From Ostrea edulis (taxonomy: Eukaryota): a DNA stretch of 64,000 nucleotides. Numbering within the stretch: the first letter of the stretch is position 1; each line of letters opens with the position of its first letter. Below, in pieces: positions 1 to 64,000 of the stretch. A model generated the notes under the pieces. That model searched no databases, was not told the origin of the DNA, and was given only the letters and a program-made list of their open reading frames with translations. The DNA lies in NCBI RefSeq assembly GCF_947568905.1, contig NC_079169.1:36456001-36520000 (forward strand), in the 5' to 3' direction. Made by a program: the position numbers and the translations under genes.

Positions 1-630
1 AACCATTCATACAATTTTAGATAATATACAAATACAGCGGAAGTACCAAGACCTAGAACAACCAGGTACGGGATTAAATCTTTCAAATATGAGGCAGCAA
101 AGCTCTGGAACTCTTTGCCAAACGAAGCAAGAAATATTACATCATATAATCTATTCTCAAATTATATTCAAAATTGGTGTGGGGAATTAAATTGTAAATG
201 CAGCTCATGCAGATTCCAGCCTCTCCTGCCTAAATCTTAAAGTTTTGATCTAACTTCTAACTATGCTTCTAAGCTGGCATGTACAAATTTAACTGTATTA
301 TTTTTACTCTGCTCTGTCTCTTAGATATGCATATTTATTTAGTCTATGTATATATCCATATTTTTATGTTTGTGTTGCAAACTGTTTTCAGTGCTGTGCA
401 TCTTAATATAGCTAGTCCCTGTGTATATATATGCATGACTTGTGATGTCTGCATACATGTATGCGTCCTGTTTTATTTCAAATTTCTGTTTTTATGTCTA
501 TGCATGCAATTTATATATCATTAAAGCTTTGTGTTTTTTTATGCTATATAGTCGGTTAAAGAGCTCTTAGCTCATGTTTATTGTTACCTGTATATAGTTC
601 TGACTTTAAATAAAAATTACTTACTTATCA
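1..630 (+). mobile_element. 3' end of a decayed CR1/L2-group LINE (ORF2 C-terminus, 3' UTR, short tandem tail)
   Basis: Frame 1 reads NHSYNFR*YTNTAEVPRPRTTRYGIKSFKYEAAKLWNSLPNEARNITSYNLFSNYIQNWCGELNCKCSSCR..., ending TAA at 238-240. This resembles the Y.FR...P..RT..YG..SF.Y.A.KLWN.LP C-terminus of L2/CR1-type ORF2 proteins. AATAAA and a (CTTA)n-like tail occur near 608-626. One in-frame stop. Confidence 0.7.
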
Positions 631-750
631 AAAATCAATGTACAGAAAGTCTGATTAAAATACAAGACATTTATTGGCATTCATGCAGAAAGATCGCCAT
701 CTTCATCATGCGCATCACAACTAAATTCAGCTTACCAACATTACATGTTT

Positions 751-1950
751 AACAAGAGCTCCACAGGGCGGGGCATATCCCCTCGCAAAGACTGTCTGTA
801 AGATTTTTCTACTAAGTTTCACAATGATTTTGACCTTTTCACAAAAAAATCAATAGGGCTCTTTCTCTCTTGATAAGAACAAGAGCCCCATGAGCCACAT
901 CGCTCACCTTGGACTATATTTACAGATTTTCCCTATATATTCGCATTTAAAACTTTGAACCCTATTGTGGCCCCAAACTACCCCCATGGGCCATGCATTT
1001 TACAAACTTGAATCTGCACTATCTCAGAAAGCTTTCATGTAAATGTAACCTTCTCTGGCCCAATGGTTCTTGAGAAGAAGATTTTTAATGATTATCTCTA
1101 TATTTTTGTATGTAACACTTTTATCCCCTATTGTGGCCCCACCCTACCCCTGGGGGCCATGATTTTAACAAACTTGAATCTGCACTGTCATGAAGCTATC
1201 ATGTAAATGTTAACTTTTTTGGCCCAATGGTTCTTGAGAAAGATTTTTTAAGATTTTCCCTAAATATATGTATGTAAAACTTTTATCCCCTATTGTGGCC
1301 CCATCCTACCCCCGGAGTTCATGATTTTAACAAATTTGAATCTGTACTATGTCAGGAAGTTTTCATGTAAAATTCTACGCCGGGAGGGGTGTCATGGTTT
1401 TAACAAACTTGAATCTACACAATGTCAGGAAGCTTTCATGTTAATTTCAGCTCTTCTGGTCCAGTGGTTCTTGAAAAGATAATTTTTTAATGACCCTACC
1501 CTATTTTTCATTTTTGTGATTATCTACGCTTTGAAGGAAGCATGGCCCTTCATTTGAACAATCTTGAAAGCCCTTCACCCAAGGATGCTTTTTGCCAAAT
1601 ATGGTTGAAATTAGCCCAGTGGTTCTGGAGAAGTCGAAAATGTAAAATGTTTACAGACAGACAGACAGACAACAGATGATCAGAAAAACTGACTTGAAAA
1701 CTGTACGTGAAGTATCAAATGAATCAAGCAAAAACTGTGGCTTGTAGAGTGTCTACAAGTTTTTTTAAATGAAGTCCTGTATTGACTTTGACCCTAAAAT
1801 CAGTAGGGTTCTTCCTCTCTTGATAACAAAGTTAAACAGTAAGTATCAATCAATTGACCAAAAACTGTGGCCTACAGAGTGTCTAAAAGCTCGGCATTAA
1901 ACACACTCACAAATGGTCCCATTACTGTATCCCCTCTCACAAGGGAATAA
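751..1950. mobile_element. Non-autonomous Helentron/HINE-like element (outer), interrupted by a second element
   Basis: Begins AACAAGAG. Has internal repeats (ttgacc...aatcaatagggctct...ctcttgataa at ~830-876 and ~1790-1826; aaaactgtggc...agagtgtcta at ~1732 and ~1861). Ends near cattactgtatcccctctcacaaggg. Boundaries approximate. Confidence 0.5.
878..1700. mobile_element. HINE-type element with ~165-bp Cg170/HindIII-like satellite monomers
   Basis: AACAAGAG...CACATCGCTCACCT start, 3-4 copies of ccctattgtggcccc...aaacttgaatctgcact...tggttcttgagaa, then an (ACAG)n tract. It is the reverse-complement relative of the 33725-35467 copy. Confidence 0.8.
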
Positions 1951-2015
1951 TAGGGTCCAATTACAATGAAGTGAAGAGCTAAGAGTGAATGAGAAATTTA
2001 TGAATTGCTACTAAC

Positions 2016-2130
2016 TGCCCCCTCCTGATGCTGTTTTTTCCTGACAATCATCCAGTACTTTGGGAAATGCATCAAGCTCTGTCACTACCTTAATGGCCTG
2101 CTTCCTATTTGCCACATTTAGTCGTCTCAT
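2016..2130 (-). CDS. ERGIC2: ER-Golgi intermediate compartment protein 2, first coding exon (gene continues toward or beyond the window start)
   Basis: MRRLNVANRKQAIKVVTELDAFPKVLDDCQEKTASGGG matches the ERGIC2 N-terminus (MRRLN...ELDAFPKV...TSASGG). Acceptor TTTCAG at 2179-2174, exon starts 2173, ATG at 2130, candidate donor A|GTTAGT after 2016 (phase 1). No downstream exon was recognised in 1-2015. Confidence 0.88.
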
Positions 2131-2644
2131 GTTTGTTTCAAGTTTCAAGTCAGCTTCAAGGTTACCATTACATCTGAAATTATATTGTGACATATTTCAA
2201 GGTTAAAAGGAATACCAACCTACTTCAAATTTTTTTTAAAACTGTGCATGTATTAACCCAAATTTGGTTGTTGTGACAATTTATTACTTCATTCAAAATA
2301 ACCACACTTCACTTGTTTTGCATTAATAATCAGTTTATTTTTTCATGTAAAATATGTGGTTATGATCTGTAACAGATTTTCATGTGATTTCTCAATACAT
2401 ATCATCGTGATGATAGCATGAAAACTATAATTTTAAAATGGGCCCCTGAGTCCTGTTACATTCTTCATTGTGTACATCTAATAATTCACACCAAAATCAG
2501 TATTCCAATGAAAAAAAAAAAGGATCTTCAAAGTAAAGATTTTAAAAAATTGTCAATTACGATCTTACTTTTCTTATATAACTGGATGCATGGTTTTCTG
2601 TCATCACTGCATAACCTATCTCAAGATAAACAAATCCAACGAAT

Positions 2645-3418
2645 CAGGGTTTGACACTAAGGCACGTCCGACCGACTCAGTCTACTAAATGATAGGTCCG
2701 GTCGGGTAAAATGTAGATTTACTAGTCCGACTGGTCGTGTTGAAAATATAAACAAGAAACTTTACTTTAAACTATAACATATTTTATTCTTAACTGAAAA
2801 AAGAATAACTGTAGAGTTTGCGAGCCGCATGATGACACAATCTCTATTTTTAGTTCTATAATAAATAAGTCGCGGTCGAAAGTGATGTTTTATGACATAT
2901 ACTCGATGTTCATATGTGTAAAGTTATGTTTTTGACGAATTTATTTTCATTTTAAAAAAACCCAATTTATTTGAATCAAATATAAGAAAGTGTTTATCAA
3001 ATTAATAAATTACGTCGCAAACAGCCATTTTTCGGTGTTGACATATGTGCGGGAATGTTTCTATATTCAAATACGACTTCTCGTCCTGAAGAAAAGATGT
3101 CCCAAGAGAAAAAAAGTAAAAGGTTGGGAAGAAACAAAGCAGGGCTTATGAAATAGAGATTTAAAAATCGGTTGAGGTCAAAATGAGAGAGCATTAAATT
3201 GAAAGACAAGACTAAAGCTCTTTTTTTGAGACAATTAAGTACGTTTTCGTTCATGCAAACTTAATGTTTGACATTTGAATTAAGTACATTTAAATATGGA
3301 GAAATTATCAGTTTCTGGAAAGTTGGTCGAGGCTAGTGGATTTAAGGTCAGGTCTAGCAAAAATCGTTTGCAGTAGCCCGACTGGTCTAGTGCTCAGAAA
3401 AGTAAATGTCAAACCCTG
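2645..3418. mobile_element. MITE with CAGGG termini and 5-bp TSD (hAT-like)
   Basis: Perfect 12-bp TIR CAGGGTTTGACA / TGTCAAACCCTG. CGAAT on both flanks (2640-2644, 3419-3423). Subterminal gtccgac/gactggtc motifs. Confidence 0.8.
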
Positions 3419-3734
3419 CGAATCATACAACTGACCACAATGAGCAGCGAAATCTTAGGGTTGTGAAACTGTATACGATTGCTTTACCTACAGCACAGAA
3501 GGACTTTTTTTTTTTAAAATGTTCACTATTATTTTAGTTGGTATACTTTCTTACACTGTGTGAGTTTGATTGAATATTGCTAGAATTCACAATCTGCAGC
3601 TTTCTTGCAAATAAATGGGCCCTTCTATTTTGGGCAACATGGCAATCTATTTTAAAAGGTCCCTGTACAATCTCTAGTATATAATTGGTCGGGAGTTTTA
3701 TATCTTTCTTTTTGATCACCGGTGGCTTAACCCA

Positions 3735-3803
3735 GCTATATAGCTCAGTTGGTTGAGCACCTGACTACAGATTCAGGGGGTCCTGGTTAAAATCCTGGTC
3801 TGA
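3735..3803 (+). mobile_element. tRNA-derived sequence (SINE head or tRNA pseudogene)
   Basis: A-box TAGCTCAGTTGG, arm ctgactacagattcagg, degenerate B-box GGTTAAAATCC. Acceptor stem does not pair well. Confidence 0.6.
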
Positions 3804-4037
3804 TTTGTTGCTTTTCTCCCTCCCTGTTACACAGCTATATAACCCACTGACAATATAAGATTGTACTGGAGCTGTAACTCAGTTGTTAGCAAAGACAACT
3901 ATCATGTACATACAATCTGATTAAATTATGTACTAAACTATGTCTGTGGATCAAAGGATCACTATTTAATTCAGATTGATGTATATACATACAAAATGAA
4001 AAACCTGTAATATAGGAATTTAAGAAGAAATCTTATA

Positions 4038-4108
4038 GCTGGAGGAGGAATCGAACCCAGGACCCCTGCATTACTAGTCAGGTGCTCTAATCACTGAGCT
4101 AGCCATGT
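4038..4108 (-). mobile_element. tRNA-derived SINE head (AGT at the anticodon position)
   Basis: Minus strand GGCTAGCTCAGTGATTAGAGCACCTGACTAGTAATGCAGGGGTCCTGGGTTCGATTCCTCCTCCAGC carries A and B boxes. Stems are imperfect, so it is not called a functional tRNA. Confidence 0.6.
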
Positions 4109-4546
4109 CGATATCCATAGTCCATATAGCCTAACTACTACAAAGCTATAACAGGCTGAACAGTGTTAATATCACCTCGGTGCCTGGTCACTGGCCAGGT
4201 GCTCTAATTCATACTAGACCTTTAACATGTACAGTCTGAGACTTGACTGATCAATATCCATGGTCCACTAGTATTCTACTATATTTTTTAACCTTGTAGT
4301 AGAGAATGTGTAGGCTATAATAATGTTTTGGACAACCAACTAGGCTATACGGGAATTTATAAAGAGCTTAATTAAGAAGAGTTAACAAATATTCCTGATG
4401 GCATCACTGTTTCAACTTGAATTTCCTCGGAAGTATTTAGAATATTACGGCTATCTACGTAAAAATGTCGTTTAATTCTCTCATATAAATATAAAATAAA
4501 GTATCTATAGTGCTTACTTTCCTATAGCAATATACTGTCGACTCAC

Positions 4547-4880
4547 AAATTCCTGTAATTAGCAGTGTAACCTAACTAAGAAGAAGAAAATTATCCTACC
4601 GTCGACAGCGGAAGTACACGTTACATTTAGTTTCGTATTTTAAACCCACTAAAAGAGAGACCCAACAATTATATTTTATTAATGATTGTAATTACTATTG
4701 CTCTTTTATTGGGATAACATGTGAAAATATTTCCAAAGCAAACCAGACTGGGTATCCACCGAATCCACCGGTGCGTGTCTGCCAGGATCGTGTTTTACAC
4801 AACCCAATCTATTAGCAGCAATGGAATGAAGGCGTGGACCTAATATCATGTTGTCATGTCAAAATCTGAGAAGGTTTGTT
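4547..4880. promoter_or_regulatory. Candidate bidirectional promoter and non-coding first exons of ERGIC2 (-) and TMEM117 (+)
   Basis: Locally higher GC. ETS/GABP-type CGGAAGT at 4609-4615. Minus-strand donor GTGAGT at 4546-4541 and plus-strand AG|GTTTGT near 4874. Lies between two divergent genes. Inference only. Confidence 0.4.
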
Positions 4881-5021
4881 CTCTTTGATTGATAAATGTA
4901 GAGAGGAAATTCAATGTAGTGGAAATCTTAGACAAAAATAGGGACTTTGGTTACATTAGAATAAGATGCTGCGGTAGGCCCATAAGTTACATATAAGTTA
5001 AATATAGGCCTACAGTCTGAT

Positions 5022-5130
5022 CACAGGGGCTCGTCACGAAATTTTTGTCTTAATAAAATTTGACATCGTCTATTCTATATTTACATGTAAATATAGAATA
5101 GAGAGGGTCAATTCGTGACGAGCCCCTGTG
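5022..5130. mobile_element. 109-bp mini-MITE
   Basis: 19-bp perfect TIR CACAGGGGCTCGTCACGAA / TTCGTGACGAGCCCCTGTG. GTCTGAT direct repeat on both flanks. Internal 30-bp perfect palindrome at 5071-5100. Confidence 0.75.
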
Positions 5131-6534
5131 GTCTGATTGACCAAGGAGGCAATGCAATTCAAGGAACATTTAATATGATTATAAGAGATATACATACAAC
5201 ATATAAGATTGGTCGTTTTCAATAATATATGTATGCACCCTACATTATTATTAAACATTATTCACCCTATATCAAGTTTATATCTAGGCCTATTGCTGAG
5301 CAAAATTAATCTGACAGTTCACTATAAATACTTAATGTTACTATGGGAGAGGGTAATATGTGCATGCCAGTCTTTAAATCAGAGTACTCTTCAGCTGCTG
5401 GGTGTAAATTCTTGAGACTTGATATCAACCCTATCGTAATAGTAATTACCTGAATCCATCTAGAAATCCGGAAACCAGTAACGTGCAATTAAGTACAATA
5501 ATGACATGTTTAATTCAGTTGATTAGCCAGATGATCAGTTTTTTATTGAGCATTTTGAGAACCCCTATGGATGAAAAATAACGCTCCCTTCTTTTGAAAA
5601 CAACTCTCCGTTGAGGATGGAACATTGAAGGATTAGTTATAATACAATTTTGTTTGTCACAATGTAGGATCAAGGATTCTAATACTGTGCACTATACCAG
5701 GATATAGGTGATATGTATGATAAATAGTAAATAACAGGAACAATAGATATCTTGCATGTTTGGACTATGTGAATATATATATATATATTTACATTCGTGC
5801 CACATTTCCCCCTTAACATTTTTACTGAAACTGAAACTTTTAACGGTAATATCTATATTCATAAACTTTCAACTTTTGAAATAGGTTAATCACTGAATAT
5901 GAATACATTTGAGTTAATCTATTAATATGTATTTCAAACAAAGTGTAGGAATTTATTCTATGAATGCAATTATAATTATTAGAATATAACTAAATATTAA
6001 AGAAATGTCTTTCAGAGTTTTGATTTAAAAGTATATGAGATGATAATATTACCTCTAGGCTATGAATAATTTATGATGAATATGATTTATTTATTCCAAG
6101 TTAGGGTCCTCTTGGGCATAATTTTCACACTATGTTTGCAAATTGTGTCTCTTTCAGTGCTAAGACAGTGGATATGAGAATGATCATAAAAATGAATCAT
6201 GAATTGTCCATTGTTTTATGAAAGCAATTTTAAATGCATGTACTACTCAATAGTTACAAGGATATAACTTTTATTTTTGTGATTTTTAATATTTAATTTA
6301 ATGACATGTAAGTTTAAGGAATTTGTATTATGTAACATGGATATATTGGTATAATATCATGATATATGTCATTTAGAATTTATTTGTACATATATGTAAT
6401 TCTTTTACACGTACTACAAAGAAGCATTATCCTACTGATCTATATGATTATCAGTTTTCATTTGTCTATGCTAAGGGTTCATTTATGTACTGTCTTTTTA
6501 CAATTTATAATCTATAAGAATGAAGATGCATTAC

Positions 6535-6815
6535 ATCACAAGATTTTTACCATTCTTTATATAGGCCACAGGAAGCATTATTTTACAAAGATTTTTACCA
6601 TTCTTTATATAGGCCACAGGAAGCATTAATTTACAAAGGTTTTTACCATTCTTTATATAGGCCACAGGAAGCATTAATTTTCAAAGGTTTTTACCATTCT
6701 TTATAAAGGCCACAGGAAGCATTAATTTACAAAGGTTTTTACCATTCTTTAATCTTTATGTAGGCCACAGGAGCATTATGTACAAGTTTTTACCATTCTT
6801 TATGTAGGCCACAGA
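6535..6815. repeat. ~48-bp minisatellite, about 6 copies
   Basis: Unit cacaggaagcattaatttacaaaggtttttaccattctttatataggc. Confidence 0.9.
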
Positions 6816-7047
6816 GAGATTTGTGAAGTGTTAGGTAAGATATATGTAAGCATTATTTCAAATATATTATATGAGAGCATGCAGTGACACATATACATGT
6901 AGAATAAGCTTGTTTCTTTATAAGGGTTTGGATACTAGATGTAAGATGATACTATTGAATAGCATTATATATCAGACCTCTTGCTGTTGCTTCGTGTTAG
7001 AATTTCTGTAGGTATGCAGGGTTGGAAATTACTGCTCATCCGACCAC

Positions 7048-7219
7048 CTAAGATGCAGGTCTATTTCTCAGGAGGGATGACATTTCTTTGATAGCCGGAC
7101 ACCTAGCTAAGATGCAGGTCTATTTCTGAGGAGAGATGACATTTCTTTGATAGCCGGACACCTAGCTATGATGCAGGTCTATTTCTCAGGAGGGATGACA
7201 TTTCTTTGATAGCCGGACA
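7048..7219. repeat. 59-bp tandem repeat, about 3 copies
   Basis: Unit ctaagatgcaggtctatttctcaggagggatgacatttctttgatagccggacacctag; starts at 7048 and 7107. Confidence 0.9.
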
Positions 7220-9192
7220 AGGCTTATTCTAACAGTCAGTGTACAACCACAAATGTCACAAATAAACTATTATAGTCAATTTCAAATGATAAACATCACA
7301 AGACTTGCAGATTTTGAACAGTGTCAGCAACATTTTGGTGTAGCCAGCCCTGTGACTGGCTCATGATGACATTGAGTTTCCAACCCTGCAGTATGGTCTG
7401 CATATCACATGGTACAATTGTTTATCATACTAACATGTAACACAGGTAGAGTAAGTTTTATTTTCTGCATGTATATATTGTGAAATTATTTGTATAAAAT
7501 ATGTTATTTTAGTATCCTGCATGTTCTTCAGTTCTAATTTGAGAATCTTGAATAGCATTGATTGATTGACAGTTCATAATTATAGTACATGCATTTTGTA
7601 CGTATTGAAATTCTAATTAGTCTGAATATTTCTTACTTGATTTATCAGAGAGCAATAATTTCACATTATAATTATTTGATTATTGGGAGTACATATGTAA
7701 CACCAGGGTGCATGTATGTGATTGAGTTTGGTCACAGTGACACACTTACACTTATTATGCCATGTTACAGAGAGATCAGGTATTCTTGTATTAAAATAGA
7801 TCTAGTAAGATTACATTTAAAACAATAGAAATTTTCTGCTACTTCAGCAACAAAATTATTCCAAAATGCTCTAGGTAGTTTTAGCTTACCTGAGCTAAAG
7901 GTTGGGCTTTTTTGATCAACTATCGTCTGTTATATGTTAGTTCATCTGTTTAGCATAAACTTTCATAATTTTAGCTACTTCTCAGGAGCCAGTCTTGGCC
8001 AATATTAACCAAACCTATTTGACACGTACAACTTGAAGCATTTTTACAATTTGTTCAAATTTAAAGAAGGACATGCCCCTTCCAAGATGATTAAAACATA
8101 GTGAAAATAAAACACTGTAGAATGGGGTAACCATATTTAAAAATTTTCTTCTCTTGAAACACCGAACCAGTAAAATCGTTACTAGCATAAAAGCAAAAGC
8201 GGTCTTTTAAGTTTTAAAGATTCATGTTTGTACAAACCATCTCTGGAGCCAAAGTGAGGCTACAGCAGGAGTTCAAAGTTTTATTTAGGTATAAATAAAG
8301 CTCTGTTTTAGAATTGGCTTATTTTGATAGTTTCTGATTGTGGCAAGTAAAAATTTTAAGTCAGCTCTTATGTATTACAGAAAGTTGTATGTGTGTACAT
8401 TATTAAGTTATTGTAGCAAAAAGTGGGTGAAAAATCTTTGGAACAGTCGCTATCAAATCAAGTACCCTTGCATTACGAGTTAATTTATCTAATCATTAAG
8501 CTAATCAAGTCTATATACGAGGTACAGTGACATAACATATTACTACTACATTATAAAATGTAAATCTATTTCGGAAATAGATGAAAAATGATTTTAGAAA
8601 AAATTGGTAGAAACATCACGAATGAACTGAAGAACCAAAAAATCTTTAACTTGCTCTGTTGAATAAAACTTGTTTATATCGTTGAGATTTAGGTTTTTCT
8701 AATGACATATATGACTCCCAGGTCCAGGGTGGGTTTACACTAGGAATATATTGGAAAATCAATAAAAAAAATTAAGAGCCACAGCCTGGCCCAGTACAAT
8801 GTGTCAAATTAATATTCAAGTATTGTCATTGACAATTTATGTAATGTGATAGTCAAGTTCAGACCATGATAACCCTACCCCCACCCCCACACCCCCCCAC
8901 ACACTTGTCCACAACAGGGCTTTAAAATCTTATATGGGAAGATTCAAAATATTCTTAAAATCAGTTGAACTTTAAATTGGTATCTCGAACAACGATATCT
9001 TGAAATCCCAACTACTTGTTCTTTTTAAAAGTATTTTACCCTCAATATCTCGAATCCCCAGATATTTTTCTTGGTCCAATCGAGTTTGAGATAATGAGGT
9101 TTAAATTAATTAATTGACTGTATTCTTCTCGTGAACTACAAGATTACAAAACTTCAAATTGATATGCAAGCATTCTCATGTAGTTTAGTGTA

Positions 9193-9364
9193 AGTGTACT
9201 GTAGTCACAGTTAAAAGTGTACTGTAGTCACAGTTAAAAGTGTACTGTAGTCACAGTTAAAAGTTTACTGTAGTCACAGTTAAAAGTGTACTGTAGTCAC
9301 AGTTAAAAGTTTACTGTAGTCACAGTTAAAAGTTTACTGTAGTCACAGTTAAAAGTTTACTGTA
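9193..9364. repeat. 23-bp minisatellite, about 7 copies
   Basis: Unit tgtactgtagtcacagttaaaag. Confidence 0.92.
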
Positions 9365-9918
9365 TCTTTTCTATTATCATGACATAATGTACGTATTATA
9401 CTTATTGTTTTCTACATACACTGTATTAATTATTATTATTATTATTATTAATTTTCTAAAGATGTAATGACATATGTATTTATTATTATTATTATTAATT
9501 TTCTGTAGATGTAATGACGTCTATTTTATGCCTGCATGATTATAATTGGTTTTGTACTACAGCATATACAAAATTGATGGCAATGTACTATAATGCAGTG
9601 TAAAACATTTAGAGGACTATGCATTTAGATAGACCAAGGTGTTCTTCTCAGGTTTAGCATGCTGCCAGTGCTTCCTTTCGTTTCCTCATGACATCCGTAT
9701 TGTTGAGGAGGAATAACACACCAGAGAAATCTAATGGATGGAAAGTGGAGGATATGTACAATAGTATTTTAAAATTGAAATTTTTTGTAATAACCTTATT
9801 TTAAAAATACAGTTTTAGTAGAAGATTAAAGTCCCAGCTAGACTTGAACCAATATAATCTGCAGGTCAGCAGTTGACACGTTAACCAACTGAGACACCCA
9901 GTTATAGGCGTTGGTAGT

Positions 9919-10201
9919 TAGATTTAGTAATTGCTCTAGTCCGAAATATCTGACGTTTTCCTGACTTTTTTTATGATTTTGATATTTACCGTGCCAGGAA
10001 AACGTCAGAACCGGCACCATTACGTAAACTGGAAATTCGCCGCCTCCAGCTGGAGGCGGCATGCTCGGGCTCGGGCTGATTTTAAATACTTCCGAGCCGA
10101 ATTTAATGTTAAACTCATAATTAATCAATAAAACAATATCAAAATCATAAAAAAATCCAGGAAAATGTCAGATATTTCGGATTAGTATTGCTCATATCTA
10201 T
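9919..10201. mobile_element. MITE with ~50-bp imperfect TIRs and a central GC palindrome
   Basis: tagtccgaaatatctgacgttttcctgactttttt...gatatt pairs with aatatcaaaatcataaaaaaatccaggaaaatgtcagatatttcggattag. 22-bp perfect palindrome GCCGCCTCCAGCTGGAGGCGGC at 10039-10060. Confidence 0.7.
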
Positions 10202-10304
10202 TTTCATAAGGAAGGCGGCCATTATGTTGCTGTGTTATTCCTCCTTAAATTACTTATAACAAACAAAATCAATGTCTTTCAAGTGTGGATTTCAATTTAT
10301 TTAG

Positions 10305-10652
10305 CAGGACTTGAAGCTAATTTTTTATTTCACCAGTCCAGACGGACTGATGGGGTATAATTTCAACCAGTCCGCAGAAAAATTTAACAGTCCAACAGTT
10401 TTCCAGAAATAAGTTAATGTTATTAAAAAGAAATTTAACTCAATATGCCTTAGACAAGTGGGATCTATATTTACGAATCAGATTCGTCTGATATCTACAG
10501 ATCGAAGCATGTCAATTCCATAAGTATATTTTCCAAAATTATGCTTTAGAAAATTAACCAGTCCCATCGGACTGACTAAAACAAATGTCAGTCAGTCCGC
10601 CAGACTTTTAACCAGTTACAGACTGACGGGCATATGTTAATTTCGAGCCCTG
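10305..10652. mobile_element. MITE with CAGG termini and 5-bp TSD (hAT-like)
   Basis: CAGGACTTGAA / TTCGAGCCCTG termini. TTTAG on both flanks (10300-10304, 10653-10657). Repeated accagtc/gactga motifs inside. Confidence 0.75.
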
Positions 10653-10840
10653 TTTAGTATAAGCCTTTCATATGAAGACAACATAATACAATAGCAATTT
10701 TGCAGCTGAACCTTCTCATATTCTTAAATGCTCTACATATTATTTTACATTTGTTGTTGCATAATTTTAACAAATTTAAAGAAGATATCATCAAAGATAT
10801 CATCAAATCACAAAAAGCGTGTGTGTTTTTTTTTGTTCAG

Positions 10841-10967
10841 AACCAAGAGCTACCACCAACCAAATCCAAAAGGATTAAGGTGTTGGTGATGGAGGAGGGT
10901 GCAGACAAAGAGAGTATCAACAGTGAAGACAATCTAATACAGACTTCTCGGCAGGAAAACCCAACAG
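10841..10967 (+). CDS. Candidate upstream TMEM117 exon (possible start ATG at 10889)
   Basis: Strong acceptor (T-run then GTTCAG at 10835-10840). Open frame NQELPPTKSKRIKVLVMEEGADKESINSEDNLIQTSRQENPT, donor AG|GTACAT. The phase-1 end joins in frame to the acceptor at 14983 (G|AA GAA AAT ATG). Confidence 0.55.
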
Positions 10968-13521
10968 GTACATACAGACATACAGTACATACAGACAGAC
11001 ATACATACAGTACATACATACAGTACATACATACAGATAGACATACAGACAAACATACATACAGTACATACAGACATACATACATACAGACAGACAGACA
11101 TACAGTACATACATACAGATAGACATACAGACAGACAGACAGACAGACATACATACAGTACATACAGACATACATACAGACATACATACAGACATACAGT
11201 ACATACATACATACAGACATACATACATACAGTACATACAGACAGACATACATACATACAGACAGACATACATACATACAGACATACAGTACATACATAC
11301 AGTACATACAGACAGACATACATACATACAGACAGACATACATACAGACATACATACAGTACATACAGACATACATACAGACAGACATACATACATACAG
11401 ATAGACATACATACAGTACATACAGACATACATACAGACAGACAGACATACATACAGTACATACAGACATACAGTACATACAGACAGACATACATACATA
11501 CAGTACATACAGACAGTACATACAGACAGACATACAGTACATACAGACATACATACATACATACATACAGACATACATACATACAGACATACATACATAC
11601 ATACAGACATACATACATACATACATACAGACAGTACATACAGACAGACATACATACAGTACATACAGACAGACATACATACAGACATGCATACAGACAT
11701 ACATACAGACATACAGACATACATACAGACATACATACATACAGTACATACAGACAGTACATACAGACAGACATACATACATACATACAGACAGTACATA
11801 CAGACATACATACATACATACAGTACATACAGACATACATACATACAGTACATACAGACAGACATACATACATACATACATACATACATACAGTACATAC
11901 ATACATACATACATACAGTACATACATACATACATACAGACAGTACATACAGACAGACATACAGTACATACAGACAGATAGACATACAGACAAACATACA
12001 GTACATACATACATACATACAGTACATACAGACATACATACAGTACATACAGACATACATACAGTACATACAGACAGACAGACATACAGATAGACATACA
12101 GACATACATACAGTACATACATACATACATACAGTACATACAGACATACAGTACATACAGACATACATACATACATACATACAGACATACATACATACAT
12201 ACAGTACATACAGACAGTACATACAGACAGACATACATACAGTACATACAGACAGTACATACAGACATACATACATACATACAGTACATACAGACAGACA
12301 TACATACATACATACAGTACATACAGACAGACATACAGTACATACAGACAGTACATACATACAGTACATACAGACAGTACATACAGACAGACATACAGTA
12401 CATACATACAGTACATACATACATACAGACAGACATACAGACAGACATACAGTACATACAGACATACATACAGACATACAGTACAAACAGACATACATAC
12501 ATACAGTACATACAGACATACATACATACATACATACATACAGTACATACAGACAGTACATACAGACAGACATACATACATACAGTACATACAGACATAC
12601 ATACAGTACATACAGACAGACAGTCAGTACATACAGACAGACATACATACAGTACATACAGACATACATACATACAGTACATACAGACAGACAGACAGAC
12701 ATACATACAGTACATACAGACATACATACAGTACATACAGACATACATACAGACAGACAGACATACAGTACATACAGACAGACATACAGTACATACAGAC
12801 AGACAGACATACAGACAGACATACATACAGTACATACAGACAGACATACAGTACAGTACAGACAGACAGACATACAGTACAGACAGACATACATACAGTA
12901 CATACATACAGACATACAGACATACAGTACAGACAGACATACATACAGTACATACAGACAGACATACAGTACATACAGACAGACATACATACATACATAC
13001 AGTACATACATACAGTACATACATACAGACATACAGTACATACATACATACATACATACAGTACATACAGACAGACATACAGTACAGACAGACATACAGA
13101 CAGACATACAGACATACATACAGTACATACATACAGACATACATACAGTACATACAGTACATACAGACAGACATACAGACAGACAGACATACATACAGAC
13201 AGACATACAGACAGACATACATACAGTACATACAGACAGACATACAGTACAGACAGACAGACATACAGTACAGACAGACAGACAGACATACATACAGTAC
13301 ATACAGACAGACATACATACAGACAGACATACAGACATACAGACAGACAGACATACATACAGTACATACAGACAGACAGACATACAGTACATACAGACAG
13401 ACATACATGCGGATGGACAGACAGACATACATACAGTACAAACAGACAGACAGACATACATACAGACAGACATACATATGGATGGACAGACAGACAGACA
13501 TACATACAGACATATGTACAG
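10968..13521. repeat. 2.55-kb compound microsatellite (ACAT / ACAG / ACAGT)
   Basis: Almost entirely these three words. It causes the long spurious Cys/Val/Met/Tyr and Thr/Tyr/Ile/Gln ORFs. Confidence 0.97.
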
Positions 13522-13677
13522 ATGGTTTTATTATACACCCATCAATGTTTCGTTTTTGGTTTTCCGGATCACCACACTGTGGTTTTCTGATTCCGTATCA
13601 GTATCCTCTGAAACTGATGATTTCGCAATGCATCAGCGCATTGTGGAAAATGTTGACCGCGTCACAAACAAAACTGG
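13522..13677 (+). CDS. Possible cassette exon (156 nt, phase 1-1) in frame with TMEM117
   Basis: Complex sequence right after the array. TACAG|ATGG at the start, G|GTACAC at the end. Open as DGFIIHPSMFRFWFSGSPHCGFLIPYQYPLKLMISQCISALWKMLTASQTKL. No polypyrimidine tract and no recognised homology. Confidence 0.3.
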
Positions 13678-13889
13678 GTACACAAAATATAATGTCACTG
13701 TATATGTCTGATTTTGATGATTTGAGTTACATTTATTATCTTATAAATATGGATTTAAAATGCATAAGGGTGTGTATGATAAATCTATCATTACAACAGT
13801 AACTTATCTGTAAAGTTGGATCACGTCTTGTTGACAGGCACGGATCATCAGATCAAACTCAACACTTCACATCTCGTGTGATCTGATGT

Positions 13890-14585
13890 ATGGTTTTATC
13901 ATTAGCTGATTGGAAACTCTGATACATACATACAGACACACAGAGTGCGTTCAAGGTCGCCATTCCCGTTCTTCTCGTGCTCCATTCTTAGAGTCGCGAA
14001 CAACAAGGACATGTGCGCACAAACGTGTTCTTTGTTCTTCGACCACACTACCTACAGAGGTGATGTGAGTTCTTGCACCTTGAACCCGTTCTCAGGTTGT
14101 GTACTCGGTGTTCGAGATCGACAGGAATTTGTACTTATACAAAGAACGGCGATCTCGAACACACTCACATGGTTCTATCATTAGCTGATAGGGAACTCTG
14201 ATACATATAGACATACGCACATGCCATAGTTTTATCATTAGCTGATTGGAAACTCTGATACATACATACAGACACACAGAGTGCGTTCAAGGTCGCCATT
14301 CCCGTTCTTCTCGTGCTCCATTCTTAGAGTCACGAACAACGAGGACATGTGCGCACAAACGTGTTCTTTGTTCTTCGACCACACTACCTACAGAGGTGGT
14401 GTGAGTTCTTGCACCTTGAACCCGTTCTCAGGTTGTGTACTCGGTGTTCGAGATCAACAGGAATTTGTTCTTATACGAAGAACGGCGATCTCAAACACAC
14501 TCACATGGTTCTATCATTAGCTGATAGGGAACTCTGATACATATAGACATACGCACATGCCATAGTTTTATCATTAGCTGATTGG
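13890..14585. repeat. 336-bp tandem duplication: ~55-bp minisatellite units plus a 224-bp foldback element (13943-14166, 14279-14502)
   Basis: Near-identical ORFs at 13945 and 14281 (offset 336). Element ends GAGTGCGTTCAAGGTCGCC / GGCGATCTCGAACACACTC are imperfect inverted repeats with ACA on both flanks. Confidence 0.8.
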
Positions 14586-14990
14586 GAACTGTGGTACATA
14601 CAAACTTACACACAAGGTTGTCTAACCAGGCCTGGATTTCTCAACAACAAAAATTCAAATTTGTAAGTTTGAGTTTTCTTCTATTTGAGCAGCCATATTT
14701 CAAGTAAAATCTCTTAAATCCTAGTTTTTAAGTTCTTTTCAAGATTATTCAGATCTCAATCTAAGACAATTACTGTATACAAGGTTGTCTCACCGAAAGC
14801 TTATCCAGAACTCTCTCCTAGAAGCACTATAATTAGAATAACGTTCCCACAGTCTCAGGTCTATACACATAGATAGAATAGTCTCCTATCTATACACAAG
14901 CTTGTGTCTGGCATATCATGTACCATTTATGGTTCTCTTGTTTATATAATGTAAGTAGGGATTTTGTTTTAAATCTTTACAGAAGAAAAT

Positions 14991-15837
14991 ATGGCAGAGG
15001 ACCAACAAAAATCTAAAGAGAAAGTTGAAGACAAACCAGACGTGGAAGTGTCCAATGATCCAGCACCAGAGAGCAAAGCAGAGGTCGGCAACAACAACAC
15101 CCACAAGCAGAAACCAGAGGTTGGCAACAACAACACCCACAAGCAGAAACCAGAGGTTGGCAACAACAACACCCGCAAGCAGAAACCAGAGGAGGACATC
15201 ATTCTTGTGAACATGGAGGAATCTCAAACTGAAACAAATCAGAACGACACCAAAGAAAAGGAAAAAGCTGAAAACGGACGGTTAATGGGCATGAAAACTA
15301 AAATACTGACGGCATTCTCAGGAGGCAGGTCAAAAGAGAAGGAAGAGGATAATGTCACAACTAAAGATGTGGAAGTGAGTTTTGATTTGAACAGTAAGGA
15401 GAGCAAAGGTAGATCTTCCAGAAAGGAGAAAGATCTTGTGAAGAGGATTCGAGATGTAGAAGAGGGGGTATTTTCAGTAACCAAAGAGGATTTAGAGAGG
15501 AAGAAGGACAGAAAATCCGAGGAGGATGAAGTAGATTCAGCCTCTGTTTGGTCTTATTTCATGCCCAAGAAGAATTTCCAGTACTATTTTCAGCATCCAT
15601 ATTTAAGGCTCTTTATAGTATACTTTGTGACCTTCTGTAATTTTCTTATTTATGCTGAGGACCCTGTGGCCCACTCTATGAAGGAATGCACCATTCCACT
15701 GGTGGGAAATGACTTTGCTTTTGTTGCTACCAGATATGCTCCCAATGCTTGGAGCTTGCTCAAGGTTTTCCTTTGGCTTGTTGCTATCCTAATTGGCATC
15801 CTGCTTGGAAAATTCCTGGTTCATGGCTTATTCTTCA
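14991..15837 (+). CDS. TMEM117: Transmembrane protein 117, core coding exon A (exon starts at 14983)
   Basis: ...KKNFQYYFQHPYLRLFIVYFVTFCNFLIYAEDPVAHS...WSLLKVFLWLVAILIGILLGKFLVH matches TMEM117 (YYFQHP...FNFLIFAEDPVSHS). Acceptor TTTACAG ends at 14982; donor A|GTAAGT at 15838 (phase 1). Confidence 0.92.
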
Positions 15838-17471
15838 GTAAGTACTGTATCTTAATTCTTGAAAAATTTTCATTATAAATCAGTGATATAATGATGAGAA
15901 GCTAAAACAATTGAATTGACAAACCTTTGTATAAACTAATGGTATGTTTGCCAATTTTTAAAATAATAACTGAGGATTATTTGCAAGGATTTGAAGAAAA
16001 TCAAATGCAGACTTTGTCTCCAATATATTCCTGCTGGATCATATTTAACAATTTCATTTTTTTAAATCTTGTTCAGTGCATGGATGTCTAAGTTTTGTTG
16101 TGTACTGTTAGAAAGTGATGTCAAATAGAGTAATGGACTGACCCTTAAATCTAGCCAATTTTCTGTGAAATTTAATCCATGATACTTTTCAATTAATCAT
16201 GTGAATGTCAAGCACAGAAATGCTGATATCCATTTTATTGGTCTTCACAGCAGAATATGGGAAATACTTAAAACTGGACCGAGTATATTCAGTTACATTG
16301 TTTATAGATATGACATGGATGATGTCATTATTTACATGGTCGGTGATCTCTTCTGAATATGTTTTACTGGTTTACTTGTATGGAGGGTTTTTTAATTTTA
16401 GAAATGTCTTTTACATGAAAACTGAATTTATATAGTGGGTATATACCCACAAAATCCATGAAAATTGAGCTTGATCCCCACAAAATCTAAAAATTGCTTA
16501 GTATTAAGGATTAATGTGATAAAAAATGCTCTTTACTGGAGGGAATTACATGCATACAGAATATGTAGTGGTCAATAAGGTGATATTAGTAGTAATCAGA
16601 TAGGTCAGTTAGAGCACCTGCCCATTGTCCAGCTTGGTCTATGATCTCTCCTTCCTGTGACAGTAACCTATATAGAACCTATTGTTGTTATACATATATT
16701 ATTGCTCTGTTGTAAAATTAACCTCAAGTTTTGTCTGACCAGCTGAGTGTCTTATTATCCTACTCTGCATAACTATAATCTGTATCATGTACATTAGCAT
16801 GAGAAAATAATGTTAGCTTTTTGAGATGCAGAGTTTTGAATTTAACAACATGATGCCAATTTCATTAGCAGCTGCCTCTGTGTTGTGTAAGGTAATTTGT
16901 CAATATTTTCACAGTAGACAATTGTAGGACTAAACATGTATGTATAACCTTTATTTTCAAGTGAATGAATTTATGTTGAATTAAAATTATATTGTTTATT
17001 TCGTTAAGGTCACAGTTTCATTTGATATGTGAAGCATGATGCATGGAATTTGTGCATTATTATTAACAAAATGATTTTTATTATTTAATTTCAGGTCTAT
17101 TTCATATTTCATTTTTCTGACAGAATTAAAGATTCTGAATTTCACTGAATCACAAATTCTCTATGTTCACAATGAATCATAATGTAAAAATTAAAGCATT
17201 ATATATTATAATTCTTAAATTGCCATGAATTCACGATGGCCTTTTTTTAAAAATTTCATACCTTATGTGATTAAAAGAAATGTTTTTGATCTTAAAAAGA
17301 TGTAACCAAATCCTGGAAGAAAATAAGTTGTAAGCTTTATGAATGTTATAATTACATATATGCAATTAAAGTTTTCATGTTATGAGGTTTTATCAACAAT
17401 ACAAGATCACTAAGATCATTAAATGCCGTACCTATACGTAGTATAGAAGCGCTGTTGACCTGATTTTTTAG

Positions 17472-17707
17472 ACCGGGTATGTCGGCTGAAGATGTTTGAG
17501 GATGATATGGGTTCCTTCATGGTGATCTTCCTTACAACTCTCATTGTCCTTTTCATCTTCTCCTGGATCTATAATCTGTTCTTGCTGATTGGGGGAAGTG
17601 ACACGGACAATTATCGAATCTCCGATCTCATGGGCGTGAGCAACTCCATCTTTATGAAAATGGCTGCCACCGGCACCTGGTGTGGCGACTTCTTCACAGC
17701 TTGGATG
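17472..17707 (+). CDS. TMEM117: TMEM117 core exon B
   Basis: (N)RVCRLKMFEDDMGSFMVIFLTT...FMKMAATGTWCGDFFTAWM. AG at 17470-17471, GT at 17708. Phases 1 to 0. Confidence 0.93.
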
Positions 17708-18318
17708 GTAATAATCTGTGCATGGACATGTAACTTTTTATAAGAATACTGTGATCATTGATATTTTAGAATAAAGAGAGTTCACAGTTTTACATAAAAG
17801 GGTATACTTGTATAGGGTATCTGCAGTTTAAATTTTGCTGAAGTTTAATCATATGTTGACTTTTCATTAGTAATAGACAATGCATGATGTATTGGCGATC
17901 GTTTGTGATTTTAGCTTTATCTCGGCGTTTTGTCTCCTGCTAAGTATAGCTGCAACACTAAGGGGTTACTTTGTTCATGGTCTGTTTGTCATATTTTTCC
18001 ATGGGTAACAGAGTTTCCAAAATCTACTGGTCAGAAGATTTTGACCATTAAATATTTCATCGGACCAGTAAAAGGGTTACACTACATTTCAATGTTTGTT
18101 CTGGTAAAATTATTTAAATGTCCACCATTATCTAAGAAACAGGGTCATCTATAAGTCATACGATTAATAATGCAGTTGCAGATAAAACACTTATAATCGG
18201 AAGAAGATATTATTCTTAAATATGTTTGAAATTAAAAAGATTAGAACAACATGTAAAATGTTAAAAACAACCCTTACTCCAATCATAGTTCAATGCAATG
18301 ATATACATGTACTTTTAT

Positions 18319-18587
18319 GTGACTGGCATATTTAAGATAATTCATATTTTAGTAACTCCACCCCCTGTAGGTGACTGACATATTTAGAATAATTCATGTT
18401 TTATTAACTCCACCCCTGTAGTTGTCTGGCGTATTTAAAATAATTCATGTTTTATTAACTCCACCCCTGTAGTTGACTGGCGTATTTAAAATAATTGGAT
18501 GTTTTAGTAACTCCACCCAATATAGGTGACTAGCATATTTAGAATAATTCATGTTTTATGAACTCCACCTCTTGTAGGTGACTGACA
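18319..18587. repeat. ~52-bp tandem repeat (5 copies) that includes the exon C splice acceptor
   Basis: Unit gactgrcrtatttaraataattcatgttttattaactccacccctgtag(g/t)t. AG ends at 18370, 18421, 18472, 18525 and 18577 (the used one). Confidence 0.9.
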
Positions 18588-18835
18588 TGATGCTACAGGA
18601 AAAGTTGTACCCACTGTGGGCTGTTGGGGCACGGCGGTGGTGGAACACTGGATACCGCCGCATCATATTGTTCTGGACTATCACCACACTTGCCACATTT
18701 ATTGTGATTCTTGTGATTGCCACAGATTACATCCAATGGGACAAGCTGAATAGAGATTTTCTCCACTCTAATGAGGTGTCCAGGGCCTTCCTAGCCTCGT
18801 TCATTCTCGTGATGGATATTCTCATTGTTCTTCAG
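18578..18835 (+). CDS. TMEM117: TMEM117 core exon C
   Basis: VTDMMLQEKLYPLW...WDKLNRDFLHSNEVSRAFLASFILVMDILIVLQ. AG at 18576-18577, GT at 18836. Phases 0 to 0. Confidence 0.93.
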
Positions 18836-19566
18836 GTACATCCACTGCATTCCTTTTTTACATTTTAAAAATTAGTTTGATATTAAAGAAGCTTGTTTAT
18901 CAGTGGCATAAAGAGGATGACACCCCACCCCACCACATGCTTACTCCGATATCTCACCAGCCAGATTGATATCCAGGCCTGGATTTCTCGAAACAATCTT
19001 AAGTCTGAACTTGGATTTAAGTCTGCAATTTTACTCAAAATTTTGACTGTTCAGATAAAAGAAAACTCAAACTTAAGTTTGAGATTTTTTTAAGAAATCC
19101 AAGCTAGAAGTTCATTGTTTAAAATTAAAACCCAGATGCTTGAAAGGACAGACCTTCCTGAAGATCTTGAAATGATGTGGACCTACAGCTAGCATTTCGA
19201 CAGAAATCTAGATCTAAGGTGACATCTAATTAACAGCTTCACTGATCACATGCCTTTTGTGGTATATTGAGATGTTTGACACCCCGTTATGGGAAGTTTG
19301 TTTGAAAACAATGGTGATGGATGGAATTTGAGAATTTGGCACATTCTTGACAAAACATGGTCATATGGTGAAAGTGGTGATGAATCAGATGATGTTAATT
19401 TGACAATTAGCTGTATTCAAATGATCAGGATGATGATCCAGTCTCCACTTTAAAAATACAGTATAAAGAATGGAAAAGCTGAATTTTTTAAAATCAGTAT
19501 GAAAGCATTTTATATACATGTATCACTGCTGTATTATAAGATATATTATTGATACACAAATTTTAA

Positions 19567-21232
19567 AGGGACATGGACACGGTTTGAGCTGAAAATTTTC
19601 AAATTTTATTTTTCCATTTTTATATGCCCGTCATTAGACGGGACATATTATGTTATGGCTCGTCCATCCGGGGTCATGTTTTCTGGACTTTTTTCTGTAA
19701 CAGATGCATGTACAACTATGAAATTTGGTCACAATACCTCCCCTCAAGAATTGTAAGAGTGGGTTTGCATTTAAGCTGGATTGGTCCATCCTTTTCCGGA
19801 CATTTTTCGTTACAAATACAGATATTGCCCTGAAATTTACACATAAGCTTCCTTTCCTTTCAGAGGAATACAAGTTCAGTTTGCATTTCAGCTGGATTGC
19901 TCCGTCTGTTCGTGACCTACATAAGGACTAAAAGTAGGTCAAACAGTTTTCCGGGCTTTTTTTCATTATGGATACAGATATTGCCCTGAAATTTAGTCAA
20001 AGGTTTCCTCTTGGAGGAATACAAGTTCAGTTTGCATTTCAGCTGGATTGGTCCAATCATGACCTACTTTTCAGCTAAAAATAGGTCCAACAGTTTTCCA
20101 GGCTTTTTTTCCTTATGGATACAAATATTGCCCTGATATATAGTCATAGGCTTCCTCTCGGAGGAATACAAGTTCAGTTTGCATTTCAGCTGGATTGGTC
20201 CATCCTTGACCTACTTTTTGGACTAAAAATAGGTCAGACAGTTTTCCGGCCTTTTTTTCATTATGGATACAGATATTGTCCTGATATTTAGTCAAAGGCT
20301 TCCTCTCGGAGGAAGACAAGTGCAGTTAATATATCAGCTGGATTGGCGCACAATGACCTACAGTACTTTAGGGATAGAATTAGGTGAAACAGTTTTCCAG
20401 ATTGTTTTTGGTATGGCCACAGGTATTGCTCTGAAATTTAGTCACAACCTCCCTTTCAGAGAAATACATAATCAGTTCACATTTCAACTGAATTGGTGCA
20501 CCATGACTTACTTTGGGCTAAAAGTAGATCAAATGGTTTCCTGGACTTTTTATCGATATTGCACCAACATTTTGTTTCAACCTCACTCTCGGAGAAATAC
20601 ATAATCAGTTCACATGTCAGATGGATTGGTGCACCATGACCCACTTTAAGGCTTTTCTATTCAGAATGTGTGTTGTATCAATTCAGAATCCACAATATGC
20701 TTCCAGGTTGAATTTCACTGTCCGACGGGCGTATATTGTACCGTATGCGGTACTCTTGTTAATGTTTAGAATGCTTGACTAAAGTATTTCTATTGGTCAA
20801 CAAAAATTTGAATGTCAACGTACATTGGAGATACAGAGCTTACAACTCTTTGTTTATGTAAACAAGGCTCATGCCATGTTTTTGTTTACATAAACTGTAG
20901 GTTAAATATACTAGTAAAGGTTCGTTTAAAGCAGATTTTTCAATCTACAAGTTAATTCTGAACACAATTAAATAGTTTCTAGTGGTTAGCACATCTCATT
21001 TTGTTTTAAACATGCTATTTCATAAAGCAATCTATATATATGTAAACAAAAACATGGCATGAGCCTTGTATACATAACATAGAAATGTGAGTACTGTATC
21101 TCACTTGTAACTCAAAAAGTGATATTCAAATTTTGGTTGACTATTAGAAATACTGTAGTTAAACATTGTAAATAATTAAAAATGGAGAAATAAAATTTGA
21201 AAATTTTCAGCTCAAATTGTGTCCATGCCCCT
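19567..21232. mobile_element. Kolobok-like MITE (TTAA TSD, AG...CT ends) carrying a nested insertion
   Basis: TTAA|AGGGACATGGACACGGTTTGAGCTGAAAATTTTC ... GAAAATTTTCAGCTCAAATTGTGTCCATGCCCCT|TTAA. An uninterrupted sister copy lies at 28666-29159. Confidence 0.8.
19617..20760. mobile_element. HINE-like element with ~150-bp internal tandem repeats, nested in the MITE
   Basis: 5' hairpin gcccgtcattagacggg, repeats of atacagatattgccctgaaattt (about 5 copies), 3' gacgggc plus hairpin taccgtatgcggta plus CTCTTGTT. Inserted in a T-run. Confidence 0.75.
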
Positions 21233-22094
21233 TTAATGTACAGTGCATGTCATGTTACCAAAGAGGATGAAAGTTTTAGAATTTTATTCATTTGTGGGGT
21301 TAATTAGACTCAGGTGAGCATTGTTGTCCTTGAGCCTCATGGTTTGTCTAGAGTAATTTAACATGACAGTAATGTGTGGGAGTGCTATTACCTGATGAAG
21401 TTTAGCAGTATCACCCATTAGCCTATTGTGACAGGGATGATATTTGTTTAAAATCTGTAAAATCTAAGTGCCAGACATACGGAATTGATTGCAAGATATA
21501 TTTTAAACTTGACATGCTGCTTTTTTTTAAAATGGTTTTAGCAAGTGCAAATTGATAATCCTAATATTTGTTTAAATCAGTCACACAATTGCTAGGGTCT
21601 AGACAGATGAAAAAATCAGGGAATAAAATTGAATTTAGGGTAATTCTATCTTGTTTGCATGTGATTTTATAATTCAAATTGAAATCATAAAAATTAAAAC
21701 ATATTTAAATTGTATCAAAATGAATAGAACTGGTCCCTAATGGTATAGAAATTGTAGAAATATTAAGAGCTGATAAACTTTAAAAAACACAGTGCTTGAA
21801 TTAACAGTGTTCACAAATGCTGTTGTTCCCAAATAGTCTGGGTCTGACAGATGAAATGTGTTAAAATCAGGATTTATGTTTAGTATCAAGTTATGTAATT
21901 TTCAGCTTCACTGAAAAATTAGAAGAACTCAAAAACACTTAGAATCTATTTGAAGTGAAATCTCTAAATGTCATCATGAAAAAATTCAACAACTAAATTT
22001 TAAAATAGGATAATTGTGGAAAGCATGCTATTAACCAATATTTGATTGAGTATCTTTTACAAGCTTCCTGTATTGGTTTTTTATCTCTGGACAG

Positions 22095-22218
22095 GACTGG
22101 GATTTTCCACATTTTGTCAGTGCAATTGATATTAAGTTACCCGGTGTTAACACAGCTCATATCAAGTTCAACATCCCCACTTGTCTGAAGAGGGAGGTGT
22201 GGAAAGTCCACATCACAG
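22095..22218 (+). CDS. TMEM117: TMEM117 core exon D
   Basis: DWDFPHFVSAIDIKLPGVNTAHIKFNIPTCLKREVWKVHIT(G), matching DWEFPHF...LPG...HITG. AG at 22093-22094, GT at 22219. Not in the ORF track. Confidence 0.92.
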
Positions 22219-22626
22219 GTAGTGTATTGTGGTTAAGGAATACCAGAGAAATTTTATTCATGTTTTAAAAATTCATGTTTTAAAAAACAGTCAGCCTTAT
22301 GACAATATAGTATACCTCCTTAAAAGTGCTGCAAGACTTGGGAGAGGCTTATGATTAAAAAGAAAACGAAAATCCTTCATTCTGATAACAATTACATATA
22401 ATCATGTCTAATTTCTGCTGAAACTATTACAAAATATGTTAAATGACTATTGATATATCCAAAGATGGAAATAAATTCTGTACTAGTTAAAGCAAATCTG
22501 ACCTCATGGTGACATTAATAAAGTATATCATTATGATTTGCTGCAATGCAGATAAATTATTTCATGACAAGAACATCTGAAGTTACTGAGTCATTTTGTA
22601 CAAGTTTTTCCCTCATACTTTTGCAG

Positions 22627-23189
22627 GAAAGTGGTTTAACTATGGAATCCTGTTTCTTGTAATGATATTAGACCTAAACATGTGGAAGAACCAGATCTTT
22701 TACGGCCCGTTTGACTACGGTCAGTACACAGATTCTGATGGCAAAATTCATAGTGTCACTGATGAGTACAGTTTGAAGACGTTCAACGAGTCACAGCTGT
22801 CCTACAGTTATAGATCAGTGACGATTAATCCGGTCACTAACACGACATACCTCACTGGAGACACAGTGATGAACGCTCGTTATAATGGCTACCACCTTGC
22901 TATCAAGTTGATTGCTCTTATTCCATCATTTGCAGCGTTTCTTACATTCGGAATTCTCTTGTGGAAGTTTGGCAGACGTGTTCCTCATGATAGAGACGTG
23001 TACGCAGGTCGGCTTAAGAAGCGACGCAGAGATGGAAATAAGGTCAAATTTAATAAGTTCAGAGGTTTTGCTGCAATGGTGAGGGCTTTTAAGCTACGAC
23101 CAAAGGTTAATGATAACCGACCAGACTTGGTCTCCTACGAAATGACTAATAGCAGCAATGCTGAGAATTCCCATGATTCAGCTTCCTGA
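22627..23189 (+). CDS. TMEM117: TMEM117 final coding exon
   Basis: (G)KWFNYGILFLVMILDLNMWKNQIFYGPFDYGQY... to TGA at 23187-23189. The five core exons sum to 2028 nt (675 aa + stop) in one frame. Confidence 0.93.
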
Positions 23190-23710
23190 TTACAGACTTC
23201 TTCAGAGTTATCTCTCTTTATCCATATTTGCGAAGTCATTATTCTGCCATGTTGTCATAAGATTTTATAATATCATGTTAAAAGACATAATATAATTTTG
23301 TATTTTGAAACAAATATGGTTATTTTCCTAAAATGCTGTGCCCATTGCTGGGTCCACATACTGAATATACTAGTATTTATTTTAGTTCTATTTTCTGTAT
23401 TACATGCTGCTGATGAGCTCACCTGAGCTTTTCTGATCATATTTTGTTTAGTGTCTGTAGGTAAGTATGAATGTCTCTCTGTAATTTAGTATGTAAGCAT
23501 CTTTTACATAGTGTGAAATGAAAAGGTGTTTTTTTTTACATATATATACCAAACTATGACCACAGTGGACTATTTAGTTATAAAACTAGTTGGACATTGT
23601 ACCAGGCCATTGTATTAACTATATGTAAGATTTTCTAATGGCACTGGCAAATATTTTGTCTCAAATTTCATGTTGGCCTGAAAATTGTGATCTCTCAAAT
23701 TAATATTATA

Positions 23711-24365
23711 CAGTAAAATATCTCTATCTCGAAGTCCGAGGGACTTCAAAAAAACTTTGAGATATCCAGGGGTTTGAGATATCCAAATTCGATCTTGAAT
23801 ATTTTTTTTAATGTAATGAGGAAGCGTGTATTATCAAATGCGTTCTCGTAATTATGGGCATTACTTTTTTCAAGCGCACTTCGACAATTTCGTTCGTTTA
23901 TCTAAACCACATGATAATGATATAGTGTGTATCATTCCAAACACCGTCCCTGGAATCGGGCGTATTAGTTCATAATTGGCGGTGGACTTCATCCGTAATG
24001 TGGGAAGGCCTCACTAATTACCCAAGCTGTTGAACCAATTATTGCGACCTGGGTCTACTCGAAAAAGGCGAGCGTGGATTAGCAGTCGATTGGTGAAGCC
24101 GCGGGCGTGAATGTGGGACTTAACGACACCAGGTATGGTAAGCAGAACGGAAAATTGACTGCACTTCAAAATAAACCAGGTGAATTTAGGGCATGGGACC
24201 TTGAAAATACTTCGAAATAAGCGGGGTATTCGAGATTACCATGTTCGAAATATCCGAAGTTTTTTTTAATCATTTATATAGGGAACACGGTTGGGACCAG
24301 TGGTCGACTTCGACTCAAGCGGGGTATTCGAGATAAACCATATTCGAGATACAGATATTTTACTG
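23711..24365. mobile_element. Tc1/mariner-type MITE
   Basis: TA|CAGTAAAATATCT ... AGATATTTTACTG|TA, with repeated TCGAGAT/ATCTCGA motifs inside. Confidence 0.82.
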
Positions 24366-25504
24366 TAATTTGTTTCCTTCATTATCACTGAATTTTTAAG
24401 ATAGTAAGTAATCACCTCTAAAACATTTATGTAACCATATACATTTTATACTAGAAATAAAAATAACTTCTTGACATGTAATAGGTTTAGAGCAATAATA
24501 TTTAGATATATTTATTTATACATATTAATGATATACCTATTTATGTCTTTTAATACAGCATTTTTGTATTACATTTACTACACATCAATATGTTGTATAT
24601 TTTTCAATGCTGTTGATTTTTTATTTTTTTATTTTTTGGAAAATATTTGTGATTACAATCAAAATATCCAGAATAAACACTGAAGTACAGTCCAACATAA
24701 ATGCATGTAATTCATGACAGATTTATGCATTTTTAGGTCACCTAAGTGACTAACTCACTATTGTAACGTGCCTGTAGTGATTATAGTTCACCATTGTGTA
24801 TCATATGATTACGTTAAAATTTGAACATATCCAACTTCTCCTCGAACACTACTGATAAAATACTTGGCACAGTTTGTTTATGGTATCTTTATGGGTAGAG
24901 TAGCAAAAGTCCTGAATTGTATGGTCCTATTTTGCCTGGGGCTTTGTGTTGTAACAAAGCTAAAAAAAAAAATATAATGTGATTTTTAAAACTGTTCTTA
25001 ATTTACTTCTGATCAATAAGGAGACAATTAATATAAATGCAAAGTTGTAATGAAGGCAGGGCCAAGTTATCAAATTCTTAAAATGAACTGAATCTTTAAA
25101 AATGGGGTTTAAGCCTGAACTTTTAACTGACAAACTGGGATCAAGATTACAATGATTGGGTCTCTACCACATGAATTTCATGGCCTCTGGGTCAGGGGTT
25201 ACCCCAGCGCAGAACTATTTGGATCTCATAACAGTAACATGTATACTGAAACTGCTGCAAGTCTTCAAAATGGTTTTCACATTATGCTACAGAAGTTTTA
25301 GATGTCATGACATATCATTTAAAGGTTAAGTTTTAGATGTCATGACATATCATTTAAAGGTTTTGAATTGCAGAATATAAAAATTTGCACCCTAGGTTCA
25401 AGGTGAAGTCAGGTCGATGAGTGCAGAAAATCAAAATTTTAAAAAATGTTTGTGAAATTGCACGATGTCTTCAGGGGTAGAATTTAAAGATGAACACCCT
25501 GTGG

Positions 25505-26055
25505 ATGGGAGTAGGAAGGGGTGAGAGTAGGAAGGGGTGAGAGTAGGAAGGTATGAGAGTAAGAAGGGGTAAGAGTAGGAAGGGGTGAGGAAAGTAGGAA
25601 GGGATGAGAGTAGGAAGGGGTGAGGAGAGTAGGAAGGGGTGAGGAGAGTAGGAAGGGATGAGAGTAAGAAGGGGTAAGAGTAGGAAGGAATGAGAGTAGG
25701 AAGGGATGAGGAGAGTAGGAAGGGGTGAGGAGAATAGGAAGGGATGGGAGTAGGAAGTGGTGAGAGTAGGAAATGATGGGAGTAGGAAGGGATGAGAGTA
25801 GGAAAGGGTGAGAGTAGAAAGGGGTGAGAATAGGAAGGGATGAGGAAAGTAGGAAGGGGTGAGGAGAGTAGGAAGGGGTGAGAGTAAGAAAGAATGAGAG
25901 TGGGAAGGGGTGAGAGTAGGAAAGGATGAGGAGAGTAGGAAGGGGTGAGGAGAGTAAGGAGGGGTGAGAGTAGGAAGGGATGACAGAAGGAAGGCATGAG
26001 AGTAGGAAGGGGTGGGAGGAGAAAGGAGTAGGAGGAATGGGTGAGAGTAAGAAGG
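25505..26055. repeat. Purine-rich degenerate repeat (GAGTAGGAAGGGGT-like)
   Basis: The plus strand is almost devoid of C. It produces the Pro/Ser/Leu/His ORFs on the minus strand. Confidence 0.9.
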
Positions 26056-26426
26056 GATAGCTAACTGAGTCCTTAATTAAAGTTTTAGTAAGGTTTCTGT
26101 TTGACATATAATTTGAAGGGACTTAAAAAGTTAGAATATGTTTTAAAGATGGTTACTCTTAGTGGGATGTAGTTAAGTCATCATGTTGAAAATTTTAATA
26201 ACTATCATACCAAATATGATTGATACTTATGTACTAGCAAGAAGCAACAGTTCCATTTTTGATTTTAAGTAAGTAGGAGTTATAAACTGTGGGTTGGCTT
26301 TTTCTGCATTAAGAACATAAAAAACAAAATATGTCATTTAAATCATTCTACAAGTCAGATATTACCTACAATTCAAATGATACAATAGTTCCAGAATGTA
26401 CAATACAAACTGTCTGCTGCGGTCAT

Positions 26427-27757
26427 ACAGCTCAGCACGGGAAGTGTAAATGTCTAAACACAGCCCAGCACAGAGAGTGTAAATGTCTAAACACACAGCC
26501 CAGCACAGAGAGGGTACATGTCTAAACACACAGCCCAGCACAGAGAGTGTAAATGTCTAAACACACAGCCCAGCACAGAGAGTGTACATGTCTAAACACA
26601 CAGCCCAGCACAGAGAGTGTAAATGTCTAAACACACAGCCCAGCACAGAGAGTGTACATGTCTAAACACACAGCCCAGCACAGAGAGTGTACATGTCTAA
26701 ACACACAGCCCAGCACAGAGAGGGTAAATGTCTAAACACACATTCCAGCACAGAGAGGGTAAATGTCTAAACACACAGCACAGAGAGGGTAAATGTCTAA
26801 ACACACAGCCTAGCACAGAGAGTGTAAATGTCTAAACACACAGCCCAGCAGAGAGAGGGTAAATGTCTAAACACACATTCCAGCACAGAGAGGGTAAATG
26901 TCTAAACACACAGCACAGAGAGGGTAAATGTCTAAACACACAGCCTAGCACAGAGAGTGTAAATGTCTAAACACACAGCCCAGCACAGAGAGGGTAAATG
27001 TCTAAACACACAGCCCAGCACAGAGAGTGTACATGTCTAAACACACAGCCCAGAGACTGTACATGTCTAAACACACAGCCCAGCACAGGGAGTGTACATG
27101 TCTAAACACACAGCCCAGCACAGAGAGGGTAAATGTCTAAACACACAGCCCAGCACAGAGAGAGTAAATGTCTAAACACACAGCCCAACACAGAGAGGGT
27201 AAATGTCTAAACACACAGCCCAGCACAGGGAGTGTATATGTCTAAACACACAGCCCAGCACAGGGAGTGTACATGTCTAAACACACAGCCCAGCACAGAG
27301 AGGGTACATGTCTAAACACACAGCCCAGCACAGAGAGAGTAAATGTCTAAACACACAGCCCAACACAGAGAGTGTAAATGTCTAAACACACAGCCCAGCA
27401 CAGAAAGGGTAAATGTCTAAACACACAGCACAGAGAGGGTAAATGTCTAAACACATAGCCTAGCACAGAGAGTGTAAATGTCTAAACACACAGCCCAGCA
27501 CAGAGAGGGTAAATGTCTAAACACACAGCCTAGCACAGAGAGTGTAAATGTCTAAACACACAGCCCAGCACAGAGACTGTACATGTCTAAACACACAACC
27601 CAGCACAGAGAGTGTAAATGTCTAAACACACAGCCCAGCACAGGGAGTGTACATGTCTAAACACACAGCCCAGCACAGAGAGTGTACAAGTCTAAACACA
27701 GCCCAGCACAGAGAGGGTACATGTCTAAACACACAGCCCAGCACAGGGAGTGTACAT
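26427..27757. repeat. 35-bp minisatellite, about 38 copies
   Basis: Unit gtaaatgtctaaacacacagcccagcacagagagt. Confidence 0.95.
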
Positions 27758-28311
27758 ACCAAAGCACACAGCAAACTACAGGTACATAGTACAGGATTAC
27801 TGACGTATCATTTGTTTAGAACTTTTTTATAGTACATACATGTACATTTGTACTCGGAGAACTGTATTGTACTGACAAAAGTGTAACTGTAAAATGTACT
27901 GATTATAACAGTTACTGCTGCCATGTGTTCTATTGAAGTTAACCATTCCAATCATATATCGCAGTTAAAGGAAGTGAATTTTTTTTAAAATTTCAATCTT
28001 TAGCTTTGTTTGCTCAGTTGCATGCATATCAATAAGCTGATTAAGGACATGTGCAACCTTTCTCAATAATAGAGAATTTTGTGTGACATTTCATGTACAA
28101 TTCAGTTGCATTCTGTCTCATTTGTGCAAAGAATCTTGGGGTATGTTATCAGCATATTTTGATAGTTCCTGGTTGTTACAAGTAAAGATGTAAAGTGGGT
28201 TCTCGTGTATTACAGTAAGTGTATGAATGAACATTGCTATGGGAAGAAGGAGAGAAAAATCTTTGGAATAATTGGATACCAAACCAGGGACCTTTGCAGT
28301 ACATGTACTAG

Positions 28312-29540
28312 TATATGTATACCATTTAATTATAATTACTATAGAAATATGTATACATTGTAATTATAAATATGTATACATTGTAATGATAAATATGTAT
28401 GCATTGTAATTATAAATATGTATACATTGTAATTATAAATATGTATGCATTGTAATGATAAATATGTATGCATTGTAATTATAAATATGTATACATTGTA
28501 ATTATAATTAATGTAAGAATATGTATACAATTTGATTATTAAACTGTATATATACATTTTAATTATACATTACTATAGTACTATAGGAATATGTATACAT
28601 TTTGATTATAATTAATATAAGAATATGTATACAATGTAATTATTATTATTATGTATACATTTTTTAGGGGCATAGACACGATTTGAGCTGAAAATTTTCA
28701 ATTTTTATTTTTCCATTTTTATTGTTTACAATGCTTAACTAAAGTATTTCTGATGGTCAAATCAAAATTTGATATCATTTGTTGAGTTGCAAGTTGCACT
28801 CACAACTCTTTGTTATGTAAATAAGGCTCATATATTGCTTGATAGAAAATAGCATGTTTAAAATGAGATGTGCCAAACACTAGAAACTATTTAATTGTGT
28901 TCAGAATTAACTTGTGAATTGAAAAAAATCTGCTCTAAACGAAACTTTTAATAGTATATTTAGCCTATGTAGAGAAAAACATAGCATGAGCCTTGATTAC
29001 ATCACAAAGAATTGTGAGCTCTGTATCTCCCATGTACTTTGACAACTAACAATCAGATTTTGCTGACCATTAGAAATACCTTAGTTAAGCATAATCTAAA
29101 CATTGAAATTGACAAAATAAAAATTGAAAATTTTCAGCTCAAATCGTGTCCATGCCCCTTTAATTAACTATAGGAATATGTATACATTGTAATTATTATC
29201 ATTAATATGTATACATTTTAATCATGATTGATATATGAATATGTATACATTGTAATTATAATTACTATATGAATATGTATACATTATAATTATTATCATT
29301 ATACATGTAGACATTTTAATCATAATTGATACTTGATTATGTATACATTGTAATTATTAACATGTATACATTTTAATTATGATTACTATATGAATATGTA
29401 TACATTGTAATTATTATCATTATACATGCTAATTATAATTGCTATATGGATATGTATACATTGTAATTATTATTAACATGTCTACATTTTAATTATAATT
29501 ACTATATGAATATGTATACATTGTAATTGCTATAAATGAA
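28312..29540. repeat. AT-rich degenerate minisatellite (ATGTATACATTGTAATTAT core), interrupted by a MITE
   Basis: The core recurs on both sides of 28666-29159. Confidence 0.85.
28666..29159. mobile_element. Kolobok-like MITE, uninterrupted 494-bp copy
   Basis: AGGGGCATAGACACGATTTGAGCTGAAAATTTTC ... GAAAATTTTCAGCTCAAATCGTGTCCATGCCCCT|TTAA. Same family as 19567-21232. Confidence 0.82.
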
Positions 29541-31881
29541 ACTTGTGTAAAGCAGTATTGGTTGACCATTGTAGTACAAAGAGAAACCATAGAAAGAAAG
29601 TGAATATATTTACTTGTTATTTATAAATGCATATATTTCATAAGGTTGGTGTTACAGAATTGTAATTCATATGTATCTAGTATGCATACTTTTTACAAAT
29701 GACATGGCTTATCACATTTAGGCAGTGTCTTGGATTGATGTATGTATATCCATTGTCATCAATCAATTTTGTTTGGTTTTTGCAGTTGTTGAATTTTTGT
29801 TTTTGCCATTGATCGTAATTCTGCCTGCCATGTCAAAGATCAATGCTTTTTAATCACATCAGTGTATTGTTTTTAAAGTAGGCAGATCCATTCTACATGG
29901 GAGTCACTGAGCCTTCTTCTTTGTTATAAGAAAGAGTTTAAGGATTGGGTACTATGTTGTGCATATGACTATATTGATAGCAATGTATGTTGTTATAGAC
30001 ATGTAATTGTTTCGTTTATTCAATGTGTATTACAAAAAAAAAAAAGTTTTTGTCTTATGAAGTGCACTTCTGTTGCACATTTAACAGTTAGGAGGAATGG
30101 AATTCTGTAGAAGTTGGTTAAAAGTTTTTAAAATGCACTTGAGCACTTTCATTCCAAAAACGTTATTGATTGATAATAACACTGTTTTTTGTATTGTATT
30201 GTTTATTGGCTTACGGCTCGTCGGCTGTTTTCACAAATTTTACTGAACAAATCTGTATAAAATTTCCAAGATAAATTAAAGGGTAATTTTAAGACATATA
30301 TTTATAAATGATATATTTTCTTATAAGGTCTACAAACTATAGTGTGTCTTTAGATAAGTGTTAGCTGCCATAAAATAATGTTAAATATTTTAAAAAGTGC
30401 CTTTGTGAGGCTGTTCAACTTTATTAGCTGCAATAGATCTATACCAAAATCCAATCTGTGTATAGTGTATGTTTTTTGTATTCAAGGGGGAAAACTCTGC
30501 TCTCTTCTAGTCTGGCATCATCTCAAGCCACGGGGTTTGCATGATTGCTATTCTGTAGTCACATTGTAGTGGTGGAAGTAGAATGGACATATGGCCTGTG
30601 GTTTACTGACTTCATTATGATTACTCCTTTGCTATAGAGGACACAAATCTCTGACCAGCGGTGGATGTTGCATATTTTGCGCTATTCGTTATATTGACTT
30701 CTTCAACAACAAGGAGTTTTGGTGGCGTGCTCGATCGTCTCTAGGTGGTAGGTCGTGGGTTTGATCCCAAGGGATACTGATACCTCGTGTCAGGTTAGGC
30801 GTCAGCATGATTAAGAATACGTATTGTCCCAGTCTAAATATAAGGTGCACCCCACGCTCAATGGCAAGATTATAGATAATCACATTTATAGATAACATGT
30901 GAATCTATAAAGCCTAATAGGATCGCTAAAGAAAGCAATTCTAAAGGCGTAATAATGCGAATCGGAGGCGTTATAACGTGAATCAAAGGCGTGACAATGC
31001 GAAATAAAGGCGTAATAATGCGAAGCAAGAGTGATAACGCGAAATTAAAGGGTGTTGTAATGTACAAGATGCAGGTGCTGTGGACCTGCCACTCTCGTCA
31101 AGTTGCCGTCTGTGAGTACTTTGAATTAATCTGGGTTGAGATTCGATACTTGTCAGTATATTTTGTTTCTGTGGCTCTTCCCTTGCCTGATTGTTAAAGA
31201 AACAACAACCCCCAACCCCTAAATCGCCAAATTGTAACTGACGGCAAATAAAATGAAAAATAAAAGAACAAATATTTAGCATGTGTGATTGAATATATAT
31301 AACTTCATAGAATCAGAGTAAATCTGAAGCAATAAACCCGTCAAATCAGCAGAAAATGTCGATTCATGAATCCTTGAAATCCTGCTTGTAATCTCCGATG
31401 TTCATTGACCTCGGAGGTCACCAGTTCGGAAAAAAGCAAAAGAGGCATGCCGCACGTGTCGGATTTGTCAGACTGCTGATCTGTAGATCTAAGTAGAAAT
31501 ATTTACATTACCTTCGATATATTTACCAATGAAGTGACAGTCATTTCCTCATGAATGTGAACAATGTACGTATGAATCTTGATAAATATAAATACGGCTA
31601 TTTTACCGGCTGGAAATATTCCGACAGTAATGAAAGTAAATTAGATATAAAAAATTAAATCCATTTTTTTTTTAAATACAGGTAGGTTTGAATTGCTACG
31701 CTTCACGCTGGCATGATTTTCATGAAAGGCTGGTAAAGCACTTCACGAAGTATGCTGGCGTAAAGTGTCGCAGTTCTAAAAAAAAAAAAAAAATAAAAAA
31801 AAAAAATTATTTCTTTATGTGGCCTTAGAACGGTGGGCGTTCCCCTATAGCACGTACAGTATCTCATTGGAAACACATGTT

Positions 31882-32154
31882 AACGGATCCCATGGGGATC
31901 CGAGTTAGAATAGGTCCTCAGTACCCCTTGCTTGTCGTAGAAGGCGATTAAATGGGACGGTCCTTCGGATGAGACCGCAAAAATCGAGGTCCCGTGTTAC
32001 AGCAGGTGTGGTACGATAAAGATCCCTCCCTGCTCAAATTAAGGCCGTAAGCACCGAACATAGGCTTAAAAAGCCCTTCATCGGCAGTGGTGACGTCTCC
32101 ATGTGAGTGAAATATTCTCGAGAGGGACGTTAAACAACATTCAATCAATCAATC
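31882..32154 (+). mobile_element. SINE-like short retroposon with (TCAA)n tail
   Basis: GC-rich body (cggatcccatggggatccg...cagcaggtgtggtacgataaagatccc...) ending in tcaatcaatcaatc. A degenerate relative lies near 32930-33150. Confidence 0.6.
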
Positions 32155-32159
32155 ATATT

Positions 32160-32717
32160 AACGGCAAACTAACAACTTGGCTTTATAATTAGCAGGATGA
32201 TTTCAACTTCTCCATCGTCAACTTCCCATTATCTATGTAGCAATATTCCATTATCACCTGCATATGGTGTTATGTCTCTCAACTGATTCGATACGCAAGA
32301 ACCTGTTTTGTGCATGATAAGTTTTTAAATAGGGGCAGGCTACTGACAAACAAGTTGATGGTGCAGGGGTTTCAACAGTCTCGTTTAAAGTCAGTATTTT
32401 ACAAATTCTGTGGTCATTAAAACGATCTAGTTTGCCAATACAGCCTATCATTAGGTTCAATGCTGTCTGACGTGTTTCATACCGATTGTTAGGTCGTTTT
32501 TGGCTCACTGATTTTGACTACGGATTACTCCGTTAACCTGATCAATATACAGGACTCACGGCGGATGTGACCGGTGGACAGGGGATGCTTTCTTCTCTTA
32601 CATGGAGGCACCTGCTCCCACCTCTGGTATGTTCAGGGGTCCATATTTGCCCAACTCTTTATTTTGTATTCCTTGTGGGAGTTATGAGATTGATTGCTGT
32701 TCGTTATCTTCTTTCAT
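32160..32717 (+). mobile_element. Penelope-like retroelement 3' fragment (RT thumb plus 3' UTR), decayed
   Basis: NGKLTT.LY..DDFNFSIVNFP..SNIPLSPAYG..SQLIRYAR.C...FLNRGRLLTNKLMVQGFQQSRLKS...DVFHTDC*, with stops and frameshifts. The same 3' UTR recurs at 42681-43176 (-) and 45953-46165 (+). Confidence 0.65.
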
Positions 32718-33724
32718 GATAGAATGTCCTCTATAGCATGTCTTGGGTTCGGGTAGTACGGTCTGAACTATGGAGAGAGAAACTTACGATTATATTATAA
32801 GAGGATAAAATTCAGCTTTGTTTTACCTTATATGGGTTAAGTGAAGTCTTTTCACACTAATTTATACATATACAACCAGTCGTTGTCTTTGTCAAGACTG
32901 TAGCTCTATGGGGTACATAATACCTGGTAATAAAGCTCACGTTTTATTGCTGGTGAATTCCGAGGGATTGGGGAGACCCACTCTACAGTCAGCTTTCCGG
33001 AGGATAAAACATGATGGGGGAGGGGGTCCTCCCGGCCTTTAGCGCCAGGCATGGGTCAAACTTTGTGGCACTTCATCTACAGCTGGTGATTTCTAAGTAT
33101 GAGTGAAAATTAAATCTCGAAAGGGATCGATTTAATACAAGTAAACAAAATAAGAATATATCGGAACTCTCTGAGGTGTTGTGTATTAAGAATAGAACAA
33201 GCATCCGTAGAATCTCTCTTTAAGTTTAAAAAAGAAAGGGTATACATGTAGTTTAACTTGCTGCGATTTTGTCTGAGCTATTTCCAAAGTTCAATCCTTT
33301 TTGTAATGAGTATGTTAATGAAATACATTTAAAATTCATTTCATTAAGCTTTTTGAAAATTTCGGTGTTTGGTTTAGTTAGGGGGAATGGTTTACCTTGG
33401 TGTTTTGGTTTTTTTATGAGACTAAATCAGTTTTAAGTTTAGAGCTTATACAATGTTGATATGCTTCACTCTCGAGTTACTACTACTCCGATTTACATTT
33501 TACAACTGATGTCATGGAAACACTGATACATTGCCCCATACTTTACTGTGAAGGTCGGATAATGCTATTCCGTTGTACGAACCGAAGGGAACAACGACTG
33601 CACTGTCCAAAGTAAAACAATAATTTTTCCTGCATATTGCCTTTAAAAAGCAAGCAAACTACTATTTATGATTTGCATCAAACGTTCGAAATTCTCATTA
33701 CTAAATGCCAAATGCTTTAATTCA

Positions 33725-33813
33725 TTTTTAGCTCACCTGAACCGAAGGTTCAAGTGAGCTTTTCTGATCGCTTTTTGTCCGTCGTCTGTCTGTTAAACTT
33801 TTCACATTTTCGA

Positions 33814-33851
<38 letters not shown>

Positions 33852-34941
33852 ATGGCCAAAAGCATCCTTGGGTGAAGGGCTTTCAAGTTTGTTCAAATGA
33901 AGGGCCATATCCCTTTCAAAGGGGAGATAATCACAAAAATGCAAAAATAGGGTGGGGTCATTTAAAAATCTTCTTCTCAAGAACCACTGGGCCAGAAAAG
34001 CTGAAATTTACGTGAAAGCTTTCTGACAAATTGTAGATTCAAGTTTGAACAAATCATGGCCCCCGGTGGTAGGATGGGGCCACAAGGGGGGATCAAAGTT
34101 TTACATACAAATATATAGGGAAAAACTTTAAAAATCTTCTTCTCAAGAACCACTAAGCCAGAAAAGCTGAGATTTACATGAAAGCTTCCTGACATAATGC
34201 AAATTCAAGTTTGTTCAAATCATGGGCCCCTGGGGTTGGATGGGGCCACAATAGGGGATCAAAGTTTTACATACAAATATATAGGAAAAATCTTTAAAAA
34301 TCTTCTTCTCAAGAACCACTGAGCCAGAAAAGCTGATCTTTACATGAAAACTTTCTGACATAGTGCAGATTCAAGTTTGTTAAAATCATGACCCCCGGTG
34401 GTAGGATGGGGCCACAAGGGAGATCAAAATTTTACATACAAATATATAGGGAAAAACTTTAAAAATCTTCTTCTCAAGAACCACTAAGCCAGAAAAGCTG
34501 AGATTTACATGAAAGCTTCCTGACTTAATGCAGATTCAAGTTTGTTCAAATCATGGGCTCCGGGGGTTGGATGCCCGGGGCCACAAGGGGGATCAAAGTT
34601 TTACATACAAATATATAGTTAAAATCTTTTTCTCAAGAACCACTGAGCCAGAAAAGCTGATTTTTACATGAAAACTTTCTGACATAGTGCAGATTCAAAT
34701 TTGTTCAAATCATGGCCCCCGGGGGTAGGATGGGGCCACAAGGGGGGATCAAAGTTTTACATACAAATATATAGGGAAAAACTTTTAAAATCTTCTTCTC
34801 AAGAACCACTAAGCCAGAAAAGCTGAGATTTACATGAAAGCTTCCTGACATAATGCAGATTCAAGTTTGTTCAAATCATGGGCTCCGGGGGTTGGATGGG
34901 GCCACAAAAGGGGATCAAAGTTTTACATACAAATATATAGG

Positions 34942-34972
<31 letters not shown>

Positions 34973-35467
34973 GAAAAGCTGATTTTTACATGAAAACTTC
35001 CTGACATAGTGCAGATTCAAGTTTGTTCAAATCATGGCCCCCGGGGGTAGGATGGGGCCACAAGGGGGGATCAAAGTTTTACATACAAATATATAGTTAA
35101 AATCTTTTTCTCAATAATAACCACTGAGTCAGAAAAGCTGATATTTACAAGAAAACTTTCTGACATAGTGCAGATTCAAATTTGTTCAAATCATGGCCCC
35201 CGGGGGTAGGATGGGGCCACAAGTGGGGGGTGGTCAAAGTTTTACATACAAATATAGGAAAAAGCTTTAAAAATCTTCTCAAGAACCATTGGGCCGAAGA
35301 AGTTGACATTTACATGAAAGCTTTCTGACATAGTGTAGATTCAAGTTTGCAAAGGGTAGTTTGGGCCATAATAGGGACTAAGGTTTTACATGCAAATATA
35401 TATGGAAAGTCTTCAGATATGGGCCAAGGTGACTCAGGTGAGCGATGTGGCCCATGTGCCTCTTGTT
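33725..35467. mobile_element. Complete HINE (non-autonomous Helentron-type) with about 9 Cg170/HindIII-like ~165-bp monomers
   Basis: Subterminal inverted repeats GCTCACCTGA / TCAGGTGAGC, hairpin cacctgaaccgaaggttcaagtg, (CTGT)n tract, nine copies of tcttctcaagaaccact...gattcaagtttg...atggggccacaa, and CTCTTGTT end. Confidence 0.88.
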
Positions 35468-35899
35468 TAGAACTAATATATGTATTACGTACTTGCAGAC
35501 ATCCGTTAAGCTCCCCAAATTCGAACAAATCTCATTATAGAACGCTGTTTTGGAGCAAAGTATTGATTTAGAATATTGGTATTGCAGTTTTGACAAAAGG
35601 TTATACATGTATTCCAAAAATATATATAAATCATGACCAATTGTTAACCGGTGTATCAAAGTATTATTTCAAAATGCGTTTATATGATTCATTTTAGCGG
35701 ACTTTGAAATTCAAGATGTATGTTGTTTGTTCTTTTTCAGTATTGATCACGAAAGTCGGATGGGCTCAATTTTGGGGAAGAAAACCAAATCACTTGTTTT
35801 ACCGTTAGGAATTACGATGTAGTATCTCGTTGAATAAATAAATGTTTATTCGGTATATACATACATAAATAGCAAGGATAACCCATGAAAGCTCGAAAG

Positions 35900-36075
35900 C
35901 TTATTTCCAATGCGGTCCTTTCATGCACGGATGTTTGCGCTGGGGGTCATTTATGTGGGAGGAAACCAGTGGAACTCACGTGTCCGAGCGGGCGACCGCC
36001 ATACCCTCTCACATACAACCACTGCCGATCACGGGGATCAAACTCAGATCGCATCGGTGAGAAGCGAGAGTGCTG
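35900..36075 (-). mobile_element. Degenerate tRNA-headed SINE with a GGTTTCCTCCCAC core motif
   Basis: Minus strand: B-box-like GAGTTTGATCCCC, then ...ccactggtttcctcccaca, a motif of conserved-core SINE superfamilies. Confidence 0.45.
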
Positions 36076-36328
36076 ATACGACACGGTATGTAACAACGAC
36101 ACGGTATGTAACAACGAGACGGTATGTAACAATTTGTTACATACCGTAGCACGAATGGCGACGCTAAATAACAATTTTATTTTTTGTTACATAACGTCGC
36201 CATACCTGCTACGCTTTGTAACAAATTGTTACATACCGTGCAGGGACTGTAACTTTTTGGGGGTGATTCCAGGAGAGAAAAAACAACAAAGTTTTGTTGT
36301 CCTTTTAATCTTTGTGAGTTGGTATATG

Positions 36329-36704
36329 CAGTGGCGGATTTAGGGGGGGGGGGGGGCTAAAATTGTCAAAATTAAGGTAAATCGTGGTCACTTGTTTAGA
36401 AATATGTGAACGATAAAAGAAGCAATAATTTCTTCCACTCTCGGAGAAATAAATGACAAAATCTTTGATTTGTTGAAGGATTTTTATTGGGAGAACTTAT
36501 ATTTTTTCCAAAAACCCTTAAAATTTGCATCATTTTTATTAATTTCACCTTATTAAAAATGGCAGGAAAGAGTAAAAATGATGACTTAGGAGACATACTT
36601 CTAGCCCTATAAAATCTGTAAAATCCAGGAGCTTCCAGGGGTTTCGCCCCCTGGGCCTCACAAACTTGCGCCCCCCTTAACCGTAATTCCTCGATCCGCC
36701 CCTG
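36329..36704. mobile_element. MITE with CAG/CTG termini and 5-bp TSD (hAT-like)
   Basis: CAGTGGCGGAT / ATCCGCCCCTG termini. ATATG on both flanks (36324-36328, 36705-36709). Confidence 0.78.
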
Positions 36705-36772
36705 ATATGTACATATGTATATGTGTGTGACTTTCATGTAAATCCACATTCAATGTTTTTTTCATTCTTACC

Positions 36773-37191
36773 CATAGGCGCCTGGGTCAAGGATATTGCA
36801 CTATAACCTATATGTAAACAATGGAGGAAATTCGAACCACGCATAAATATTTCTCTCTGATCTATGGTGTCTCTTTATACATTTTTTCATGTTCCAGGAA
36901 GCTTAAATACACGTGTCATTATCACAGAACACTAATTTATACACGTTTTAAAAAATGTCTTATCCCACTGATTCATAATAGCCTACATAACAAGGATGAA
37001 TCAGTGGGAAATGACATTTTTTAAAACGTGTTTAAATTAGTGTTCTGTGATAATGACACGTGTATTTAAGCTTCCTGGAACATGAAAAAATGTATAAAGA
37101 GACACCATAGATCAGAGAGAAATATTTATGCGTGGTTCGAATTTCCTCCATTGTTTACATATAGGTTTAGCTGCAATAATGTAGCCCTCTC

Positions 37192-37222
<31 letters not shown>

Positions 37223-38046
37223 AGGGAGAGGGCTACAACTCCTTAGGATCTCCGTAATGGTGCAAATGCGGGAGTGATTCACTCCCGCAACATTTGCGCT
37301 CATTCTAAACATTTCCTGACTTTCTTTACGTAAATAAAATGATATTCTATGTTTCTTAGTCAATATATAAATTTACAACCTGCAACTTTAGATTTGTGAG
37401 GCTCTATTCTACCGTTTTCAACAATTTCGATAAATTCCAATTTCTCGATTCATATTTTTGCGCCATGTTTGATGTACTGAAGTTTCAACTTCCGGTTGTC
37501 AAGTCATTTGCATATGCCATATAAGGTAGTATTTACATCAATGGACAAGTATGGAGGCGAAAGCTATTTCGTCGGTATTGAAAAGGTTTGAATTTAATAT
37601 CAAGTTAAAAACCGAACAGCAGAGTGTAAATTCTTTCTGCAATAATATGATTTTCCTTTCTTTGTCGAAGTGGCTCGAGTAACTACATTTTCGCGCTGAT
37701 TGTCAATGTTTAGGCTTTTCATTAGATCCACCTACGAGATCTCGCGATAACAAGCATGGCGGAGCAGACGAAGAATTTTGCATGCTGTACATTATATTTA
37801 ATGAAAAACACCTTTATTAGACATGCCCGAGCACAAAGTTGGTACTCCTTTTGGTGTAAACAACATTTGGGACTAATACACAGAGTTTATTGTCGGTTAT
37901 TCATAAAATTATTTTGCACCATTACGGAGATCCTATGGAATTGTAGCCCTATCCCGAAAACGTCAGAATAAAAAAAAATTGGATAGGGCTACATTATTGC
38001 AGCTAATATAGGTTATAGTGCAATATCCTTGACCCAGGCGCCTATG
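36773..38046. mobile_element. Long-TIR MITE (~140-bp arms); the left arm is interrupted by a palindromic insert
   Basis: 41-bp perfect terminal inverted match CATAGGCGCCTGGGTCAAGGATATTGCACTATAACCTATAT. The match resumes after 37167 (tagctgcaataatgtagccct...ggatctccgtaatggtgcaaa). Confidence 0.82.
36805..37167. mobile_element. 363-bp near-perfect palindrome (foldback MITE)
   Basis: ~170-bp arms with only a few mismatches around a ~19-nt loop (aatagcctacataacaagg). Confidence 0.88.
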
Positions 38047-38593
38047 ATCTGCAGTTATAACGGCAGTCATTACATGACCCGAAAATTATTCTTTTGTTAC
38101 ATATCAATTTGATACCTCATGTCCGTTTGTCTGTCTGTCTTCTGTCTATCGATTGGTCTTACTGCCTGCGCCTGTCTGTCTTTTGTCCTGCCTGTGTGGT
38201 GTTTGTTCTCCTAGTCCAATCAAAACTTGGAGAATTTTAGACTCGGAAAGAGGGGGGGGGGGGGATCTTTGTGGCGTCGTCGTCGTCATCGTTGCTGTTG
38301 TTGTTGGCATGCACAAACCTTACCGCAGTGGTTTCTGAGAAACCGTTCCACCTTAATCGCTGCAAATATAATATATTCATCTTTCACCATTCTTGGGGCC
38401 TATGTCCCCCTCCTACATAAAAGTCGGATGTTAAATGCGCTAAACCGTGCCTATCGTTTAAAAAAAAAAAACATGTGTGAGGTTCTGAGATAACCATCAA
38501 TCTTGCAGATGTCGTCCTTTTCTAGAGGCTCCTGCAATGTTCAAACACCTTGTACCAAGTGTATGAAGCAGTAGTCGTTATTTGATTATTGAC

Positions 38594-38603
38594 CGCACGC
38601 ACG

Positions 38604-38640
<37 letters not shown>

Positions 38641-38652
38641 GCGCGCGCGCGT
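38594..38652. repeat. (CGCA)n(CA)n(CG)n alternating purine-pyrimidine microsatellite
   Basis: Direct reading. Confidence 0.95.
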
Positions 38653-39725
38653 CATGCTATGTTCGATCACTTTGTACTTGAGATTTATAACATGAATAGT
38701 CAAAAGGGGAGCAACGAAACGGGTGGGTAACGAGATGACCCCTCTGGAGCGGCTTAATCAGCTTTACGCAATTTTTTATTTACAGAACTGAACTGAATTT
38801 ATTTACCTCATCACAATTATACCGTTGTATACAGAGATTTAGTATTTTACGGAAAAGTGATGGTAATAAATCATTAAATGTTTTAAGGCATGCGTGTGTA
38901 TGGAGATTGACAACATATACCTTTTAAGATTCTAGTAGTCATTGGGTCGGGAGCATATTTTATTGATATTTCTTATAAAGAAACATAATTTTCTTAGAAA
39001 AGATTGTTTGTTTGAATTCGTTATATTTTTTAATGTGATGATATTCTGAAACGTTTTTGTTTCGGTGATAATCATTGTTTCCTTACATCAATCAGATACT
39101 TGCAATTAAACATGTAGTGAAATACAGGAGGCGAGAATTATTGTGCAATAGGCGAGATGCCTGTTATGAACTACCCTAGTGGGTTTTAAGCATAAACCTC
39201 AAAACCTCCACATCCAAGAGGTATCTAAGTGTTTCTGTGCTTTTAGAATCGACCTGAACATGTTGAGTGTGGGTCTACATGAACGACACACATACATACC
39301 TACTCACAAATACAAGGGTTAAAAGGAATCTACAAGACTTTGGATTTTTTCCCCCGGAATCACCCCCAAAAAGGTGCAGTCCCCGCACGGTATGTAACAA
39401 TTTGTTACAAAGCTAATCAGGAATGGCGACGTTATGTAACAAAAAATAAAGTTGTTACATTGCGTCGCCATTCGTGCTACGATATGTAATCGCTACCTCT
39501 GCGCTGCCCGGACACCCTTGCGCTACCCGGACACCCTTTTAAGAGATGAGTTAGTATAAGTTCGTTATAACAAATTAGTTATCTCATTATAAAAGAATAA
39601 TTATCCCGTTATAACGAGATAGTTATCTCGTTCAAGAGATTAGTTACCTCTTTACAACGAATGGACAATCTCGTTATAAAGCGTTAGTATCTCACGAAAA
39701 AGAGTTACCTGTAGTAACTTGTTGC

Positions 39726-40130
39726 ATAACGAGTTAGTTACCTCACTATAACGAGTTAGTTATTTCGTTATAACGAGTTAGTTACCTCACTATAACGAGT
39801 TAGTTATTTCGTTATAACGAGTTAGTTACCTCACTATAACGAGTTAGTTATTTCGTTATAACGAGTCAGTTACTCGCTATATCGAGTTAGTTATTTCGTT
39901 ATAACGAGTTAGTTACCTCACTATAACGAGTTAGTTATTTCGTTATAACGAGTTAGTTACCTCACTATAACGAGTTAGTTATTTCGTTATAACGAGTTAG
40001 TTACCTCACTATAACGAGTTAGTTATTTCGTTATAACGAGTTAGTTACCTCGCTATATCGAGTTAGTTATTTCGTTATAACGAGTTAGTTACCTCGCTAT
40101 ATCGAGTTAGTTATTTCGTTATAACAAGAT
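39726..40130. repeat. 22-bp minisatellite with strictly alternating variants (44-bp dimer)
   Basis: ataacgagttagttacctcact alternates with ataacgagttagttatttcgtt. Confidence 0.92.
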
Positions 40131-41145
40131 ACTTACTGGTTATAACGGGATAATCTCATTATAATGAGATATCTATCAAGTTATAATGGGACTGTCGTTA
40201 AAGAGACTGATTCACGTTTTAAAATATTTTTTGTTGGGTTAAATATAAAACATATAACTCATTTAATGTTGATAGCCAAACTCTGACCTTCTGAATGCAA
40301 GGATAGGGGCCTAAGAGCAATGTTTATCTGTGTTATGTAAACAAACTCTAGTGAACGGTTAATTCTTTAATATAAAGCTTATTGATTTTACACAGTCCCA
40401 TATTTAATTTTTGGATGGCACATTTTACCCGAAGAATACTTGAAGTGTAATATACATTATAATAAACTTAGATCGATATCCATTTCTTTAAACATCTTTG
40501 TTTAGAAAACAAATAATAAACTCTCTAAAATGAGCTTCTCAAAAATGAACTCATCCAACTTTCGAAAACTGTTGGCGTATTTTGAAAATAAATTAATGAT
40601 TAAAAACTGAGTTGATCTGATACCAACGCTTTTTCGATTATTCTTTCTGGGAACCGAAAATATTCAAGGACTATTTGATCATTTTACAATTTAGACGTAT
40701 CGTCACAGCGCCATGTTTACATATATTAACTAGACCATTGTGTATAATTGAATACGTTTTATATAAATTTCCGGATACAAACCATTGGAAATGTTACACG
40801 GACTCCCTAAACAGCAGCACAGAGACCCCCGCCAGAGAAGTGATATCCCCAATGAAATATCGGGAATTAATATCTCTTTATTTTAAAGTTTACATGATGA
40901 TATTTAGCTGAGAATTAATTATGGAAAATGTTTGATTGGTTTTCTTGTTAATCTATTTGGTGCGAATTCCAGAAAATCGTCAATATCTCCTTTGTTGCGA
41001 TAAGGTCACTTCTGGCAACGGTAATCCCAAATGTTAACATTCCGCTGAAGCACTGGATTGAATTCCATGCAGTTTATTCTGGCGTACATCTCCATACGAC
41101 TAAGCACCACCAAGATCTGAACTACCTGTGCTATTGTATTTCATT

Positions 41146-41519
41146 ACAGGTTAACATTGTTATATTTGACAGGACCCCCTAAACAGGTTAACATTGTTAT
41201 ATTTGACAGGACCCCCTAAACAGGTTAACATTGTTATATTTGACAGGATCCCCTAAACAGGTTAACATTGTTATATTTTACAGGACCCCCTAAACAGGTT
41301 AACATTGTTATATTTTACAGGACCCCCTAAACAGGTTAACATTGTTATATTTTACAGGACCCCCTAAACAGGTTAACATTGTTATATTTTACAGGATCCC
41401 CTAAACAGGTTAACATTGTTATATTTTACAGGACCCCCTAAACAGGTTAACATTGTTATATTTTACAGGACCCCCTAAACAGGTTAACATTGTTATATTT
41501 TACAGGATCCCCTAAACAG
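41146..41519. repeat. 37-bp minisatellite, about 10 copies
   Basis: Unit acaggttaacattgttatattttacaggaccccctaa. Confidence 0.95.
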
Positions 41520-42680
41520 CAGCACAGTGTTTAGTCACTTTTGACATGAACGTGTGTGTTTAAAAGAAGAAAAATAATAATATCCTAGAATATATCTAGT
41601 ATACAGAATGATTTTACCATTTCATTTGTGTAAAATAATAAAATGTTAACACATGCAATACTAAAGATGCCACACGCTGGAGTGACGTCTCAATAGCGGA
41701 AGGGGACTATAGGCACAATGAATAGCAGTAATCTGAAAAGACACGAATTACGGCCCTATTTGACGTAAGGTCCACGGAGACTACGGGACCAGTAGTTTCA
41801 GTCCGTTCTTTTAAATGAAAATACGATGCAACTGATGTGCTTGATCTCCGACTGTATGAAAGTCGGTGGATCGGGACTTCTCTGTTCTTTATCGAAATGA
41901 GCTGTGTTGATAGATAAACCAAGTGACACCACCGCAGTGAAAATGAGATTTCTTTTCGGATAAACTGTTTTTGATTACAAAGAACTTCGATTTTTGTCAA
42001 TGATTACGGTCGCAACAGTCGCAATTTATCTCTTGGTCGGAATTGTCGCACATTGCCCTCCAATATAACGGAACAAATAAATTTACTTCTTAGATATATC
42101 GGTAGATTTTTAGTGGAAGTTATACTACTTCAGCTGTAGTAAAAGATTATACTATAACAAAGATTGGCGAAACCACGTTCTCAAACAAATTTTAAAGTTG
42201 TATACCAATTGGCAAATCTTTAAGTAAACGCTTTATTTTTTTCAATAAACAAAACATGACTTTCCTACTTTGTTCAAGTAACTGGTTTTCTACAGATTTT
42301 CACCACTGCATTTGAAGTTGGGTATATATGTCGTGTTCTTTGGATATTACCGTAGGAATGTAATGCATGTTTTGTTTTACCAAGTTATATAAGTTATACA
42401 CTTATTATGCAATTTAACTCAATCAGATTAAAAAGTAATCAAGCTAATTTCTTATTCAGTCATGTATTCTCAGAGTCGGATAGTGAACATCCCGTTTCGA
42501 AATATTTATGATCACGTGTCGGACGTTACAAGCTGACGGAATAAGGTCATTTGCAGAGGATTAATTGTTTTACAAAGACTGGACAACTTTCAAAAACTCT
42601 TCAGGTGTCATCTCTTTATTGAAATCATATTAGGGATACTATCATGTCAAAACCTATGAAATCATCAACTTAGGTATTCA

Positions 42681-43176
42681 ATGAAAGATGAAGATAAGAA
42701 CAGTGATCAATCTCATAACCCCTATAAGGAATACAAAATACAGAGTTGGACAAACACAGACCCTTGGTGATCATGTGCCTAGGAGGAGTAAGCATCCCCT
42801 GTCTACCGGTCACACCCGTTGTGAGCCATATATCTTGATCAGGTAAATGGAGTCATCTGTAGTCAAAATCAGTAGCCTAACAGCCGGTGTGAAAAACGTC
42901 AGACCCAATGATAGGCTGTATTAGCAAACTAGATCATTACAACCACCATAGAATTTGCGAAATGCTGACTTTAAACTAGACTGTTGAAACCCCTCTAACA
43001 TCAGCTTGTTTGTCATTTGTCTGCCTCGATTTAAAAACTGATCATACGCAGAACAAGCTCTTGGATATCAAATCAGTTGAGAGATATAAACATATATAGG
43101 TGATGATGAAATATTGCTACATAAATATGGAAAGTTGACGATGAAGAAGCTGAAGTCATACCGTTTGTCATAAAGT
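42681..43176 (-). mobile_element. Penelope-like 3' fragment, second copy
   Basis: Minus strand reads YDKRYDFSFFIVNFP..., followed by the same 3' UTR as 32160-32717. Confidence 0.62.
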
Positions 43177-43293
43177 ATAACAACCATGTTTCATATCTAA
43201 TAAAGTATAACAACCATGTTTCATATCTAATAAAGTATAACAACCATGTTTCATATCTAATAAAGTATAACAACCATGTTTCATATCTAATAA
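43170..43293. repeat. 30-bp tandem repeat x4 at the 5' truncation point of the Penelope-like fragment
   Basis: Unit ataaagtataacaaccatgtttcatatcta. Confidence 0.92.
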
Positions 43294-43956
43294 ATGGATC
43301 GCGGATTTTTGTAATCATGATATCATTTTGAAGGGTCCCTCAAATAAAAATTTTCCACCATAGGGATTTTCAAAATTTTATTTACTGCTTGATTTATTTC
43401 ACCTGGAATTTTACATTGAAGTATATGGGAAGAGCGTGTTTTATTAAAATATCCTGACTGGTAAAAGAAATTATATTTTCAAACAAATCTCTAATAAGCC
43501 GTTAGCAAGTTGTGCAACCAGGCACATTAATCATTTACCGCACACAATTCTAGAAAATTAGAGTTTTCCTAACTTTACTATGGGAGGATAACTCATCAAA
43601 AAGTCTCAAGTGTAAAAAGATCAGCTTCTAGTCATCTATCGGTCATGTGAATTTCATCTACTGTCATTCAAAATTGTTCATTAAATTATCTCTTCGTTAA
43701 ACACTGAATACCTTAATCACTATTCAAATGTTTAAAATGCTCCAAAATGTTTCAAGACTAGCTTTGTTTTCAATAACTTCGTCCTGGCATTTCAGTACGA
43801 TATTAAACGAATTATTCACTTTGTTCTGAATAGAATGAAGTCTGCCTGTGTCACAGAAATCCCAATAGATTTGCCAAAGATAATTTACATATAGAATTAT
43901 GAAATATTTCAAGTAAGTGTACAATATCACCTTGAAATGTATTTTTCCAGCAGAAG

Positions 43957-45690
43957 AATTTTGACCTCTCTATTGTCAACCAGAATAATATCAGCATTTC
44001 TATTGTTAAACAGAAGAATGTTGACCTCTCTATTGTCAACCCATCATCGTAAACCCACGGTTGATTACGCTTCGTTCCTCTCTCCATTACCCGTGGGTCC
44101 ATTCATTCCTACTCTCTCATTCTCATGAATAATTAATGAGGCAATTTGATTGGGCGCTTATAGTACACCCTGAGCGAATTCGTCCAATCAACACAAGACG
44201 CTTTTAGTCAAATTTCGGTGATGGAGAAAGGAACGAAGCGCAATCAACCAAGGGTTTCGGACGATGTTGTCAACCAGAAGAATGTTAATCTCTCTATTGT
44301 CAACCATAATAATATTGACCTCTCTATTGTTGACCAGAAGAATGTTAACATTTCTATTGTTGACCAGAAGAATGTTGACATCTCTATTGTTGACCAGAAG
44401 AATGTGGACATCTCTATTGTTGACCAGAAGAATGTTGACATCTCTATTGTCAACCAGAAGAATGTTGACATTTCTATTGTCAACCAGAAGAATGTTAACA
44501 TCTCTATTGTTGACCAGAAGAATGTTGACATCTCTATTATTAATCAGAAGAATGTTAACATATCTATTGTTAACCAGAAGAATGTTGACATCTCTGTTGT
44601 TGACCAGAAGAATATTGACATCTCTGTTGTTGACCAGAAGAATGTTGACATCTATATTATTAACCAGAAGAATGTTGATATCTCTATTGTTGACCAGAAG
44701 AATGTTGACATTTCTATTGTTGACCAGAAGAATGTTGACATCTGTATTGTTGACCAGACGAATGTTAATCTCTCTATTGTTAAGCAGAAAAATATTGAGC
44801 TCTCTATTTTTGACCAGAAGAATGTTAACATCTCTATGGTTAACCAGAAGAATGTTAACCTCTCTATTGTTGACCAAAGGAATGCTAATCTCTATTGTCA
44901 ACCAGAAGAATATTGACCTCTCTATTGTTGACCAGACGAATGTTGACATCTCTATTGTTGACCAGAAGAATGTTGACATTTCTATCGTTAATCAGAAGAA
45001 TATTGACCTCTTTACTGTCAACCAGATGAATATTAACATCTCTGTTGTTGACCAGAAGAATGTTGACATCTCTATTGTCAACCAGAAGAATGTTGACATC
45101 TCTATTGTCAACCAGAAGAATGTTGATATCTCTATTGTTGATCAGAAGAATGTTGACATTTCTATTGTTGACCAGAAGAATATTGACATCTCTATTGTTG
45201 ACCAAAAGAATGTTAATCTCTCTATTGTTAAACAGAAAAATATTGACCTCTCTATTGTCAACCAGAAGAATATTGACTCTCTATTGTTGACCAGAAGAAT
45301 GTTAACATCTCTATTGTTGACCAGGAGAATGTTGACATCTCTATTGTTAATCAGAAGAATATTGACCTCTCTATTGTCAACCAGAAGAATATTGACCTCT
45401 CTATTGTTGACCAGAAGAATGTTGACGTCTCTATTGTATTCAGAAGAATATTGACCTCTCTATTGTCAACCAGATGAATGTTAACATCTCTATTGTTGAC
45501 CAAAAGAATGTTAATCTCTCTATTGTCAACCAGAGGAATATTGGCCTCCCTATTGTTAATCAGAAGAATGTTAACATCTCTATTGTTGTCCAGAAGAATG
45601 TTAACATCTCTATTGTTGACCAAAAGAATGTTAACATCTCTATGGTTAATCAGAAGAATATTGACCTCTCTATTGTCAACCAGAAGAATA
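43957..45690. repeat. 30-bp minisatellite (~50 copies), interrupted by a MITE
   Basis: Unit gaccagaagaatgttgacatctctattgtt. Explains the DQKNVDISIV, LLTRRMLTS and VNNRDVNILL ORFs. Confidence 0.95.
44042..44266. mobile_element. 225-bp MITE with ~45-bp imperfect TIRs and 9-bp TSD (Mutator-like)
   Basis: TTGTCAACC at 44033-44041 and 44267-44275. Ends catcatcgtaaacccacggttgattacgcttcgttcctctctccat / atggagaaaggaacgaagcgcaatcaaccaagggtttcggacgatg. Confidence 0.85.
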
Positions 45691-45952
45691 TTAAATTCTC
45701 ACACTGATAGCATAGTTTGCGATTCACTCTCGTAGAAAAATAGATATCGTTAAATTATCGAAGATATTTCTATAGAATATGAAAAACAATTGCAAATTGT
45801 TAGTAAATATTAACATGTGTGGGGTATAAAATATAAGGAACTTAGTGATATGAAATGAATATTGATACGTTTTGGAATTACAATATCAAATCTACCCAAT
45901 TCATTGATTAATCTGTGAATTTTTAAAGAAATGAAGCATTTAGTATTATAAG

Positions 45953-46165
45953 GTATACTGATTTTGACAACGGATAACTCCGTTTACCTGATCAAGATAT
46001 AGGGCTCACAGCGGGTGTGATCGGTCGACAGGGGATGCTTACTCCTCCTAGGCACCTGCTTCCACCTCTGGTATGCCCAATGGCCCATGTTTACCCTACT
46101 CTTAATATCTTATTCTTCGTAAGAATTATGGGAATTATCATTGTTCGTTATCTTCATCTTTTCAT
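45953..46165 (+). mobile_element. Penelope-like 3' UTR fragment, third copy
   Basis: ggggatgcttactcctcctaggcacctg...ttgttcgttatcttca is shared with the other two copies. Confidence 0.65.
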
Positions 46166-46415
46166 CTTAAGCCAAAAACAGAAGATTCTTAGAGCTATCA
46201 ATAATATTCACACAAACAGAATAATTTATCAAAGATATTGCAAAGAATAAATAATAAGCACCTTCTCTTTGTCACAAAAAATGTTGGGAGAGACATTCCC
46301 GTCTGTATGAATAGTAGCTAAGCAATTGTAATCTGTTGTGGAACATATTCATTTCACGCTTGCCAATTATAAAGTGATAAAAGTTTCGAATATTTTTCGA
46401 GTGGAAGTCTCGTGT

Positions 46416-46446
<31 letters not shown>

Positions 46447-46877
46447 GGGGGGGGGCTGCGAAAAGTTATTTTCTATTGAGAATACGCTCTTTGTAGAAAA
46501 CCTAATTTTTTATGCGCAGGACCAATTTAATCCAGGTGATCGTTGTGACCCTTGGGTCTCTTGGGTTTATACGTACTGCTTATTACATGTATATTGTTGA
46601 TGTATGATCTCGAGGGAAAAGTCAACCAGCATGTCCATTCTCAGTAACTAAGAGTCAGCTGTATGGTGTGTTTGCCCATGAGTCCATCAAAGGGAACTTT
46701 AAATGGCCATATTTTGGAAGTGTTGAAAAACGGGCCATTTTTTAAAATTTACAGCAGTATATAAGTATGTTCACAAAGAGTCTTACTCCCGAGTCCTATT
46801 GCGGGGTACATATTACTAAAATATTAGCTGTACTACGCTTCTTTACGTTACAGACAAGTAGATTTACAGTGGAAAAC

Positions 46878-49800
46878 GTCAGTTTGCTTCAGACTTTCCT
46901 GTAATGGTTCTATATCAGTTTGCTTCAGACTTTCCTGTAATGGTTCTACATCAGTTTGCTTCAGACATTCTTGCAATGCTTCTACATCAGTTTGCTTCAG
47001 ACTTTCTTGTAATGGTTCTACATCAGTTTGCTTCAGACTTTCTTGTAATAGTTCTACGTCAGTTTGCTTCAGACTTTCCTGTAATGGTTCTACGTCAGTT
47101 TGCTTCAGACTTTCTTGTAATAGTTCTACGTCAGTTTGCTTCAGACTTTCCTGTAATGGTTCTACATCAGTTTGCTTCAGACTTTCTTGTAATGGTTCTA
47201 CGTCAGTTTGCTTCAGACTTTCCTGTAATGGTTCTACGTCAGTTTGCTTCAGACTTTCCTGTAATGGTTCTATATCAGTTTGCTTCAGACTTTCTTGTAA
47301 AGGTTCTACGTCAGTTTGCTTCAGACTTTCCTGTAATGGTTCTACATCAGTTTGCTTAAGACTTTCTTGTAATGGTTCTACGTCAGTTTGCTTCAGACTT
47401 TCTTGTAATGGTTCTACGTCAGTTTGCTTCAAACTTTCTTGTAAAGGTTCTACGTCAGTTTGCTTCAGACTTTCTTGTAAAGGTTCTACGTCAGTTTGCT
47501 TCAGACTTTCTTGTAAAGGTTCTACGTCAGTTTGCTTAAGACTTTCTTGTAATGGTTCTACGTCAGTTTGCTTCAGACTTTCTTTTAAAGGTTCTACGTC
47601 AGTTTGCTTCAGACTTTCCTGTAATGGTTCTACATCAGTTTGCTTAAGACTTTCTTGTAATGGTTCTACGTCAGTTTGCTTCAGACTTTCCTGTAATGGT
47701 TCTACGTCAGTTTGCTTCAGACTTTCTTGTAATGGTTCTATATCAGTTTGCTTCAGACTTTCCTGTAATGGTTCTACATCAGTTTGCTTCAGACTTTCTT
47801 GTAATGGTTCTACGTCAGTTTGCTTCAGACTTTCTTGCTAGTGATGGTACTATGTCAGTTTGCTTCAGACTTTCTTGTAATGGTTCTACGTCAGTTTGCT
47901 TCAGACTTTCTTGCTAGTGATGGTACTATGTCAGTTTGCTTCAGACTTTCTTTAATGGTTCTACGTCAGTTTACTTCAGACTTTCTTGTAATGGTTCTAC
48001 GTCAGTTTGCTTCAGACTTTCTTGCTAGTGATGGTACTATGTCAGTTTGCTTCAGACTTTCCTGTAATGGTTCTACGTCAGTTTGCTTCAGACTTTCTTG
48101 CTAGTGATGGTACTATGTCAGTTTGCTTCAGACTTTCTTGTAATGGTTCTACGTCAGTTTGCTTCAGACTTTCTTGTAATGGTTCTACGTCAGTTTGCTT
48201 CAGACTTTCCTGTAATGGTTCTACATCAGTTTGCTTCAGACTTTCTTGTAATGGTTCTACGTCAGTTTGCTTCAGACTTTCCTGTAATGGTTCTACGTCA
48301 GTTTGATTCAGACTTTCCTGTAATGGTTCTATATCAGTTTGCTTCAGACTTTCTTGTAAAGGTTCTACGTCAGTTTGCTTCAGACTTTCCTGTAATGGTT
48401 CTACATCAGTTTGCTTAAGACTTTCTTGTAATGGTTCTACGTCAGTTTGCTTCAGACTTTCTTGTAATGGTTCTACGTCAGTTTGCTTCAGACTTTCTTG
48501 TAATGGTTCTACGTCAGTTTGCTTCAGACTTTCTTGTAAAGGTTCTACGTCAGTTTGCTTCAAACTTTCTTGTAAAGGTTCTACGTCAGTTTGCTTAAGA
48601 CTTTCTTGTAATGGTTCTACGTCAGTTTGCTTCAGACTTTCTTGTAAAGGTTCTACGTCAGTTTGCTTCAGACTTTCTTGTAAAGGTTCTAAGTCAGTTT
48701 GCTTCAGACTTTCCTGTAATGGTTCTACATCAGTTTGCTTAAGACTTTCTTGTAATGGTTCTACGTCAGTTTGCTTCAGACTTTCCTGTAATGGTTCTAC
48801 GTCAGTTTGCTTCAGACTTTCCTGTAATGGTTCTATATCAGTTTGCTTCAGACTTTCCTGTAATGGTTCTACATCAGTTTGCTTCAGACTTTCTTGTAAT
48901 GGTTCTACGTCAGTTTGCTTCAGACTTTCTTGCTAATGATGGTACTATGTCAGTTTGCTTCAGACTTTCTTGTAATGGTTCTACGTCAGTTTGCTTCAGA
49001 CTTTCTTGCTAGTGATGGTACTATGTCAGTTTGCTTCAGACTTTCTTTAATGGTTCTACGTCAGTTTACTTCAGACTTTCTTGTAATGGTTCTACGTCAG
49101 TTTGCTTCAGACTTTCTTGCTAGTGATGGTACTATGTCAGTTTGCTTCAGACTTTCTTGTAATGGTTCTACGTCAGTTTGCTTAAGACTTTCTTGTAAAG
49201 GTTCTACGTCAGTTTGCTTAAGACTTTCTTGTAATGGTTCTACGTCAGTTTGCTTCAGACTTTCCTGTAATGGTTCTACGTCAGTTTGCTTCAGACTTTC
49301 TTGTAATGGTTCTATATCAGTTTGCTTCAGACTTTCCTGTAATGGTTCTACATCAGTTTGCTTCAGACTTTCTTGTAATGGTTCTACGTCAGTTTGCTTC
49401 AGACTTTCTTGCTAGTGATGGTACTATGTCAGTTTGCTTCAGACTTTCTTGTAATGGTTCTACGTCAGTTTGCTTCAGACTTTCTTGCTAGTGATGGTAC
49501 TATGTCAGTTTGCTTCAGACTTTCTTTAATGGTTCTACGTCAGTTTACTTCAGACTTTCTTGTAATGGTTCTACGTCAGTTTGCTTCAGACTTTCTTGCT
49601 AGTGATGGTACTATGTCAGTTTGCTTCAGACTTTCCTGTAATGGTTCTACGTCAGTTTGCTTCAGACTTTCTTGCTAGTGATGGTACTATGTCAGTTTGC
49701 TTCAGACTTTCTTGTAATGGTTCTACGTCAGTTTGCTTCAGACTTTCTTGCTAATGATGGTACTATGTCAGTTTGCTTCAGACTTTCTTGTAATGGTTCT

Positions 49801-52265
49801 ACGTCAGTTTGCTTCAGACTTTCTTGTAAAGGTTCTACGTCAGTTTGCTTCAGACTTTCTTGTAAAGGTTCTACGTCAGTTTGCTTCAAACTTTCCTGTA
49901 ATGGTTCTACGTCAGTTTGCTTAAGACTTTCTTGTAATGGTTCTACGTCAGTTTGCTTCAGACTTTCCTGTAATGGTTCTACGTCAGTTTGCTTCAGACT
50001 TTCCTGTAATGGTTCTATATCAGTTTGCTTCAGACTTTCCTGTAATGGTTCTACATCAGTTTGCTTCAGACTTTCTTGTAATGGTTCTACGTCAGTTTGC
50101 TTCAGACTTTCTTGCTAATGATGGTACTATGTCAGTTTGCTTCAGACTTTCTTGTAATGGTTCTACGTCAGTTTGCTTCAGACTTTCTTGCTAGTGATGG
50201 TACTATGTCAGTTTGCTTCAGACTTTCTTTAATGGTTCTACGTCAGTTTACTTCAGACTTTCTTGTAATGGTTCTACGTCAGTTTGCTTCAGACTTTCTT
50301 GCTAGTGATGGTACTATGTCAGTTTGCTTCAGACTTTCTTGTAATGGTTCTACGTCAGTTTGCTTCAGACTTTCTTGCTAGTGATGGTTCTACGTCAGTT
50401 TGCTTCAGACTTTCTTGTAATGGTTCTACGTCAGTTTACTTCAGACTTTCCTGTAATGGTTCTACGTCAGTTTGCTTCAGACTTTCCTGTAATGGTTCTA
50501 TATCAGTTTGCTTCAGACTTTCTTGTAATGGTTCTACGTCAGTTTGCTTCAGACTTTCCTGTAATGGTTCTACGTCAGTTTGCTTCAGACTTTCCTGTAA
50601 TGGTTCTACGTCAGTTTGCTTCAGACTTTCCTGTAATGGTTGTACGTCAGTTTGCTTCAGACTTTCCTGTAATGGTTCTACGTCAGTTTGCTTCAGATTT
50701 TCCTGTAATGGTTCTACGTCAGTTTGCTTCAGACTTTCCTGTAATGGTTGTACGTCAGTTTGCTTCAGATTTTCCTGTAATGGTTCTACGTCAGTTTGCT
50801 TCAGACTTTCTTGTAATGGTTCTACATCAGTTTGCTCAAGACTTTCTTGTAAAGGTTCTACGTCAGTTTGCTTCAGACTTTCCTGTAAAGGTTCTATGTC
50901 AGTTTGCTTCAGACTTTCCTGTAATGGTTCTATGTCAGTTTGCTTCAGACTTTCCTGCAATAGTTCTACGTCAGTTTGCTTCAGACTTTCCTGTAATGGT
51001 TCTACGTCAGTTTGCTTAAGATTTCCCTGTAATGGTTCTACGTCAGTTTGCTTAAGACTTTCTTGCAATGGTTCTACATCAGTTTGCTTAAGACTTTATT
51101 GTAATGGTTCTACGTCAGTTTGCTTCAGACTTTCCTGTAATGGTTCTACATCAGTTTGCTTAAGACTTTCCTGTAATGGTTGTACGTCAGTTTGCTTCAG
51201 ATTTTCTTGTAATGGTTCTACGTCAGTTTGCTTCAGACTTTCTTGTAAAGGTTCTACGTCAGTTTGCTTCAGACTTTCTTGTAAAGGTTCTATGTCAGTT
51301 TGCTTCAGACTTTCCTGTAATGGTTCTATGTCAGTTTGCTTCAGACTTTCCTGCAATAGTTCTACGTCAGTTTGCTTCAGACTTTCCTGTAATGGTTCTA
51401 CGTCAGTTTGCTTAAGACTTTCTTGCAATGGTTCTACATCAGTTTGCTTAAGACTTTATTGTAATGGTTCTACGTCAGTTTGCTTCAGACTTTCCTGTAA
51501 TGATTCTACATCAGTTTGCTTAAGACTTTCCTGTAATGGTTCTATGTCAGTTTGCTTCAGACTTTCCTGTAATAGTTCTACGTCAGTTTGCTTCAGACTT
51601 TCTTGTAATGGTTCTACGTCAGTTTGCCTTAGACTTTCTTGTGATGGTTCTACGTCAGTTTGCTTCAGACTTTCCTGTAATGGTTCTACATCAGCTTGCT
51701 TCGGAATTGCTAGTGATGGTACTATGTCAGTTTGCTTCAGACTTTCTTGTAATGGTTCTACGTCAGTTTACTTCAGACTTTCTTGTAATGGTTCTACGTC
51801 AGTTTGCTTCAGACTTTCCTGTAATGGTTCTACGTCAGTTTGCTTCAGACTTTCCTATAATGGTTCTACGTCAGTTTGCTTCAGACTTTCTTGTGATGGT
51901 TCTACGTCAGTTTGCTTCAGACTTTCCTGTAATGGTTCTACGTCAGTTTGCTTCAGACTTTCTTGTGATGGTTCTACGTCAGTTTGCTTCAGACTTTCCT
52001 GTAATGGTTCTACGTCAGTTTGCTTCAGACTTTCCTGTAATGGTTCTACATCAGTTTGCTTCAGACTTTCTTATGATGGTACTACGCCAGTGTGCTTCGG
52101 AATTTCTTGTGATTGTAGAACGTCAGTTTACGTCAGAATTTCTTGTGATGGTACTACGTCAGTTTGCTTCGGAATTTCTTGTGATGGTACTACGTCAGTT
52201 TACGTCAGAATTTCTTGTGATGGTACTACGTCAGTTTGCTTCGGAATTTCTTGTGATGGTACTAT
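46878..52265. repeat. 5.4-kb 36-bp minisatellite with 35- and 40-bp variants and higher-order duplications
   Basis: Unit ctttcttgtaatggttctacgtcagtttgcttcaga; 40-bp variant ...gctagtgatggtactatg.... Identical or near-identical ORF patterns recur at 47660, 48755, 49234 and 49937. Confidence 0.97.
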
Positions 52266-54458
52266 GTACTACTTGGCTAACGACGATTATGTAACATAAA
52301 AGTTTTGTTTAAGAAGTACACAATTTAAAAGTGAAAAAGAAGTACCAGGAAATGTTCAGAACGCAGGATTTTGCGCCATCTACCCTACAGACCCCCGGGC
52401 TATTGATTTAAACCTTTAAATCAGCTTCTTTTTTTCATTGCGATAGTATGGAGATCTTTCAAAACAAGCAGTAAAAACCTAAGCGTTTTCATGTATAATG
52501 ACTGTTTTACGATCTCCCTTAGATGCTAAGGGTATTTAAACGGTGGTAGGGGTGGAGGTTGTGGAAAGTACGTAAAAGATCAAGTGCTAGACCTCTCCTT
52601 TGACAAATTCCTGGATCCGCCTATGAAATGTAATAAAATATATGGAACACATTTCCAGAGGGAGTCCCGGATGTGTACCAGATCACCATATTGATCGCGG
52701 GAAAAAATCAAAATTTTAAACCACTACATACTGAATGAAATATACATATTTCATTATTCAGTCCGCAAACGAAAATTATTTAGACGTCGGAAAGCCACTG
52801 ATCCATATTTCTTCTTTCAGAAACAGAGCAAGTTTAATCGTCTTTATTTCTCTTGGGAAGTAACTCGTTATGTGCGACTAGTTCGAAAAAGCATTACAAA
52901 GTTTAGTTGCAGAACTGTAGCTCTCTGAAAAAAATATTGGGACAAATCAGATCTGTCACAATATTTACAGTTCTACAGCTATACAAAGTTAAGGTAATAC
53001 ATAAAGATATACATCGCATTTCAAAGAATGACAAATATTTCACTCTAGTTTCATATATTTTTCCAACGATATGGACTTTCTCCTAGAATTAAGAGTGGGC
53101 CTCATCACTGTTGTAGAAATTGACAGGGCTTCCATGTTATGATTAAGCTTTTGATTAAAACCAGGGGTTGACAAAGCAATACGGTATTTCAGAATAGCTC
53201 CATTTGTAGCTTTATTCCTCTGGTCAGATTTAATAGTGTGACGTAGCAGTGGTGTGACGTAAGGAATTACTTCCCCCTCTGAACACTTCGTTTACTTATA
53301 TATAAGCTTATATAATACTAACGATATGAATTATATGATTAAAGCCAACACGTTACGACAGAACTAGAATATCAGATTCAATTTGTATCGTCACTAACAC
53401 GTAATAGTTGATTAGTGGTATTATAAAGGCCACTCTTTGATATTGGTTTTCTATTTCGAGTATAAATGTTGCAATCTTTCAACAATGGCACCTTGATGCG
53501 GAACGTCCCTTAATTCGCAACATACAGGGTCATTCAAAAGTACGATTTACCATTTACATGCAATGTTTTCAGTTTCTGTTATCAAAAGTGGCATCCTTCT
53601 AACGATTCTCCTTTACTTTTATTTCGTTATCAACTCTGTAGTAAGTATTTAGAGTTCATATAATATATTCTATTGACTTCAGAAGACCAAATTACTATGT
53701 GTGAGTTTTCATGTAGGCATCATTTATAAAGTTCGCCACATCATTTATTTTGCTAGGTTAAATATTGAAGATAATGGACCTGTGTTCTACTTATAACTAT
53801 ATAACAGCTGTTCCTAGCCTCATTCTGGGTCACAACGAGGGGTCACATTACACAAGGCCATCCATGAAAATCTGTATAACTCGACACCTGCGTAATCTGT
53901 ATCAATGTAAATTTTAACCCCAATGTTCACTTTCTTTATAGTACACTTGCGATTCGATACCGTGTCTAATTCGAACAAACTTTGTTTTCCGTTGTATGTC
54001 AAGTTAGACAGATTTCACTGTGTAGTGATCATAAACATTATAACTTACCATAACTAGACTACACTTATTGGAGAGTGTTATGAGGAATGTAATGAGTTAT
54101 CCAACAGGATGTATTTGCCGTTTCCATGACTAACAAGCGTTGGGAATCCCATCTCTTCCTTTCAAGAGACTGTGCATGTGTATTGCTGGTAGTGCCTCTG
54201 AATACACGTGTTTCCAAAGTTCCGATCCTAGAGGAACTTACTTGCTTGGTAACATCATGCAATCAACAAAGGACTTACACGGGAATTATGTCCATTTTGA
54301 CATGTTTACTTTTTGGTACTTTTCTATGCAGTGTTGATACTGGGATAAAAGAGTTAACTCAGAGATATGCTGTAATAAAGTTAACAGAACATAGGAAAAT
54401 CAACATGCCAGTAAACGTGTTATACAAGGTGCAAGGATGCCTGGACACAAAAAACTAC

Positions 54459-55052
54459 TGTAACGTGTAATGTGGGTTCAAACCACGGATAATAATTTTT
54501 CTTAAACGTTTCCTACGTTTCTAAATGATTGCATTAAACTCTATTTCTAAACAATGATAATAAATCAATTTGAATCAAACACTGGGATTATTTCCTTATT
54601 GATTTATTATATGATTTTCCTCTAACTATTCCTTGCCTAGTTTAATCACTCGTGTTTCAGCCTCTGGTCTGAAACCACTGTTTCAGACGCTGTTTCAAAT
54701 TACAAGTTCAAACCCTTTATTTATTTGAGCATTTGCTCCCGGGCTATCTTCTGAAGGAATAATGTCTCAAATGGTCCACCCACAGTAATTTGAGGTCCCG
54801 CATATGAGACAATAAACCTTACCTAAATTCTGGATGTGAGATACGATCTTCTCTCTTCTCCGTCTACCAGCAAACTAACTTAGATGCGCAGAAGCGCCTT
54901 CTATTTATACCTCCGCTCAATTCTACTGACTCATATACTAGTCTCCAAAACGTTTGAGACAATGTACAACACACAAGGAATAGCTAATCATTGACAAGAC
55001 TTTGATTGACCCTGATTGCCTCATTTACATAATAAAAGGAATTTTCATTACA
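54459..55052 (-). repeat. 3' LTR
   Basis: Manual alignment to 61140-61733 gives 14 substitutions and no indels (about 97.6% identity). Confidence 0.95.
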
Positions 55053-55206
55053 TTACCCACGCCTCCGAAATTTATGCGACCCTTCATAAGGAACAAAGAA
55101 ACAATTTTTTTAAAAAAATCATTATTATTATAGTTATCTTTAAGTAAACTACAACGTTTCAATCGTAAACGGTTTTCTGTCCGTGTCTTTTTTAAATCAT
55201 TGTCAT

Positions 55207-55912
55207 TTATTCCTGATATTCGAATTCTTCTTCTTCCATAATTTTCTCAACATGTTTGTTATCTTTGATGTAGGTCGACACGACTTTATGCAACTTTCGT
55301 ATCTTGAGGACTTTCTTTTGTCCCTCAGTAGACTGGTTCTCAGTCTGAGTACTAGAAGACTTGTATGTCTTCACAAAACTGAAATTCTGTATGGATGCTG
55401 TGCATGTCCTGCTGTTTTGGGTTGACACCACTGGTTCTCTTTGGTGCGAACATTGGAGCTGGTTCAGTGCGCTTTCGCACAACTATGCCCTTTTCCAAAG
55501 GACTACTGTTTCCCGGTATTGTTTGGCGTGTCTCTTTCTCATTATCAGTTTTATCTTCATTTGGTACGGATTGAGATTTCTGCATTTTGATTTCTTCTGG
55601 CCTTCCTTCACATGTCTCATCTTCTTCATCACTGGAACTTTCACTTGAACTGGATACCTGTACAATTAAATTCCCTAGATCCTGTCTAACCCACTCTTCG
55701 TCGCTCTCCACACCATTGTGATTCGTTGATTCTTTCTCATGGAACTTCTCGTGTCTGACCAGATATTCCTTCTTCTTGAATAATTTTCCACATGGAAACT
55801 TTCCACCCGTGCAACTCATTAAATGTTCAGGCCAATGATTATTCTGCACTTCTCCATCACACAATGGACATTGATTTCTTACTTTGGCTTTAGTTACTTT
55901 CAGGTTTGGCAT
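55207..55912 (-). pseudogene. Extra ORF (ORF3) of the Gypsy element: zinc-finger N-terminus, acidic linker, frameshifted C-terminus
   Basis: CPLC-x11-H-x3-C, then FPCGKLFKKKEYLVRHEKFH (C2H2-like, one Cys missing) and an SSSSESSSDEEDE tract. Continues in the overlapping 55207-55482 frame (KSSSTQTE...VEKIMEEEEF). Confidence 0.7.
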
Positions 55913-55978
55913 TTTCTACAAAATAAGATAAAACAATTTGCTGTAGTTAACATTTTTTTAAAAAAGTTTCATGCATCT

Positions 55979-57394
55979 CTAATAGGACTCATAGTCCTCT
56001 AACCACTTTGGTGGACCACATTTTCGTCTTGGTTTGGTAGACTTAACAAGTTCATCGACACTCTCAACAATTCTATCAGGTTCTTGCTCTATTTCATCTG
56101 CTTCAATGTCACTGTCTAACAACTCGGTTATCATACCGGAATCTTCACCTCGGAGGATTTGGTCCCTCTTTTTCGTATTCGATCGCAATGTATTATCTGC
56201 CTTTCACCTTTTCTTCCACAGTTAACAGCATAGAGCACTTCTGACCACTTTTCAAGGACTTCGAAAGGCCCACGCCAAAACGAAGTGAGCTTCGGAGAAC
56301 AACCTATTTTCTTTTGTGGAAAGTAAATAAAAACTTGATCACCTGGTTTAAATTTCTCCCAGGACATCTTCATATCATGATAGTTTTTCTGTCTACTCAT
56401 GGCAGCATCTGTGTAATTGCGAACAAAATTGTGGGCTCTCTCTATCCTTTCTTTAAGAATCCAAGCCCATTCATTTGGACTCCTACCTTTAAGAGGCTCT
56501 GGCATCTCATACTGCAAATCTAATGGCAAAGATGTTTCTCTTCCAAGCATTAACATGTTCGGCGTGAAACCTGTCGACTCATGCTCTGCAGACCTATATG
56601 ACATCATGATATAGGGATTGTGAGTGTCCCAATCTTTTTGATTCTCCTGTACATATGCGCTTAGCATACATGTTAAGGTTCGGTTAAATCTCTCTACCAT
56701 CCCATCAGACTGGGGATGGTAGGCCGTGGTCCCTGTTTTCTGAATGTTCAAAAGTTTACACACTTCACGGAAAAGCTCACATTCAAATTGTCTGCCTTGG
56801 TCAGAATGTATTATCTTAGGCGTTCCAAGTCTTACAATAAATTCTTCTACAATCAACTTAGCCACGGTTTTAGCCGCCATTTTTGGCATAGGAAAAACCT
56901 CCGTCCACTTAGTGAAGTAGTCTGAGACCACTAAAATATATCTATTGCCATTTTCCGGAATTGGTAGTTCGCCCAGAATATCAGCCGCTATGCGTTCCAA
57001 CGGCATCCCTGATGGAACAATCTGCATCGGCGCTATCGTTTTCTTATTCGGGTTCTTTCGCTTCGTACAAATGTCACAGCCTGTGACATATTGTCTTACA
57101 TCTTGATGTAAGACAGGCCAGTAGAACCTTTGTTTCACTCGGGCCAAAGTTTTATGTACTCCTAGATGTCCTGTCATCATGGCATTGTCTTAAGATTGTT
57201 CTTCTGTCAGAGAGAGGAATAACTTGCTGGAGTATTTCGTTATTGGTTTCCAACACTGTCCATCGTCTGCATACAATTCCGTTTGTCAATTTCAGTCTCT
57301 TCCATTGACTCCATAGTGATCTAAGAAAATATCCTGTACTTCTTATATCTTCAAACGATGGCCTCTCATTTGTTTCAAGCCAAGACTTGACCAA
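55979..57394 (-). pseudogene. Gypsy integrase (HHCC zinc-binding, DDE core, GPF motif), frameshifted
   Basis: CHD...GHLG...C..C; ERIAADILG, IHSDQGRQFE, DGMVERFNRT; WRGPFEV. Split over ORFs 57152-57394, 56131-57180 and 55979-56188. Confidence 0.92.
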
Positions 57395-57396
57395 AG

Positions 57397-58950
57397 CTAT
57401 GTCTTTATCTGACTTTCTTGCATCGACATGCTGTCTGTATCCTTTTCTTCAAAGACTGATCTAAGTTGCCCTTTGCTTATCAGGCTTTTGCCATTGCAGT
57501 TATCATAACCACATTGTCTACATGGGATGCGGCTCAAAGCGTCTGCATTGGTGTGCATTTTCCCTGGTCTATTATTGAATTTGGAATTCATATGTAGAAA
57601 GTGTTTCTATCTATCTTGCAAGCTGGCCTTCAGAATCTCTCTTTTTCAATAACCATCGTAGTGAACTGTGATCTGTTCTGATTAAGAATGGCTTCCCATA
57701 CAAATAATGTCTGAAATACTTCACAAAATGGACGATGGCCAGCAGTTCTTTACGTGTGACACAATACTTTCGTTCCGTTTTGCTTAAACAGCGACTTGCA
57801 TAGCAAGTTACTTTTTCTTCCCCGTCTTGTATTTGTGACAACACGGCGCCCATGGCCATATCACTGGCAATAGTGTCTAATATAAATGGTATTGTGAAAT
57901 CCGGGTGTGCCAGAATGGGTGCACTGATTAATCTATTTCGCAAAGTATCAAATGACTCCTGACAATTGCCAGACCAGATGGATTTCATTCCCTTTTGTGT
58001 TAACACATGTAATGGTTTCGCCAAAACTGCAAAGTTTGGTACGAATTTACGGTAATAGCTACAAAATCCAATGAAGGATCTTAGCTCTGTTACATTACAA
58101 GGTTGCGGCCATTTCTTGATAACTTCAGTCTTCTTTGGGTCTGTGGAAATGCCTTCTTCAGACACAACATGTCCCAAGTAGTCAACACTACGTGAAAATA
58201 GAGTGCACTTCTTCGCTTTCAATTTTAGTCCAGCTTTTGCAAGTTTGTCGAAGACCTTGGACAAATTAGTTTTCATTTCATTAAAGGTTCTGGCATATAC
58301 AATGATATCATATAAATAGATAAGACAAATGTCCCACTGCAAACCCTGTAGAGTTAACTCCATTAATCTTTCGAACGTAGCTGGGGCGTTACATAGCCCA
58401 AAGGGCATAACATTGAACTGATATAGCCCATTTCGAGTTACGAATGCTGTTTTGGCTTTGTCTTTTGAGTCCATTTCAATCTGCCAGTAACCAGAGTGTA
58501 AATCGAGGGTTGAAAACCATTTGCATCCAGCCAGTTGGTCCAGGGTCTCATCAATGCGTGGAATTGGATAGGCGTCTTTCTCAGTTATTGCATTCAATCG
58601 CCTATAGTCCACACAAAACCGTGTAGACCCATCCTTTTTTTCACCAATACTACTCTAGAAGATCAAGGGCTATTTGAAGGTTCTATAACCTTGTTCTTAA
58701 TCATTTCGTTCACGTGCTTTTCTACTTCTGCATTCCTGTGTTCTGGGAGTCGTCTTGGAACGTCCTTGATTGGTTTGTGATCCCCGGTGTCGATGCTATG
58801 TTTAGCAAGTCCTGTTCTTCCCATGTCACTATCAGACTTTGTAAAGAGTTAAGCATATTTCGACAGAAGAGTTTTAACTGCATTTGCTTCTGTCTTACTC
58901 ATCTTCAGGCAAGTCCTCATATACAGCTATTTTAAGTGCTCAGGCAATTT
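57397..58950 (-). pseudogene. Gypsy reverse transcriptase and RNase H, inactivated
   Basis: VDYRRLN...DAYPIPRID...[10 protein letters not shown]...[12 protein letters not shown]...YLYD (YxDD altered)...CYASRCL...TRKELLA...TDHSSL. In-frame stops occur in the upstream linker. Confidence 0.93.
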
Positions 58951-59056
58951 GTCATCATCAGTTGTAGGTTTGTAATCATCTTCTATTATACACTCTATGG
59001 GTGATAGTTGTCCAACTGTTGTTCCTGTGTGAATTATTACATTGTCGCCAGATGGA

Positions 59057-60943
59057 TTAAAAAGTCTTACCTCTCACTACTGTCCTTCCAACCAATCCTC
59101 TGTCAGAACTCAAAAACGTTTCTGCAGGCTCCACCACTCCAACATCTAAATTCATCTCATTGTTGTCTGGAACTACAACTTTTCCTGTTGTGACAATTTC
59201 CGTCTTTGATGGTATCGACACCGTTTCTAGTGCCACAATTCTAAAACACCCTATTCTTCCCTCAAATTCTAGAGAGTGAGTTTCATCTCCTAACTGCAGC
59301 GTTCTTTCATGTGAATTAATTATGCCTTTGTTAGCTTTTAAACAATCAAGGCCCAGAACAGCATCAACAGTCATGTCAGCAACCAGTATTGTCTGATACA
59401 ATATTTTCTTGCCAAACTTGCATTTCACGAGTGCCTTTCCGTATATTTGAAGAGGCGTTCCTGACGCTGATAATATACTCTGATTCGTTTCAGCCAATTC
59501 CAGTTTAGACTTTTTATTTATCTCTTCAAACTTCTTCCAAGATACCAGTGTAACTGTAGCCGCTGTATCAACCAATGCCAGGACAGGAATATCATTTATG
59601 TTACCTCTAATATACATTCCTGGCTCATTAGCATTTCTTTGAACTCCAATGCTTCCCTGATGCTCATGTCTAGGTTTTCTCCCACTATGGGTGGTCTTTT
59701 TGAAATGTCCAGAACTGTCGGGCTTGCCTTTGCCAATCTTGTCAATTTTGCTTGTGTTTGGTTGTGGAAACTTCTGATCAACTCTTCTGTTTGACTGAGC
59801 AAGTCTGCAGTCTCTCTTTAAATGACCAGGTTTGCCACAATTGTAACACTTCTTTGGAATCCCTACTTTAGAACCCTTCTCGAACACCCTTGGCACATTA
59901 TCGGTTTTAGAAGTTCTCTTTTCATATTTTATATCATTTACTTCTTTCTGCAACCTGACCAGTATCTCCTTGATAGAGCTAAGTGTTTCTTCTAAACTTT
60001 CACGCTTAGTTTCACGTTTATTATCATCTCCAACTTCTGGAAGAAAACCAGTTTCTTTATACTTTTTGCGTTCCGCTCCTACAAAAGCGTCAAGCTCAAC
60101 TGCATGCCGGATAGCATCGTTGAGGTCATGTGGTCTATACTCAGACGCATATCTGCGCTTGTGAGAGCATCAATAAAATACTCTTTAGCAAGAGTCTCAC
60201 AAACATCTGCTGGAGCAGTAGGATAGGCTAGGCGTGTTAATCGTCTGACATCTTGTCCAAGCTGTGGTATGGTTTCGCTAGCCCTTTTGTCTTCTCTCTC
60301 TTAGCTGAGCTCTATATAATTATGTTTGGTTAGCTGGAGAAAATCTCTCTTCTAGGGCTTTTGAGAGTTCCTTGAAATTCATTTGCAGTGTTTCAGTTAG
60401 GTTCCCAAGCACTCCCTGAGCCTGGCCCCTGAGGGAAACAGCAAGGTACATTCCCTTTTCAGCCTCAGACCAATGGTTCAAACAGGCACAAGCATTAAAA
60501 TGTGATTTATAATCTAACCACGATGTTGAACCATCATATGTTGCTAGTTTAAGCTTACCAGACTTATCTGTATTTTCTTGAGCACCTTCATTATTTAGTG
60601 CTTGTAACATGTCCTTTCTTCTACGTGTTGTAACATTTCTTGGCATATTGTCTGGCGTTTCTAGATACCTCGGTGTTGTTTCCGACCGAGACCTGTCTTT
60701 TCTTTTATAAAGTTCATACGAGTCTTCTGTCTGAGCATCAAGCTTAGTTTTAGGTCTTGCTCCTTTTGCCTCATAGTTTTCCTCTGCATTATGTTCTATT
60801 TTACGCCCAGACTCTCCAATGCCAGAGTCTCTTACAGTCCCAGGTGTTGACTGTGTCCTATGTTCCTTAATTCGAATGCTTTCATTAGAAAGTTCCTTAA
60901 TTTTCTCTTCTAGAAAACTTATTTCTTCGTCAATATTGTCCAT
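59057..60943 (-). pseudogene. Gypsy gag (CCHC knuckle) and aspartic protease, disrupted
   Basis: KLATYDGSTSWLDYKSHF...LAVSLRGQAQ; CYNCGKPGHLKRDC; LVDTAA (DTG altered). Nonsense codon at 60320 and frameshifts. Confidence 0.9.
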
Positions 60944-61115
60944 GGCTTCCTATAATTTAAATCTTACAAAGTTTCTAACCGTCTTGTTTCATACAGTGAA
61001 AGTAAATATGAAAACGCAAAATATAATCTTTTAAGTAGAACTACAATAGTTCGGATGTTACACTACTATTCAAACAAAAACAGACTATGATTTTACGAAT
61101 GGGTTGATGTAGATT

Positions 61116-61133
61116 ATCCCACCGCTGCCACCA
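61116..61133 (-). promoter_or_regulatory. Primer-binding site complementary to the tRNA-Leu 3' end
   Basis: Minus strand TGGTGGCAGCGGTGGGAT is the reverse complement of ATCCCACCGCTGCCA-CCA, the 3' 18 nt of animal tRNA-Leu(AAG/TAG) as I recall it. It lies 6 nt inside the 5' LTR. Confidence 0.9.
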
Positions 61134-61139
61134 AAATTT

Positions 61140-61733
61140 TGTAACGTGTAATGTGGGTTCAAACCACGGATAATAATTTTTCTTAAACGTTTCCTACGTT
61201 TCTAAATGATTACATTAAACTATAGTTCTAAACAATGATAATAAATCAATTTGAATCAAACACTGGGATTATTTCCTTATTGATTTATTATATGATTTTC
61301 CTCTAACTATTCCTTGCCTATTTTAATCACTCGTGTTTCAGCCTCTGGTCTGAAACCACTGTTTCAGACGCTGTTTCAAACTACAAGTTTAAACCCTTTA
61401 TTTATTTGAGCATTTGCTCCCGGGCTATCTTCTGAAGGAATAATGTCTCAAATGGTCCACCCGCAGTAATTTGAGGTCCCGCATACGAGACAATAAACCT
61501 TACCTAAATTCTGGATGTGAGATATGATCTTTTCTCTTCTCCGTCTACCAGCAAACTAACTTAGATGCGCAGAAGCGCCTTCTATTTATACCTCCGCTCA
61601 ATTCTGCTGACTCATATACTAGTCTCCAAAACGTTTAAGACAATGTACAACACACAAGGAATAGCTAATCATTGACAATACTTTGATTGACCCTGATTGC
61701 CTCATTTACATAATCAAAGGAATTTTCATTACA
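61140..61733 (-). repeat. 5' LTR with TATA box (61590-61585), splice-donor consensus (61503) and AATAAA (~61406-61401)
   Basis: Minus strand GGTATAAATAG, AG|GTAAGG and AATAAATAAA occur in that 5'-to-3' order. Confidence 0.92.
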
Positions 61734-64000
61734 CTACAATATGAACCAATATGTGTCTTACTACAACCAAGATCATTATTATTTATACCAAATGACTGGA
61801 CATATCCATACCTACAATGGCTGTTCCTAGTCATACAATGGCTGTTCCTGGTCATACAATGGCTGTTCTTGGTCATATCAGGAATCTGCCAACTAGAACT
61901 AGTGGAGTTCCATCAAAGATTTTGCTACAAGAATTTTCAATCTGTTACAACTGAAGAAAGAGATGACATTTTCCCCCTCAGATGTTAAAGACGAGGTGAA
62001 GATAGATGACACCGATTTGGACTGCTCACACTCGCGGAGAGGATTGCAGCTGATTAGAGAGTACAATGACAGGTGCTGAGGACAATAAAGGGAGTACCCA
62101 ATAAATCCTTACAATCAAATGAAGAAACGAAGGATGATTTCACTGAGTATGAACAGTGAAGAGAAAAAGAAGCTGTTAACGAGTCATTACAATCTCTATA
62201 TCACTTTGGGCAACGTGATATTGGTTCGAAGGAAATGGTCAGCTACGCATGTGCATGGACGGTTAACCCAAAAGGCATCTCATAGCTTTTGATTTGCTGT
62301 TCAGATGTGTTGAACGATTCAGGTTCTAAGGAGCATCTTGTTATCTGGCTTGGTCAAAATATCATAACAGTTTTACACTTGTTTTCAATAAAAGCCACAA
62401 GAGACAAAATCATGTTATGTTTTAGCCATTGATTCCTTTCTACTCACACGTATACGCACGTCCAAAATAATTGCTTTTGAAAATCACCCAAGTGAAGCGG
62501 AATCAACCAAGTGTAGAGGATGTACATAGCTACTTGTCCGTACTTTTTAATTGCAGTAAAATTCGGGGATTTCAACACTGCATGGTGTGGTTTTAGTGTT
62601 CTTAGCTTGTAGACTTAAATCTGCCCCCAAACTCCCAATGGTGTCCGGTTTAATTCTGACGCATTTTAATCTAAATGTCAATCTAGAACTAAAATTCACT
62701 GCCGTCGTCAATTGCATGATGTCCAAAATGAACTCGTCTCTGTACTTTTGGCAAGTGCAAAACACTTATACACGTATTGTACATGTACTTAATAAAAAAG
62801 AATGTCGATTTCGCTGATCCGTAGTGGACCGACATTGTTAACTAAAATAAAAACACCAATTTCTAGTGGTCCCGCATCATCTATTTCTCAGCACACTCAG
62901 AGGTCCCCCTTCGGTGACAGTGATTAATTGTGGCACAAAACCTTTATACGAGTCCCGAAATTTATTACGCGGAACGCCTTTGGGAATAGTACTTTTTTAT
63001 TTCTTCTGATTTGGATCAAAATCAAACGTTCATTTTCGATATAGCTGTGGAATGTTTTATGTATTTTGTACTGAAGTTTTGCTTTGTTATGTAGCGAAAA
63101 CTACAATTTTTCATTATTTCCTGATGAAAGAGATTAAAGAATAACTTTATTTGATAACTGGCATGAAAACATTTACAATTATTTCAGATTCACCGGGACT
63201 TCACGCCATAGTTCTTTCAAGTCATTATGAAAAGAGGATTCATCATTTCTACCAGAAAATTGCTATCAAACTGTGAAATATCTTATCAATAGGAATAAAC
63301 TGTCAATATTTAGAAAAACACAAATTTGCAAAAATCCATTTTTGAGGACTGTCCTTACAATCAATATTATTTTGACAAGTTTTCGCACGAATTCCTCACG
63401 CTCTCGACTTGAATTTCATTACAAAATTGCTATTTGACAGCGGTGCAACACTTTACGGAGCAGACTGTGTGACAAATTGAATATCGGGAATGCTTGTCTT
63501 CCCTATCTGTTTAGTGTAGACTAATTGAGAATCAATACACAAGTAGAGTCATTACTGTATTAGACCTTTGATTATATCATCGTACTTATTAATTACTTAT
63601 ATACACACGGAAGTGTTTGATATCTAATAGCAACCTGAAAATATTAATTTTCTTCCATAGACACGATAAGAAATGCAAATAAATGAAAATGAACAAAATC
63701 CAATTTAAAAAATAAACTGAGGGAGAGAACACGCCCACAAGCAAAGATCAGCGGCTACGGAGGCCTAAAGAAGACTACAATGGTCGGCGGTTTTCGAGGC
63801 AGATTTGATTTCCAGGATTTCACACGGACAATCAATCAAATGGGGAATGACACCTGCCACTTGCTTGTGGCAAGTGAACTTCCTCTTTGTGACCAGATAG
63901 GTCAATTTAAATGGAATTTTTTTCTAAAGGAGAGAAGATGAAAAATATATAGATTGATTTTCATTATTGATTGCAATCTGGTTTGGGCATCGATTTGAAA

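What the first reader, a model, noticed from the sequence alone, without database searches (positions are those of the whole stretch)
55053..55070. Gypsy PPT position is a 15-nt sense copy of its own primer tRNA-Leu
Seen: 2 nt before the 3' LTR, where a polypurine tract belongs, the element's sense strand reads TTCGGAGGCGTGGGT-AA-|TGTAATG (plus 55069-55055). There is no clean purine run. Established, from my recall of the sequence: animal tRNA-Leu(AAG/TAG) ends ...CAGTCTC-TTCGGAGGCGTGGGT-TCGA-ATCCCACCGCTGCCA(CCA). The PBS at 61116-61133 binds the last 18 nt, and this 15-mer matches the segment ending 4 nt upstream of them. Inference: nascent minus-strand DNA crossing this site would be complementary to the tRNA attached to its own 5' end. 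The tRNA could then bridge or circularise the intermediate, or a tRNA fragment could prime the plus strand in place of an RNase H-resistant PPT. I know of no description of this arrangement.
Basis: partly seen in the sequence, partly recalled or inferred. Interest (0 to 1): 0.78.

Follow-up and report, generated by a model that had tools for sequence, protein, structure and literature searches.

The report
tRNA-Leu-like plus-strand primer tract
An oyster Gypsy retrotransposon clade carries, where the plus-strand primer tract belongs, an 11-15 base sense copy of host tRNA-Leu; the copy is real and conserved, but it stays unchanged in a sister family that switched to a tRNA-Lys primer, so it most likely works as an ordinary primer tract of tRNA origin.

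Summary
The 15-mer at 55055-55069 (minus strand), 2 nt before the 3' LTR, is identical to the variable-arm/T-stem segment of the oyster's own tRNA-Leu genes. That segment ends 4 nt before the 18 nt bound by the element's PBS.

- **Not chance:** the 15-mer occurs 32 times in the 895-Mb genome, all 30 inspected in tRNA-Leu(-derived) sequence or at this position in Gypsy elements (reversed-pattern control 0). None of 200,000 composition-preserving shuffles reached 15 nt.
- **Not private to this copy:** three sister families keep all 15 nt. More distant families, in this genome and in assemblies from two other ENA records, keep 11-14 nt.
- **Conserved module:** the tract always sits 19-20 nt downstream of a hairpin supported by compensatory changes.
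a recently mobile family nested in the clade uses a tRNA-Lys PBS yet keeps the tRNA-Leu-like tract (13 nt against 7 contiguous for tRNA-Lys). Several multi-copy families, some with near-identical LTRs, keep only 11 nt.

Best reading: a conventional G-rich plus-strand primer module. Its sequence was probably captured from packaged primer tRNA-Leu by template switching and then kept for primer function. Priming by a free tRNA-Leu fragment is not excluded. I found no published description of this tract.

The parts
61140..61733 (-). 5' LTR (TGTAATG...CGTTACA), 97% identical to the 3' LTR
   Evidence: The GTAG target-site duplication lies at 61734-61737 and 54455-54458.
61153..61163 (-). U5 box TTTGAACCCAC, complementary to the tRNA-Leu T arm (GTGGGTTC) and resembling a primer activation signal
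   Evidence: The 8-nt match was reached by 517 of 20,000 shuffles. Similar boxes occur in families C, D and E.
61116..61133 (-). Primer binding site: 18 nt perfectly complementary to tRNA-Leu positions 59-76 (with CCA)
55352..60943 (-). Broken gag-pol region: CCHC zinc knuckle, protease, RT, RNase H and integrase, plus a downstream 186-aa ORF. It is split into at least 5 ORF pieces.
   Evidence: Pfam RVT_1, RT_RNaseH_2, rve, Integrase_H2C2, zf-CCHC.
55072..55089 (-). Decayed copy of the conserved hairpin upstream of the primer tract. Intact family copies read ATATGC-AGGGTC-GCATAT.
   Evidence: covariation across 11 families. This copy no longer folds into the hairpin.
55053..55071 (-). Putative plus-strand primer tract of 19 nt. 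The 15-mer identical to tRNA-Leu lies at 55055-55069, and the AA at 55053-55054 is probably trimmed at integration.
54459..55052 (-). 3' LTR

Best explanation
The tract is the element's plus-strand primer (PPT) module. It consists of a small conserved hairpin, a fixed 19-20 nt interval, and then the LTR. The last 13 nt of that interval are an invariant G-rich core, GAGGCGTGGGTA(A/G).

The tRNA-Leu identity is most simply a relic. During minus-strand synthesis in an ancestor of the clade, RT switched templates onto the abundantly packaged primer tRNA-Leu and copied about 15 nt ending at T54. The G-rich insert then served as the RNase H-resistant primer. Since then the part nearest the priming end has been held by primer function, and the 5' part (TTCG) has decayed in some lineages.

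Shown:
- the identity to tRNA-Leu;
- its conservation across families;
- the hairpin covariation and the constant spacing;
- independence from PBS identity.

Inferred:
- the capture event;
- RNase H resistance of the tract;
- the idea that the hairpin pauses RT so that RNase H sits at the tract/U3 junction.
For: - **Identity to the host tRNA-Leu:** exact, and far beyond composition-matched chance.
- **A graded match across families:**
  - 15 nt in families A, B and C (RT 79-100% identical to the window's);
  - 14 nt in G and L051;
  - 13 nt in L052, L053, L057, L059 and L060;
  - 11 nt in D, E, F, H, I and L058. D and L058 look like the longer match with one G deleted.
  - The match always ends at the T54 equivalent, 2-3 nt before the TG of the LTR.
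  - This pattern fits one long ancestral copy that eroded from its 5' side.
- **Flanking sequence:** the non-coding sequence around the module cannot be aligned between families, whereas the module can.
- **Hairpin:** 93.5% of cells are paired, 4 of 7 pairs show changes on both sides, and 0 of 500 shuffles reached this.
- **Spacing:** the hairpin-to-LTR distance is 19-20 nt in all 11 families.
- **PBS switch:** the tRNA-Lys PBS family keeps the tract and was recently mobile. Its LTRs are 99.9-100% identical and it has target-site duplications. It is nested in the Leu-type clade with 94/95 support. The oyster tRNA-Lys shares only 7 contiguous nt with the tract.
- **tRNA copying happens in this genome:** L019 carries a PBS followed by antisense tRNA-Leu down to about position 40, which shows that RT here does copy tRNA-Leu.
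Against: - **No intermediate:** no direct trace of the capture event exists. Two template switches are required.
- **TCG kept in many lineages:** this could reflect selection for tRNA identity rather than for primer function.
- **Hairpin stability:** it is thermodynamically unremarkable (z about 0).
- **Hairpin role:** the proposed ruler function is inference only.
- **Priming site:** plus-strand initiation has not been mapped. The primer's 3' end, and even the use of this tract as primer, are assumed from position.
- **Host of the tRNA-Lys family:** the species behind the ENA assembly is unknown, and its tRNA-Leu could not be read.
Confidence: 0.55

Rival explanations
1. A free tRNA-Leu fragment ending at U54 anneals to the minus-strand DNA and primes the plus strand, in place of or alongside an RNase H-resistant genomic RNA. 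Such a fragment could be the 5' partner of the 22-nt 3' tRF cut, or an internal tRF.
For: - The match ends at the T54 equivalent in every family. It leaves 2 nt (AA or AG) before TG, which is the usual overhang removed by integrase (the 2-nt rule is from my own knowledge of retroviruses).
- The model explains the identity by function, and it survives the switch to a tRNA-Lys PBS because tRNA-Leu is always present.
- A mouse internal tRF with the sequence CTTCGGAGGCGTGGGT is used as a qPCR target in PMC12830950. Stable fragments of exactly this segment therefore exist in animals.
Against: - I know of no retroelement that uses a host RNA as its plus-strand primer.
- The tract is a plausible PPT on its own.
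- The conserved hairpin and fixed spacing point to processing of the element's own RNA.
- There are no oyster small-RNA data. Only assembled contigs were on offer.
Confidence: 0.12
2. The tRNA covalently attached to the 5' end of the minus strand pairs with the newly made complement of the tract, bridging or circularising the intermediate.
For: - In families A-C the minus strand would be 15/15 complementary to the attached tRNA.
- tRNA bridging of genome ends has a precedent in Ty3 and Drosophila Gypsy (PMC5371799, PMC1635307).
Against: - The tRNA-Lys-primed family keeps the Leu-type tract and has not moved towards tRNA-Lys, although only two changes would be needed.
- Multi-copy families D-F have only 11 nt.
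- The site would already be occupied by the identical genomic RNA.
- The known bridges use sequences complementary to the tRNA in the RNA genome, whereas this one is sense.
Confidence: 0.05
3. The match is coincidence or convergence. A G-rich PPT happens to resemble the G-rich variable-arm/T-stem segment that many tRNAs share.
For: - tRNA-Lys also matches the tract at 11 of 13 positions, so this tRNA region is generically PPT-like.
- A fish relative has a similar G-rich tract, AGAGTGGGGGTAG, and no tRNA copy.
- The scan examined very many elements, so a look-elsewhere effect applies.
Against: - Composition-preserving shuffles gave 11 nt or more in 9-48 of 200,000 trials, and never 14 or more.
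- The best match is to the clade's own ancestral primer tRNA.
- The 13-15 nt state is spread across most lineages.
Confidence: 0.13
4. The tract is a protein-binding mimic. It copies the tRNA-Leu surface recognised by the element's RT, integrase or Gag, and so recruits that protein to the 3' end of the genome for packaging or precise RNase H cutting.
For: - The tract is strongly conserved next to a conserved hairpin.
- U5 boxes complementary to the T or D arm of tRNA-Leu show that this clade makes extended tRNA contacts.
Against: - No protein evidence exists.
- The tract survives a change of primer tRNA.
- In the tRNA this segment is partly base-paired, so a linear copy is a poor structural mimic.
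Confidence: 0.07

Closest known systems
Canonical polypurine tract of retroviruses and LTR retrotransposons (HIV-1, Ty3, Ty1)
   Same: It lies immediately upstream of U3 and is G-rich at its 3' end. Two nucleotides separate it from the TG of the LTR, and it is highly conserved within a lineage (Ty3 PPT described in PMC5371799).
   Different: It is interrupted by C and T, and 11-15 nt are identical to a host tRNA. It is preceded at a fixed 19-20 nt by a covarying hairpin. I found no description of any of these three features.
Bipartite or second primer binding sites bridging genome ends (Ty3 with tRNAiMet; Drosophila Gypsy 3' site with tRNA-Lys,2)
   Same: A tRNA-related sequence sits near the 3' end of a Gypsy-type genome and involves the variable/T-arm region of the primer tRNA (PMC5371799, PMC1635307).
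   Different: Those sites are complementary to the tRNA and bind it in the RNA genome. This tract has the same sense as the tRNA, so it cannot bind the tRNA as RNA. It also does not follow the PBS identity.
Primer activation signal and U5-T-arm contacts of retroviruses (HIV-1, avian retroviruses; from my own knowledge)
   Same: The U5 boxes found here (TTTGAACCCAC and relatives) are complementary to the tRNA-Leu T arm, upstream of the PBS.
   Different: This concerns the 5' end of the genome, not the finding itself. Support here is modest (p about 0.003-0.13 per family).
tRNA-derived sequences inside LTR elements (Helenus/TRIMp3, Kojima 2024, PMC10886601)
   Same: An LTR retroelement in bivalves carries tRNA-derived sequence.
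   Different: Helenus carries a whole tRNA-like Pol III unit inside its LTRs. Here only a 15-nt piece sits outside the LTR, at the primer position of an autonomous element, and no cloverleaf is present.

Membership tests
Ty3/Gypsy LTR retrotransposon | Paired LTRs with TG..CA ends and a 4-bp target-site duplication | tested here: met
   LTRs of about 594 bp, 97% identical, reading TGTAATG...GTTACA, with a GTAG duplication.
Ty3/Gypsy LTR retrotransposon | Domain order gag(CCHC)-PR-RT-RNase H-IN | tested here: met
   Pfam hits in that order. The reading frame in this copy is broken into pieces.
Ty3/Gypsy LTR retrotransposon | tRNA primer binding site just downstream of the 5' LTR | tested here: met
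   18/18 complementarity to host tRNA-Leu plus CCA.
Canonical PPT | Purine-rich tract abutting U3 | tested here: inconclusive
   The tract is 11 of 14 purines and contains C and T. Its position and conservation fit a PPT.
Canonical PPT | RNase H-resistant RNA that primes plus-strand DNA | not testable with these tools
   This needs cDNA end mapping or cleavage assays. Only assembled contigs of public runs were available.
Bipartite PBS / 3' tRNA binding site (Ty3, Drosophila Gypsy) | A 3' sequence complementary to the primer tRNA | tested here: not met
   The tract has the same sense as the tRNA genes. No 5'-3' duplex beat shuffled controls.
   The tRNA-Lys PBS family keeps the tRNA-Leu-like tract. 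In the fish relative with a tRNA-Pro PBS I saw no tRNA-like tract, but I compared it with tRNA-Pro only from memory.
Helenus/TRIMp3 | tRNA-like Pol III unit within the LTR | tested here: not met
   ARAGORN finds no tRNA in the window. The tRNA piece is 15 nt long and lies outside the LTR.

The most novel reading that the evidence does not exclude
This bivalve Gypsy clade starts its plus strand from a host tRNA-Leu fragment ending at U54, which anneals to the minus-strand DNA. Both DNA strands would then be primed by tRNA-derived RNA, and the tract would be a second primer binding site rather than a PPT.
Probability: 0.1. Interest if true: 0.85.

Novelty: new variant of a known kind. Interest (0 to 1): 0.5.

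Why it matters
The plus-strand primer is the least varied part of LTR-element replication, and it is assumed to be a purine run defined only by RNase H resistance. This clade differs in three ways:
- its primer tract is a recognisable piece of the primer tRNA;
- the tract is coupled to a covarying hairpin at a fixed distance;
- the tract persists after a change of PBS.

If the tRNA origin is right, it is a clean example of a retroelement turning captured packaged host RNA into an essential cis element. If a tRNA fragment is the actual primer, it would be a new priming mechanism.

In practice, purine-run-based PPT finders will miss this module in bivalve genomes.

Tried and rejected
**Searches for alternative tRNAs or interactions**
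- I looked for tRNA genes matching the variant PBS middles of families D, E and F. None exist, so these are tRNA-Leu PBSs with inherited internal mismatches, not other tRNAs.
- I looked for 5'-3' RNA pairing between the U5/PBS region and the tract region in 11 families. The energies were no better than shuffles, so cyclisation through the tract is rejected.
- I looked for tRNA-Lys-primed members in the window's own genome. There are 11 tRNA-Lys PBS sites, none near a tract of this type.

**Structure**
- The hairpin's stability is not exceptional, so only covariation supports it.
- There are no tRNA genes in the window or in the foreign loci.

**Limits of the tools**
More distant families at 57-62% RT identity could not be read in this genome.
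- Read-level mapping of plus-strand ends was not possible. Only contigs were available, so I did not use read laying.
- Look-up of one protein (P0003) found no record.
- The pseudoscorpion relative (L056) has no such tract.

**Literature**
- Three searches found no description of the tract.

Full report
**What is there.** The window holds one Ty3/Gypsy element on the minus strand, 7,275 bp long.
- The LTRs lie at 61733..61140 and 55052..54459. They are 97% identical, read TGTAATG...CGTTACA, and are flanked by a GTAG target-site duplication.
- Pfam finds a CCHC knuckle, protease, RT, RNase H and integrase in Gypsy order. The frame is broken into pieces, so this copy is dead.
- The PBS (61133..61116) is 18/18 complementary to the 3' end, with CCA, of the host tRNA-Leu.
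- The 15-mer TTCGGAGGCGTGGGT sits at 55069..55055, followed by AA and then the LTR.

**Is the observation true and non-random?** Yes.
- The 15-mer occurs 32 times in the 895-Mb genome; the reversed control gives 0 and about 1.7 are expected.
- Of the 30 sites inspected, 16 are tRNA-Leu genes or pseudogenes (anticodons AAG, TAG, CAA, TAA). These read ...TCTC-[15-mer]-TCGA-ATCCCACCGCTGCCA.
- Thirteen more are the same pre-LTR position in Gypsy copies, and one (L019) is a tRNA read-through fossil.
- The tract therefore equals the tRNA from the variable-arm loop to T54.
- Composition-preserving shuffles of the 19-nt tract share 11 nt or more with the tRNA in 45 of 200,000 trials, and never 15.

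**How far does it extend?** An RT search of the genome found over 3,000 candidates.

| Family or locus | RT identity to the window | PBS | Match to tRNA-Leu |
|---|---|---|---|
| A, B, C | 79-100% | perfect Leu | 15 nt |
| G (own genome) | 66-67% | Leu, perfect or with GTC middle | 14 nt |
| D, E, F | 66-68% | Leu-type with 2-5 nt internal mismatch | 11 nt (core GAGGCGTGGGT) |
| H, I (own genome) | not determined | Leu (perfect) for H; not determined for I | 11 nt |
| L051 (ENA) | 67% | Leu-like with one extra G | 14 nt |
| L057 (ENA) | 65% | Leu-type variant | 13 nt |
| L060 (ENA) | 65% | perfect Leu | 13 nt |
| L058 (ENA) | 65% | perfect Leu | 11 nt |
| L052, L053, L059 (ENA) | 66% | tRNA-Lys | 13 nt |

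- PBS assignments for G and H come from pairing two censuses by coordinate.
- No tRNA gene matches the internal mismatches in the D, E and F PBSs.
- A census of the core next to TAATGT found 60 sites (control 0) with several spacer types.
- D and L058 look like the longer match with one G deleted.
- Related elements from other assemblies (ENA records, species not named) were reached through a protein word search and contig look-ups.
- In every family the match ends at the T54 equivalent, 2-3 nt before the TG of the LTR.

**A conserved module.**
- Between families the surrounding non-coding DNA cannot be aligned. A hairpin, the tract and the LTR start do align.
- The hairpin is typically CATGCG-NGGA-CGCATG. 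It is paired in 93.5% of cells, and 4 of 7 pairs show changes on both sides. Examples are GCG/CGC to GTG/CAC and to CCG/CGG. No shuffle out of 500 reached these values.
- Its predicted stability is ordinary, so the support is evolutionary rather than energetic.
- The distance from the hairpin's 3' base to the LTR is 19-20 nt in all 11 families.
- That distance is close to the spacing between the polymerase and RNase H sites of retroviral RTs (from my own knowledge). A paused RT would thus place RNase H at the tract/U3 junction. This is an inference.

**The decisive test.**
- L052, L053 and L059 form one family in one foreign assembly. They have the PBS TGGCGCCCAACGTGGGGC, which is complementary to tRNA-Lys; the oyster's own tRNA-Lys genes end ...CCCCACGTTGGGCG.
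- Their LTRs are 99.9-100% identical and they have clean 4-bp duplications, so they moved recently.
- Their pre-LTR tract is still CGGAGGCGTGGGT. That is 13 contiguous nt of tRNA-Leu, against 7 contiguous (11 of 13 overall) for tRNA-Lys.
- In the RT tree this family is sister to two Leu-type families (support 94/95), inside an otherwise Leu-type clade. The PBS therefore switched and the tract did not follow.
- Together with the multi-copy 11-nt families, this removes the need for pairing between the tract's complement and the attached primer tRNA.
- A fish relative with a tRNA-Pro PBS showed no tRNA-like tract by eye (I compared it with tRNA-Pro only from memory), and a pseudoscorpion relative lacks the tract.

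**What it most likely is.**
- It is a conventional plus-strand primer module whose sequence came from tRNA-Leu.
- A sense copy cannot arise by read-through of the primer, because read-through gives antisense copies next to the PBS. L019 in this genome is an example.
- A sense copy can arise if RT copying the RNA genome switches to a packaged tRNA and back. The match erodes from the 5' side while the 3' core is invariant, which fits one long ancestral insert kept for primer function.
- I put this at 0.55.

**What remains open.**
- A free tRNA-Leu fragment ending at U54 could prime the plus strand. This model explains the identity by function and survives the PBS switch.
- A mouse internal tRF covering exactly this segment is on record (PMC12830950). 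There are no oyster data and no precedent, so I put this at about 0.1.

**Comparison with known systems.**
- Ty3 and Drosophila Gypsy have 3' sites that bind the primer tRNA, but those sites are complementary to it (PMC5371799, PMC1635307). This tract is sense.
- Helenus elements carry whole tRNA-like units inside their LTRs (PMC10886601). This element does not.
- Searches for the tract sequence, and for PPT-tRNA identity, found no prior description.

**Limits.**
- Plus-strand initiation was not mapped, because only assembled contigs of public runs were on offer.
- The species of the foreign assemblies is unknown.
- More distant families in this genome could not be read.

Noticed in passing
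window 61153-61163 (-); also L038, L044, L048, L057, L058 just upstream of their PBS: U5 boxes 24-41 nt upstream of the PBS are complementary to the tRNA-Leu T arm (families A, C, D, E; 7-8 nt exact, 8-10 bp with wobble) or D arm (L057 10 nt, L058 8 nt). They resemble the primer activation signal and U5-T-arm contacts of retroviruses. Each is only modestly significant (55 to 2,530 of 20,000 shuffles).
   Followed up: partly
G000, 266 sites; e.g. L044, L048, L049: The PBS keeps TGGTGGCAGC and GGGAT constant, but the 3-5 nt between them differ by family (GGT, GTC, AAC, AGC, TGC, TGT, TCAGA and others). No tRNA gene matches the variants. These stably inherited mismatches suggest that the inner PBS is copied from the element and not from the tRNA, as reported for Ty3 and Ty1.
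   Followed up: partly
L019:1490-1540 (G000:C3:78706364 region): A tRNA-Leu PBS is followed by an antisense copy of tRNA-Leu down to about position 40. This is a fossil of RT reading through the primer tRNA, and it resembles the earlier finding s1-287395.
   Followed up: partly
L052:11948-11966, L057, L060: In the sub-clade that includes the tRNA-Lys-primed family, the spacer ACCC pairs with the GGGT of the tract and forms a second predicted hairpin over the primer tract itself. For L052 the energy is -13.6 kcal/mol and z is -2.7.
   Followed up: no
window 55352-55912 (-); L051:9242-9961: An extra ORF lies downstream of integrase (186 aa here, with no Pfam hit). The related locus L051 has a 239-aa product with faint C2H2 zinc-finger hits at the same position.
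   Followed up: no
L054 and L055 (Kryptolebias, GCA_001649575.2): The fish relative is present as a tandem of two internal regions sharing three 247-bp LTRs, annotated as a single 2,862-aa protein. The same tandem occurs on two chromosomes.
   Followed up: no
window 55072-55089 (-): This dead copy has three substitutions in the hairpin relative to sister copies. Two of them turn an A-T pair into T-A, and the third breaks a C-G pair.
   Followed up: no
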